32,000 nt of DNA from Aciduliprofundum boonei T469. Its GTDB lineage: Archaea; Thermoplasmatota; Thermoplasmata; Thermoplasmatales; Aciduliprofundaceae. The position numbers were made by a program, and so were the translations under genes. Location of the stretch: positions 810,001-842,000 of the forward strand of contig NC_013926.1 of the NCBI RefSeq assembly GCF_000025665.1. Direction: 5' to 3'. The notes below the pieces were generated by a model that was not told where the DNA came from, did not search any database, and saw nothing but the letters and a program-made list of their open reading frames with translations. This document shows positions 1 to 32,000 of this stretch, one piece after another (position 1 is the stretch's first letter; each line of letters starts with the position of its first letter).

Positions 1-2439
1 GATTTAAATTTTGAATTGTATGTTATCCAAGGAGATGGGAGAGCGGAGCTTATAAAAAAAGGAGATATAAGGGCTAAGAGTTTAAAAAGAAGAATACCTT
101 CCTATTCGGTTATATTTTCTAAAGAGAAAGAATTGCCCATAAAGACCTGTCCTATCTGTGGTAATGTCTTGCAGGAAGAGAATGTACCAATCTTAGTAGT
201 TAAAGGAAAAGGTGGCACATATGATCTCTCATCTCCAGAAGGCTCATACAAACTTCCTGTTCTCTATTGTCCAAATTGCGGGCATATAGAATATGGCACA
301 ATAATCAAAGAATGTCCAGTGTGTGGAAATATAATGGAAAGAAGATTCTCTCTTAAGCCAGAGTTATCCGCTCTGGGCGCTTATATCCATAGTTTTGATG
401 CACCTCCCTCTCTAATGTTCCTTCACCAGAAGAGATTTATTTTGAAGTATTTTATGGAAAATATTTTGAAGGTTTATGGTAAATATCTTTTTAAAAATAC
501 GAGATATCTTTCTCATAAAGTACCTGAAAGTATAGATGAAGTTAAGAGAGCTGCACTTTTGATAAAGAAAAGAGGCACTATAAATAAATCCGATATAAAA
601 AAGATCAGAAAGTTGAGAAATGTAGTTGATAATATTGTTAGATATGTAGAAATTTATGGAACCACTGATGATTACAAAGAAGAGGATGAATGGCTATTGT
701 GGAAGAATAACGAAGTTAAAAAAAGAATTAGAGAATTAGTAGAGAATGGTAAGATATCTTATGCTTTCCATGTTCTCTATGGGCATATCATTGGAGACAT
801 TTCGCATTTTTATATACCAATAAAAAGGAAAACTCCATTAGTTCTTGAACCAGTTAGAGATGCCATCTTGATGCTTTATCCGTTTATGCCTGCTTTTGTG
901 GAAGAGAATTTAGGAAGGATAAATGTTGAGAAATTTTCATTAAGCACTACTGAAGCTGAGGAGATAAGCACTATGGAAATCATAAGGGATTTCGTAAAGG
1001 TTGTCAGAAAGTATAGGGAGAAGAAAGGTATTCCGAGAAAAGAGCCACTAAAAAAAGTCGTTTTTGTAACTTCCTATGCTGATGAAGTAAATTCCCTAAA
1101 GAGTTCTATTTTGAATTTAGAGAATGTGCTTATATTTCAAGTTGTGGAGGATTGGGATGAGATGGAAATAGAGATAGAACCCAATATGGAAGAGATAAGT
1201 GCATCTTATCGTGCCTGGGCGCCTAAAATAGGTTTCTTGCTTCGTAGGAAAAATGTTAGGGAAGTTCTAGATGCCATGGAGAAGGGGGGATACACTCTTG
1301 GAATTGAAGGCTTCATAATTAAAATAACTCCAAAGATGATAAATTATATAAAGAAGGTTCCAGAGGGCTATGACCATATTGAATTTGAGTATGGAGATAT
1401 ATATATTCAAAACGAAAGAGATGCTACTACAAAGAGAATTAGGTTGGTTCGGGAGGTAATAAGGAGAATAAATATTATGAGAAAGGATATTGATATGGAT
1501 TTCGATGATTTAATTGATGTAAGTATTTCTGGAGATAGTGAAGCTATAAAGATGATAAGGGGCTACGATGATGAGATTAGAGAAAAATGTTTGGCTAGAA
1601 ACATTGAATTTAGCTATACGGAATACGGATACATTGTAGAGTGGCCTATAATGGGATACAGAATTACAATAGGTATAAATCCACTGTTTAAGCGTTGGGT
1701 TATAAAGGCGTTTAAGAGTATACCCGGTATAGATGATTACAGAGCAGAGCTTTTGTTTAAAATGGGGTATGGGAGTATATATGAATTGATGGAAGCTGAG
1801 CCAGAGCAGATAGCTGAGGCCACAGGTATGCCTCTGAAGCTTGTAAATGAGCTTATTGATTACCTCTACTCTACGGCTTTCAAACCTAAAAAAGAAAAAA
1901 ATAAGGAGTATTGCCCGTTCTGTGGTACCGAGCTCACACCTGATGATGATTTTTGTCCAAGATGCGGGGCACCTATAAGGGTTAAGATGGAAGAAAGAAA
2001 GATGAAGAAGGGTAATGTTTACTTATTTTTGGGAGAACTTGGGGATATGCTTGAAAGGATACCAGAGGAGCTTATGAAAGAGAAAAAGCTGCTAATAACA
2101 AAGGATAACCCTGATGAGGTAAAGAAGTTGTACAACCTTAAAAATACCGAAACCGTGTGGATCTCTTATGTGCCATTCGGAGATGCAATAAAGCCAAAAG
2201 ATTTGGAGAAATTAAAAGGTAGAGTTTTAAAATTCTTGGAGAAAGGAGGAAAGCTCATAATAGCAGATTGCTTTGATCTCTTGTTGGCCATAAATGGCCT
2301 TGACAAGCTTCTTCAGATGATTGGTGAGATGAAAGAAAAATTAAAGGAGAAAGAGGCATATTTGTTCTTCACCATTGAAGAATTAGAAGCCTTTGAAATG
2401 GGGGAGATAATGAAATATGTTGATGGAGAGGTCAAATAA
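1..2439 (+). CDS. Large multidomain protein, probably 5'-partial: Cys4 zinc ribbons + degenerate IleRS-like anticodon-binding/C-terminal region + helix-hairpin-helix + zinc ribbon + DUF835-like C-terminal domain
   Basis: The track ORF 16..2439 starts at TTG with no SD, and the frame stays open back to base 1, so the N-terminus probably lies upstream of the window. Zinc-ribbon motifs: CPICG/CPNCG/CPVCG. DEWLLW-(36 aa)-DISHFYIPIKRK-...-LYPFMPAFVEEN matches the spacing of DRWIL..NWYIR..APFxPFxxE in the class Ia IleRS anticodon-binding domain. KGIPRKEPLKKVVFV, IEPNMEEISASY..APKIG and LVREVIRRINIMRKDIDMDFDDLI resemble the archaeal/eukaryal IleRS C-terminal extension. The expected KMSKS position reads IMERR. 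IPGIDDYRAELLFKMGYGSIYEL is HhH-like; CPFCG..CPRCG is a zinc ribbon. LLITKDNPDEV..WISY..AIKPKDLEKL..IIADCFDLLLAINGLDKLL is DUF835-like. Confidence 0.55.
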   Translation, partial: DLNFELYVIQGDGRAELIKKGDIRAKSLKRRIPSYSVIFSKEKELPIKTCPICGNVLQEENVPILVVKGKGGTYDLSSPEGSYKLPVLYCPNCGHIEYGTIIKECPVCGNIMERRFSLKPELSALGAYIHSFDAPPSLMFLHQKRFILKYFMENILKVYGKYLFKNTRYLSHKVPESIDEVKRAALLIKKRGTINKSDIKKIRKLRNVVDNIVRYVEIYGTTDDYKEEDEWLLWKNNEVKKRIRELVENGKISYAFHVLYGHIIGDISHFYIPIKRKTPLVLEPVRDAILMLYPFMPAFVEENLGRINVEKFSLSTTEAEEISTMEIIRDFVKVVRKYREKKGIPRKEPLKKVVFVTSYADEVNSLKSSILNLENVLIFQVVEDWDEMEIEIEPNMEEISASYRAWAPKIGFLLRRKNVREVLDAMEKGGYTLGIEGFIIKITPKMINYIKKVPEGYDHIEFEYGDIYIQNERDATTKRIRLVREVIRRINIMRKDIDMDFDDLIDVSISGDSEAIKMIRGYDDEIREKCLARNIEFSYTEYGYIVEWPIMGYRITIGINPLFKRWVIKAFKSIPGIDDYRAELLFKMGYGSIYELMEAEPEQIAEATGMPLKLVNELIDYLYSTAFKPKKEKNKEYCPFCGTELTPDDDFCPRCGAPIRVKMEERKMKKGNVYLFLGELGDMLERIPEELMKEKKLLITKDNPDEVKKLYNLKNTETVWISYVPFGDAIKPKDLEKLKGRVLKFLEKGGKLIIADCFDLLLAINGLDKLLQMIGEMKEKLKEKEAYLFFTIEELEAFEMGEIMKYVDGEVK

Positions 2440-2802
2440 TTATTTAATTTCGATTTCATTGTTTCTGATGAGCACATAATCTCCATCTTTTATCTTGGAG
2501 ATATCAATTTTATCCACTGTGGGTATATTTGCTATTATTGCTCCTGCAGCTACAATAGTTTCTGCTCTTTCGAGAATGAATGCTTTGGGCAAATTGTGAT
2601 AATATTTTAGTCCGTAGATGGTGTAAGATCCCACAGTGCTTCCTGCACCCCACGGAAACACTACGATTTTATTTTTTATATCTCTCCCTAAAATCTGTCC
2701 TCTTTTTTCGTCAATATCACTCAAAATTACTAGGGGTTTATCAAATTTCACTACTTCTCCTTCTACAAATCCATTCACAATACTTCTACCTTTCAAAGTC
2801 AT
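2440..2802 (-). CDS. Aconitase-X swivel-domain protein (DUF126); likely phosphomevalonate dehydratase small subunit
   Basis: 120 aa. DUF126-like pattern VVFPWGAGSTVGSYTIYGL..PKAFI..AAGAIIANIPTV. A 4-nt overlap (2799-2802) with the upstream DUF521 gene indicates translational coupling. Confidence 0.75.
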   Translation of the reverse strand: MTLKGRSIVNGFVEGEVVKFDKPLVILSDIDEKRGQILGRDIKNKIVVFPWGAGSTVGSYTIYGLKYYHNLPKAFILERAETIVAAGAIIANIPTVDKIDISKIKDGDYVLIRNNEIEIK

Positions 2803-3959
2803 TCTACCACACTCCGGAGAAGGGTGTATAGGTCCTCTACTATCACTTCTGCTCCACCGAATTTATCCTTGCTCAAGTAGAATGCCGCTTTTCCTGATGT
2901 GGTTCCTATTTTGTGGAATATCTTACCTGCATTGCTAACTACAACGCATGTATCAACCATAACTTTTCCACCAAAATTTTCTATTATTTTGACTAAATCT
3001 TTGTGGTTTTCCCACACGCTTCTGGCAGCAAAGATCCAAAATTCCACGCCTTTCTTTTTTTCCTTTCCTTTCACAAACTCTGCAATTCTTCTCAACTCTA
3101 TAGGGGATACATGAGGACAGCCTATTGCCACTAACTCTACATCCACTATTTTTTTCATTTTTTCTATTTCATCTTTTTCTATGCTTATTCTCTCTACCTC
3201 GTCTTGAAGGGCATTTTTGTATTCTGGAGTAAAACTCTCAACATGGTACATTGCTATGCTTCCTGATGCAGCCATAGCTGCACCCATGAGCTTGAAATCA
3301 TCGTAATTTCCCTTAATTTTCAGGTATGGTATTCCCTGCACCTCTTTTCCGATGAGCAGCCCTAAGAGTGGGAAATCCTCACCCTCAGGTTCAAAATCTA
3401 ATTCCACAATATGCGTTGCTTTTCTCTCTTCATCCAAATGCAACCCGTAGTTTGGTGTCTTGCCTATTATTGCAGAGGCAAGGGCTGTTACAGCTCCTTC
3501 TCTGTTGGTTCTTGCCCCGATTATTGAATTTGCGTATATCACAGCAGAACTCTCTGCCCAAGCGATGTGCTCTCCAAATTTTGGAACATTATCGTAATAA
3601 TAAGGGGTGCAGGTGGCGGTTGTTTTAACACCCATAGTTTTGTAAGCCTTTATTATTTCCATCTGTTTTTTGAATAATTGGGTATCAACTTGAAGGGCAT
3701 CAAGGTATCTATCGTCAAATGCTAAAGGATTTAGAGTAGTTTTTACTGCAACTTTTACATCTTTTAAGGAGTTAAGAAAATGTAGGCCAGCATCTCCAAT
3801 TGTGTTGTAGGATACCCCCGATATTTGTGCAGAGGTTATGGGTATTAATTTATCCGCTCCGTATATTTCCCCGATTTTAACAAGAATGCTCATCATCTTT
3901 GCATAATTTTCTCCCTTTTCCCCACTTAAAATTCTCTCCTCATCTTTTGTTAGATGCAT
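2799..3959 (-). CDS. Aconitase-X catalytic-domain protein (DUF521); likely phosphomevalonate dehydratase large subunit
   Basis: 386 aa. DUF521-like with three conserved Cys contexts (TATCTPYYY, AIGCPHVSPIEL, VDTCVVV) that fit Fe-S ligands. Paired with the DUF126 gene, as in the archaeal AcnX type II enzymes. Confidence 0.75.
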   Translation of the reverse strand: MHLTKDEERILSGEKGENYAKMMSILVKIGEIYGADKLIPITSAQISGVSYNTIGDAGLHFLNSLKDVKVAVKTTLNPLAFDDRYLDALQVDTQLFKKQMEIIKAYKTMGVKTTATCTPYYYDNVPKFGEHIAWAESSAVIYANSIIGARTNREGAVTALASAIIGKTPNYGLHLDEERKATHIVELDFEPEGEDFPLLGLLIGKEVQGIPYLKIKGNYDDFKLMGAAMAASGSIAMYHVESFTPEYKNALQDEVERISIEKDEIEKMKKIVDVELVAIGCPHVSPIELRRIAEFVKGKEKKKGVEFWIFAARSVWENHKDLVKIIENFGGKVMVDTCVVVSNAGKIFHKIGTTSGKAAFYLSKDKFGGAEVIVEDLYTLLRSVVE

Positions 3960-3968
3960 GTTAGCACC

Positions 3969-5438
3969 TCAATGCCTGAACACCCTGAATCCGGTAAACA
4001 GCATTGCCATATTGTTTTCATCTATTGCCTCTATAACCTCTCTATCTCTCTTTGAACCTCCTGGCTGAATCACAGCCGTTATCCCAACCTTGGCTGCCTC
4101 ATCTATCGCGTCTCTAAATGGGAAGAACGCGTCAGAGGCCATCACAGCGCCTTTGGCTCTATCACCTGCTTTCATAGCTGCTATCTTTACAGAATCAACA
4201 CGGCTCATTTGACCTGCTCCTACACCTACCAAAGCTTCGTTCTTAGCAAAAACTATTGCGTTGCTTTTCACATACCTAACAACGCTCCAGGCGAATATTA
4301 AATCACGCATCTCTTCCTCGCTAGGCAATCTTTTAGATACACATTTTGCCTCTTCTAATCTTTTAGTGTCCCAGTCTTGAACTAATAATCCCCCGTCTAT
4401 CCTTCTCAAATTCCACCCCTCTTTTTTCCATTTTTTGACTTTTATTATCCTGATATTCTTTTTTTTCTCTAAAATCTCTAAGGCATCTTGAGTGAAATCA
4501 GGGGCAATTAGAACCTCGATAAACAATTTTTTCATCTCCTTTGCTGCCTCTTCGTCTATCCTTTTATTCGAAGCCACAATGCTGCCGTATGCGGATATTG
4601 GATCTCCCTCCAGAGCTTTCATATACGCCTCTTTGATATCTTTACCCAGAGCTGCACCGCACGGATTTGCATGCTTTATTATAGCCACAGCAGGTCTCTC
4701 AAATTCCATAACTATATTCCACGCAGCATCCATATCATATAGATTGTTGAATGATAATTTTTTCCCGTGCAACTGCTCCCATTCCACATTTCCATCCATA
4801 TAAAGCGCTCCTCTCTGATGCGGATTCTCCCCATACCTTAGCTCCATTTTTTTCTTTGAATAGTACAGGAAATGTTCAGGCATACCATCGTAAAACTTGT
4901 TCCAGAATGCATTATAAATCATAGTGTCATAAGAGGCAGTTAATGCAAAGGCCTCCAGTGCGTATCTCCTGCGAAGTTCCTCGTTTATCTCTCCCTTTTC
5001 CATTGCATCCATAACTTCTTTGTACTGAGAGGGTGAGGATATCACAAGCACTCTTTTGTAGTTCTTTGCGGCTGCACGGAGAAGGGCTACGCCCCCAATA
5101 TCAATATTCTCGATCATATCTTTTTCGTTTCCTATATTCTTCTCAAAGGGGTATAGGTTCACAACCACAACATCTATACCTTTTAGATTGTATTTTTCCA
5201 GATCCTCATTCTTCTCTGCTAAAATTGCTCCATGTATTGCAGGATGTAGTGTCTTTACCCTGCCATTTAAAATTTCAGGATATCCCGTTATCTCTTCTAC
5301 AGAAATTGCCTTTATTTCTCTTTCCTCCAAAAATTTCTTAGTGCCACCTGTTGCAACAATCTCGTATCCTTTCTTGGCTAAGAATTTTGCAAAATCTTCC
5401 AGTTCTTTTTTATCGGAAACGCTAATTAGTGCTCTCAT
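3969..5438 (-). CDS. purH: Bifunctional AICAR formyltransferase / IMP cyclohydrolase
   Basis: 489 aa. N-terminal MGS-like domain (SVSDKKELEDFAK..VATGGT..LNGRVKTLHPAIHGAILA) followed by an AICARFT domain (YGENPHQ, IIKHANPCG, VIQPGGSKRD). Confidence 0.9.
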   Translation of the reverse strand: MRALISVSDKKELEDFAKFLAKKGYEIVATGGTKKFLEEREIKAISVEEITGYPEILNGRVKTLHPAIHGAILAEKNEDLEKYNLKGIDVVVVNLYPFEKNIGNEKDMIENIDIGGVALLRAAAKNYKRVLVISSPSQYKEVMDAMEKGEINEELRRRYALEAFALTASYDTMIYNAFWNKFYDGMPEHFLYYSKKKMELRYGENPHQRGALYMDGNVEWEQLHGKKLSFNNLYDMDAAWNIVMEFERPAVAIIKHANPCGAALGKDIKEAYMKALEGDPISAYGSIVASNKRIDEEAAKEMKKLFIEVLIAPDFTQDALEILEKKKNIRIIKVKKWKKEGWNLRRIDGGLLVQDWDTKRLEEAKCVSKRLPSEEEMRDLIFAWSVVRYVKSNAIVFAKNEALVGVGAGQMSRVDSVKIAAMKAGDRAKGAVMASDAFFPFRDAIDEAAKVGITAVIQPGGSKRDREVIEAIDENNMAMLFTGFRVFRH

Positions 5439-5602
5439 AGTGTAAGCATGGGAAAATTGGTATTAACCTTTGCGTTTTTGCTAAATTAATATTTAACGGA
5501 AAATGGTAAATTTCTATTGGTTTATGTTTACTAGAACTCCGATAATCTCTTCATTCTCTATCTGTACTCTATAATCTTCAGATCAAATCCAAATTCTAAT
5601 AA

Positions 5603-5926
5603 TCAGGAAGATAAAATATAATTACAAAGATCATTTACTTTAAATGGCTTATAAAAAACTTTGAATTTTTTAGTACGAAGATCTTTATCCGCAGTGATGA
5701 TGACTATTATGCCTCCTTTTTTACTTGCCTCTTCAGCAAGCTCTATGCCCGATATATGTGGAAGATGGTAGTCAATTATATATGCATCATAATTCCCTCT
5801 CCTTATTTTTTCAAGTGCACCATATCCATCATAGCATATATCTACATCTCTGATTCCCTTGTACTCCAGAAATTTAACGAGCATATTCGCCATAGAAATA
5901 CTATCATCCACTACAAGAACCTTCAT
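5603..5926 (-). CDS. Stand-alone CheY-like response-regulator receiver domain
   Basis: 107 aa. Acidic pair DD (res 7-8), phospho-acceptor Asp in AYIIDYHLP, Thr in IITA, Lys in YKPF. No output domain and no histidine kinase in the window. A TATA-like block lies about 25 nt upstream of the ATG, so the mRNA is probably leaderless. Confidence 0.85.
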   Translation of the reverse strand: MKVLVVDDSISMANMLVKFLEYKGIRDVDICYDGYGALEKIRRGNYDAYIIDYHLPHISGIELAEEASKKGGIIVIITADKDLRTKKFKVFYKPFKVNDLCNYILSS

Positions 5927-5942
5927 TGAGCAATGATTGAGA

Positions 5943-5958
5943 TTTTTAATATTTAAAA
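5943..5958 (-). promoter_or_regulatory. Putative TATA box for the receiver gene
   Basis: A/T block tttttaatatttaaaa centred about 25 nt upstream of the ATG at 5926. No SD precedes the ATG. Confidence 0.3.
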
Positions 5959-6079
5959 CTTATTGGAGCATACTCATTTTTTATCATCAGAAATGCCTTA
6001 ATTTCAGCGTTTTCATTTTTGATTATGGAGATTTGAGAATTCTCTCATACAATTAAAATAGAATATCACCAAAAGATAA

Positions 6080-6316
6080 ATGGTGGTTAAGATGAATAAG
6101 AAAATAATTGTGGGGATAATACTCGTTGCAGGGATAGCACTTGGACTTATGGCTATGCATACTCCTATAAAACTGGTTAATGCAAGCACGCTGGAGGTAA
6201 GTGGTGGAAATAACGCTGCCGATGGGCCGCATCCCTCAGAGCCGGGTTCTTGGCAAATCATGCCGTCTATAAATACACTTGATGGCCCACATCCTTCAGA
6301 GCCGGGTAGTTGGTAA
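6080..6316 (+). CDS. Small exported or membrane-anchored protein with two copies of an 11-aa motif (DGPHPSEPGSW), the second at the exact C-terminus
   Basis: 78 aa (74 aa if the start is ATG 6092, which has GGTGG 6082-6086 upstream). A TATA-like aattaaaatag at 6051-6061 sits about 26 nt before ATG 6080, so a leaderless start is also possible. The N-terminus (KK + IIVGIILVAGIALGLMA) looks like a signal peptide or anchor. The two motif copies differ at 5 nt, all synonymous in this frame, which supports this strand and frame over the antisense ORF 6013..6261. Confidence 0.6.
   Translation: MVVKMNKKIIVGIILVAGIALGLMAMHTPIKLVNASTLEVSGGNNAADGPHPSEPGSWQIMPSINTLDGPHPSEPGSW
6221..6313 (+). repeat. Two 33-nt coding repeats (6221-6253 and 6281-6313) separated by 27 nt
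   Basis: Copy 1: gatgggccgcatccctcagagccgggttcttgg. Copy 2: gatggcccacatccttcagagccgggtagttgg. Both translate to an identical peptide; differences are ggg/ggc, ccg/cca, ccc/cct and tct/agt. Confidence 0.85.
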
Positions 6317-8851
6317 TTAAATATTTACAATTGCTACAACCTTTTTCTTCCCCTTTGCAATTTTCTCATATTCTTCTACATAGGCATATCCGTATTTTCT
6401 TAGATACTCCGCTGCATCCTTTGATATATCTATTATGGCTCTTTCGTTTCCAATTCTGGCAGCAAGATTTATGCCCTTATCAAAATACTCCTTTCCTCTC
6501 TCCTTGTTCCCAAGATATGCATAAAATATTCCAAATGAATTATACACATATGCCAACTCTCCCGGAGCATCTAAATCCTCAAATATTTTCTCGCTCTTTT
6601 TGAGATATACCTTCGCATCAAAGAATTTCTCCTTGTACATGCTCCAGTTAGCCATTGAAAGATACAAAATACCAATGCCCCATTTTTCTCCAATTTTCTG
6701 GGAGATTCTCAATGCCTCTCTATAATATTTCTCGGCTATGTCATCGTAGAGGTCATAGTAAACCAATCCTATGTTTCTAATTACATTTGCAAGTCCTGAT
6801 AAATCTCCATATAATTCAAAATATTCCCGGGCTTTTTTGAAATAGGAAATTGCCTCCTCTAAGTTTCCTTCGTCCCTCTCTATCAACCCAAGCCCATTGT
6901 AAGCATAGCCTATACTTTTCAAATCTGAGCTCCTTTCGGCAATTTTTATTGCCTCTAAGATATAATCCTTGGCCTCATCTTTTTCTCCTATTTTCATACT
7001 CATAACTCCAAGTATGTAATATGCCCTTGAAATAATGCTTTCATCCCTTATGCCATTGATCTTCTTTAGGACCTCATTGAGAGTTTTTATCGCTTCCTCA
7101 TACTTTCCCATTTTACCCAATACTTCCGAAATACTTACAACTATTTTGGCGTAGAAATCCAGATCTTTTCCCTTGAAGAGAAATCTCGCTTTTTTATAGT
7201 TATCCAAGGCCTCTTCCCATTTCCCAGAAATGTAATATGTATCTCCTATTATTCCATAGAGTTTCCATTCATAGTCGTCTACATCCTTATCATAACGATT
7301 TAGAATTTCTAACGCAAGATTTCTTATCTCATTGCTACTGGTGAACAGGTACTTTTCATAATTCTCACTTAGAAGTATATTGGCCCTCATCAACTTCTCC
7401 GCATACGTATAATGATAAACTGCCTCCAAAATATCTCCATTTTCCTCGTAGTACCTCGCTGCCATAAGATGGTATTTTTTCCTCTTTTCCTCTGTAAGAT
7501 GCTCATAAACGAAATTCTTTATTATTCTGTGAACTGTGAAATTCTCATACTCCATTTCCAGCAGTATGCTCTTGTTTATGAGTGAGTAAATTATAAAGTA
7601 TTCAAAATTGTTGAGAAGAAGAACATTCATTTTGAAATTTTTTCTGAAAACAGATATAAATTCCAGAGCTTCTCTTTCCTCCTTATTCAATGTTTTCAGT
7701 ATACCTTCAAATATGAACCTTCTCATCATAGGATAATTTTGATCTTTCGCTAGATGAAGCAAGAGAGGATTTCCACCTACGGTAGAGATTATCTTTAACG
7801 CCTTATCCTCCGGCACTCCATACTGCCTCAACATATCCAAAGCATCCTCTTCTTTTAACTCTACAATCTTCAATTCCTTTACCCAACCTAATTTGGATGG
7901 AGGTACTATATCCCCTATCTCCGTACCACTTAATATTACCTTAAAATTGTTTTTAGAATTAACAAGATCTATAATTTTTCTTATCAATTTTTTTGTTTCT
8001 GTATCTGCATTTTCCACAGTGTCAAATATGAAAATCTCATCTCTCAGAGATTCTTTTATAAGAAGAATAACATTGTTCCAGTTCAAATTTCTCTCTTCAG
8101 AAAGAGCAACACTTCTCAAGTATTTTTCAATCTTGGGTATGCCAATCCTTGAGAAAAAACCTGCAATCTGGTGAATAATGCCATCCGCACTTTTCCAGTT
8201 TTCAATTTTAATAAACAGAACATTCCTATCCTTTAATCTCTCTTTTACAAATTTAAGCAATAATGTTGTTTTTCCTATTCCAGAAATTCCAGAGAGTATC
8301 AATATCTTTTTATTTGATTTCGCCCACTTTTCCATTTCTTCCAATTCTTCTTTTCTTCCATAGAATTCCCTAACTATTAAATTCTCATCTATGCTGTGAA
8401 AAGCTTTCTCTCTTCTTCTCAATATTCCCACAAGGTCCAGATTTCTATTTTTATCTAAATTTATAGCAGCGGTTACAAAATCAATTCCGTAATCCTTCGG
8501 AATATCCTTCAAAGGATGAGTTTCCCTATTACCTGAGGAATCAACTACTATAACAGGCAACTCTTTCAACTCATCTTTTATCTTATTTGCTTCAGATATG
8601 CCTTTTCTTGTGAGAAGATAAACACTTCTTTTATTTCTAACACCCCTCACGTGGCATTTCTTAACATATATCAGATCCTCATTCATCAACTTTTTTAGTT
8701 CCCTAGGAATGTTGTTTCTTCCCACACCTATTGAATTGCTAATTCCCTCCTGTGTGAGTTCCACCGGAGCGTTAAATTCATCTATAAATGATGAGTACTT
8801 TGAAAGATGAAGCAGGATACGCATTCTATTGTTAAGATATTTTCTCCCCAT
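6317..8851 (-). CDS. wHTH - STAND/NB-ARC-like P-loop ATPase - TPR repeat protein (signal-transduction ATPase / putative transcription regulator)
   Basis: 844 aa. N-terminal winged-helix-like segment (ELTQEGISNSIGVGRNNIPRELKKLMNEDLIYV..VYLLTRKG). Walker A: ILILSGISGIGKTTLL. Walker B-like: EIFIFDTVENAD. GGNPLLL resembles the GxP (GLPL) motif of NB-ARC/AP-ATPases. The C-terminal ~400 aa are recognisable TPRs (A..YY..A, G.Y.EAI..). Its stop codon abuts the peptide gene's stop (TAATTA). Confidence 0.7.
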   Translation of the reverse strand: MGRKYLNNRMRILLHLSKYSSFIDEFNAPVELTQEGISNSIGVGRNNIPRELKKLMNEDLIYVKKCHVRGVRNKRSVYLLTRKGISEANKIKDELKELPVIVVDSSGNRETHPLKDIPKDYGIDFVTAAINLDKNRNLDLVGILRRREKAFHSIDENLIVREFYGRKEELEEMEKWAKSNKKILILSGISGIGKTTLLLKFVKERLKDRNVLFIKIENWKSADGIIHQIAGFFSRIGIPKIEKYLRSVALSEERNLNWNNVILLIKESLRDEIFIFDTVENADTETKKLIRKIIDLVNSKNNFKVILSGTEIGDIVPPSKLGWVKELKIVELKEEDALDMLRQYGVPEDKALKIISTVGGNPLLLHLAKDQNYPMMRRFIFEGILKTLNKEEREALEFISVFRKNFKMNVLLLNNFEYFIIYSLINKSILLEMEYENFTVHRIIKNFVYEHLTEEKRKKYHLMAARYYEENGDILEAVYHYTYAEKLMRANILLSENYEKYLFTSSNEIRNLALEILNRYDKDVDDYEWKLYGIIGDTYYISGKWEEALDNYKKARFLFKGKDLDFYAKIVVSISEVLGKMGKYEEAIKTLNEVLKKINGIRDESIISRAYYILGVMSMKIGEKDEAKDYILEAIKIAERSSDLKSIGYAYNGLGLIERDEGNLEEAISYFKKAREYFELYGDLSGLANVIRNIGLVYYDLYDDIAEKYYREALRISQKIGEKWGIGILYLSMANWSMYKEKFFDAKVYLKKSEKIFEDLDAPGELAYVYNSFGIFYAYLGNKERGKEYFDKGINLAARIGNERAIIDISKDAAEYLRKYGYAYVEEYEKIAKGKKKVVAIVNI

Positions 8852-8969
8852 ATATGTTTAAATAGGATCAAGGGTATTTAAGATTTCCCATTCTGATCTT
8901 TTTGCAGGGTATAGAAAAATTTTATGAGTAGTTAAATTTCACATACTTTTTGCTTTTTATTTTTCGTGG

Positions 8970-8982
8970 ATAATTTTAAATA
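8970..8982 (+). promoter_or_regulatory. Putative TATA box for mre11-rad50
   Basis: ataattttaaata is centred about 27 nt upstream of ATG 9005 and lies inside the longer GTG-8966 ORF version, which argues for the 9005 start. Confidence 0.35.
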
Positions 8983-9004
8983 CCCAGAATCTTTCATTGA
9001 GATA

Positions 9005-10276
9005 ATGAAATTTGCACATATTGCCGATGCACATCTTGGCGCTTTTAGCAAGAATCCAAAGTTGAAAGAATTGAACTTAAAAGCGTTTGAAATTGCAATA
9101 CAGAAAAGTATAGAGGAGCGGGTGGATTTCATAATCATTGCAGGGGACTTATTTCATAATCCCATACCGGATATGGAGATTGTTAGAAGAGCGGTGGAGA
9201 TTTTAAAAAATGCGGTTGATAGAGGAATAAGAATCTATGCAATTTACGGCTCACATGACTTCTCTGCTGGCTCAACGGCCCTATTAGATGTTTTAAGTTC
9301 CACGGGTCTTTTCAAAAAAGTTGTGAATTACGAAGTTTATGATGGAAAATTGAGAATTCTACCAGTTGAAGATCCAACGGGAGTGAATATTTTGGGTGTA
9401 TCTGGATTAAGCTCCGCTCAGGAAGTTGAGTACTTTGAGCATATTGATAGAGATTATTTGGAGAGAATCGAGCATCCCAAAATCTTTGTTTTTCACACAA
9501 CCATAAGTGAGCTCAAGCCATCGTACATCCCGGACAGATACGCTCTGCCCAAATTCCTCTTGCCCCAGAACTTTGATTACTATGCTGGTGGCCATTTGCA
9601 CGAGAGGATAGAGAGCGAGCTGAACGGGAAGCCGTTGATATATCCCGGAGCTTTATTTGGTGCTACCTACAACGATCTGGATATTTTGAAAGAGAGGGGG
9701 TTTTACATAGTTGAAGATTTCAAGCCCAGATTTGTGCCTGTGGAAGTGTGCAAATTTTACAAAAGAGTAATAAAAGCGGATGGATATACTGCGGAAGAGT
9801 TGAATAAGAGGCTTTTAGAATTATCAAAGGAGGATTATAGCGGGCAAGTCGTTATTCTCAAAGTTAAAGGAGAGCTTCGTTCTGGAAAAGTTGGAGAAAT
9901 AGATTTTCATTCAATCAGGGAGAATATAAGGAAAACCGCAATTGATGTTCTTCTCAACACTTACTCTCTTACAACCAAAGAAAGAGAAAGGATAAATGTT
10001 GTGGCAGAGAGCAAGGAAGAGATAGAAGAAGGGGTGTTTAAGAAGATTTCAAAATATGGAATTGATGTGACAAGGAGGGCATTCAATATCCTTAAAGAGA
10101 AACAGCCCGAGGGAATGCGCAAAGATGATTTCTCAAGAGAGCTGCAGAGCAAATTACAAGAGTTAATTGATAATGTTAAAGTTGGGGAGAGGGAGGAAAA
10201 AGTGGAGGAGAAGAAAAAATTGGATGAAAATAGAAAGAGTGGAGCTCCAACACTTTTTGACTTTGGGGTGAGATAA
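9005..10276 (+). CDS. mre11: DNA double-strand-break repair nuclease Mre11
   Basis: Calcineurin-like phosphoesterase motifs MKFAHIADAHLG, AGDLFH, YGSHD (motif III with Ser where Asn is usual), FVFHTT and AGGHLHE. The charged C-terminal region ends APTLFDFGVR. The stop overlaps the rad50 ATG (TAATG). The track start GTG 8966 is rejected in favour of ATG 9005. Confidence 0.9.
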   Translation: MKFAHIADAHLGAFSKNPKLKELNLKAFEIAIQKSIEERVDFIIIAGDLFHNPIPDMEIVRRAVEILKNAVDRGIRIYAIYGSHDFSAGSTALLDVLSSTGLFKKVVNYEVYDGKLRILPVEDPTGVNILGVSGLSSAQEVEYFEHIDRDYLERIEHPKIFVFHTTISELKPSYIPDRYALPKFLLPQNFDYYAGGHLHERIESELNGKPLIYPGALFGATYNDLDILKERGFYIVEDFKPRFVPVEVCKFYKRVIKADGYTAEELNKRLLELSKEDYSGQVVILKVKGELRSGKVGEIDFHSIRENIRKTAIDVLLNTYSLTTKERERINVVAESKEEIEEGVFKKISKYGIDVTRRAFNILKEKQPEGMRKDDFSRELQSKLQELIDNVKVGEREEKVEEKKKLDENRKSGAPTLFDFGVR

Positions 10277-12684
10277 TGATAATACGCAAGATTCATCTCC
10301 ATAACATAAGGAGCTACGAAGATCAAGATATAGAATTGGGAAAGGGCATAACTCTCTTTGAGGGGGATATAGGAAGTGGAAAGACCACAATTTTAATGGC
10401 CATTGATTTTGCCCTGTTTGGCAATTCCACTCCAGATTTTTACAGAAGTTTGCTGCGCAAAGGCACAAATAGGGGATTCGTAGAGATAATTTTTGAGCAT
10501 GGAGGAAAGGAGTACAAGATAAGAAGAGTTTTGGAGGCGAAGGGCAAGGGCATAAGCAACACGGAATCTGAAGTTGAAGCACCAGAAGGAGTTGTGAAAT
10601 TAACAGCGAGCGATGTTAGGAACTATGTTTTAAAGTTAATGGGCATTGATGTTGGCTCAAGTAAGAGAAAATCCTTGCCTGTGGTAAAGTATGCAATATA
10701 CACGCCTCAAGAGATGATGAAGGTAATTTTAGAAGGTACTGGAAAGAAGGAAGAAGAGCGTCTTGATGTAATTCGCAGAATATTTAGGTTAGATGAGTAC
10801 AAAGTTGCTAGGGAGAATATTGGAATTGTTTCCAAGGAGTTGGTTTCAGAGTACAGAACTGTTGAGAGTAAGGAGGAAGAAATTGGAAGGATAGAAAGCG
10901 AGGTGAAAGAGAAAGAATTGGAGATAAAGAAAATTGAAGAAGAGATAAAAGAGCTGAATGAGAAAATTACCCAATATGAAAGAGAGTATGAAAGGAAGAG
11001 CAAAGAATGGAAAGAGGTTATGAAATTAAGGGACAGGTACGAGAACCTTCGAAGAGAGATTGAAAAGTTAAAAACTAAAATTTTGGGATTCAAAGAGAAT
11101 TTAAATAAGGCAAATAAGGAACTTGAAGAAATAGAGGTTATAAAAGAAAAGATGAAAAATATAGAAGAGGAAGCACAAAGGTATGAGAGTGTTGAAAAAA
11201 TTAGAGATGAGTTGCAGAGAAAGCTCAACGATATAATGAATACGGAGATAAGATTCAAAAAGGCTCAAGAGCGTATAAAGGTGTTAAAGGAAAAGATAGA
11301 AAAGGCGAAAAATCTGAGAGTGGAATTAGAGAAATTGAAATCTAGGAAAAATGAGTTGGAAAGTAAAACTGCGAAGATTGAAGATCTTGAAAACAGGAAG
11401 AAGGATTTAGAAGAGAGGAGGAGTGAGATAAGAGGTGTGATTGCAGCCATAAACACAAAGATAGAAGAGCTTAGAAAAGAGCTTGAAGATTACAAATCTC
11501 TGGGTGCAGTTTGTCCAAAATGCAAGAGACCTCTTACAGAAGAGCATAAAAAGAAATTGATTAGTGAGACGATTGCTAAGATTGAAGATAAAAAAGAAGA
11601 GCTTAGAAGGGCAAACGCTTCTGAGGTAAAGATAAAGAGAGAAATGCGGGAAATTGATGAAGAGATAAGAGAGCTCCAAGAGAATGCAAAAGCTCTCTCT
11701 GCAATTCAGGAGAGGATAAAGCATATAGAAGATTCAATAAAGGAGGGTGAAGAAGCAGAGAAGGAACTAGAGATTGCAGAGCGAAATTTGCCCATATTTG
11801 ATGAAGAAGAGAAGAGAAAGATGAGCGAGGAATTGGAGAAGGTTAAATTTGAAGTTGAGAGATTGAGAAATGTTTGGAGAGAGTATAATGCTTTAAAAGG
11901 AAGGGTGGAAAGAGAGGGTAAAATAATTGAAGAGATAAAAAATTATAAGTTTGAAATTGAAGGGATGGAGAAAGAACTGCAAAGGAAAAGCAAAGAAATA
12001 AACTCTTTGAATTACAGTGATGATGTATTCAAAAAGCTCAGCGAGGAATACAGAGAGATTGAAGGAATATTGAGTTCTGCAAAGAGAGTAAAGGAAGAGA
12101 AAGAAAAAAGGGTTGAAGAGCTAAAAAATGAAATTGATAAGAAGATGAAATTGATTGAAAAGTTAAGAGATGAAATTAAGCTCTACAAGAAACATGTTGA
12201 GTTTGGAAAATGGCTGAGGGATGAGTTAGCCCAAGCCTTGGAAGAGATAGAGAGATTAAGATTACTTTCTATAAATGAGGAGTTTAGACAGCTATTCGAG
12301 GATTGGTTCCATGAGATAATGGGCGAGAGCGAGTATGAAGCTACAATAGATGAAGATTTCAAGCCCATCGTGAGATACCAGAAATTTGATATGCCCATAT
12401 ATTCCCTAAGTGGCGGTGAGAGAACATCTATAGCTCTTGCTTATAGGTTGGCTCTAAATACCATGGTTAAGAGAAGTTTAAATTTGGAGTCACACCTGCT
12501 CATACTTGACGAGCCCACCGATGGTTTTAGCAAAGATCAACTCTACAAATTAAAGGATGTATTTGACAAAATGGATACGGATCAGATAATAATTGTAAGC
12601 CACGAGAAAGAGCTAATGAATCTTGCAGATACAGTGTACCATGTGGAAAAGGTAAACGGAGTATCAAAAATAAATAAAATCTGA
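10276..12684 (+). CDS. rad50: DNA repair ATPase Rad50 (SMC-like)
   Basis: 802 aa. Walker A GDIGSGKTT; long heptad-rich coiled coil; zinc hook CPKC (11512-11523); signature SLSGGERTS; Walker B LLILDEPTDGF; H-loop VSHEKE. Confidence 0.92.
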   Translation: MIIRKIHLHNIRSYEDQDIELGKGITLFEGDIGSGKTTILMAIDFALFGNSTPDFYRSLLRKGTNRGFVEIIFEHGGKEYKIRRVLEAKGKGISNTESEVEAPEGVVKLTASDVRNYVLKLMGIDVGSSKRKSLPVVKYAIYTPQEMMKVILEGTGKKEEERLDVIRRIFRLDEYKVARENIGIVSKELVSEYRTVESKEEEIGRIESEVKEKELEIKKIEEEIKELNEKITQYEREYERKSKEWKEVMKLRDRYENLRREIEKLKTKILGFKENLNKANKELEEIEVIKEKMKNIEEEAQRYESVEKIRDELQRKLNDIMNTEIRFKKAQERIKVLKEKIEKAKNLRVELEKLKSRKNELESKTAKIEDLENRKKDLEERRSEIRGVIAAINTKIEELRKELEDYKSLGAVCPKCKRPLTEEHKKKLISETIAKIEDKKEELRRANASEVKIKREMREIDEEIRELQENAKALSAIQERIKHIEDSIKEGEEAEKELEIAERNLPIFDEEEKRKMSEELEKVKFEVERLRNVWREYNALKGRVEREGKIIEEIKNYKFEIEGMEKELQRKSKEINSLNYSDDVFKKLSEEYREIEGILSSAKRVKEEKEKRVEELKNEIDKKMKLIEKLRDEIKLYKKHVEFGKWLRDELAQALEEIERLRLLSINEEFRQLFEDWFHEIMGESEYEATIDEDFKPIVRYQKFDMPIYSLSGGERTSIALAYRLALNTMVKRSLNLESHLLILDEPTDGFSKDQLYKLKDVFDKMDTDQIIIVSHEKELMNLADTVYHVEKVNGVSKINKI

Positions 12685-12721
12685 GGATTGTTTTATATAG
12701 GATTTTCTCTTAATCTGTGCC

Positions 12722-13402
12722 ATGGATAACTGGAAGAAATACGGGAAGCCATTGATAGGTTTTGCCATATCCACAGCAGTGGTTTTTGGCTCTATGAATG
12801 TTTGGATTTTGACTATTGCATCTCCAATATTCGTTTTGCTCGTTTTTAAGGTTCTCGGTGTTTGGAAGAGTAAGGAAAGAGGAATATATGGGTCTATTGC
12901 CATAGTTCTCGGGGTTATGCTTTTCTTTCTAGCTTTTTCGTATCATGTGGGGGATATGCCTCAAGGAACTTTTGATAAGAATGGTATTAAAGTGGTTATA
13001 GAGCCTTATTCCACTACAAATATGAATGCTAAATTCAATATAACTGCAACTTACCAAAAGGCCACAAATTCTTCTATGAGCTATGAAGTTACTGATATTT
13101 CTTCCTATCTGGTTGTAGATCGGGGAAGTGTAAATGGTATTATAGAGAATAACAAAACTGTTTATCATTTTCAGTTAAACTTACCTCGGGGAATCTATAA
13201 TATCACTTTAAATGTAGATAATAACAGCATCTATATCTCCGCCATAAAAGAGGAACCTATAGAACTATTCAAGAGATATGTCACTGGTCCCGGAGTTTAT
13301 CTTTCTATGCTTCTTGCAGCCCTTTATTTGCTCTTGGTTATGGGAATTCACATCACTCGAAAGGGGTACAAGATGGGGCTAAAGTATGAAAAGAAGAAAT
13401 GA
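12722..13402 (+). CDS. Hypothetical membrane protein (3 N-terminal TM + ~110-aa extracytoplasmic domain with N-x-S/T sequons + C-terminal TM)
   Basis: 226 aa. Hydrophobic segments LIGFAISTAVVFG, ILTIASPIFVLLVF, GSIAIVLGVMLFFLAF and VYLSMLLAALYLLLVMGI. Sequons NIT, NSS, NKT, NIT and NNS occur in the central part. I recognise no family. Confidence 0.55.
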   Translation: MDNWKKYGKPLIGFAISTAVVFGSMNVWILTIASPIFVLLVFKVLGVWKSKERGIYGSIAIVLGVMLFFLAFSYHVGDMPQGTFDKNGIKVVIEPYSTTNMNAKFNITATYQKATNSSMSYEVTDISSYLVVDRGSVNGIIENNKTVYHFQLNLPRGIYNITLNVDNNSIYISAIKEEPIELFKRYVTGPGVYLSMLLAALYLLLVMGIHITRKGYKMGLKYEKKK

Positions 13403-13736
13403 ATATTTAACCATTTTAATTCTTTATTCCATATTTATTTTTGCCCTATCCGCTACTCCAGGCAAGGATATTCCTAGTGATGTAACTCATTATTCTTTCC
13501 TATTTCATTTTGTTTTGTATTTTGGCTATGCTATATCTGCCTATCTTTTCTTCAAGAATTATTATCACACACTAATCTTTGTTGCTTTATATGCTGCCAC
13601 GGATGAGTTTCACCAGTACTTTGTACCCAGTAGGCACTGCGACCCTATGGATTGGACTGTTGATTTTCTCGCAGCCTTGGTTGCATTAGCCATAATATTC
13701 CTTGTAAAGAAAAGATTATTAAATGAAAAGCGTTAA
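13386..13736 (+). CDS. VanZ-like family membrane protein
   Basis: 116 aa. VanZ-like pattern HFVLYFGYA..ATDEFHQYFVPSRHCDPMDWTVDFLAALVA. Overlaps the upstream gene by 17 nt. Confidence 0.65.
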   Translation: MKRRNEYLTILILYSIFIFALSATPGKDIPSDVTHYSFLFHFVLYFGYAISAYLFFKNYYHTLIFVALYAATDEFHQYFVPSRHCDPMDWTVDFLAALVALAIIFLVKKRLLNEKR

Positions 13737-15492
13737 TTGTCTTGTGCCTGAGAATCATCTGCGTGGTTTGGAGTTAATATCCGAGGGCTATTACGATGAA
13801 GCGATAGTTTATTTTGAAAATAAGGTGAAGGAAGAACCGGAGAATTACGAGATCTGGTTCTATCTTGGAAATGCCTATTTTGAAAATAGAGATTATGGGA
13901 AGGCAATAAAAGCATACGAGAGAGTTTTATCTTTAAACTCATCATTTCAAAGTGCTTACATATCCTTAGCCAGTGCATATTTAAAGATTGGAAAGAAAAG
14001 AAAGGCAAAGAGAATAATTTTAGATGGATTAAAAAAATTTAATAATGATGAATTTTTGTATTTATCCTCCATAGTTCTTGCAGAATGTGGGTACTACAAA
14101 AATGCGGAGAAAATAATAAAGGGGCTAATAAAGAAGAGCAGGGAGGATTCATACTTGGTGGTTCTTGGCAACATATATTTTGGTATGGAAAAATATGAAG
14201 AGGCATTAAAAGCATATAAACAGGCCCTAGAGATAAACGAGAAAAATGAGGAAGCTTGGAACAATATGGGTTTTCTTTATTTCTCTTTGGGAAATTATGT
14301 GAAGGCGAGGGAATGCTACGAAAAAGCAGTGGGTATGAATCAAGGTTATAGAGAAGCTTGGTATAATTTGGGATATTTAGAGCATACTTTGGGAAATTTA
14401 AGCAAAGCAGTTTTTTACTATTGGAAAGCCCTGCAAATTGATTCAAGGGATGAAGTTACTTGGAATAATCTTGGAAATGCCCTTTACAATCTTGGGAAAT
14501 ATATGGAATCAATCCCGTATTTTATGAAATCTGTGAGCATTAATTCTGAGTATGAGATAGGATGGAACAATGTTGGGAATGCCCTAGATAAAATGGGTAT
14601 GCACAAGTATTCCATCCCGTTCCATGAGAGAGCTTTAAAGATAAATCCCAAATTCGATTATGCTTGGCATGCAAAGGGCCATGCCCTCTCTGCTTTAGGT
14701 CATTACGAAGAAGCCCTTGATGCTTTAGAGAATGCTATAGAGTTAAATTCTGAGTATGCGGATACTTGGTACTGGCGTGGCTACTCTTTGTACAAACTTG
14801 GAAGATATGAAGAAGCAATAGATTCACTCAAAATGGCTGTTAAAATTGAGCCCAATGTGAGATCGTTTGAATTGCTCGGTGATATATGCTCTTTCCTTGG
14901 ATACTATGTAGAATCATTAAGATATTACGAGGGAGCTTTAAAATATGGGAATTCTGAAGAAAAAGCAAGAATATACATCAAGATGGGTAAATATGAAGAA
15001 GCCTTGGAGTTTGTGGATAACATAACAAAGGCAAATATTCTTTACAAGCTTGGCAGGTATAATGAGATTTTGAAAATTGAGGAGAATGGAAAGGATTTAG
15101 ATTATATGAGATGTCTGGCACTCGAAGCTCTTGGAAGATACGAAGAAGCATTGAAAATTGCAAGCAAGTATAAGACAGAAAGGTTCAGAAGAGAGAGAAA
15201 ATTCATAGAATTCTTGATTAATGGTTCCAAGTTCTCGCTTGATACGAACGATAGAGATTATATACTTCGGATTGGCACTGCCCTATTAGATAAAGGCGAG
15301 TATGATAAGGCTGTTGAGATATTTAGAGATATAAAAACAAAGGAAGGTTACTACTTTCTTGGAGAAGCGTATATTGCCTTGGGAAAAGTTAAAGAGGGGA
15401 TTAGATATTTAGAAATCGCAGCAGGGATGGGTTTAGAATTAGCCTTAAAAAGATTGGAAGAGGTGAAAATGGGTGAAAAGGTATCATCTTAA
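13723..15492 (+). CDS. TPR repeat protein
   Basis: 589 aa of nearly continuous 34-aa TPR units (W..LG.AY...G.Y.KAI..YE.AL.I.P motifs repeated more than 10 times). Overlaps the upstream gene by 14 nt. Confidence 0.85.
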   Translation: MKSVNCLVPENHLRGLELISEGYYDEAIVYFENKVKEEPENYEIWFYLGNAYFENRDYGKAIKAYERVLSLNSSFQSAYISLASAYLKIGKKRKAKRIILDGLKKFNNDEFLYLSSIVLAECGYYKNAEKIIKGLIKKSREDSYLVVLGNIYFGMEKYEEALKAYKQALEINEKNEEAWNNMGFLYFSLGNYVKARECYEKAVGMNQGYREAWYNLGYLEHTLGNLSKAVFYYWKALQIDSRDEVTWNNLGNALYNLGKYMESIPYFMKSVSINSEYEIGWNNVGNALDKMGMHKYSIPFHERALKINPKFDYAWHAKGHALSALGHYEEALDALENAIELNSEYADTWYWRGYSLYKLGRYEEAIDSLKMAVKIEPNVRSFELLGDICSFLGYYVESLRYYEGALKYGNSEEKARIYIKMGKYEEALEFVDNITKANILYKLGRYNEILKIEENGKDLDYMRCLALEALGRYEEALKIASKYKTERFRRERKFIEFLINGSKFSLDTNDRDYILRIGTALLDKGEYDKAVEIFRDIKTKEGYYFLGEAYIALGKVKEGIRYLEIAAGMGLELALKRLEEVKMGEKVSS

Positions 15493-15928
15493 AAAGAAGA
15501 AGATTAAAGAGATAAAAAAATATCTTGCCATGGATATATGGGTTGAGGGAACATACGAGATTGTAGAGGATGAGCAGAGTGTAATTCTTGTGGATGGTTT
15601 ACCATCCTACTTTTTTTATGAGGGAAAATACTATCCAACTGTGCTTCTCCTTCTCCAACATCCAATTGATAATAGCTATGTTACTGTGGATCTGGGTGCT
15701 GTTAAGCATGTTTTAAACGGTGCAAATATCTTTGCGGCAGGTATAGTGGATGCTGATCCTAATGTGAGAGAGGGAGATGCCGTTTATGTTAGAGATAAAA
15801 AGTATAAAAAAGCTCTGGCAGTGGGAATTGCCTTGATGGATGCAAATGAGATGGTATCTAAAAAAAGTGGCATGGCTGTAAAAAATCTACATTATTATGG
15901 GGATAAAATTTCAAAAATATTGGATTAA
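15473..15928 (+). CDS. PUA-domain RNA-binding protein (MCT-1/Tma20-like)
   Basis: 151 aa. C-terminal PUA pattern VDLGAVKHVLNGANIFAAGIV..VREGDAVYV..ALAVGIALM..GMAVKNLHYYGD. GTG start preceded by GAGGTGA at a 6-nt spacing. Overlaps the TPR gene by 20 nt. Confidence 0.75.
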   Translation: MKRYHLKKKKIKEIKKYLAMDIWVEGTYEIVEDEQSVILVDGLPSYFFYEGKYYPTVLLLLQHPIDNSYVTVDLGAVKHVLNGANIFAAGIVDADPNVREGDAVYVRDKKYKKALAVGIALMDANEMVSKKSGMAVKNLHYYGDKISKILD

Positions 15929-16077
15929 TCTGTATGCTTAGGTATCTCAAAAATTATGAATGATGACGCTATCCAAGCTAACCCTATTATTAGTGCTAAT
16001 ATATTCTGCCATATACCGTAGGCTATAAGAGCGACTGGTATAAAGTAAAGAAGGGTATAGGTGAGAAGTTTCTGCAT
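15925..16077 (-). CDS. Unannotated 50-aa two-TM membrane protein downstream of rpl12
   Basis: Below the ORF-track length cut-off. Translation: MQKLLTYTLLYFIPVALIAYGIWQNILALIIGLAWIASSFIIFEIPKHTD. ATG at 16077 with GGTGA a few nt upstream, 11 nt after the rpl12 stop. Its stop overlaps the PUA gene stop (TTAA). Confidence 0.4.
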   Translation of the reverse strand: MQKLLTYTLLYFIPVALIAYGIWQNILALIIGLAWIASSFIIFEIPKHTD

Positions 16078-16088
16078 TCACTCACCGT

Positions 16089-16406
16089 TTATCCGAAGAG
16101 TGCTCCGAGACCTGCTATGGCTTCCTCTTCCTTCTTTTCCTCTTCTTCCTCTTCCTTTTTCTCTTCCTCTTTCTTCTCTTCCTTCTCTTCGCTAGGTGCT
16201 GCGGCTGCAGGCGCTGCTGCTACGGGAGCAAATGCTGCATTCTTTATAGCTTCATCTATGTCTATCTCACTGAGCGCAGATACCAATGCCTTTATTCGAG
16301 CCATATCTGGCTCTGCTCCAGCGGCTTTTATTATGTTTGCTATTGCATCCTCGTTTATTTCCTTTCCCAGCGAATGCAGGATCAGGGCACTATACACATA
16401 TTCCAT
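16089..16406 (-). CDS. rpl12: Ribosomal stalk protein P1 (aP1 / L12e)
   Basis: [19 protein letters not shown]..., Ala/Pro hinge, acidic E/K tail ending GLGALFG. The second ATG (16406) is preferred because GGAGGT lies directly against the first ATG (16412). Confidence 0.9.
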
Positions 16407-16426
16407 TTTCATACCTCCTTTTTCTT

Positions 16427-17431
16427 TTATCCAAACAGAGCTCCAAGGCCCGAGATGGCCTCTTCCTCTTTATTTTCTTCTTCATCCTCATCCTTCTTTT
16501 CCTCTTCTACATTTTCTTCTTTCTTGCCTTCCTCATTTGAAGGCGGAATTTGCCTATTGGATATTAAATTTTCCAACTCATCATCTAAACCATCGCTAAG
16601 CGCAGAGGCAAGTGAGAGCATTTCCATATATGCTTTTCTGAGTATATGCTCTGCTGTGAATTTGTTCACTATGCCTCCGTTTATTGCAAGGTTCATAGCA
16701 TCTCTTGCTGCCTTTCCTATGAGCATAGGCATTGTTAGCTTAGTTGGATATGCCGCATTAACACTCAAATTCATGGCATATTGGATTGCATTAAGCACAT
16801 CTCCATAGACCTTCTCTGTATCCACATGGAGTACATCCTTGGGGAATACCATTTCATCCTCATAGGCAGCTCTTAAATCCAGTCCCACAGTCATGGGGTA
16901 AATCTCAAGCTTGGTTAGAACTTGCGCCACATCCCTACTTATTACCTCTCCCTTCTTTACTAACACCGTATCTTTCCTTATCACTATTTTTCCCTTTTGC
17001 ACGGCCGCAGGCAATCCAACCTTCTGAAACTCACTGATCATAGGACCTGGTTTGAAAGGTGTCTCTCCAGCATGGACAATTATATCTTCTGGAGCGATTT
17101 CACCACCCTTTGCAGGTGCCTTTGTTTGAGTTTCTTCCATTAATTTTTCAAGTTTGAAGGCATTTATATTGGTGAATATTATCCCAGTTTGCCCCTCAAT
17201 GTAATTCGCAAGATCTTTTATATTCTTTTTATTTGCCTTTTCAAGGGCTAATTTTATCAACCTGTTCTTACCTACAATAAATACGGCTTTATCTTTTAGG
17301 TTCCTTCTCATTTTTTGCATTTGAGCAGCGGGAATGTTGTTTATGTTAACTATACCCACTACAGGGTATTCTTCCGCAAGTTTGGCGAGTTTGTCAACGA
17401 ATTTATATTTCCAAGGTGCAACATGAGCCAT
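16427..17431 (-). CDS. rplP0: Ribosomal stalk protein uL10 (P0)
   Basis: 334 aa. [15 protein letters not shown]..., uL10 core, acidic tail ending [16 protein letters not shown]. Confidence 0.92.
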
Positions 17432-17436
17432 CTAAC

Positions 17437-18078
17437 TCACCTCAATTTTATCTTTACTGCGGGGCCCATAGTTGTTTTCACATATACACTATCTATATTC
17501 TGCAATCCCCTTTCAAGCTTCGTCTCCAATCTTTTTATGACCTCTTCTATGTTCTCCGCAATTTTCTCTGGCTCCATGTTCTTTGTTCCTACGGGCACAT
17601 GAAATGTCCTTTTATCCCTCGAGCGCATTCTCACGGTCTTCTTCAATCTCTCTACCAGTGGGCATGGGTCTGCACCTGGAGGTAGAGGCTTTGGCATCTT
17701 ACCGCGAGGACCGAGGATTATACCTAAGCTCTTACCTATCTTTCCCATAAGCGGTGCTTCTGCAAGGAAAAAATCATATTTATTGGCTATCTTTCTTGCT
17801 TTTCTCTTATCCTCCGCAAGTTTTTCAATTTCTTCAGGAGCAATTACCAGATCTGCACAATTCTTTGCCTTTAATGCAGTTTCTCCTGAAGCAAATACAC
17901 CTATCTTTACTTCCTTGCCCCTACCATGGGGTAAAATTACCTCTTCATTTATCCTGTTTTTAGGAATGCTTAAATCGACATCCTTTAAATTTATAGCCAA
18001 ATCTACACTCTCTAAAAACTTTCTCTCTTTCGATTTTTCTATTGCTTCTTTTACGGCAGTTAGTATATTATCTTGCAA
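17437..18078 (-). CDS. rpl1: Ribosomal protein uL1
   Basis: 213 aa with typical uL1 sequence (FLESVDLAINLKDVD..., GKMPKPLP). TTG start with GGAGGTG 5 nt upstream. Confidence 0.9.
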   Translation of the reverse strand: MQDNILTAVKEAIEKSKERKFLESVDLAINLKDVDLSIPKNRINEEVILPHGRGKEVKIGVFASGETALKAKNCADLVIAPEEIEKLAEDKRKARKIANKYDFFLAEAPLMGKIGKSLGIILGPRGKMPKPLPPGADPCPLVERLKKTVRMRSRDKRTFHVPVGTKNMEPEKIAENIEEVIKRLETKLERGLQNIDSVYVKTTMGPAVKIKLR

Positions 18079-18116
18079 TTGAACACCTCCTTGTAGTAAG
18101 CGAGCCTACAGCTCTC

Positions 18117-18593
18117 CTACAAGTTAGGTAGGGTGATTTCGTTATTCTTTATAAGCTTTTGCACCTCTCTGGGGTCCTTGCCTTCCACAGTTACTCCCAT
18201 GGAGACGCATGTGCCCAAAACTTCCAGCACCACACCTTTTACATCGTAAGATAGGGAGTTATCCTTCTTCATTTTTGCAATTTTGACTACCTGCTCTAAA
18301 CTCAAATTTCCAACTTTCTCCGTTCTTGCATTCCCAGAGCCCTTCTCTATGCCCAGCTCTTTCTTTATCAAAGCACTTGTGGGTGGTGTGCCAATAGTTA
18401 TGGTAAATTCCTTTGTTTTTGGATCTATATCAATTTTCACAGGAACTTGCATTCCTGCATAGTCCTTCGTCTTTTCATTTATGGCCTTGACTACCTGTGC
18501 AACATTAACTCCCATGGGGCCCAGAGCGGGACCCAGAGGTGGACCAGGTGTAGCTTTACCTCCTTCAACCAACACTTCTATTACTTGTCCCAT
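18117..18593 (-). CDS. rpl11: Ribosomal protein uL11
   Basis: [20 protein letters not shown] motif. ATG 18593 is preferred over the track's GTG 18602 because GGAAGGTGA lies upstream of the ATG, which sits 1 nt after the spt5 stop. Confidence 0.9.
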
Positions 18594-18594
18594 A

Positions 18595-19428
18595 TTACTC
18601 ACCTTCCTTCTCCAATAGCCTCACAGCTTCTGCCTTAACAGTTATTGGTATAGGTACCATTGCCTCGAAAAGCTCAACTGTTATTTCATCTTTTGCCTCG
18701 TCAATCTGTATCACTTTAGCATGCTCGCCTTTGAATGGACCTTCTACAAGCTCTACTATATCTCCAACTGAGATGCGATGTATTGTTGGAGTTGGAGTGA
18801 GATAATGCTTTATCTCTTCAAGATGCATTTCACCCCTTACTACTCCCTTTGCATCTTTTATTCCTCTTATTAAGGAGAGAACCTTATCAGGTCTTGAAGT
18901 TTCAACAAAAACATATCCTTTTAAATTGTAGGGTGCAAGTACAGAAAATATTTCTTTCCAACCGTGAATCTTTGCTTTCATTCCTATATCTCTGGCCACT
19001 TTTACCTCCTGTCCTATTGTAGTTTTAACGGCTACAATGGCGGCTTCTATGTTTATTCTCACATCCTTACTCCACAAGCCCTCGGAATGAATAACTTCAA
19101 ATTTGAATATACCATAATCTCCAATTTCGGCAGCTCTTGGAGCTGTTATATTCACATATATTTCTTTTCTCTTATTTGGTTGCACTTGAAGTTCATACTC
19201 AAGCTCTTTGTTTTCTTCCTTCGTAACTAAGAGTTTTACCTCATCCTTTTCAACTCCAATTATGTTGACACTCCACTCTAAACTGGGGTCTTTCATATTT
19301 AGTTGGGACAGAACTTTGAATGTGACTTTCTCTTTTTTCTCACCTTTGTTTGATATAACGATAACGATTTCGGCTATCCTTCCAGCTGGAATTCTGAAAA
19401 GTTCAGTATTTAAGCTAACATCAATCAT
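18595..19428 (-). CDS. spt5: Transcription elongation factor Spt5 (NusG homologue) with an extra ~122-aa N-terminal beta-sandwich-like domain
   Basis: The C-terminal 155 aa align residue by residue with archaeal Spt5 NGN+KOW ([11 protein letters not shown]..., [35 protein letters not shown]). The N-terminal 122 aa are in frame with no stop. The start at 19428 has GAGGGA 5 nt upstream and lies 9 nt after the secE stop. Confidence 0.85.
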
Positions 19429-19437
19429 TTTAATCCC

Positions 19438-19659
19438 TCATGGTATGTGAAGCCATATTTGGAAAATGTAGTAAAGGGCAAATCCCACGCCCCCTATGAA
19501 AAGTATGCCGAGACCCGTTATAGCCAGAACTTTTCCGTACTCCTCCCTTGTGGGTTTTCTGGCCATCTTTAAAATCCTGGAATATTTGCCCTTGCCAAAT
19601 CCTGCAACCCAATTATCCACGCTTTTTTGGAACTGTTCACTTTTTTCAATTATGCCCAT
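19438..19659 (-). CDS. secE: Protein translocase subunit SecE / Sec61-gamma
   Basis: KPTREEY followed by a single C-terminal TM (VLAITGLGILFIGGVGFALYYIF). ATG 19659, with GGTGA 5 nt upstream, is preferred over the track's GTG 19668. Confidence 0.8.
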   Translation of the reverse strand: MGIIEKSEQFQKSVDNWVAGFGKGKYSRILKMARKPTREEYGKVLAITGLGILFIGGVGFALYYIFQIWLHIP

Positions 19660-19664
19660 GCTTT

Positions 19665-20759
19665 TCACCTTATAACATCAACTTCCTTCGTTTTCTCTAA
19701 GGCTTCAAGACCTTGAATGTATGGAGATTTCACTCCAGTCACAACTACCATAACTCTCAATGTATTGCCCAAGGAAGGATCAATGGAAGCACCCCATATT
19801 ATTCTTGCTCCCTTGCTTATCTGTGATTGCACATATTCTGCCACGCTTTCTGCTTCCTTGACAGTCATATTTTCGCCGCCAACCACATTGATCAATGCCC
19901 CATTTGCCTCGCTTATATCCGCTTCTATCAATGGAGAGTTCAAAGCTTCCCTTATGGCTTCCTCTGCCCTATTCTCCGAATCACTCTCACCCAGGCCTAT
20001 CATGGCTACGCCGCCACCTTTCATTATCGTCTTTAAATCGTTGAAATCTAAATTCACTAATCCTGGCTTGGTTATCATCTCTGCAAGACCCTTAATCGAG
20101 CGCATCAAGATTTCATCTGCCACTTTGAATGCGAGGTTTAAGGGTAATCTTGGCACGAGCTCCAATAGCTTATCATTTGGAATTGTTATAACGGTATCAA
20201 CATGCTGCTTTAATTTTTCCAGACCCCACATTGCATTTTCAAATCTCATCCTTCCCTCTGCTGTGAATGGCAGTGTGCATATTGCAATCGTTAAAGCTCC
20301 AAGCTCTTTTGCAATTTGAGCCACAACCGGGGCGCTACCTGTGCCCGTGCCTCCTCCCAAACCACAGGTTACAAAAACAATATCCGCTCCTTGCAGAACC
20401 TCTCTTATCCTGTCTTCCACTTCTCTGGCAGCTTCTTCGCCCACCTGGGGCAACGCTCCCGCACCTAAACCCCTTGTTATTCTCTTTCCTAGTAAAATCT
20501 TGCGATTTGCTTTGGTAATTAGTAAATGCTGAGCGTCTGTATTTGCAGCAACGAGCTCAACATCAACTATGCCCTCTTCCATAATTCTTGTGATAGTATT
20601 GCTTCCAGCTCCTCCGCAACCAACAACTTTAATATTTGTTTTTAATTTTTGCAGAAGCGACATAAGTTCTTCATCATCAGGGCTTGTTATTGCTGGCTCC
20701 TGCGTAACAGCAATCCTCTCATCCGCTTTTGATAGCACCTCTTTAACCAGCGACTTCAT
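19665..20759 (-). CDS. ftsZ: Cell division GTPase FtsZ
   Basis: 364 aa. [10 protein letters not shown], tubulin signature [18 protein letters not shown]. The position upstream of secE-spt5-rpl11 is the conserved euryarchaeal arrangement. Confidence 0.93.
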
Positions 20760-20801
20760 AAAATCACCTTTTTAAATCTCTGTGAGGATTAAAGCAAGGG
20801 C

Positions 20802-20814
20802 TAATATAAATTTT
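20802..20814 (-). promoter_or_regulatory. Putative TATA box for the ftsZ-ribosomal protein cluster
   Basis: The minus-strand sequence aaaatttatatta lies in the 56-bp gap, about 48 nt upstream of the ftsZ ATG. A GGTGA SD sits between it and the ATG. Confidence 0.3.
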
Positions 20815-20815
20815 G

Positions 20816-22408
20816 CTATCTTTTATTTTGTTCTTCATTGATTAACTTCATAATATGCCATATAATGTTCATTCCTGTAAGGGTTTCTGGGTATAGAATC
20901 TCATCAGATATGCCTTGTAGAATTTTTCTCTCCCTTTCGTTATGGACCATTGCTATTATTTTGCATTTTGAATTTTTCTCCCTGATGTATCTTACCGCTA
21001 TCACAGAGTCCTTGGATGAAGATAAAAGCACCAATGCATATTTTGCTTCATTTATATTTACTGCATCTAATATTGCTCTGTTGGTTGGATTTCCAAGTAC
21101 GCATTTATAACCCTTTAATTTAAGCTCATCGCATTTAGTTTTATCATTTTCTACTATTATAAACTCCTCTTTTAATAAAGAAAGAGCTGATGCTGCATAT
21201 CCCCCAATTATACCTCCACCCAAGATAACAGTATGATTTTTAATATCACTTTTTTCTAATTTTCCAAATATTCTAGTTACTAAGAAGGGTGTTGCTAGAG
21301 CGGTTGTTATAGCCATAACCACTATTGATGTGAATAAAGGTTCATCTATCAATCCATACTGTAAGCCTATTTTTGATGCGACTAGGGTTGCACCCAGTTG
21401 GGGGAAAAACACTATGCCTAAGAGCGAGAGATCTTTTTTGAATATTTTAGAATATATGTAGCCCCCTATCAGTTTGCTAACCATAAGTCCAAGCACTATT
21501 GCTATAACTAGGTATATGTAATCCGCACTTTTAAGAAATACACTAATATTAGTGTCCATTCCTACTAGTATAAAAAATATAGGTATCAAGAATCCTTTGC
21601 CTATTGAATTTAATTTTCCATAAATCTCCTCATCTTTAATGGATTCTCCTAGAAATAAGCCAGTTAAGAATGCCGCTACAATGGGCTCCAATCCTATTAA
21701 TTCAGAAATGCCTATCATCATAAAGAGTAGTGCCATGAAAAATATTATTTCCATCTCTTCATAACTGCTTTTGTATCTGGTAAAAATCCACTTTCCAATC
21801 TTTGGTAGGTATTTGGATCCAATAAAAACGAATATGAATAAGAAAATAGCAAATAAAATTAAATTCATAAAATTTGGATTTTTGTACCAGTGGAGTATTA
21901 TTGAAAGACCAATTAGGCTTATCGTGTCAAGAAGTACTACAGTAGGTATAAGGGTATTTCCTATTTTATCTCTGAGTTTTGGTGTGTGGTTTATGATGGG
22001 TATAATTTCACCAACTGATGATGATTGAAAAATTGTTCCAATGAGCAGAGGAGTGGCTAGAAGATATGCTGGTGGATGATAGCCAAACATATATACTATT
22101 CCAAATCCAACAAAGAAGGATACACTTGCAAGTATTATGGCAAGTTCTCCTACATTTTTCCATTTAACATTTTTTACACCTTTTATCTCAAGTCCTGCAA
22201 GAAATACTAAAAAGAGAAAGCCCAGTTCACCGAAAAATTCCAATCCTTCAAATTTTTTTACGATTCCCACTCCATATGGACCGATTATTATGCCCGAAAT
22301 TATTAAGAGTGGCACAGCCACAACATTTAACTTATGAGAAAACTCTGAAACTATAAAAACGATTAACAAAAGTAATCCGAATGTCATAAGGTAATCCAGT
22401 GGAAACAT
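20816..22408 (-). CDS. Kef-type monovalent cation:proton antiporter (CPA2) with C-terminal TrkA-N/RCK domain
   Basis: 530 aa with about 12 hydrophobic helices in a Na+/H+ exchanger-like layout. C-terminal Rossmann motif HTVILGGGIIGG...VENDKTKCDELKLKGYKCVLGNPT. Confidence 0.8.
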   Translation of the reverse strand: MFPLDYLMTFGLLLLIVFIVSEFSHKLNVVAVPLLIISGIIIGPYGVGIVKKFEGLEFFGELGFLFLVFLAGLEIKGVKNVKWKNVGELAIILASVSFFVGFGIVYMFGYHPPAYLLATPLLIGTIFQSSSVGEIIPIINHTPKLRDKIGNTLIPTVVLLDTISLIGLSIILHWYKNPNFMNLILFAIFLFIFVFIGSKYLPKIGKWIFTRYKSSYEEMEIIFFMALLFMMIGISELIGLEPIVAAFLTGLFLGESIKDEEIYGKLNSIGKGFLIPIFFILVGMDTNISVFLKSADYIYLVIAIVLGLMVSKLIGGYIYSKIFKKDLSLLGIVFFPQLGATLVASKIGLQYGLIDEPLFTSIVVMAITTALATPFLVTRIFGKLEKSDIKNHTVILGGGIIGGYAASALSLLKEEFIIVENDKTKCDELKLKGYKCVLGNPTNRAILDAVNINEAKYALVLLSSSKDSVIAVRYIREKNSKCKIIAMVHNERERKILQGISDEILYPETLTGMNIIWHIMKLINEEQNKR

Positions 22409-22606
22409 TGCTAATAAATGTCAATGCTCCTATATTATATTTTCACTATTTTGGGCGAGTTGAATTTCTATTGAAATATGAAAAATTAAGGATAAAAATT
22501 AGGAGTAATTAGCTATAGAGGCCGTAAGTTAGGAATTTAGAAGCAACAGAGAAAGAATGGAAAGACATGTAATCGATAATAATCAAGTAATATTTGGGGG
22601 TTTAGA

Positions 22607-22625
22607 AAGGGGGCTCTGCCCCCTT
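22607..22625. other. Perfect 8-bp GC-rich hairpin (aagggggc-tct-gccccctt)
   Basis: Read directly from the sequence. Lies in the 378-bp non-coding gap and is followed on the + strand by a short T-run (tattttt). Confidence 0.4.
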
Positions 22626-22698
22626 CTTGCGAGTATTTTTCCTCACACCTTTGATTTGTTCTCTTCTAGTAATCTTCTATATCTCTCATCTTCTACTC

Positions 22699-22731
22699 AC
22701 CCTCCATAATCTCCTTCGGTTGCTGGAGGGT
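22699..22731. other. 8-bp inverted repeat (accctcca-N17-tggagggt)
   Basis: Read directly from the sequence. About 55 nt upstream of the SDR gene ATG. Confidence 0.35.
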
Positions 22732-22786
22732 CCTAATATTTCAAAATGTTTAAGTATGAGCATACCTAAATTATAGTGGTGAGATA

Positions 22787-23581
22787 ATGGAAGAATTAAA
22801 GCCTATAAATGAGATTATTTCCCTCAAAAATAAAAGAGCTCTAATTACTGGCGCAGCTGCAGGAATTGGAGCAGCCATAGCTTATAGATTTGCAGAGGCG
22901 GGGGCGATTTTAGAACTTGTGGATATTGATATGCGTGGTTTAAATGCCCTAAAAAGGAAACTTTCAAAATTTAATATTGAGGTTAATGTTTATAAAGTTG
23001 ATTTATCAAAGAGAGAAAATATAATATCACTGTGGAACGACTTGGAGCAGCCACCTGATATACTGGTTAATAACGCTGGAATCTATCTTTTCAAGGAATT
23101 TACTGAGGTGGATGAAGATTTTTTGGATAAAATATTTGATGTTAATGTAAAATCTGTTTTTTGGATGTGTCAAGAGATGATAAAGAGAAGAAAAAGAGGA
23201 GGAGTGATAATAAATGTCGCATCAATTGAGGCTGTGCTTCCATTTGCTACAGGACTTGTCCACTATGACATCAGTAAGATGGGCGTAATTGCCCTCACCC
23301 GTGCTCTTGCAAGAGAATATGGTAAAATTGGATTTAGAGTAAATGCCCTTATACCTGGAGGTATTGAAACCAAAGGTGTTAAAAAACTGAAAAAAGAAGC
23401 GGCCATGAAATTGAATATGGATATGATAAAAACTGCAATGAACTTTAAAAATAGATTGCCTTTGGGACGATTTGGCTCTCCAGATGAAGTAGCTAGAATG
23501 GCTCTTGTTCTGGCATCAGATATGTCATCGTATATGACTGGGGCTATGGTGGCAGTAGACGGAGGATTTTTATCCGCTTAG
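22787..23581 (+). CDS. Short-chain dehydrogenase/reductase (FabG-like SDR)
   Basis: 264 aa. TGAAAGIGAAIA cofactor motif, NNAGI, catalytic YDISK (YxxxK), PGGIET. GGTGAG SD. Confidence 0.85.
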   Translation: MEELKPINEIISLKNKRALITGAAAGIGAAIAYRFAEAGAILELVDIDMRGLNALKRKLSKFNIEVNVYKVDLSKRENIISLWNDLEQPPDILVNNAGIYLFKEFTEVDEDFLDKIFDVNVKSVFWMCQEMIKRRKRGGVIINVASIEAVLPFATGLVHYDISKMGVIALTRALAREYGKIGFRVNALIPGGIETKGVKKLKKEAAMKLNMDMIKTAMNFKNRLPLGRFGSPDEVARMALVLASDMSSYMTGAMVAVDGGFLSA

Positions 23582-23596
23582 CTACTTTACCTTTTT

Positions 23597-24043
23597 ATGA
23601 TTGAGGCAGTTGTGGTTCATATTGTTCAAGGGAATAAAATATTGTTGCATTACAAAAAGAGAGGTCATGGTGCAGGAAAGTGGAACGGGCTTGGAGGAAA
23701 GATTGAAAATGGAGAAAATCCTGAAGAGTGTGCTAAGAGAGAGGCAAAAGAGGAAATGCATGCAGATATAACTAATCTAAAAAAGATTGGAATTATAAAG
23801 TTTTATGATGTCAATAACGAAGATTGGACTGTTTATGTATTTAGAGCGGAGCTTCTCGGAGAACCTGAGGAAAGTGAAGAATCCATTCCAAAATGGTTCT
23901 TTCTAAGAGATATTCCTTATGAAAATATGTGGGAAGATGACAAATACTGGCTTCCATTGGTTATAAATAATATCAATTTCTCGGCAGAGTTCTGGTTTGA
24001 AGGAGAAAATATGAAGAAATTTAAAATAGAGGCCTGGAAATAA
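23597..24043 (+). CDS. NUDIX hydrolase (MutT-like)
   Basis: 148 aa. Nudix box GGKIENGENPEECAKREAKEEMH (GX5EX7REUXEEXGU). Confidence 0.85.
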   Translation: MIEAVVVHIVQGNKILLHYKKRGHGAGKWNGLGGKIENGENPEECAKREAKEEMHADITNLKKIGIIKFYDVNNEDWTVYVFRAELLGEPEESEESIPKWFFLRDIPYENMWEDDKYWLPLVINNINFSAEFWFEGENMKKFKIEAWK

Positions 24044-24721
24044 TTACTTCATGGCTTCTTCTATTATTTTTCTCATATGGATTTTAGCCGTGTCAAGGAG
24101 AGGAATGCTTGTATCACCCTCTTTGAGTGCTATGGGAAGCTCTGTGCATCCTAAAATTGCTGCATCCAAATCCTCATATTTCTTCTTATAACTTTCAACA
24201 ATATTTATTAAACGATTTTTACTTTTTAAAACTCCGTGACTTAACTCTTGGAATATTATTCTATCTATTTCATCAACATATTCTTCTGGTACTATAACTT
24301 CAAACCCATGCTCTTCCAACTTCCTTTTGTAAAATCCAGAGGTCATTGTTGTCTTCGTTCCCATTAGTAGCAGTTTTTTATAACCCTTATTTTTTGCCTC
24401 TTCCGCCAGGGCATCTATTATGCTTATCATCTTTGCATTAGTTTTCTTTGCAAGTGAATCAAATACTATGTGGGGAGTATTAGCCGATAGGGCTATAATT
24501 TCAGCCCCTGCGTGCTCCAATGCTTTTATTATTTCTAGGAGGTATATCTCTCTATCGTCCCAATCCTTGGCACTTTTAAATTTTTTAAAATTTAGATTGA
24601 AAATTATCATCTCTGGATAAAAATCGTTCTCAAAGAGTTCTCTAGAAACCTCAATAAAATTGCGATAGTAATAAACGGATGATTCCGGGGTAGTTCCGCC
24701 AACAATTCCAATTCTTTTCAT
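24044..24721 (-). CDS. Asp/Glu racemase-family protein (aspartate-racemase-like), first catalytic Cys replaced by Ala
   Basis: 225 aa. Collinear with Pyrococcus aspartate racemase as I recall it (MKxIGIxGG; GCTELP second Cys motif present). The first motif reads LSANTPH where CNTAH is expected. Confidence 0.75.
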   Translation of the reverse strand: MKRIGIVGGTTPESSVYYYRNFIEVSRELFENDFYPEMIIFNLNFKKFKSAKDWDDREIYLLEIIKALEHAGAEIIALSANTPHIVFDSLAKKTNAKMISIIDALAEEAKNKGYKKLLLMGTKTTMTSGFYKRKLEEHGFEVIVPEEYVDEIDRIIFQELSHGVLKSKNRLINIVESYKKKYEDLDAAILGCTELPIALKEGDTSIPLLDTAKIHMRKIIEEAMK

Positions 24722-24736
24722 AGATGGGAGAGAGAT

Positions 24737-25432
24737 TCAACCTTTATGAATATTTTTACATAATGAAGTATATCCTTTGAAAATTATGTTTTTCCCATCA
24801 TATTGTAAAAGAGCAGGATGAACTTTCAAGCCTTTGTTAATCGCATTCCAGTATGATTCTGCGAATTTTTCATCTCTCTTCTCGTTGGGAGTAAAACATT
24901 TCACATATGGGTGGAATACCAATATCAAGAGCGCAGAATTGTCTCCTTTTTCAATTAATTTTTTTAATTCTTCAACATGCTTTCTGCCCCTTTCAGTGGG
25001 GGCATCTGGAAAGAGAGCAATATCATTTTCTTCCAAAGTGCATCCTTTGACCTCAACCCAAATCCTCTTTCCATTCTTTGTTAGGAGATAATCTATCCTG
25101 CTCTTTCCAACTCTTACCTCTGCCCTTATTTCATCAACCTTACCAAAAGGGGATATTTCCGCATCTTTCAATATTCTCTCAGAGATAACTCTGTGAAATT
25201 TTGAGTTTGTGAAAATCCAGTTTCCTTTATATTTTGCTCCTATTAATTCCCATTTTGTTTTTCTTTTTTTGTTATTATATTCTTTTAATAGTACCTCATT
25301 CCCCTCATAGAGCAACTCAGAAAGTCTCCCTGGGTCATGGATATGTACCAGCTCCTCTTTGCCATTTATCAAAACTTTGCCTAAAAATCTATTGGGGCGT
25401 TTTAAAAATATACCTTTTGAATCATACGGCAT
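24737..25432 (-). CDS. sfsA: SfsA-family protein (sugar fermentation stimulation protein homologue, nuclease-like fold)
   Basis: GIFLKRPNRFLGKVLINGKEELVHIHDPGRL..., RIDYLL..WVEVKGCTL, FPDAPTERGRKHV. ATG 25432 is preferred; the track start 25474 would overlap lrp by 34 nt. Confidence 0.8.
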   Translation of the reverse strand: MPYDSKGIFLKRPNRFLGKVLINGKEELVHIHDPGRLSELLYEGNEVLLKEYNNKKRKTKWELIGAKYKGNWIFTNSKFHRVISERILKDAEISPFGKVDEIRAEVRVGKSRIDYLLTKNGKRIWVEVKGCTLEENDIALFPDAPTERGRKHVEELKKLIEKGDNSALLILVFHPYVKCFTPNEKRDEKFAESYWNAINKGLKVHPALLQYDGKNIIFKGYTSLCKNIHKG

Positions 25433-25440
25433 AGTGAGGA

Positions 25441-25863
25441 TTATTTTACCCTCTCCATAATTATGGCAGGACATAAATCTTTCACGCCTTTAATCTTTGC
25501 TATCTTGGTAGTTATCAAATCAAATAGCTCCTCTCCATTTTTTGTCCATATTTCAGCCATAATCATGTGGTCTCCACTGGAAGTAGCAACCCATATTGTT
25601 TCATCAATTTCAGCTAATTTTCTAGAGGCCTGTAGTAAATATTTTGGCTCAACATCCATTCCTAAAATAGTTACGGTTTTATATCCTAATTTTTCAGGAT
25701 CTACCTCTATAGTATATTTTTTTATAACTCCCTCTCTCTCAAGCTCTGCGATTCTTTTTCTCACAGTTGTTTCCGTAACTCCCAGAATTTTAGCTATCTC
25801 GGTATAAGGCGTTCTAGCGTTATTTCTGAGAATTTCAATGATTTTTCTGTCTTTATCGTCCAT
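25441..25863 (-). CDS. lrp: Lrp/AsnC-family transcriptional regulator
   Basis: 140 aa. HTH region DDKDRKIIEILRNNARTPYTEIAKILGVTETTVRKRIAELEREGVIKKYT plus a RAM/ACT-like C-terminal domain. Confidence 0.88.
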   Translation of the reverse strand: MDDKDRKIIEILRNNARTPYTEIAKILGVTETTVRKRIAELEREGVIKKYTIEVDPEKLGYKTVTILGMDVEPKYLLQASRKLAEIDETIWVATSSGDHMIMAEIWTKNGEELFDLITTKIAKIKGVKDLCPAIIMERVK

Positions 25864-25870
25864 TATGATA

Positions 25871-25880
25871 CATAATTATG
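25871..25880. promoter_or_regulatory. Perfect 10-bp palindrome CATAATTATG between the lrp TATA box and the lrp ATG (candidate operator)
   Basis: Read directly from the sequence. Its position overlaps the expected lrp transcription start. Confidence 0.25.
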
Positions 25881-25913
25881 TTATCCTTATTAAAGTTTTC
25901 TAATAGCAAATTA

Positions 25914-25926
25914 TTCGAATATCGAA
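25914..25926. promoter_or_regulatory. Inverted repeat TTCGA-ATA-TCGAA just upstream of the TATA box of the oxidative-stress operon (candidate operator)
   Basis: Read directly from the sequence. Located between the two divergent TATA-like boxes. Confidence 0.3.
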
Positions 25927-25930
25927 CAAA

Positions 25931-25944
25931 ATATTTATATATAT
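25931..25944 (+). promoter_or_regulatory. Putative TATA box of the oxidative-stress operon (leaderless first gene)
   Basis: atatttatatatat is centred about 26 nt upstream of ATG 25964. No SD precedes that ATG. Confidence 0.4.
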
Positions 25945-25963
25945 CAAACTCATTACTCTGAAT

Positions 25964-26473
25964 ATGGATAGAAAGATTTTGCATAAACTATCCTACGGGA
26001 TGTATGTGATCTCATCTGCGAAAGAGGGAAAGCTGGATGGGCAGATAGCCAATACAGTTTTTCAAATAACTTCTAAACCTGCGAAAATTGCAATCAGTAT
26101 AAACAAAGAAAATTTGACATATGAGTATATAAAATACAGCAATGTATTTTCAGTTTCTATACTATCAACTGAAGCACCTTTTAAGTTCATTGGTTTATTT
26201 GGATTCCGTTCAGGTAGGGATATAAATAAATTTGAAAATGTAAAATATAAAATTGGAGTTACAGGCGCCCCAATAGTCCTTGATTATTCATTGGGGTATA
26301 TAGAGGCAAAGGTTGTAGATAGCGTGGATGTAGGCACGCATGTATTATTTATTGGAGAGGTGGTGGATGCGGACTCTATTCAAGAGGGAACTCCTATGAC
26401 TTATGATTATTATCACAATGTTGTGAAGGGTAAGACCCCGCCCAAGGCGGCAACCTATGTGGGAGGGAGTTAA
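25964..26473 (+). CDS. Flavin reductase-like FMN-binding protein (candidate NAD(P)H:rubredoxin reductase module)
   Basis: 169 aa with the flavin_reduct domain pattern (LSYGMYVISS..DGQIANTVFQITSKP..ISINKENLTYEYI..FSVSILS; GTHVLFIGEVV). Confidence 0.75.
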   Translation: MDRKILHKLSYGMYVISSAKEGKLDGQIANTVFQITSKPAKIAISINKENLTYEYIKYSNVFSVSILSTEAPFKFIGLFGFRSGRDINKFENVKYKIGVTGAPIVLDYSLGYIEAKVVDSVDVGTHVLFIGEVVDADSIQEGTPMTYDYYHNVVKGKTPPKAATYVGGS

Positions 26474-26971
26474 ATGGATATTGAAGAAATAAATTTTGAA
26501 ACATTATTCGGAATAGCCGTTAAGAGTGAGATAGAGAGCAGGAATGTTTATGAATATATGGCAGAAAAAACTAAGAATTACTTACTAAAAGATCGTCTGA
26601 AATTTCTTGCCAACGAAGAGAAAAAGCATGAGGAATTCCTAAGGAATTACTTTTCAAAAATGTTTCCTAATAAAGAATTAAAATTACCTGAAGAATCACC
26701 AGTGCCTTTACCACATATTGAATATGACGCTGACACACCCATTTCTTCTATTTTAGAGCAGTCGATGAAGGCCGAAGTTGCGGCCAGAGACTACTACCTT
26801 TCCATGTCTAAGAAGGCGGAGAAGATGGGTGATATAGAGCTTGCCAAAGGCCTGTACTATCTTGCAAACATGGAGATGGGCCACTATCATATCTTGGAAA
26901 ATGAGCTTGAATCCGAGAAGAGGTTTGAGGACTACGATGCTTATTGGCCTATGATGCATGTAGGTCCATGA
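26474..26971 (+). CDS. Rubrerythrin-family diiron four-helix-bundle protein without a rubredoxin domain (erythrin-like)
   Basis: 165 aa. Two E...ExxH half-sites: KSEIES...NEEKKHEEF and KAEVAA...NMEMGHYHI. The ATG directly follows the upstream stop. Confidence 0.7.
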
Positions 26972-26987
26972 AAAGGAGGTGAAAGAG

Positions 26988-27146
26988 ATGAAATGGAGAT
27001 GTATGGTTTGCGGATATATATACGACCCAGAGGTCGGAGATCCGGATAGTGGTGTACCCGCAGGGACATCCTTTGAGGAGTTACCTGAGGATTGGGTATG
27101 TCCTGTCTGTGGAGCATCCAAGGACATGTTTGAAAAGGTGGAGTAA
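26988..27146 (+). CDS. rub: Rubredoxin (52 aa; absent from the ORF track because it is under 60 aa)
   Basis: Translation: [52 protein letters not shown], with canonical CxxCG...CPxCG motifs. AGGAGGTGA SD 6 nt upstream. Its stop lies 2 nt before the fprA ATG. Confidence 0.92.
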
Positions 27147-27148
27147 AG

Positions 27149-28333
27149 ATGATAAGAAAGATAGCAGATGGAGTTTACAATGTTGGCGCTATTGACTGGG
27201 AGAGAACGCTCTTCGATGAGATAGTACCTCTCCCCCAGGGTACCAGTTACAACGCGTATCTTGTGAAGGGAGAGAATAAAACGGCGATTATAGATACTGT
27301 GGAACCAGAGAAATTGGAGCAACTCATTGACAATTTGGAAGAATTGAAGGTGGATAAAATAGATTACATTGTATCAAATCATGCAGAGCAAGACCACTCT
27401 GGAGGCATACCCTATCTTCTTAAGAGATATCCAGAGGCAAAGGTTGTGACAAATGCAAAGTGCATGGGATTTGAGAAGGATTTGCTTCATTTGAAGGATG
27501 AAGACTTTATCATAATCAAGGAAGGAGATACATTAGAGCTTGGGGGGAAAACACTCAAGTTCATCATGACTCCCTGGGTCCATTGGCCTGAGACGATGAC
27601 CACATACTTAATGGAAGATAGAATAGCATTTACCTGTGATTTCTTCGGTTCTCATGCTGCCACTTCTCACACATTTGCGGAGCAATATGATAGGATTTAT
27701 CACGAGGCAAAGAGGTATTATGCGGAAATTATGATGCCATTTAGGCAAATTATTACGAGGAATATTAAGAAGATAGAGGAGCTGGAGCCAAGGATAATAG
27801 CACCTAGCCATGGACCTGCCTACAGTGATCCTAAATTCATAATCGATGCTTATAAAGAATGGACTTCTTCCGAGACAAAAAATGAGGTACTAATCCTCTA
27901 TGTTTCAATGCATGGAAGTACTAAAAAGATGGTCTATGCTCTCGTGGATTATTTAGGTGAGGAAGGAGTTGAGGTTAAGGTCAGGGATCTTATAACATCT
28001 AATTTGGGAGAGATTGCAATAGACATGGTTGATGTTACTACAATCATTCTAGCTACTCCCACAATGCTGGCGGGACCACATCCTCATGCAGTGTATGCTG
28101 CCTATCTCACCAATGCTCTTAAACCAAAGGCCAAGTTTGTGGGTATAATGGGCTCATATGGATGGGGTGGCAGAACAGTTGATATTCTAAAGTCCAATCT
28201 TGGAGCTTTGAAAGTTGAGATCTTAGAACCTCTACTGATTAAGGGATTGCCTAAAAAAGAGGATTATGATAAGATAAAAGAATTTGCAAAGATAATTGCA
28301 GAGAAGCATAGAGAAGTGGGGGTGATGAAATGA
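27149..28333 (+). CDS. fprA: Flavodiiron protein (A-type flavoprotein; rubredoxin:O2/NO oxidoreductase)
   Basis: 394 aa. Metallo-beta-lactamase-like domain with diiron motif NHAEQDHSGG, plus a C-terminal flavodoxin domain (VLILYVSMHGSTKKM). Confidence 0.9.
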   Translation: MIRKIADGVYNVGAIDWERTLFDEIVPLPQGTSYNAYLVKGENKTAIIDTVEPEKLEQLIDNLEELKVDKIDYIVSNHAEQDHSGGIPYLLKRYPEAKVVTNAKCMGFEKDLLHLKDEDFIIIKEGDTLELGGKTLKFIMTPWVHWPETMTTYLMEDRIAFTCDFFGSHAATSHTFAEQYDRIYHEAKRYYAEIMMPFRQIITRNIKKIEELEPRIIAPSHGPAYSDPKFIIDAYKEWTSSETKNEVLILYVSMHGSTKKMVYALVDYLGEEGVEVKVRDLITSNLGEIAIDMVDVTTIILATPTMLAGPHPHAVYAAYLTNALKPKAKFVGIMGSYGWGGRTVDILKSNLGALKVEILEPLLIKGLPKKEDYDKIKEFAKIIAEKHREVGVMK

Positions 28334-28803
28334 AGGAGGGCGATATTGCAGAGGATTTTTGCCTGCCTGATTACGAGGGCAAAGAGCATTGTCTGTGCGA
28401 TTATCGAGGTAAATGGGTAGTTCTTTATTTCTACCCCAAGGACAATACATCAGGATGTACAAAGGAGGCAAAGGGCTTCACAGAGATGCAAGATGAATTT
28501 GAAAAGCTTGGGGCGGTTATAATCGGGGTGAGTAAAGATTCACCCAAGAGTCATGCGAAGTTCATAGAGAAACATAATCTGAAAATTCTTCTTTTAAGCG
28601 ATGAAGAGCATAAAGTTCTGGAGAGGTATGGTGCCTGGGGGAAGAAGAAAAACTATGGGAGAGAATATTATGGTACGATAAGAACCACATTCCTCATAGA
28701 CCCTGAAGGTAAAATTGTGAAAGTTTGGAGAAATGTGCGTGTCAATGGTCATGTTGAGAAAGTTTTAGAAGAATTGAAAAAATTTGTTGAGGTGAAAAAA
28801 TGA
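28330..28803 (+). CDS. bcp: Bcp-type peroxiredoxin
   Basis: 157 aa. [14 protein letters not shown] peroxidatic-Cys motif. ATGA overlap with fprA. Confidence 0.88.
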
Positions 28804-29306
28804 GAAAAATGGTTGAGAAAAGTTTAGAGGAGGCATTCGCCGGCGAGAGTATGGCACATATGAAATACACCATATTCGCCGAAGTTGCCGAAAGAGAGGG
28901 AAAGAAGAATATTGCACGACTGTTTAGGGCTATAGCTTATGCAGAATTCGTGCATGCGAAAAATCATGCTACGAACCTGGGGTATGTTAAGAGTACTGAA
29001 GAAAATCTCTCCACTGCAATTGGTGGGGAAACATTTGAAGTTGAGGATATGTATCCTGCATACTTGGAGATTGCAAAGTACTTTGAGGAGAAGGGAGCCG
29101 AACGCTCATTCCACTATGCCATAGAAGCTGAAAAAATTCACGCTAAGATGTACGAAGATGCCAAGGATAAGGCTTCTAAGAACGAGGATATTGAAGAAAA
29201 GAGCATTTACATATGCCCTGTTTGCGGATATACATATATGGGCGATGAGCCACCGGAGAAGTGCCCGGTTTGTGGTGCTCCGCAGGATAAATTTGTAAAA
29301 TTTTGA
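28800..29306 (+). CDS. rbr: Rubrerythrin
   Basis: 168 aa. Diiron ligand motifs [25 protein letters not shown] and [10 protein letters not shown], plus a C-terminal rubredoxin-like CPVCG-x12-CPVCG. ATGA overlap with bcp. Confidence 0.9.
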
Positions 29307-29320
29307 GGAGGTGATGAAAG

Positions 29321-29836
29321 ATGATAGATAAGGAAATAGAAGAGGCGATAAATAAACAGATAAATGAAGAGATGTACTCTGCATATCTCTATCTTTCAAT
29401 GTCTGGGTATTTTGAAAATATAGGATTGAAGGGATTTGCCAACTGGATGTATGTCCAGTACCAGGAAGAAATGGATCATGCAATGAAGTTTTACCGCTAT
29501 TTAATCGAGAGAGGTGGCCGTGTAAAATTATATGCCATAAAGGAGCCGCCACATGAGTGGAACTCCCCGCTTCATGCTTTTGAGGAGACATTGAAGCATG
29601 AGAAACATATCACACAGTGCATAAACAACCTTGTAGACCTGGCAGAGAAGAAGAAAGACCGTGCTACATTTAATCTTCTGCAGTGGTATGTGGATGAGCA
29701 GGTTGAAGAAGAGGCAAACGATGAAGAGATCATTCAGATGTTAAAGATGATTGGAGACCATGGCCATGGTTTACTTATGCTTGATCGTGAACTTGCAAGA
29801 AGGACTTACACTCCTCTTGTAAATGAGGAAAAATAA
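29321..29836 (+). CDS. Ferritin
   Basis: 171 aa. NEEMYSAYLYLSMSGYF and QEEMDHAMKF ferroxidase-centre motifs. SD AGGAGGTGA. Confidence 0.88.
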   Translation: MIDKEIEEAINKQINEEMYSAYLYLSMSGYFENIGLKGFANWMYVQYQEEMDHAMKFYRYLIERGGRVKLYAIKEPPHEWNSPLHAFEETLKHEKHITQCINNLVDLAEKKKDRATFNLLQWYVDEQVEEEANDEEIIQMLKMIGDHGHGLLMLDRELARRTYTPLVNEEK

Positions 29837-29851
29837 AGGAGGTGATGAAAG

Positions 29852-30199
29852 ATGTTGAGTGAAACAATAAAGAGTGGGGATTGGAAAGGCGAGAAGCATG
29901 TACCTGTTATAGAGTACAAGAAAGATGGTGATATGATCGAAGTTGAGGTTTCTGTGGGAAAGGAAGTACCTCATCCAAACACACCAGAGCACCATATTGC
30001 GTGGATTGAACTATATTTCAAGCCAGAAGATGGAGGATTTCCAATAATGGTCGGGAGAGTAGCTTTCACAAGTCACAGTGCACCCATAACAGAGCCGAAG
30101 GCCAAGTTCTACTTTAAGTGTGAGAAGAAAGGTAAGCTGATGGCTTTGAGTTACTGCAATATCCATGGGCTCTGGCAAAACGAAGTTGATGTAGAGTGA
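29852..30199 (+). CDS. sor: Superoxide reductase (1Fe-SOR / neelaredoxin type)
   Basis: 115 aa. Near-collinear with P. furiosus SOR as I recall it (SETIKSGDWKGEKHVPVIEY, PHPNTPEHHIAWIELYF, LSYCNIHGLWQNEV). Confidence 0.93.
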   Translation: MLSETIKSGDWKGEKHVPVIEYKKDGDMIEVEVSVGKEVPHPNTPEHHIAWIELYFKPEDGGFPIMVGRVAFTSHSAPITEPKAKFYFKCEKKGKLMALSYCNIHGLWQNEVDVE

Positions 30200-30204
30200 T
30201 TTAA

Positions 30205-30735
30205 ATGGAATATACAAGCAACATAGAAGGGCCCACGATCGACCCTAAGCCATATACAAACGCAGGAATAGTGCTCACCATACTTGGTATATTGGGCATA
30301 ATATTTCCGAAATTTGCCAGTGGGGTCATAGTGTATCTCATTGCAATATTACTGTTGATTGGTGGCATAGTGTTCTTGATAATGGGCATAAAGTCTACCA
30401 GTGGAAAGCTGGGGGGGATACTGCTTGGCATAGCACTATTAATTTTCGGTATACTCGTAATAATCTATCCTCTGTATGCTCTGGCAGGTTTAGCAGTTCT
30501 TATGGGAAGTTTCTTCATGATAGGGGGAATAATATACTTTCTACTTGCTTATACTGTGCATCCATACAATGGATGGTGGGCCCCAGTGATTTCCGGTGTG
30601 CTTTCTTTGATATTGGGAATACTGGTGCTTATGAGCTGGCCAGGGAATTCAGAGTGGATCATAGGGCTCTTTGTGGGCATTGATTTGCTGTTTGAAGGTC
30701 TTGCACTGATAACGGTTGGAAAGCTCGTAAAATGA
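30205..30735 (+). CDS. HdeD/DUF308-like multi-pass membrane protein
   Basis: 176 aa with six Gly/Ile/Leu-rich helices arranged in the repeated GxLLxxxGIxxL pattern typical of DUF308. Confidence 0.55.
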   Translation: MEYTSNIEGPTIDPKPYTNAGIVLTILGILGIIFPKFASGVIVYLIAILLLIGGIVFLIMGIKSTSGKLGGILLGIALLIFGILVIIYPLYALAGLAVLMGSFFMIGGIIYFLLAYTVHPYNGWWAPVISGVLSLILGILVLMSWPGNSEWIIGLFVGIDLLFEGLALITVGKLVK

Positions 30736-30777
30736 ATCTTGCAAAATTGAAATGGATAAAGATAAGGGGGTAGTAAT

Positions 30778-31269
30778 ATGGATGAGAAAAAATCAGATAA
30801 TGCTTTGGAAAACATAGATTTTGAAGCTTTAGGAGACCTCTTAGCAGCAGAATCGGTTTGGATTGGAGACGGAAGAACAAAGACAAAAATTCATGATATG
30901 GAATTGGAGGTAGATAACCCTCTCAGTGTTAGTCCAATAAACCCCCCACCCCATGTAACTTGGCCTGAACAGCTCTTACCAGCGGCTTTAGCAGTGTGTT
31001 TCATAACTACAATGACAGCTATAAACGATAAAATAGGAGTGCACATAAATGAGCTTAGGGTTATAGTAAAGCCCATACTAGGGATTGACACAGATGGGGG
31101 GTTCAAGTTTGATAAGATGAAATTGAATGTAAAACTAAGTATTGCTAGGGGAGAAAAAAGCAAGGCCGAAAAACTTGTGGAGATAACGCATAAATATTGC
31201 TTGGTAAGTAAGGCAATAAAGGGCAATGTGAAAGAAATTATAGAAGTGGATATAAAGGAGGTAGATTGA
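30778..31269 (+). CDS. OsmC/Ohr-family peroxiredoxin-like protein
   Basis: 163 aa with the two conserved Cys contexts LAVCFITT and THKYCLVSKA. Confidence 0.8.
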   Translation: MDEKKSDNALENIDFEALGDLLAAESVWIGDGRTKTKIHDMELEVDNPLSVSPINPPPHVTWPEQLLPAALAVCFITTMTAINDKIGVHINELRVIVKPILGIDTDGGFKFDKMKLNVKLSIARGEKSKAEKLVEITHKYCLVSKAIKGNVKEIIEVDIKEVD

Positions 31270-31271
31270 AA

Positions 31272-31313
31272 GAAGCTTGATAAGCTTCATAGGTTTGATG
31301 CAATGTTTGCATC
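31272..31313 (+). other. Two consecutive 7-bp/3-nt-loop hairpins (gaagctt-gat-aagcttc at 31272-31288; gatgcaa-tgt-ttgcatc at 31297-31313)
   Basis: Read directly from the sequence, in the 76-nt osmC-prx spacer. No oligo-T tract follows. Confidence 0.4.
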
Positions 31314-31345
31314 TTGAGAATAGTAAAAAAAGGAGGTGATAAAAA

Positions 31346-31987
31346 ATGGTAGTGATAGGAGAAAAATTTCCGGAGGTAGAGGTTAATACAACCCATGGAA
31401 AAATGAAGTTGCCAGACCACTTTGCTGGGAAGTGGTTCGTACTGTTCTCTCATCCAGCGGACTTCACACCAGTGTGCACAACGGAGTTCTACGCTATGCA
31501 GAAAAGATTAGATAAATTCAAAGAGCTAGGTGTTGAAGTGATAGGACTAAGCGTGGACCAAGTATTTGCACATTTGAAGTGGATTGAGTGGATCAAAGAT
31601 AATCTCGGGGAGGAGATACAGTTCCCAGTTATTGCGGATGATCGCGGAGATCTTGCAGATATGCTCGGCATGATACCCACGGGTTCCACGCAGACAGCCA
31701 GGGCGGTGTTCATTGTAGATCCTAAAGGAACAATAAGGGCTATAGTGTACTATCCAGCTGAGCTCGGTCGTGACTGGGACGAAATTCTACGTGCTGTGAA
31801 GGCTCTGCAGATAAGCGATGCTAATGGTGTGGCTATGCCGCACAAGTGGCCCAACAATGAATTAATCAAGGACCGTGTCATCGTGCCTCCCGCTGGAAGC
31901 GTTGATGCAATAAAGGACAGGGAGGAGGCCAAGAAAAAGGGCGAGATTGAGTGCTACGACTGGTGGCTCTGCCACAAATCACTCTGA
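31346..31987 (+). CDS. Peroxiredoxin (archaeal Prx6-like thiol peroxidase, AhpC/TSA family)
   Basis: 213 aa. [15 protein letters not shown] peroxidatic Cys, and a C-terminal CYDWWLCHK Cys pair like the Aeropyrum/Pyrococcus Prx. SD AGGAGGTGA. Confidence 0.92.
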
Positions 31988-32000
31988 CCTCTACCCTTTC

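Follow-up and report, generated by a model that had tools for sequence, protein, structure and literature searches.

A few non-catalytic regulatory paralogs of aminoacyl-tRNA synthetases are known, among them HisZ and the HisRS-like domain of GCN2, the latter a eukaryotic example of a signaling domain fused to a synthetase body that is dead but thought to bind tRNA. In the type-2 isoleucyl-tRNA synthetase (IleRS2) of P. megaterium, N647, F651, S713 and R721 read A35/U36 of the anticodon and the G34 pocket comprises Q961, R964, K965 and L969, residues defined by mutagenesis; mutating either of two arginines (R721, R964) abolishes tRNA charging (PMC13752280). Both IleRS2 and IleRS-A occur in archaea (PMC13752280), and DUF835 has been listed as “iKaiC” in a survey of such proteins (PMC5847659). 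Our searches of the literature on DUF835, on IleRS paralogs and pseudo-synthetases, and on the IleRS of Methanomassiliicoccales found no description of a fusion of IleRS with DUF835, nor any report of a class Ia IleRS turned regulator or of a housekeeping IleRS bearing an inactivated KaiC domain.

Such a fusion is encoded in Aciduliprofundum boonei T469 by a gene which we refer to as pseudo-IleRS. Upstream sequence and its translation place the gene on the plus strand at G000:C1:809416-812439, with a GTG start, at the same position in homologs, and a product of 1007 aa. The start lies 585 nt upstream of the window (the whole stretch of DNA that was analyzed, 32,000 nt), so that the gene is cut by the window edge and its 3′ part, residues 196-1007 plus the stop codon at 2437-2439, occupies 2439 nt at positions 1-2439 (+). 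The original prediction, made from the window, had read this gene as a pseudo-synthetase of IleRS origin fused to helix-hairpin-helix (HhH), zinc ribbon and DUF835 domains, and that central reading holds. The motifs it quoted are all found in the plus-strand frame between base 1 and the stop, and its suspicion that a frame open to base 1 might continue into further domains was borne out, with the first half of a degenerate Rossmann core upstream, from which HIGH is absent. Homologs of the same architecture, ~1000 aa long and 42-100% identical, form 37 clusters.

Alignment of the pseudo-IleRS family with IleRS (hhalign) covered residues 74-762 with a probability of 100% (E 4.7e-48), and a PDB profile search gave a match to IleRS2 (8c8v). 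The structure predicted for the full protein (pLDDT 84.7) matched the same entry (Foldseek, E 1.8e-39), while residues 1-514 of the model superposed on the class Ia cores of MetRS and LeuRS with Z 21.6-23.9, the best of these being MetRS (Z 23.9, rmsd 3.0 A over 334 residues). Judged by these profiles and the model, pseudo-IleRS is a whole IleRS body consisting of a degenerate Rossmann core, a shrunken CP1, the helical anticodon-binding domain ARD1 and type-2 C-terminal domains, and in the model it has the class Ia fold from residue 1. The zinc knuckles, which had been taken to replace a Rossmann fold, sit inside this degenerate core according to both hhalign and the structural superposition. 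Likewise, of the two options first offered for the anticodon-binding module, that it carries a dead catalytic site agrees with our analysis, whereas that it is detached from a synthetase does not.

Within the window, positions 1-324 (+) correspond to the second part of the shrunken CP1/CP2 insertion and hold three of the four CxxC knuckles inherited from IleRS (C245xxC248 at 148-159, C285xxC288 at 268-279 and C300xxC303 at 313-324, all assigned with hhalign); the first knuckle, C100xxC103, is upstream of the window. All eight knuckle cysteines, predicted to bind zinc, are invariant in 33 homologs and line up, in hhalign, with all four of the CxxC motifs that archaeal IleRS possesses. The second half of the degenerate Rossmann (HUP) fold follows at 325-675 (+; hhalign, family columns and class Ia fold match), then ARD1 at 676-1095 (+; Pfam and residue mapping) and the type-2 IleRS C-terminal domains (DUF5915; ARD2/INS/ARD3) at 1096-1695 (+; Pfam, profile match to IleRS2 8c8v, dN/dS and conservation). 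A Pfam search of the full-length protein (P0002) placed Anticodon_1 at residues 424-548 (E 1.8e-14) and DUF5915, the type-2 IleRS C-terminal domain, at residues 581-752 (E 5.7e-11), in agreement with the anticodon-binding and IleRS C-terminal regions first proposed, and returned no match to tRNA-synt_1 anywhere along P0002.

The catalytic features of IleRS are lost. Pseudo-IleRS scores 16.6 bits against TIGR00392, vs a cut-off of 621.4, and matches that model through residues 400-473 alone. Its HIGH region reads YSYPIYDSLSPVILDEL, with no His or Gly conserved across the 33 homologs. In the hhalign alignment KMSKSxGN falls on x-L-x-K-K-R-G at residues 381-387, where the second Lys and the Gly alone persist, and the equivalent loop, L382-I-K-K-R-G387, occupies window positions 559-576. 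IMERR (residues 306-310, positions 331-345), initially taken for the KMSKS position, was rejected, as its counterpart in IleRS is the stretch “M.RVPDVLDVWFDSG” that directly follows the fourth knuckle. The editing motif WTTTPWT, intact in all nine IleRS compared, gives way in the pseudo family to Y-F-[ILV]-x5-7-P-x-G; CP1 is cut from ~200 to ~140 residues and CP is MetRS-sized. With HIGH, KMSKS and the editing motif lost, pseudo-IleRS is predicted to be catalytically dead.

The protein might nevertheless be an enzyme of another kind, in which what is left of the Rossmann pocket, with the LxKKRG loop, would carry out some other acyl-adenylate or transfer chemistry, as in the synthetase paralogs GluQRS and EpmA. 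In favor of such a role, the Rossmann fold is conserved, and so is the loop in the place of KMSKS, which is basic and ends in glycine (G387 invariant; L382 and K384 in at least 90% of homologs); the N-terminal part, moreover, is under purifying selection. However, not only the HIGH residues and the editing motif are gone; the pseudo family is also shortened, and carries unrelated residues, where conserved core blocks of IleRS align with residues 249-284 and 311-345, and homologs in the family f52 have lost much of the Rossmann/catalytic region. We regard a surviving catalytic activity as very unlikely.

Six of the eight residues by which IleRS2 reads its anticodon are kept in pseudo-IleRS (K965 as K or R), with F651 replaced like-for-like by Tyr and Q961 by Asn as a fixed change. 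In ARD1, N647, F651, S713 and R721 correspond to N406, Y410, S463 and R471, which are conserved in 32-33 of the 33 homologs (R471 in 32), the equivalents of N647 and F651 being set by a MAFFT alignment together with the “LWNVxxF” motif. In the G34 pocket the counterparts of Q961, R964, K965 and L969 are N686, R689, K/R690 and M/L694, and R689 is present in every homolog. These kept residues show constraint, not ligand identity, and with the Q to N change in the G34 pocket fixed in the family, the protein could have a target other than tRNA(Ile)GAU. The tRNA(Ile) of this genome is missed by aragorn without introns, and the run with -i was used.

Behind the synthetase body the gene carries a three-part tail: an (HhH)2 domain at 1696-1881 (+; HHH_5 and family profile match to 2bke), a C4 zinc ribbon at 1903-1980 (+; Zn_Ribbon_1), whose cysteines C833/C836/C847/C850 are all invariant, and at 1996-2436 (+) a DUF835 domain, an inactivated KaiC/RecA-like domain without Walker A (PF05763, domain model and Foldseek). 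These are the C-terminal elements named in the original prediction, and Pfam matches to P0002 bear them out, with Zn_Ribbon_1 at residues 832-854 (E 2.9e-7), DUF835 (PF05763) at residues 882-989 (E 1.9e-17, 63.8 bits vs a gathering threshold of 33.1) and HHH_5 at residues 766-815 (E 4.9e-5), slightly under the Pfam cut-off; in the tailed IleRS enzymes described below, the segment homologous to it scores 6.6e-16 for HHH_5. The model of the DUF835 domain (pLDDT 94.7) matches KaiC (Foldseek E 1.4e-6), FlaH (3.3e-6) and RecA (2zri, 1.8e-5), and after its strand 1, where the sequence reads YLFLGELGDM, there is no Walker A motif (GxxxxGK[ST]). The same genome contains at least five further genes with DUF835, along with about 20 ORFs of the KaiC type.

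A tail of HhH, zinc ribbon and RecA-like domain, laid out much as in RadA, could belong to a DNA-binding regulator, in which the RadA-like part would sit on DNA while the dead body senses isoleucine or tRNA, thereby controlling the transcription of translation or amino-acid genes. The family profile does match the RadA N-terminal HhH domain (2bke, E 6.9e-4; PRK04301 weakly), the DUF835 fold also matches RecA, few parts of the protein are as constrained as the HhH/zinc ribbon, and a short divergent promoter region is common to pseudo-IleRS and its neighbor asnS. But the same tail is found on the housekeeping IleRS of many species, where additional contacts with tRNA explain it more simply; the Pfam search of P0002 detected neither a winged helix nor any other domain that reads DNA specifically; and erosion of the motifs that form the amino-acid pocket in the Rossmann core makes isoleucine sensing unlikely. 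Taken together, we consider control of genes through DNA binding to be improbable.

The HhH-zinc ribbon-DUF835 tail also occurs on intact enzymes. Four proteins of 1286-1420 aa (L031-L034), from four Methanomassiliicoccales/Thermoplasmata genomes, match tRNA-synt_1 at E ~1e-126, contain xMSKS and WTTTPWT, and carry DUF835 at 103-115 bits, each being the sole TIGR00392 match above cut-off in its own genome. A genome-collection search with a four-sequence tail alignment yielded 154 tailed IleRS loci confirmed in genome_contigs; a word-index search with the tail alone returned the close family only and missed the tailed enzymes. Matches to pseudo-IleRS, at E 1e-33 to 1e-49, span ARD1 into the tail, and the order HhH-zinc ribbon-DUF835 after the IleRS C-terminal domain is homologous in the pseudo-IleRS and tailed proteins (tail alignment A3). 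The possibility that we are dealing simply with an organism's IleRS bearing a C-terminal add-on is thus true of these relatives, whose sole IleRS in the four genomes checked has the same add-on, but untrue of the pseudo-IleRS gene; a canonical ileS lies elsewhere in its genome, at G000:C1:164750-167209 (981 bits vs TIGR00392). Tailed IleRS are present in databases and apparently undescribed in papers.

A separate IleRS2-like enzyme was found in this genome and in each sampled genome of the order that gave a match. All 23 active IleRS of the order carry PPTANG-x-PHxGH and all 23 are without the tail. The active IleRS scores 1028 bits to 8c8v vs 672 for the tailed type, and in this archaeon's order it is the untailed IleRS2-like enzyme that charges tRNA(Ile). 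The idea that this active IleRS is a bacterial xenologue was withdrawn, since archaea hold both IleRS2 and IleRS-A (PMC13752280). In the tree, the pseudo clade (support 100 for the clade itself) lies on long branches and is provisionally placed next to the tailed clade, with which it has in common a C-terminal signature, YR(A/Q)W..KI..LL...G.Y.LGIEG, that is absent from the order's own IleRS. An AU test on 35 rows under LG+G4, with the tested group named after the first tree was seen, rejected a clade of the pseudo family and the own-order IleRS (delta lnL 78.6, p 0.0017). Signature motifs, tree and AU test together reject pseudo-IleRS as a recent duplicate of the genome's own ileS, and its descent from a tailed archaeal IleRS, as a dead copy, is well supported.

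Pseudo-IleRS is under purifying selection, with dN/dS of ~0.10 overall at dS ~1.1. By part, the values are 0.04-0.05 in the type-2 C-terminal domains (0.05), the HhH/zinc ribbon (0.04) and DUF835, 0.18 in ARD1, and 0.10-0.18 in the N-terminal remnant. Loss of the catalytic motifs, and a remaining length that varies among lineages, might be expected of a decaying pseudogene or of an annotation artefact without function. Such a reading is scarcely credible, and the data on selection and conservation already contradict it: the frame of 1007 codons is unbroken and under the constraint just given, the protein is conserved over its full length in at least 37 clusters and five families, and the predicted fold is confident. 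In terms of genomes, the gene was found in 18 of 20 in f1, 15 of 16 in f3, the single genome of each of f53 and f54, and 4 of 26 in f52. DUF835 has been lost in f3 and f52 and most of the N-terminal body in f52, and the order also has dead copies without the KaiC-like domain and stubs of ~690 aa. Common to all versions is the C-terminal IleRS domain, HhH and zinc ribbon; given the losses in f3 and f52, coupling to KaiC cannot be essential to what all versions share.

The gene neighborhood names no signaling partner for pseudo-IleRS; its divergently transcribed neighbor is asnS (NF003037, 525 bits). This pairing, which is kept in f1, f3, f52 and f54, raises the possibility that pseudo-IleRS is a structural scaffold or partner subunit, maybe of an archaeal multi-synthetase assembly with AsnRS, which would offer its IleRS body as a platform for protein contacts, oligomerize through its KaiC-like domain and bind no specific tRNA. 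KaiC/RecA-like domains commonly form rings, and the N-terminal remnant remains under purifying selection. On the other hand, the asnS pairing is missing in several f1 genera and in the Methanomassiliicoccales loci, f3 and f52 are without the KaiC-like domain, and the two charging-essential arginines, kept in 32-33 of the 33 homologs, are not something that a pure protein scaffold would need. A purely structural role is for these reasons unlikely in our judgment.

A dead copy that keeps both its anticodon-reading residues and a KaiC-like tail probably owes its retention to a second task that is not enzymatic, and the suggested role in sensing or regulation by binding tRNA is plausible, the conserved reading residues lending it strength. 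Specifically, the reading towards which we lean, and which we hold to be somewhat probable, is that a dead descendant of a tailed IleRS works as an adaptor or sensor that binds tRNA(Ile) and is coupled to partners through its inactivated-KaiC domain. The tailed gene has lost HIGH, KMSKS and the editing site; retained are a putatively zinc-stabilized scaffold, the tail, and the ARD1 and ARD3 residues that read the anticodon. Its product would no longer charge tRNA(Ile) but would still bind it by the anticodon loop, unspecific nucleic-acid contacts may come from the HhH/zinc ribbon, and the inactivated-KaiC domain may dock the complex on other KaiC-type proteins, or oligomerize; with these three activities combined, pseudo-IleRS would act as such an adaptor or sensor. 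In doing so it would carry on a second job already held by the ancestral tailed enzyme. Points that count against this reading are the fixed Q to N change, the faster evolution of ARD1 as a whole compared with the C-terminal domains, the loss of DUF835 in f3 and f52, the long branches of the pseudo clade, and a neighborhood that names no signaling partner. A more doubtful extension, offered tentatively, is that the second function of the tailed IleRS lineage outlives catalysis, reporting the state of tRNA(Ile), or delivering tRNA(Ile), to proposed archaeal signaling networks of the KaiC type. If true, archaea would have their own form of GCN2-type tRNA sensing, and the dead copies would be natural separation-of-function mutants that make the second role testable.

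This archaeon's order offers a graded natural series in this respect, from the intact tailed enzyme of sister orders, through the dead full-length tailed copy and the dead copy without the KaiC-like domain, to the ~690-aa stubs. The series points to the C-terminal anticodon-reading domains, HhH and zinc ribbon as carriers of the retained function, and provides ready separation-of-function variants for testing a possible moonlighting link of archaeal IleRS from tRNA(Ile) to KaiC-type signaling. It also records the replacement of a charging enzyme by a different type of IleRS within Thermoplasmatota.

Compared with known systems, pseudo-IleRS has the fold and domain order of type-2 IleRS (P. megaterium IleRS2, 8c8v; T. 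thermophilus, 1ile) and of archaeal IleRS-A (PMC13752280), sharing with the type-2 enzymes the HUP domain, a CP1 with zinc knuckles, ARD1, the C-terminal domains and most anticodon-reading residues, whereas it differs from both in lacking HIGH, KMSKS and the editing site, in falling far short of the TIGR00392 cut-off, and in its extra tail. Its DUF835 domain belongs, above cut-off, to the same Pfam family as the surveyed DUF835 proteins, with the same KaiC-like fold without a P-loop, but these follow receiver or PAS domains and a fusion to a synthetase body, as seen here, is not among the architectures listed (PMC5847659). The tailed IleRS of Methanomassiliicoccales and other Thermoplasmata are homologous to it throughout the tail and in the body, and their domains follow in the same order; in contrast, their HUP domain, xMSKS and editing motif are intact where pseudo-IleRS has lost all catalytic motifs and has a shorter CP1, and they mostly carry two HhH-zinc ribbon units where it has one. 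The closest functional analogy would be the HisRS-like domain of GCN2, which likewise joins a dead synthetase body to a signaling-type domain, although there the body is that of a class II HisRS and the output an active protein kinase, while in pseudo-IleRS the body is that of a class Ia IleRS and the attached domain an inactivated KaiC-type fold.

From window base 1 to the TAA stop at 2437-2439 the forward-strand frame is unbroken, and all motifs quoted in the original prediction occur in it; that prediction had also allowed that more of the gene might lie upstream. The source genome (G000) is a single contig of 1.487 Mb (also given as 1.49 Mb), of which the window covers G000:C1:810001-842000, and its upstream DNA places the start at a GTG 585 nt 5' of the window, where the homologues begin too, giving a product of 1007 residues (P0002). 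Pfam analysis of this full-length protein identified Anticodon_1 (residues 424-548), DUF5915, which is the type-2 IleRS C-terminal domain (581-752), a borderline HHH_5 (766-815), a zinc ribbon (832-854) and DUF835 (882-989), in agreement with the HhH, zinc ribbon and DUF835 read by eye at the C-terminus; it gave no catalytic-domain match, and P0002 scored only 16.6 bits against TIGR00392. The canonical, working ileS lies 645 kb away on the reverse strand (G000:C1:164750-167209; L003:901-4011; TIGR00392, 981 bits).

By alignment and modeling, the N-terminal 420 residues are an eroded IleRS core. A profile of 33 homologues matched P. megaterium IleRS2 (PDB 8c8v) over two segments, and one of these contains the first CP1 knuckle; profile-profile alignment against nine IleRS paired P0002 74-762 with IleRS 152-1052 (probability 100%, E 4.7e-48). 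The AlphaFold model (pLDDT 84.7) matched IleRS2 in structural comparison (E 1.8e-39), and its residues 1-514 superposed onto class Ia cores with Z up to 23.9. The four invariant CxxC pairs align to the four CxxC motifs of archaeal IleRS and are structural knuckles inherited from the synthetase, rather than replacements for a Rossmann fold as had been proposed. Likewise, IMERR, previously assigned to the KMSKS site, falls just after the fourth knuckle; the equivalent loop is LIKKRG (382-387). In the family alignment neither His nor Gly is conserved at the HIGH site, WTTTPWT, which marks the editing domain, is lost, and CP1 is ~60 residues shorter than in IleRS; P0002 is therefore a whole, catalytically dead IleRS body, and the part encoded upstream of the window belongs to the degenerate core and has no intact HIGH. 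Of the proposal that the anticodon module was detached or carried a dead site, the dead site stands and the detachment does not. A rival reading, in which P0002 is a cryptic enzyme, has to be set beside these missing motifs, by which loss of activity is well supported.

A P0002 search across 401 genomes of the phylum recovered close homologues in the same family and a weaker set (E 1e-33 to 1e-49) aligned from the anticodon-binding domain into the tail, in frames of 1386-1562 aa (1286-1420 aa counted from the first Met). These tailed IleRS are complete enzymes (tRNA-synt_1 E about 1e-126) with PPYTTGxIHLGT, xMSKS and WTTTPWT all present, end in HhH-Zn ribbon(-HhH-Zn ribbon)-DUF835, and are the sole IleRS above cut-off in each genome examined. 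Scanning a single genome for each species, we confirmed 154 tailed loci, mainly in Methanomassiliicoccales and other Thermoplasmata MAGs. In the tailed housekeeping IleRS at L032, L033, L034 and L037-L113, from Methanomassiliicoccales and Thermoplasmata MAGs, H-[LIVM]-G-T replaces HxGH and P/A-MSKS replaces KMSKS, with the editing motif intact. We found no description of tailed IleRS or of dead derivatives in the literature.

The 23 active IleRS recovered for the order are each 949-1041 aa long and untailed, with PPTANG-x-PHxGH and KMSKS. That of the source genome scored 1028 bits against P. megaterium IleRS2, versus 672 bits for the tailed type. A recent study distinguishes IleRS1 and IleRS2 from an archaeal clade named IleRS-A (PMC13752280); on these scores the order's active enzyme is IleRS2-like, and the tailed type may be IleRS-A. 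PPYTTGxIHLGT is the signature of most other Thermoplasmatota, whereas all sampled genomes of the order have PPTANG-x-PHxGH, which together with the score to bacterial IleRS2 suggests that the IleRS type was replaced at the base of the order.

In a tree of the anticodon-binding and C-terminal part common to all compared IleRS, the dead proteins formed a single clade (support 100) that attached beside the tailed IleRS and distant from the order's own IleRS; grouping them with the latter was rejected by the AU test (delta lnL 78.6, p 0.0017). Because the branches are long and the precise attachment point is not fixed, the shared tail, which can be aligned between P0002 and the tailed IleRS, is the stronger argument for a descent from tailed IleRS that we consider well supported.

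Among 91 genomes of the order, a profile search detected the dead IleRS in five families: f1 (18/20 genomes; about 1000 aa) and f53 and f54 (1/1 each; frames of about 1090-1100 aa), all with DUF835, and f3 (15/16; about 920-930 aa) and f52 (4/26; stubs of about 690 aa), both without it; none was found in the 25 genomes of f2. In f3 (L023, L024, L180) the zinc ribbon is the C-terminal end, and in f52 (L179, L181) little is left beyond the CxxC remnant, C-terminal IleRS domain, HhH and zinc ribbon.

Upstream, the reverse-strand asparaginyl-tRNA synthetase gene asnS (G000:C1:808041-809333; L002:8041-9333; NF003037, 525 bits) ends 668 nt before window base 1 and is divergent from the dead-IleRS gene, with about 80 nt of intergenic region in common. 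This pairing is conserved in f1, f3, f52 and f54, and is absent in several f1 genera and at Methanomassiliicoccales tailed-IleRS loci. Downstream, convergent and with zero spacer, reverse-strand genes within window 2440-5438 encode the aconitase X small (swivel) subunit (120 aa; 2440-2802), its large subunit (PF04412, E 2.9e-139; 386 aa) and, in an ORF of 489 aa, a product that, read by eye, looks like PurH; synteny between the aconitase X pair and the dead IleRS holds across all of f1. At 2437-2442 the TAA abuts the reverse-strand stop of the small-subunit gene, and since no intergenic base remains, there is no room for a terminator hairpin. The sole tRNA-Ile(GAU) gene found by aragorn, intron-bearing and on the reverse strand (G000:C1:797819-797943), is some 11.5 kb upstream of the dead-IleRS gene; as no more than two CAU tRNAs turned up in the genome, a tRNA-Ile2(CAU) may have escaped detection or been given the wrong identity.

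Comparison with a congener gave dN/dS of 0.10 overall (dS about 1.1): 0.05 in the C-terminal IleRS domains, 0.04 in the HhH/zinc ribbon, 0.04 in DUF835 and 0.10-0.18 in the N-terminal remnant and ARD1. These selection data exclude a decaying pseudogene. Anticodon-reading residues of P. megaterium IleRS2 were defined by mutagenesis, with R721A and R964A abolishing charging (PMC13752280), and we mapped them onto P0002 through HMMER and MAFFT alignments (family n=33). R721 (P0002 R471) is kept in 32/33, and R964 (R689), S713 (S463) and N647 (N406) in 33/33; F651 is Y410 in 33/33, K965 is K or R at 690 in 33/33, and L969 is mostly M or L at 694. Because these residues are largely kept, the mapping supports P0002 as a protein that would still read a tRNA(Ile)-like anticodon loop. 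Q961 is replaced by N686 in 33/33, against Q in 63/63 active IleRS with a residue there, and wobble preference is possibly altered.

Taken together, we propose that an ancestral tailed IleRS would have had a second role requiring both tRNA recognition and the tail, that an IleRS2-like enzyme would have taken over charging within the order, and that the tailed gene would then have lost catalysis and been retained for the second role. P0002 could instead be a DNA-binding regulator, and its HhH resembles the RadA N-terminal domain by family profile; it could also be a protein scaffold. Most likely, P0002 would bind tRNA(Ile) in this second role, acting as an adaptor or sensor coupled to KaiC-type partners; we infer the tRNA binding, the partner and the output. 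Candidate partners are plentiful, since 24 PF06745 (KaiC-type ATPase) matches in the genome fall in about 20 ORFs, and DUF835 occurs in at least five other genes. One of these other genes is a 1148-aa frame opening with the P-loop ATPase-like motif GPAGIGKS, and two are membrane-anchored forms. The DUF835 model of P0002 (pLDDT 94.7) matches KaiC, FlaH and RecA (E 1e-6 to 1e-5) and has no Walker A motif, a KaiC-like fold that fits the published label of DUF835 as 'iKaiC' (PMC5847659).

Follow-up and report, generated by a model that had tools for sequence, protein, structure and literature searches.

A candidate peptide-signalling cassette with a STAND-TPR regulator in Aciduliprofundum boonei and related DHVE2 archaea

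The vent archaeon Aciduliprofundum boonei T469 harbours a three-gene cassette comprising Aboo_0851 (a receiver), Aboo_0852 (a 74-aa precursor) and Aboo_0853 (an 844-aa wHTH-STAND-TPR protein). We propose with moderate confidence that this is a self-contained peptide-signalling cassette of the DHVE2 (Aciduliprofundales) archaea, in which the core peptide of the precursor is the inducer of the adjacent STAND-TPR protein. It would represent a candidate peptide signal-receptor pair in archaea; such pairs have hitherto been known only from Gram-positive bacteria. All positions refer to the window, i.e., the whole stretch of 32,000 nt that was analysed. The original prediction placed three ORFs at 5603–8851 between purH and mre11. 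An ORF and domain check found all three at these positions, with purH and AcnX on one flank and mre11-rad50 on the other.

Aboo_0852 is encoded on the plus strand (6092–6316). Its length had been predicted as 74–78 aa, the longer form starting at an alternative first ATG (6080). The second ATG (6092) is the true start, because it is preceded by a conserved Shine-Dalgarno sequence of the GGTGAT type. The Shine-Dalgarno-like sequence reads GGTGGT in A. boonei (6082–6087, plus strand) and GGTGAT in the relatives, is located 4–5 nt before the true start codon, and is part of a motif (tGGTGAT..A.ATGAA) that is kept in 16 of 16 loci. The precursor consists of MNKK, an 18-residue hydrophobic anchor or signal, a conserved His, a linker bearing an N-x-S/T sequon, core 1, a spacer and core 2, directly followed by the stop codon. 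As predicted, DGPHPSEPGSW occurs twice, at residues 44–54 (6221–6253, plus strand) and 64–74 (6281–6313, plus strand; residue numbers as in the 74-aa protein), and the protein ends with the second copy. The amino acids of both cores are the same, and 4 codons differ synonymously, including a TCT/AGT switch for Ser. This repeat is not due to chance.

Among 1.84e9 cluster representatives, an exhaustive HMMER scan revealed only 20 family members, all of the same architecture with an N-terminal anchor, a linker, and 1–4 copies of a Pro-rich, mostly Trp-ended core of 10–12 residues. Pooling these representatives with matches from a word-indexed search and with precursors read from fetched loci resulted in 39 distinct precursors. 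The h-region has a length of 18–21 residues in all 39, and 27 of them carry N-x-S/T sequons in the linker, compared to 13.2 expected from shuffles. With this length and the His that follows, the h-region resembles a signal anchor more closely than a signal peptide of the classical kind that is cleaved off, and the sequon excess together with the uniform h-region would argue in favour of exposure outside the cell. A leaderless variant was present on one metagenomic contig (L017), where the ORF comprises only MQMNGPKPPADYDSW (15 aa, one core, without anchor). This locus retains the promoter, the Shine-Dalgarno sequence, the abutting stop codon and the receiver, and its ORF would fit an intracellular target of the peptide.

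The core sequence varies between genomes, yet matches within the precursor in about 30 of the 39 cases. Repeats within one precursor show a dS of 0.51 and a dN of 0.038 (dN/dS 0.07), and repeat-versus-repeat differences amount to 34 synonymous versus 11.5 non-synonymous ones (binomial p=3e-13). Between close orthologues, pN is about equal to pS in the variable part of the core (0.36 versus 0.38), and the leader has a pN of 0.13 versus a pS of 0.33 (pN/pS 0.18–0.4). The allele pairs P0089 and L005, P0092 and L026, and P0095 and P0090 carry the same replacement in both copies, while the hybrid precursor P0082 contains one core of each of the alleles of A. boonei and L031. By these substitution patterns the cores are hypervariable and evolve in concert, with selection holding the repeats identical within a precursor while the cores diversify between genomes.

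Aboo_0853 (6317–8851, minus strand; AF2 model with a pLDDT of 87.9) belongs to the STAND family. The features predicted for this protein were recovered: Walker A (GISGIGKTT), GGNPLLL, AAA_22/AAA_16 matches, TPR matches over about 509–800, and an N-terminal winged helix, seen as a weak HTH_Crp_2 match and as the topology H-H-H followed by a beta hairpin in the AF2 model. In this winged helix-turn-helix (residues 1–98; 8558–8851, minus strand) the recognition-helix motif GxGRNNxPR is invariant in the orthologues. HTH_Crp_2 matches 15 of 15 orthologues and TrmB 12 of 15, all below the curated threshold, and the wHTH profile matches the MarR-type regulator TcaR (E=0.006). The NOD (NBD-HD-WHD, residues 159–455; 7487–8377, minus strand), which contains the Walker A and GGNPLLL motifs, Walker B (IFIFD) and the AAA_22 and AAA_16 matches, aligns to residues 11–303 of PH0952. 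Among the orthologues, G188, G191, G193, K194, T195, F276 and D277 of the NOD are invariant, and G359 and P362 nearly so. The about 400 aa of TPRs originally suggested have to be corrected to a sensor of about 300 aa and a 70-aa arm. The arm (residues 456–525; 7277–7486, minus strand), which is helical in the AF2 model and lies between NOD and sensor, is named by analogy with PH0952/MalT (PMC6468293). The sensor (residues 526–825; 6377–7276, minus strand) matches TPR_12, TPR_2, TPR_8 and TPR_MalT and, in Foldseek, the peptide-binding LGN/Pins and Rap-Phr complexes. The closest solved relative of the whole protein is PH0952 (PDB 6mfv; hmmsearch E=1.9e-38, Foldseek E=3.4e-17). HMM searches did not assign Aboo_0853 to any family whose known ligand is an unrelated one, and its nearest solved relative is without a known inducer.

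The predicted touching of the convergent small and large ORFs is seen in their stop codons, which abut as TAATTA (6314–6319). We compared 19 orthologous clade-A loci with readable downstream sequence, all from DHVE2 archaea and with STAND identities of 33–94%. In 17 of the 19, which cover STAND identities of 41–94%, a convergent small gene lies 0–13 nt from the STAND stop codon, although the outer flanks change. The conservation of a small anchored repeat ORF beside STAND-TPR orthologues, as put forward in the original prediction, was therefore observed at 17 of 19 loci, down to 41–48% identity. An adjacent peptide gene is absent at the clade-A orthologues L016 and L025 and in the paralogous clade B (L011, L012, L026B), with intact STAND motifs in all of them. 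Across the examined loci, no modifying enzyme is conserved in or beside the cassette; the only conserved neighbours are the receiver, a PAS histidine kinase and a PUA-PAPS-reductase protein.

Aboo_0851 (5603–5926, minus strand) is a CheY-like stand-alone receiver of 107 aa (PF00072, E=5.5e-15). Among 12 orthologues there is no variation at D7, D8, D52 and K93 and hardly any at T78, and the receiver adjoins the peptide gene in divergent orientation in at least 14 loci. The description of this receiver as an orphan applies to A. boonei, where the larger ORFs of the 32-kb window include no histidine kinase, but not to the relatives, most of which encode a cytoplasmic multi-PAS histidine kinase after the receiver.

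The region between the divergent genes contains two palindromes, each next to a TATA-like box. The box of the receiver, TAT(A/T)TAAA (5948–5958, minus strand), is located about 27 nt upstream of the receiver ATG in 16 of 16 aligned intergenic regions. Based on archaeal promoter geometry it probably functions as promoter, and the receiver mRNA is predicted to be leaderless. Palindrome P1, 8 nt from this box, reads GAGCATACTC in A. boonei (5966–5975) and GAGCATGCTC in most relatives. It is kept in 16 of 16 loci, once per locus and at the same position in every cassette, and elsewhere in the window it has no matches beyond chance-level ones with 1 mismatch. Palindrome P2, GAGAATTCTC (6035–6044), lies 7–8 nt upstream of the TATA-like box of the peptide gene and is the sole perfect match to GAGMATKCTC in the 32-kb window. 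Its half-site resembles that of P1, and both palindromes have the same spacing to their respective TATA boxes. Conservation of P2 is looser than that of P1, with the consensus T.AgAaTtcT at this position across loci. Upstream of P2, the block TTTTCATTTTTGATTAT (6010–6026, plus strand) is partly conserved in 16 loci (consensus T.a....TgAttAT). The A/T-rich TATA-like box of the peptide gene, TT.A.AT (6052–6061, plus strand), which in 16 loci precedes the ATG by about 35 nt, presumably acts as promoter element. Since palindromes are present in its promoter region, the peptide gene is plausibly a regulated target under any model.

The closest strain compared, L031, has the same mre11 flank and a STAND protein that is 94% identical to Aboo_0853. 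Nucleotide identity between both is 0.97–1.0 over most of wHTH and NOD, versus 0.82–0.92 in the TPR domain and 0.75–0.81 in the peptide core, and 36 of the 53 amino-acid changes fall within residues 526–844 (35 in 526–825 and one at 842). Divergence between A. boonei and L031 is co-localised in TPR domain and peptide core. In the TPR hotspot, pS is raised as well (0.23 versus 0.045), and the hotspot may therefore represent one recombination tract over two adjacent segments and not co-adaptation. Over deep divergence, all domains correlate to the same extent with the distance between peptide cores, and the partial Mantel test for TPR given NOD gave no significance (r=0.05, p=0.26).

The original prediction read the locus as an RRNPP-like peptide/receptor pair, which the comparative analysis partly supports. 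The conserved linkage, the hypervariable cores evolving in concert and the hotspot in the close pair argue for this view; the two clade-A orthologues and clade B, which are without the peptide gene, argue against it. In our model, the N-terminal hydrophobic segment would bring the C-terminal part of the precursor outside the cell, and proteolysis at each repeat, behind the terminal Trp and close to a conserved h-L-D/G site, would release 1–4 copies of the 10–12-residue peptide. The peptide would then be taken up and be recognised by arm and TPR sensor of the cytoplasmic Aboo_0853. By analogy with MalT and PH0952, binding of the inducer is expected to release autoinhibition and to lead to ADP/ATP exchange and oligomerisation. 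The winged helices of the oligomer could address the two related palindromes, each with a TATA box about 17 bp downstream. One palindrome would serve the precursor gene as feedback, and the other the CheY-like receiver, in most relatives co-encoded with the cytoplasmic multi-PAS histidine kinase.

Alternatively, the regulator might respond to another ligand and activate both divergent promoters, with the peptide as its output. In this case the precursor would act as a secreted or surface-displayed effector (a kin-recognition tag, an adhesion- or S-layer-associated or a toxin-like peptide), with core hypervariability resulting from interactions outside the cell. The palindromes in the peptide-gene promoter region, the persistence of intact STAND orthologues without peptide gene, the lack of significant deep covariation of peptide and TPR (p=0.26), and the long h-region, suggestive of a membrane-anchored product, are all in agreement with an output function. 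We consider it rather unlikely, as it leaves unexplained the concentration of close-strain divergence in TPR sensor and core, the leaderless single-core ORF of L017, which cannot be exported, and the tie of 0–13 nt to the TPR-encoding end over deep divergence. Binding of the peptide to the TPRs could also control the adjacent receiver or phosphorelay by protein contact as the main target. This would parallel the action of Rap, which is inhibited by Phr, on the response regulator Spo0F (PMC11343458), and would account for the conservation of all phospho-acceptor residues of the receiver within the cassette and for the PAS histidine kinase in relatives. Foldseek also pairs the TPR fold with Rap-Phr complexes, e.g., 8rtc, with a TM-score of 0.72 normalised to the target. 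This similarity is a generic one and confined to the TPR repeats, with E-values of about 1e-9 to 1e-10. In place of the three-helix bundle of Rap, Aboo_0853 has an N-terminal winged HTH whose recognition helix is invariant, and conserved palindromes adjoin both TATA boxes. We regard the receiver as an improbable main target.

Multi-core precursors are typical of several RiPP classes, and leader and repeated hypervariable cores could likewise belong to a RiPP precursor that is modified by enzymes encoded elsewhere, with the STAND protein as a LAL/MalT-type pathway regulator. The TPRs weakly match HaaT, a cyclophane RiPP protein, far below threshold (64.8 bits at a cut-off of 1125) and as generic TPR similarity; no modifying enzyme is conserved in or beside the cassette, and an N-terminal membrane anchor is atypical of RiPP leaders, so that a RiPP appears very improbable. 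Coincidental vicinity of the regulator to a small membrane protein of an ordinary kind, with a tail of low complexity, is strongly disfavoured. Small hydrophobic ORFs are indeed common, but linkage in 17 of 19 loci, an abutting convergent geometry that is kept though the outer flanks change, purifying selection holding the repeats identical (dN/dS 0.07), and the conserved promoter, Shine-Dalgarno sequence and palindromes all speak against chance. Least credible is the alternative named in the original prediction, an Avs-like antiviral STAND protein with TPRs recognising a foreign protein and an unrelated small gene. A STAND NTPase with TPRs is common to Avs proteins, and Foldseek lists Avs3 (8dgc, E=8e-8). 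The PADLOC matches to STAND_TPR and Avs2 are weak (E about 1e-3) and cover only about 50 residues of the P-loop region around Walker A, and a DNA-binding wHTH stands at the N-terminus in place of a nuclease, a protease or another type of killing effector. Furthermore, the gene is a vertically inherited orthologue whose synteny with housekeeping and two-component genes is stable, it does not lie in a defence island, and its conservation is tightly coupled to that of the small gene.

The cassette follows the logic of RRNPP systems, yet is not a member of the RRNPP family. We compared it to Rap-Phr, NprR-NprX, PlcR-PapR, Rgg-SHP, PrgX and AimR-AimP of Bacillota and their phages. Shared traits are a small receptor-adjacent gene for a precursor of 50–120 aa, in which an export segment comes first and the active peptide is located in or close to the C-terminal end, a cytoplasmic receptor with N-terminal DNA-binding domain and TPR sensor, and hypervariable alleles reminiscent of specific pherotypes. 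The putative palindromic operator in the promoter region of the precursor itself resembles the PlcR boxes. RRNPP precursors can contain 1–4 copies of the mature peptide, either identical or with slight differences, as reported for duplicated Phr pheromones (PMC11343458), and the archaeal precursors likewise have 1–4. In contrast, Aboo_0853 carries a full STAND NTPase module (NBD-HD-WHD and arm) between HTH and TPR, and its homology is to PH0952/MalT instead of Rap or PlcR. The archaeal peptide is longer (10–12 aa), Pro-rich and Trp-ended, the hydrophobic segment resembles a signal anchor, and export, processing and Opp-type import are putative here. The host is an archaeon, and the RRNPP_detector paper makes no mention of archaea.

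With PH0952 of Pyrococcus horikoshii (6mfv) and the MalT clade, Aboo_0853 shares the order of an ArsR/MarR-like wHTH effector, NOD, arm and TPR sensor. PH0952 is a predicted transcription factor that is autoinhibited until an inducer binds to sensor and arm (PMC6468293). PH0952 has no known inducer, and that of MalT is the small sugar maltotriose; the candidate inducer here is an encoded peptide, with its precursor gene abutting the 3′ end of the regulator gene. Avs proteins also combine a STAND NTPase with a TPR-like sensor, recognise a peptide or protein ligand and oligomerise. Aboo_0853 differs from them by the lack of a meaningful HMM match, its DNA-binding wHTH effector, and its vertical inheritance as an orthologue that is present in single copy and has two-component genes around it. 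Bacillus comQXP and Staphylococcus agr are polymorphic pherotype loci with a hotspot over signal gene and receptor sensor between near-identical flanks, and use membrane histidine-kinase receptors and modified peptides. Unlike in these systems, the candidate receptor of A. boonei is a cytoplasmic STAND protein and a modifying enzyme is absent from the cassette; like them, the cassette shows a local hotspot and mosaic or hybrid alleles.

An exact look-up identified the three ORFs as Aboo_0851, Aboo_0852 and Aboo_0853 of Aciduliprofundum boonei T469, and our ORF coordinates agree with the positions in the original prediction. The receiver gene Aboo_0851 (5603-5926, minus strand; Pfam Response_reg) is followed by the small ORF Aboo_0852 (6080/6092-6316, plus strand) and by the 844-aa Aboo_0853 (6317-8851, minus strand; Pfam AAA and TPR matches), and the stop codons of the latter two abut as TAATTA, also as predicted. 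A length of 74-78 aa had been proposed for the small protein; a GGTGAT-type Shine-Dalgarno sequence in front of the second ATG places the start at 6092, which retains the 74-aa form and dismisses the 78-aa form. The cassette is flanked by AcnX and purH on one side and by mre11-rad50 on the other. A literature search returned nothing on Aboo_0851 to Aboo_0853, and Rfam gave no known RNA element in the window.

Pfam searches and an AF2 model of Aboo_0853 (pLDDT 87.9) bear out the domain order first read from the sequence, an N-terminal winged helix (with sub-threshold support), a P-loop ATPase and TPRs. The model consists of the winged helix, a small beta-rich linker domain, the NOD, an arm and a TPR superhelix. 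The winged helix (about residues 8-95) is built from three helices and a beta hairpin, a topology modelled over residues 8-80; HTH_Crp_2 matches it weakly (residues 11-64) and is found in 15 of 15 orthologues, TrmB in 12 of 15, all below the curated cut-off, and the profile of this domain matches TcaR of the MarR family (E = 0.006). A DNA-binding winged helix as terminal effector is thus sub-threshold but consistent. AAA_22 (E = 2e-9) and AAA_16 cover residues 162-312. Walker A (G188, G191, G193, K194, T195) and Walker B (F276, D277) are invariant in 19 orthologues, GGNP is nearly invariant, and the recognition-helix motif GxGRNNxPR is invariant in the orthologues. Pfam TPR families (TPR_12, 5e-22; TPR_MalT, 4.6e-7) extend over about residues 509-800, and the superhelix is continuous over residues 526-825 (about 300 residues) with pLDDT above 90. 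It resembles peptide-binding TPR domains (LGN/Pins, Rap with Phr), a similarity that is generic.

Among solved proteins, the closest to Aboo_0853 is Pyrococcus horikoshii PH0952 (6mfv), with E = 1.9e-38 in hmmsearch and 3.4e-17 in Foldseek; profile residues 159-462 align to PH0952 residues 11-303 (E = 1.9e-38). Its authors present PH0952 as a predicted transcription factor that has an ArsR-like effector at the N-terminus, senses through TPRs and stays autoinhibited until an inducer is bound (PMC6468293). The idea of a peptide receptor would have suffered from a place in a family with a well-characterised, unrelated ligand; the nearest family found by HMM search is that of PH0952, whose authors name no inducer (PMC6468293). 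With its NOD, its arm and TPR sensor and its wHTH effector, Aboo_0853 belongs to the PH0952-like STAND proteins.

Aboo_0852 matches no family in Pfam or other family searches. The precursors (71-118 aa) share one plan: an N-terminal MN[WKG]K, 18-21 uncharged residues, a His, a linker and a Pro-rich core that is present one to four times and typically has Trp as last residue. Among the cores are GPHPSEPGSW, GPHPTDPDAW, GPHPPGGDGSW, GPHPPISSDSW, GPHPADNYAW, TGPKPPLDGWDW (in four copies) and TDPPLDYDYW. Export of the precursor is predicted. The His follows directly after the hydrophobic segment in 38 of 39 precursors (the one at 6092-6316 of the window and 38 others). An h-L-D-G/D motif is found in the linker and again directly ahead of the second core; behind the core Trp come the residues x-[IV]-hydrophobic. 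These two motifs and the His may be processing signals. The linker usually also contains an N-x-S/T sequon (27 of 39 precursors versus 13.2 in shuffles, the sequences being related), an enrichment that only suggests an extracellular location of the linker. We rejected three other readings of the small protein. A metal-binding role of GPHP is contradicted by the L004, L017 and L008 lineages, in which the His is replaced by Lys or absent. A type IV pilin-like class III signal peptide does not fit, as the hydrophobic stretch follows at once on MN[WKG]K and there is no Gly/Ala cleavage motif. The UniRef name 'Monooxygenase' is supported by no family search and looks like an annotation error. One relative (L023:6613-6840, minus strand) retains a single intact core, DGPHPPLPGDW, with the decayed sequence EGVHSVLAGGAS in place of the first repeat; in the sister lineage L016 the precursor gene is gone entirely.

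The homologues that share 33-94% identity with the 844-aa protein belong without exception to DHVE2 (Aciduliprofundales)/Thermoplasmata archaea. We fetched 33 loci, 31 of them with a STAND gene or cassette. As expected by the original prediction, a small ORF with a predicted export segment and C-terminal core copies is kept beside the STAND-TPR orthologues: among the STANDs that group with Aboo_0853 (clade A), 17 of the 19 loci with readable downstream sequence carry the convergent small gene 0-13 nt from the STAND stop. The outer flanks vary among lineages, so the conserved unit is the cassette and not the neighbourhood. When 1.84 billion cluster representatives were scanned exhaustively with HMMER, only 20 precursor members came up, all of the same type. 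In a neighbour-joining tree, the paralogous clade B (L011, L012, L026B) has no peptide gene, and two independent losses of this gene fall within clade A: L016 lacks peptide and receiver, L025 peptide, receiver and kinase. The STAND motifs are intact in L016, L025 and clade B. A relative-rate test on the STANDs of L016 and L025 gave no clear relaxation of constraint, the arm domain alone being slightly faster. One cassette (L026:632-8825) combines both types, with STAND-A (842 aa), peptide, receiver, STAND-B (856 aa, P0018) and a PAS histidine kinase; of the two STANDs, B falls into the peptide-less clade with L011 and L012. The repeat-peptide gene is absent beside distant STAND homologues (24-27% identity). 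Directly downstream of two such wHTH-STAND-TPR genes lies a different convergent small gene (L028:5158-5556 and L030:5182-5484, both minus strand), whose products are cytoplasmic, of about 100-130 aa and without a Pfam family; the two share 51% identity. Small partners encoded alongside may be a more general feature of this regulator family.

The cores within a precursor differ mostly at silent positions. In 12 two-copy precursors we counted 34.5 synonymous versus 11.5 non-synonymous changes between the two cores (dS 0.51, dN 0.038, dN/dS 0.07, binomial p = 3e-13), and the two DGPHPSEPGSW copies of the window differ in four codons, among them a TCT/AGT serine switch. Judged by these substitutions, the repeats are kept identical by selection. 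When close orthologues are compared, replacement and silent sites in the variable half of the core change at about equal rates (pN 0.36, pS 0.38), and the leader is conserved (pN 0.13 versus pS 0.33). In closely related alleles both copies carry an identical replacement (P0089 versus L005, P0092 versus L026, P0095 versus P0090), and a few precursors (P0082, P0084, P0111) carry two unlike cores. P0082 (L033:3201-3425) is a hybrid, with core 1 from the L031 allele (DGPHPPNPDAW) and core 2 from the window allele (DGPHPSEPGSW); its locus has the purH/receiver synteny of the window, and its STAND is mosaic over the C-terminal 158 aa, mixing the L031 and window alleles. In L031 itself (4036-4152, minus strand) the 20-aa spacer-plus-core unit QIMSYIHSLDGPHPPNPDAW is duplicated in tandem; the units are nucleotide-identical, which dates the duplication to the very recent past. 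With the contig breaking off within this precursor gene, the core copy number is at least two.

At deep divergence, where the core saturates, core distances correlated to a similar degree with each STAND domain (Mantel r of about 0.3), which did not let the domains be told apart and gave no signal peculiar to the TPR; the partial Mantel test of the TPR given the NOD yielded r = 0.05 (p = 0.26), subject to the same saturation. The closest pair is the window and L031, which share the mre11 flank and have STANDs of 94% identity. Most of the wHTH and NOD shows a nucleotide identity of 0.97-1.0 between them, apart from a drop to 0.90-0.91 near window 8545-8620; the values fall to 0.82-0.92 in the TPR region and 0.75-0.81 in the peptide core. 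Within residues 526-844 lie 36 of the 53 amino-acid differences, with variable positions at 616-708 and 729-767, and the core has changed too. Synonymous divergence is also raised in the TPR region (0.23 versus 0.045), so the hotspot looks like an exchanged or long-maintained polymorphic segment over sensor and peptide, as at pherotype loci; the pattern is suggestive rather than decisive. Alternatively, a single recombination tract could have covered the two adjacent segments by chance of position. A variant of the precursor is found in L017 (STAND 46% identical), a single metagenomic contig, where a leaderless 15-aa ORF (L017:5547-5594, minus strand) encodes MQMNGPKPPADYDSW, that is, one core without anchor or linker, while promoter, Shine-Dalgarno sequence, abutting stop and receiver are all intact. 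This in-frame collapse to exactly one core argues that the core would be the functional unit and able to act inside the cell.

Two palindromes lie between the peptide and receiver genes. P1 (5966-5975; GAGCATACTC in the window, GAGCATGCTC in most relatives) is conserved in all cassettes and occurs a single time in each locus, at a distance of 8 nt from the receiver TATA box, which in turn is about 27 nt upstream of the receiver ATG; a leaderless receiver mRNA is predicted. P2 (6035-6044; GAGAATTCTC) has a half-site related to P1 and is located 7-8 nt upstream of the TATA box of the peptide gene. It is the sole perfect match to GAGMATKCTC in the window; for a wider regulon, no more perfect palindromes were found within these 32 kb, and the 11 matches with one mismatch (5.65 expected) are near chance. 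No P1 palindrome was found upstream of the STAND gene. Since two related palindromes have the same geometry at two divergent promoters and the recognition helix is invariant, the adjacent wHTH protein is the obvious candidate for binding P1 and P2.

The receiver (PF00072, E = 5.5e-15) has invariant D7, D8, D52 and K93 and a nearly invariant T78 in 12 orthologues. Its description as an orphan holds for the window, where no HisKA/HATPase protein was found among the larger ORFs, and not for L002, L023, L024 and L026. In these four loci it is followed by a cytoplasmic multi-PAS (sometimes GAF) HisKA-HATPase kinase and then by a PUA-PAPS-reductase gene. Ancestrally, the genes were apparently arranged as aconitase, STAND, peptide, receiver, PAS histidine kinase and PAPS reductase, and the genus Aciduliprofundum (window and L021) has lost the adjacent kinase. 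In the lineage of L014 (9239-13500) and L027 (7245-10541), the place of the PAS kinase behind the receiver is taken by an MFS transporter, encoded on the opposite strand, together with a second AAA_16-TPR protein, which has no wHTH and measures 1011 aa in L014.

The original prediction compared the locus with RRNPP systems, and named an Avs-like STAND sensor as alternative. The first comparison survives in logic and fails in receptor homology and architecture. As in RRNPP pairs, a small gene for a propeptide (export predicted) with cores at or near the C-terminus lies beside the receptor gene in 17 of the 19 clade-A loci, and one to four core copies per precursor correspond to the one to four tandem pheromone copies of Rap-Phr propeptides (PMC11343458). 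RRNPP receptors (Rap, Rgg, NprR, PlcR, PrgX, AimR) have an HTH or three-helix effector fused directly to the TPRs without an NTPase, whereas Aboo_0853 has a 300-aa STAND NOD between HTH and TPR, and Rap chains match its TPR repeats only (E 1e-9 to 1e-10), well behind PH0952. The cassette works like an RRNPP pair in logic and is not a member of that class; we found no paper joining archaea with RRNPP-type systems. The Avs-like alternative found no support. PADLOC matches (Avs2, E = 0.0028; STAND_TPR, E = 8.5e-4) are each confined to some 50 residues at the P-loop. As effector the protein has a wHTH and not a cell-killing domain, and the conserved synteny with aconitase, PAS histidine kinase and PUA-PAPS reductase speaks against a defence island. 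Across the 31 loci with a STAND gene or cassette no precursor-modifying enzyme gene is conserved, as would be looked for in a RiPP cluster.

We see an even chance that the core peptide is a genetically encoded inducer of the STAND-TPR transcription factor, in which case the cassette would form a signalling unit with feedback wiring and an output into a two-component pathway. The main rival, in which the peptide is a regulated output only, strikes us as improbable. The peptide-less STANDs are, by sequence comparison, evidence against a strict dependence of the STAND on the peptide gene; they could be 'solo' receptors, users of an unlinked precursor, or sensors of something else. The repeat pattern is as expected if all copies give one product that must fit one partner. 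A full cycle of export, processing and re-import is less certain than the inducer role and can be put forward only tentatively; for re-import and binding of the peptide in the TPR groove of its cognate receptor, the divergence hotspot over TPR and core and the leaderless L017 ORF would be indirect evidence. We are similarly reserved, leaning to doubt, about the wider proposal that this is the first peptide-based cell-to-cell communication in Archaea, with strain-specific 'pherotype' peptides that a multi-copy precursor would release and that, after re-import, a STAND ATPase with a co-diversifying TPR sensor would read. On this view the PH0952-like wHTH-STAND-TPR regulators would have a natural inducer for the first time, and Aboo_0853 would be the first STAND protein gated by a self-encoded peptide.

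Quorum sensing that relies on peptides encoded in the genome counts as a hallmark of Bacillota, and to our knowledge only a few small-molecule signals have been reported from Archaea. STAND ATPases are best known as immune sensors and sugar-sensing regulators. If the cassette works as proposed, signalling by peptide pheromones, complete with multi-copy precursors and diversified pherotypes, would have had an independent origin in a lineage of thermoacidophilic archaea. Self-made peptides could then gate STAND ATPases, and the core would be a concrete, synthesisable candidate ligand for the PH0952-like family of archaeal regulators. Since A. boonei T469 is cultivable and the 10-11-mer can be synthesised, the prediction is directly testable.

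Elsewhere in the window, downstream of rad50 (13723-15492, plus strand), a separate 589-aa protein consists almost entirely of TPR repeats, without NTPase or HTH. An ORF starting near the window edge (16-2439, plus strand) encodes a tRNA-ligase anticodon-binding domain, DUF5915 and a zinc ribbon, with DUF835 at the C-terminus. Other DUF835 proteins are found close to the cassette in L025, and in L028 this domain is fused to a receiver and an HTH.

Follow-up and report, generated by a model that had tools for sequence, protein, structure and literature searches.

The known peptide signalling systems closest to the locus studied here belong to the RRNPP(A) group (Rap-Phr, NprR-NprX, PlcR-PapR, PrgX-PrgQ and AimR-AimP), in which a small pro-peptide gene adjoins the gene for a cytoplasmic TPR receptor with a DNA-binding domain. 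The group has been described for Bacillota, their conjugative elements and phages (PMC12700828). Membership is judged by a five-criterion signature, under which the receptor has 250-500 aa and no ATPase (PMC10075063), and intragenic duplication of the signal is found in Phr and NprX pro-peptides, where the copies are identical or diverged (PMC5199041). A second point of reference is given by the STAND NTPases with a TPR sensor, i.e., MalT of E. coli and PH0952 of Pyrococcus horikoshii (structure 6mfv), in which an effector, a NOD with Walker A/B motifs, an arm and a TPR sensor follow each other. The signal for MalT is maltotriose, and its LuxR-type HTH is at the C-terminus. For this family, an inducer is expected to bind the sensor, upon which autoinhibition is released and ATP-dependent multimerisation follows (PMC6468293); the matching passages of that paper name no inducer for PH0952. 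The literature that we searched contained no description of a STAND-TPR receptor with a peptide inducer encoded by a neighbouring gene. Further parallels are pherotype loci and multi-copy pheromone precursors, such as Bacillus comQXP and the yeast alpha-factor prepro-protein with its tandem identical copies. In archaea, the known or suspected cell-to-cell signals are small molecules, namely carboxylated acyl-homoserine lactones and diketopiperazines (PMC4609331), and our literature search returned no report of an archaeal peptide pheromone system.

We analysed a window of 32,000 nt from Aciduliprofundum boonei T469 (NC_013926.1, positions 810,001 to 842,000), in which a small gene encoding a duplicated C-terminal motif stands between a response regulator and a large TPR protein (Table 1). 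Related loci are designated L001 to L016 where they need to be told apart.

Table 1. Features of the small-gene cassette, with positions in the 32,000-nt window.
Feature	Position	Strand	Basis
Stand-alone response-regulator receiver protein, 107 aa, divergent	5603..5926	-	Pfam Response_reg, E 5.5e-15
Shared divergent control region	5927..6091	.	alignment of 9 loci
TATTTAAA, next to the response regulator's start	5950-5957		control region
Palindrome GAGCATACTC	5966-5975		control region
Second palindrome GAGAATTCTC	6035-6044		control region
TATA-like ATTAAAATAG	6052-6061		control region
GGTGG, window form of GGTGR	6082-6086		control region
Small gene, 74-aa pre-peptide (MNKK...GSW) and TAA stop	6092..6316	+	ORF list, 26 homologues
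MNKK and 18-residue hydrophobic helix (residues 1-22)	6092..6157	+	read from alignments, AlphaFold2
Motif copy 1, DGPHPSEPGSW	6221..6253	+	sequence, repeat search
Spacer QIMPSINTL between motif copies	6254..6280	+	family alignments
Motif copy 2, DGPHPSEPGSW, Trp as C-terminal residue	6281..6313	+	sequence, repeat search
844-aa winged-HTH, STAND NTPase (NOD), arm and TPR protein, proposed receptor	6317..8851	-	Pfam, structure prediction
Receptor residues 581-780, central and C-terminal TPRs, first to diverge between close strains	6512..7111	-	strain comparison

The repeat-bearing open reading frame on the + strand spans 6080/6092..6316 and holds both motif copies in frame. Alignment of nine loci places the start at ATG 6092 (MNKK..., 74 aa) and not at ATG 6080, since the latter is unconserved and overlaps a conserved Shine-Dalgarno-like GGTGR element, which lies 5 nt upstream of ATG 6092 in the aligned loci. 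A first-pass annotation of this DNA had taken the + strand frame to be real and the overlapping antisense ORF of 82 aa (6013-6261) to be spurious, and both calls hold. The + strand ORF is a real gene: its 26 homologues share one architecture, and between strains the sense frame has zero stops and a pN/pS of 0.39. The antisense ORF is broken by stops in L004 and L008, and its length is not kept in distant loci, which have only fragments of 50-55 aa. Anyone holding that the repeat is non-coding, or that the antisense ORF is the true gene, could point to an antisense frame that is open in 5/7 close relatives with a pN/pS of 0.42, so similar to the sense value that this measure alone does not tell the strands apart. 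The strand call rests on stop codons and architecture, and a low pN/pS in the antisense frame is to be expected as a shadow of selection on the sense frame. Given, besides the antisense stops and remnants, a sense ORF intact in 26/26 relatives, a start context conserved in nine aligned loci and between-copy differences that are all synonymous where the GPHP..W cores are identical, we give that view practically no credence.

The gene family comprises about 26 distinct proteins of 71-84 aa (n = 26), seen only in Aciduliprofundum/DHVE2 archaea. Each has a hydrophobic helix at its N-terminus, then a linker and then two copies, neither more nor fewer, of the GPHP/GPHL type with the pattern GPH[PL]-x(4-6)-W, so that the organisation first described for the single protein, with the motif at the extreme C-terminus and a hydrophobic export-or-anchor segment at the N-terminus, turns out to be common to the 26 homologues; the Trp of copy 2 is the C-terminal residue in 18 of them, and in 12/26 members a motif Trp is followed by the Q with which the spacer starts. 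No matching family for the small protein was found in Pfam, NCBIfam or PADLOC, and no relative turned up in scans of JGI metagenome contigs (with a protein pattern and with a degenerate two-copy DNA pattern) or in a scan of viral sequences. Family alignments show a conserved [AG]-[MV]-H junction after the helix, which may equally well be a Sec-type signal peptide or an uncleaved signal anchor. The hydrophobic segment is 18 residues long, so an uncleaved anchor is possible, and the tail would then be tethered outside the cell. AlphaFold2 places the helix at residues 3-22 (pLDDT about 80) and, from a shallow alignment, predicts no fold for the tail (pLDDT 44-66), a result that weakly argues against a folded mini-domain there and fits a linear motif.

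The report of two 33-nt copies with only synonymous differences was reproduced. The copies lie 60 nt apart, match at 28/33 positions and both translate to DGPHPSEPGSW, with 5 nt differing in 4 codons (GGG/GGC, CCG/CCA, CCC/CCT and TCT/AGT). When the ORF was shuffled 2000 times, no 33-mer matched itself elsewhere at more than 23/33 positions, so that 28 was never attained, and just 24% of the possible single-nucleotide changes in the motif are synonymous. Lineages whose two GPHP..W cores encode the same peptide show 17 between-copy nucleotide changes in total, 17/17 of them synonymous (5 in the window, 5 in L006, 3 in L008, 1 each in L005, L007, L010 and L011, and 0 in L009). The selected unit is GPHP..W (10 aa), shorter than the 11 residues originally delimited; in L009, the codon preceding GPHP..W differs at 3/3 positions between the copies and the following 30 nt are identical. 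In a six-frame search of the window, the motif was found twice in the small gene, as the known copies, and once elsewhere, as an isolated match at 31073-31102; in the loci compared, no gene other than the small one carries it in pairs.

Purifying selection on the peptide, as first proposed, accounts for one part of the motif and not for the other. GPHP, the central P and W are constant, whereas four residues (S, E, G and S in the window) vary with a pN/pS of about 2, which is not purely purifying. The comparison of repeat and linker that had been suggested as a check gave, between strains, a pN/pS of 0 for DGPHP and the central P (at pS 0.47-0.69), 1.99 for the four variable positions and 0.42 for the spacer. 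A count of repeats across strains, also suggested, gave exactly two copies in 26/26 proteins, as a need for two copies would predict more readily than the model of transient duplication put forward for Phr. The first 22 proteins contain 26 distinct variable segments. Their identity is 0.83 within a protein vs 0.25 between proteins (0/100,000 permutations as high), and 18/26 proteins have identical cores in both copies. L003 and L007 are 99-100% identical in their flanks over about 1.5 kb, yet differ at 20/74 nt across motifs and spacer, and the replacements N/D->Q and A->S have taken place in parallel in copy 1 and copy 2. In L005, L007 and L009 the variable parts of the two copies are nucleotide-identical. 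L001 (PNPDA/SEPGS) and L003 (PNPDA/TDPDA) have hybrid alleles. Repeat units also turn over: L001 has a third one beyond an in-frame TAG, and L015 has an exact tandem of 55-60 nt. Contigs assembled from short reads break within this locus. The motif is under strong selection, with copies held identical within strains while diverging between strains.

The small gene and the 844-aa regulator gene are convergent and abut stop to stop in the window (6316/6317). The abutting arrangement is found in 11 independent loci, with 0-13 nt between stops and receptor identity down to 43%, and the outer neighbours change from locus to locus (purH, Cas6/Cas3, SAICAR synthase, aconitase). The regulator matches the Pfam families AAA_22, AAA_16, TPR_12 (E 5e-22), TPR_MalT and ATPase_2, and its best solved relative is the STAND-TPR protein PH0952 (6mfv; E 4e-11 by sequence, 3e-17 by Foldseek). 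Walker A (GxxGxGKT, G187-T194) and D276 are invariant in 31 homologues. The AlphaFold2 model (pLDDT 88) has a winged helix at residues 1-95 and a TPR superhelix at about 470-835, and the protein has what defines a STAND NTPase with TPR sensor of the MalT/PH0952 clade, i.e., a Walker A/B NOD, an arm, a TPR sensor and an effector at one end. In Foldseek comparisons its TPR part superposes on peptide-binding TPRs (TM-score on target 0.71-0.72), among them those of phage phi3T Rap with its pheromone (0.71), and is also similar to LGN peptide complexes. PADLOC and Avs matches of the receptor were marginal (E about 1e-3), and an anti-phage reading was set aside on that account. Where the receptor homologue is more distant, in L013 (38% identity) and L016 (27%), it is not accompanied by such a peptide gene, and the association of peptide gene and receptor is confined to the DHVE2 clade.

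Divergence of the receptor between strains is concentrated in its sensor. The receptors of the window and L015 are 94% identical overall, with 32/53 amino-acid differences falling in residues 561-800 and a divergence of 20% in residues 641-720 vs 2% in the NOD; nucleotide identity between strains dips over 6512..7111, and strain-variable residues include some within 616-770. Where near-identical strains differ in their peptides, the TPRs have diverged 1.5-7.8 times as far as the NOD. The dN/dS of the TPR region is 0.23-0.28 vs 0.04-0.19 elsewhere in 4/8 strain pairs and 0.12-0.13 in the other four, and in none of the eight pairs did a regional value exceed 1, i.e., positive selection in the sensor was not detected. 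Along the receptor gene dS is a mosaic (0.04 in the NOD vs 0.24-0.29 in the C-terminal half), which suggests that the sensor end and the peptide gene have been exchanged together. A partial Mantel test of peptide against TPR distance, controlling NOD distance, was not significant with 9 pairs (r 0.14, p 0.25), because peptide distances saturate. L003 and L007 have different peptides, yet only 1/91 of the last receptor residues differs between them.

On its other side the small gene adjoins, divergently, the gene for a stand-alone receiver with residues D7/D8, D52, T78 and K93. Every locus with upstream sequence has this neighbourhood, with the receiver next to the small gene in L001-L005, L007, L009, L010, L012 and L014. 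A two-component phosphorelay calls for an acidic pocket, a phospho-acceptor Asp, a Thr and a Lys in the receiver and for a cognate histidine kinase. The window has no histidine kinase adjacent to the receiver gene; the receiver is followed by a PAS-HisKA-HATPase kinase in L012 and in L014, and by a PAS/GAF protein in L010. L006, L008-L012 and L014 each contain a single GAGCATGCTC, and in every one of these loci that the nine-locus alignment included it lies in the intergenic region between response regulator and small gene. A. boonei-like loci, the window among them, carry the palindrome with one mismatch relative to GAGCATGCTC, as GAGCATACTC or GAGAATGCTC, and the palindrome is kept in the shared promoter region of 9/9 aligned loci. 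Judged by their sequence, the elements of the control region are putative operators. Both the linkage of the three genes and the intergenic palindromes are conserved.

Read as a signalling system, the cassette would work like Rap-Phr/RRNPP, yet it is not a member of the RRNPP family. The pro-peptide of 74 aa (71-84 aa in relatives) falls within the 10-100 aa of the signature, the two genes are neighbours whose stops abut (0-13 nt in 11 loci), and the receptor has TPRs predicted to be of the peptide-binding type; with 844 aa and a STAND NTPase between winged helix and TPRs, it lies outside the prescribed 250-500 aa. As in RRNPP(A) systems, a small pro-peptide gene adjoins that of a TPR receptor with a DNA-binding domain, the predicted active part stands at the C-terminus of the pro-peptide, hypervariability of the peptide between strains goes along with divergence of the TPR region in the receptor, and the signal module is duplicated within the gene, as in Phr and NprX (PMC5199041). 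Rap targets the stand-alone receiver Spo0F, and the cassette likewise includes a stand-alone receiver. Unlike in RRNPP(A), the host is an archaeon, the DNA-binding domain is a winged helix (MarR-like) and not an XRE HTH, the module has 10-11 residues and is always present twice, and secretion, processing and Opp-type import would have to be assumed. The convergent, stop-to-stop gene order also differs from that of most RRNPP loci; prgQ and prgX are also transcribed convergently.

With MalT and PH0952 the receptor shares its domain composition. It differs in its N-terminal winged-helix effector and in the proposed inducer, a genetically encoded, co-evolving peptide of the neighbouring gene. As in pherotype loci, a sharp island of divergence between near-identical strains is limited to the signal segment and adjacent sensor DNA, and, as in precursors of the alpha-factor type, one precursor would encode several copies of one peptide, if the mature form is as predicted. 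In contrast to comQXP, the cassette has neither a ComQ-like modifying enzyme nor a membrane histidine-kinase receptor, and in contrast to alpha-factor its copy number is fixed at two, with no Kex2-like dibasic sites flanking the copies. The NLR/STAND-associated amyloid motifs of the HET-s/NWD2 type and the bacterial and archaeal BASS motifs (bioRxiv 10.1101/2020.01.06.895854) also are short C-terminal motifs (sometimes two pseudo-repeats) of a small protein beside a STAND NTPase with TPR. Amyloid signalling of this kind depends on a STAND protein that begins with the motif of its small partner. This analogy was rejected, since the receptor gene lacks the motif and begins with a winged helix, and since a Pro-rich motif is incompatible with a beta-solenoid amyloid.

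We propose that the small protein may be a pro-peptide and that the TPR sensor encoded next to it may have the repeated module as its cognate ligand, in a quorum-sensing system with pherotypes that resembles Rap-Phr/RRNPP, and we judge this reading to have an even chance of being right. The small gene 6092-6316 would encode an exported or membrane-anchored pro-peptide carrying in its C-terminal half two GPHP-xxPxx-W modules of 10-11 residues, the module being the specificity-bearing ligand for the TPR sensor of the tail-to-tail wHTH-STAND ATPase. The pre-peptide would be inserted or secreted via Sec, and cutting of the tail would yield two equivalents of a GPHPSEPGSW-containing peptide. Since the receptor is cytoplasmic, this reading must assume a re-import step, and no Opp-type transporter or protease was linked to the cassette in the loci examined. 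Back in the cell, the peptide would dock on the concave face of the TPR sensor and relieve STAND autoinhibition, and the ATP-bound oligomer could then act, via its N-terminal winged helix, on the conserved GAG-N4-CTC palindromes. Situated between the pro-peptide and response-regulator genes, these palindromes would provide for autoinduction and for output into a phosphorelay. The four variable residues would make up strain-specific "pherotypes", which would diversify rapidly under the constraint that both copies and the sensor stay matched. Export, processing, re-import, binding and the direction of regulation are all steps that we infer. The initial suggestion of a multi-copy precursor or ligand is strengthened by the wHTH-STAND-TPR and response-regulator neighbours and by the foldless tail, except for its RiPP branch.

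As a RiPP precursor, the protein would comprise an N-terminal leader and GPHP..W cores that are modified (e.g., at Trp, His or Pro) by enzymes encoded elsewhere, giving a natural product or a ComX-like modified pheromone. A short precursor with repeated core-like modules, each ending in an invariant Trp beside invariant His and Pro, would suit this idea, which is compatible with a signalling role; multi-core precursors occur among RiPPs. In none of the loci, however, does the small gene have a conserved neighbour of the radical-SAM, YcaO, prenyltransferase, lanthipeptide, peptidase or export type. Its conserved neighbours are limited to the STAND-TPR gene, the receiver gene and, in some loci, a gene for a PAS histidine kinase, whereas a RiPP cluster would include at least one modifying enzyme and usually a protease or exporter too. 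The N-terminal part is a hydrophobic membrane helix, unlike a typical soluble leader, and the weak match of the receptor to the RiPP-associated TPR protein HaaT (NCBIfam 64.8 bits, cut-off 1125) is generic TPR similarity. Lacking a linked modifying enzyme, the RiPP-like core was dropped as the main reading, and we see only a slight chance that it is correct.

Two further explanations keep the protein at the membrane. In one, it is a small surface protein that stays anchored with its Pro-rich tail outside, where the GPHP..W modules bind an envelope or extracellular partner or form a variable, antigen-like element that viruses or competitors target; gene linkage would then mean co-regulation only, and the copies would be alike mainly by gene conversion. 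The 18-residue helix and positive N-terminus do predict an N-in, C-out topology, the linker carries an N-x-S/T sequon in 21/26 proteins, as expected of an extracellular archaeal segment, and hypervariability is typical of exposed surface targets. The presence of two copies in all 26 proteins also agrees with it, and the nucleotide-identical variable parts of L005, L007 and L009 and the exact tandem of L015 are consistent with recent conversion or duplication, yet gene conversion alone cannot explain 3-5 synonymous and zero replacement changes between the copies of the window, L006 and L008. Nor is there a conserved candidate extracellular partner nearby: as neighbourhoods change, no partners are retained except a cytoplasmic sensor of the peptide type and a receiver protein, and the other local hot spot of divergence is the TPR region of that sensor. 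We consider this account unlikely. In the other, which appears more improbable still, the protein acts without any secretion, tethered to the membrane and partnering the STAND regulator directly; its tail would be cytoplasmic, or the precursor would be bound before export, and the two modules would hold two TPR sensors (anti-activator sequestration or a dimerisation template). The same linkage and co-divergence evidence would serve here with no need for an import step. Bivalency would be sensible, two copies being fixed in 26/26 proteins and STAND proteins acting as oligomers (PMC6468293), and the archetype MalT is reportedly controlled by directly binding protein inhibitors (PMC10427625). The charges (MNKK/MNWK before the helix, a near-neutral flank after it) predict the tail outside the cell, however, and hypervariability among near-identical strains, typical of between-cell discrimination, is hard to square with an interaction that stays inside the cell and serves housekeeping alone.

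Should the signalling reading prove wrong, the locus would still be a clean case of a small, lineage-specific gene of the sort that can be overlooked by automated annotation or assigned to the wrong strand. Its unusual selection pattern, in which an invariant scaffold, hypervariable core residues and two copies held identical are combined, is independent of signalling. As a signalling locus, the cassette of this deep-sea vent archaeon is a candidate source of a peptide signal between archaeal cells, which would be the first of its kind. The fuller claim, that it represents the first ribosomally encoded peptide-pheromone system (quorum-sensing or kin-discrimination) in Archaea, with a two-copy pro-peptide whose strain-specific GPHP-xxPxx-W peptides are sensed intracellularly by the TPR domain of a STAND ATPase transcription factor, independent of bacterial RRNPP and converged on the same logic down to duplication of the signal within its gene and diversification of pherotypes, is a tentative one that we hold to be somewhat doubtful. 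It is a concrete and testable candidate in cultured Aciduliprofundum, offering a 10-residue peptide, a sensor domain, a putative operator and natural allelic variants (such as PNPDA, TDPSN and TQPDS) as specificity controls. If true, it would mean that a receptor class not previously known to do so uses a genetically encoded cognate peptide as inducer, that peptide signalling through cytoplasmic TPRs evolved independently in archaea, that a family of archaeal STAND regulators has its natural inducer, and that the "duplicate signal, then diverge" route to new specificities is general.

The ORF initially listed for the peptide gene (6080..6316, + strand) contains both copies of an 11-residue motif (see table). 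As the first-pass annotation had stated, 4 codons (GGG/GGC, CCG/CCA, CCC/CCT and TCT/AGT) distinguish the window copies, with 5 nucleotide differences between them, every one synonymous. The match of 28/33 nucleotides between copies was reached in 0 of 2000 ORF shuffles (shuffle maximum 23), only 24% of the possible single-nucleotide changes in the motif are synonymous, and the G+C content of the copies is 61-67% versus 38% for the window. Alignment of the upstream regions of nine loci revealed that ATG 6080 is not conserved and overlaps a conserved GGTGR element located 5 nt before ATG 6092; the product is therefore the 74-aa protein MNKK...GSW starting at ATG 6092. The assignment of the coding strand also held: all relatives keep an open sense frame (pN/pS 0.39), and the antisense 82-aa ORF (6013-6261), previously called spurious, is interrupted by stops in two related loci (L004 and L008) and is reduced to short fragments in distant loci. 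The antisense pN/pS of 0.42 is close to the sense value and does not discriminate alone; a value of this kind normally mirrors the sense frame.

Family members were collected by searching 5.8 billion proteins by word index, then 1.84 billion representatives exhaustively with a profile, and finally the 5.8-billion protein set with a profile; ORFs read from related loci (among L001-L016) were added. This yielded no more than 26 distinct proteins, 71-84 aa in length, from loci labelled genus Aciduliprofundum or 'DHVE2 group archaeon', and no Pfam, NCBIfam or PADLOC model matches the small protein. All 26 open with MN[KW]K and a hydrophobic helix some 18 residues long; next come the conserved junction [AG]-[MV]-H and a linker rich in Gly, Asn and Asp. 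Counting repeats across strains, as had been proposed, gave exactly two G-P-H-[PL]-x(4-6)-W copies, 5-15 residues apart, in every protein. The second Trp is the last residue in 18/26, the remainder ending in Q, GQ or NQ, one with a 7-residue tail. AlphaFold2 models the N-terminal helix only (residues 3-22) and leaves the tail without a fold (pLDDT 44-66). Between helix and first motif, 21/26 proteins carry an N-x-S/T sequon, which would fit N-glycosylation of an extracellular segment or could be chance in an N/S/T-rich linker.

The synonymous differences had been read as purifying selection on the peptide, and this stands for GPHP and the central Pro, not as a full account of the motif. Across seven A. 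boonei-like alleles, pN/pS (sums over non-independent pairs with few codons, hence indicative only) was 0 for the DGPHP codons (pS 0.47) and the central Pro (pS 0.69), 0.34 for the N-terminal part and helix, 0.45 for the linker and 0.42 for the spacer, versus 1.99 for the four variable positions (xxPxx). Orthologues show no frame breaks but do show replacements at these four positions, so that the pattern goes beyond plain purifying selection. The first 22 proteins contain 26 different variable segments, with an identity of 83% between the two copies of one protein and 25% between proteins (0 of 100,000 permutations reach 83%). With four further members added, the cores are identical in 18/26 proteins. 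The DNA copies of lineages with identical cores differ by 0-5 synonymous changes each, 17 synonymous to 0 replacement in total, and in Aciduliprofundum sp. MAR08-339 (L009) copy identity begins exactly at the Gly codon, the codon before differing at all three positions. It follows that the peptide GPHP..W is under selection in both copies; conversion or duplication of the copies also occurs occasionally.

The selection pattern is sharpest between L003 and L007, which share 99-100% identity across some 1.5 kb of flanking DNA (Cas6, the response regulator gene, the intergenic region, 140 nt at the start of the small gene, and the receptor 3' end) and yet have 20 differences in the 74 nt spanning the two motifs and spacer (L003:5311-5384, L007:2323-2396); the replacements are parallel, N/D->Q and A->S, and the same in both copies. 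Units also turn over. L001, an ENA metagenome scaffold, carries a third spacer-plus-motif unit (L001:6223-6288), VIYPSTNLL-DGPHPTEPDSW (VIYPSTNLLDGPHPTEPDSW), directly after a TAG codon that stands in frame in place of the Gln codon of other alleles. The 63 nt are missing from L002 (compare 6223-6225), an NCBI MAG assembled independently with otherwise the same allele; the unit was gained or lost recently, or else is an extra copy that has been silenced. In L015 the contig stops within the small gene, at an exact tandem of spacer and motif of 55-60 nt (L015:5534-5653, …IMSYIHSLDGPHPPNPDAWQ repeated), with spacer sequence also before the first visible copy; this allele may hold three or more copies or may reflect assembly collapse at the repeat. 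Hybrid alleles in L001 (PNPDA/SEPGS) and L003 (PNPDA/TDPDA) connect the PNPDA type of L015, the SEPGS type of the window and the TDPDA type of L004.

The stop of the small gene (6314-6316) touches that of the convergent gene for the 844-aa receptor (6317-8851), a STAND ATPase proposed as sensor. Together with a divergent stand-alone response regulator (RR), these genes form a new, lineage-restricted three-gene unit. The full trio is present in L001/L002, L003, L004, L005, L007, L009, L010, L012 and L014, and as far as contigs extend in L006, L008, L011 and L015. It is intact down to 43% receptor identity (L012), and the peptide gene is absent at the loci of receptor homologues with 38% (L013) and 27% (L016) identity. 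Outer neighbours vary among loci (purH, Cas6/Cas3, SAICAR synthase, aconitase). In L003:176-4576 and L007:93-1588 the cassette adjoins type I-A CRISPR-Cas genes (Cas6, DUF364, Cas3) rather than purH, so the unit sits in differing chromosomal contexts. RR is followed by a PAS-HisKA-HATPase kinase in L012 and L014 and by a PAS/GAF protein in L010; in L014:1-5071, two receptor paralogues flank the peptide gene and RR, then comes the PAS histidine kinase, and of the two receptor genes just the first is directly adjacent to the peptide gene. The genes around the cassette are ordinary archaeal chromosomal genes (AcnX, purH, Mre11/Rad50, ribosomal proteins L10/L1/L11, Spt5, FtsZ), including a compact oxidative-stress cluster unrelated to the cassette (25964-29836; flavin reductase, two rubrerythrins, flavodiiron-like protein, peroxiredoxin, ferritin). 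A long ORF at 16-2439, whose L001 counterpart has 1007 aa, joins a tRNA-ligase anticodon-binding domain to DUF5915, helix-hairpin-helix, zinc ribbon and C-terminal DUF835, a fusion unusual for an aminoacyl-tRNA-synthetase-like protein.

Conservation of the control region was derived from nine aligned intergenic regions. The palindrome GAGCATGCTC is found exactly once per locus in seven loci (L006, L008-L012, L014) and within the RR/small-gene intergenic region in every locus aligned, the alignment including five of those seven; in L006 and L008, whose contigs do not extend to an RR gene, its distance upstream from the peptide gene is about 115-125 nt, close to where the contig ends. This and a second palindrome are candidate operators and may be sites of the receptor's winged helix.

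Features of the peptide gene and its control region (window coordinates)
Feature	Position	Strand	Description
Response regulator, receiver-only	5603-5926	-	107 aa; divergent, upstream of small gene
TATA box	5950-5957		Adjoins RR start; kept across nine loci
Palindrome GAGCATGCTC	5966-5975		10 bp; window form GAGCATACTC; kept in nine/nine, one mismatch in A. boonei-like loci
Second palindrome, GAG-N4-CTC	6035-6044		GAGAATTCTC; just upstream of the peptide gene's TATA-like box; kept in nine loci
Second TATA-like box	6052-6061		Upstream of peptide gene; kept in nine loci
Linker sequon N30-A-S	6179-6187	+	N-x-S/T pattern
Motif copy 1	6221-6253	+	DGPHPSEPGSW; 33 nt, in frame
Motif copy 2	6281-6313	+	DGPHPSEPGSW; 33 nt, in frame, 60 nt from copy 1

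The receptor, whose orthologue in MAR08-339 is AciM339_0600, consists of an N-terminal winged helix, an NTPase part (NOD), an arm and a TPR superhelix (AF2 model, pLDDT 88), with Walker A and D276 of the NOD invariant. Among solved structures, the STAND-TPR protein PH0952 comes closest (E 4e-11 by sequence, 3e-17 by Foldseek), and the receptor's TPR part resembles the peptide-binding TPRs of LGN and of phage phi3T Rap with pheromone (TM-score on target 0.71-0.72). In the STAND-TPR family, as PMC6468293 describes it, inducer binding by the sensor is expected to release autoinhibition and lead to ATP-dependent multimerisation. The window and L015 receptors, paired with SEPGS and PNPDA peptides, are 94% identical; 32/53 differences fall in residues 561-800, and divergence reaches 20% in residues 641-720 versus 2% in the NOD (TPR/NOD ratio 1.5-7.8 in other close pairs). 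Receptor dS is mosaic (6317-8851 versus L015:3001-5535), at 0.04 in residues 161-480 and 0.24-0.29 in residues 481-844, suggesting a recombination breakpoint inside the gene. Nucleotide identity also drops over the sensor end and small gene. Together with the mosaic dS, this drop points to exchange of the whole segment as one unit, which would explain why short-read contigs break here; several metagenomic contigs (L001, L002, L003, L008) end within the receptor gene. However, regional receptor dN/dS does not exceed 0.28 in any pair and so stays below 1, a partial Mantel test of peptide-receptor covariation was not significant, and the covariation is taken as no more than suggestive. Against L015, a second identity dip (9900-10500; 77-86% versus 94-100% flanks) lies at the Mre11 C-terminus/Rad50 N-terminus.

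In the best-supported reading, to which we give an even chance, the peptide would be the ligand of the sensor, the pair diversifying in the manner of pherotypes. RRNPP-type systems offer a close functional parallel: a small, putatively exported precursor with an active-looking C-terminal module, strain-level hypervariability with two copies kept matched, and a gene that always lies next to the one for a cytoplasmic TPR sensor bearing a DNA-binding domain, here with a receiver protein in the cassette. According to PMC5199041, specificity shifts go along with duplication of the Phr or NprX signal inside its gene, the copies being identical or diverged. However, the RRNPP signature given in PMC10075063 demands a 250-500-aa receptor and PMC12700828 describes the family for Bacillota and their mobile elements, whereas the present receptor is an archaeal STAND ATPase; the cassette would thus work like RRNPP without being a member. 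Two rivals are retained, a tethered or direct partner and a surface protein with its tail tethered outside the cell, in part because bivalency may matter, given a copy number fixed at two. The RiPP-like core, one of the options named in the first-pass annotation, was set aside as the main reading because no enzyme is linked to the gene in any of the loci, and an analogy to amyloid-motif NLRs was rejected because the receptor is without the motif. If the peptide-sensor reading is true, no peptide signalling system would have been described in archaea before this one, and STAND proteins would gain a new kind of inducer.
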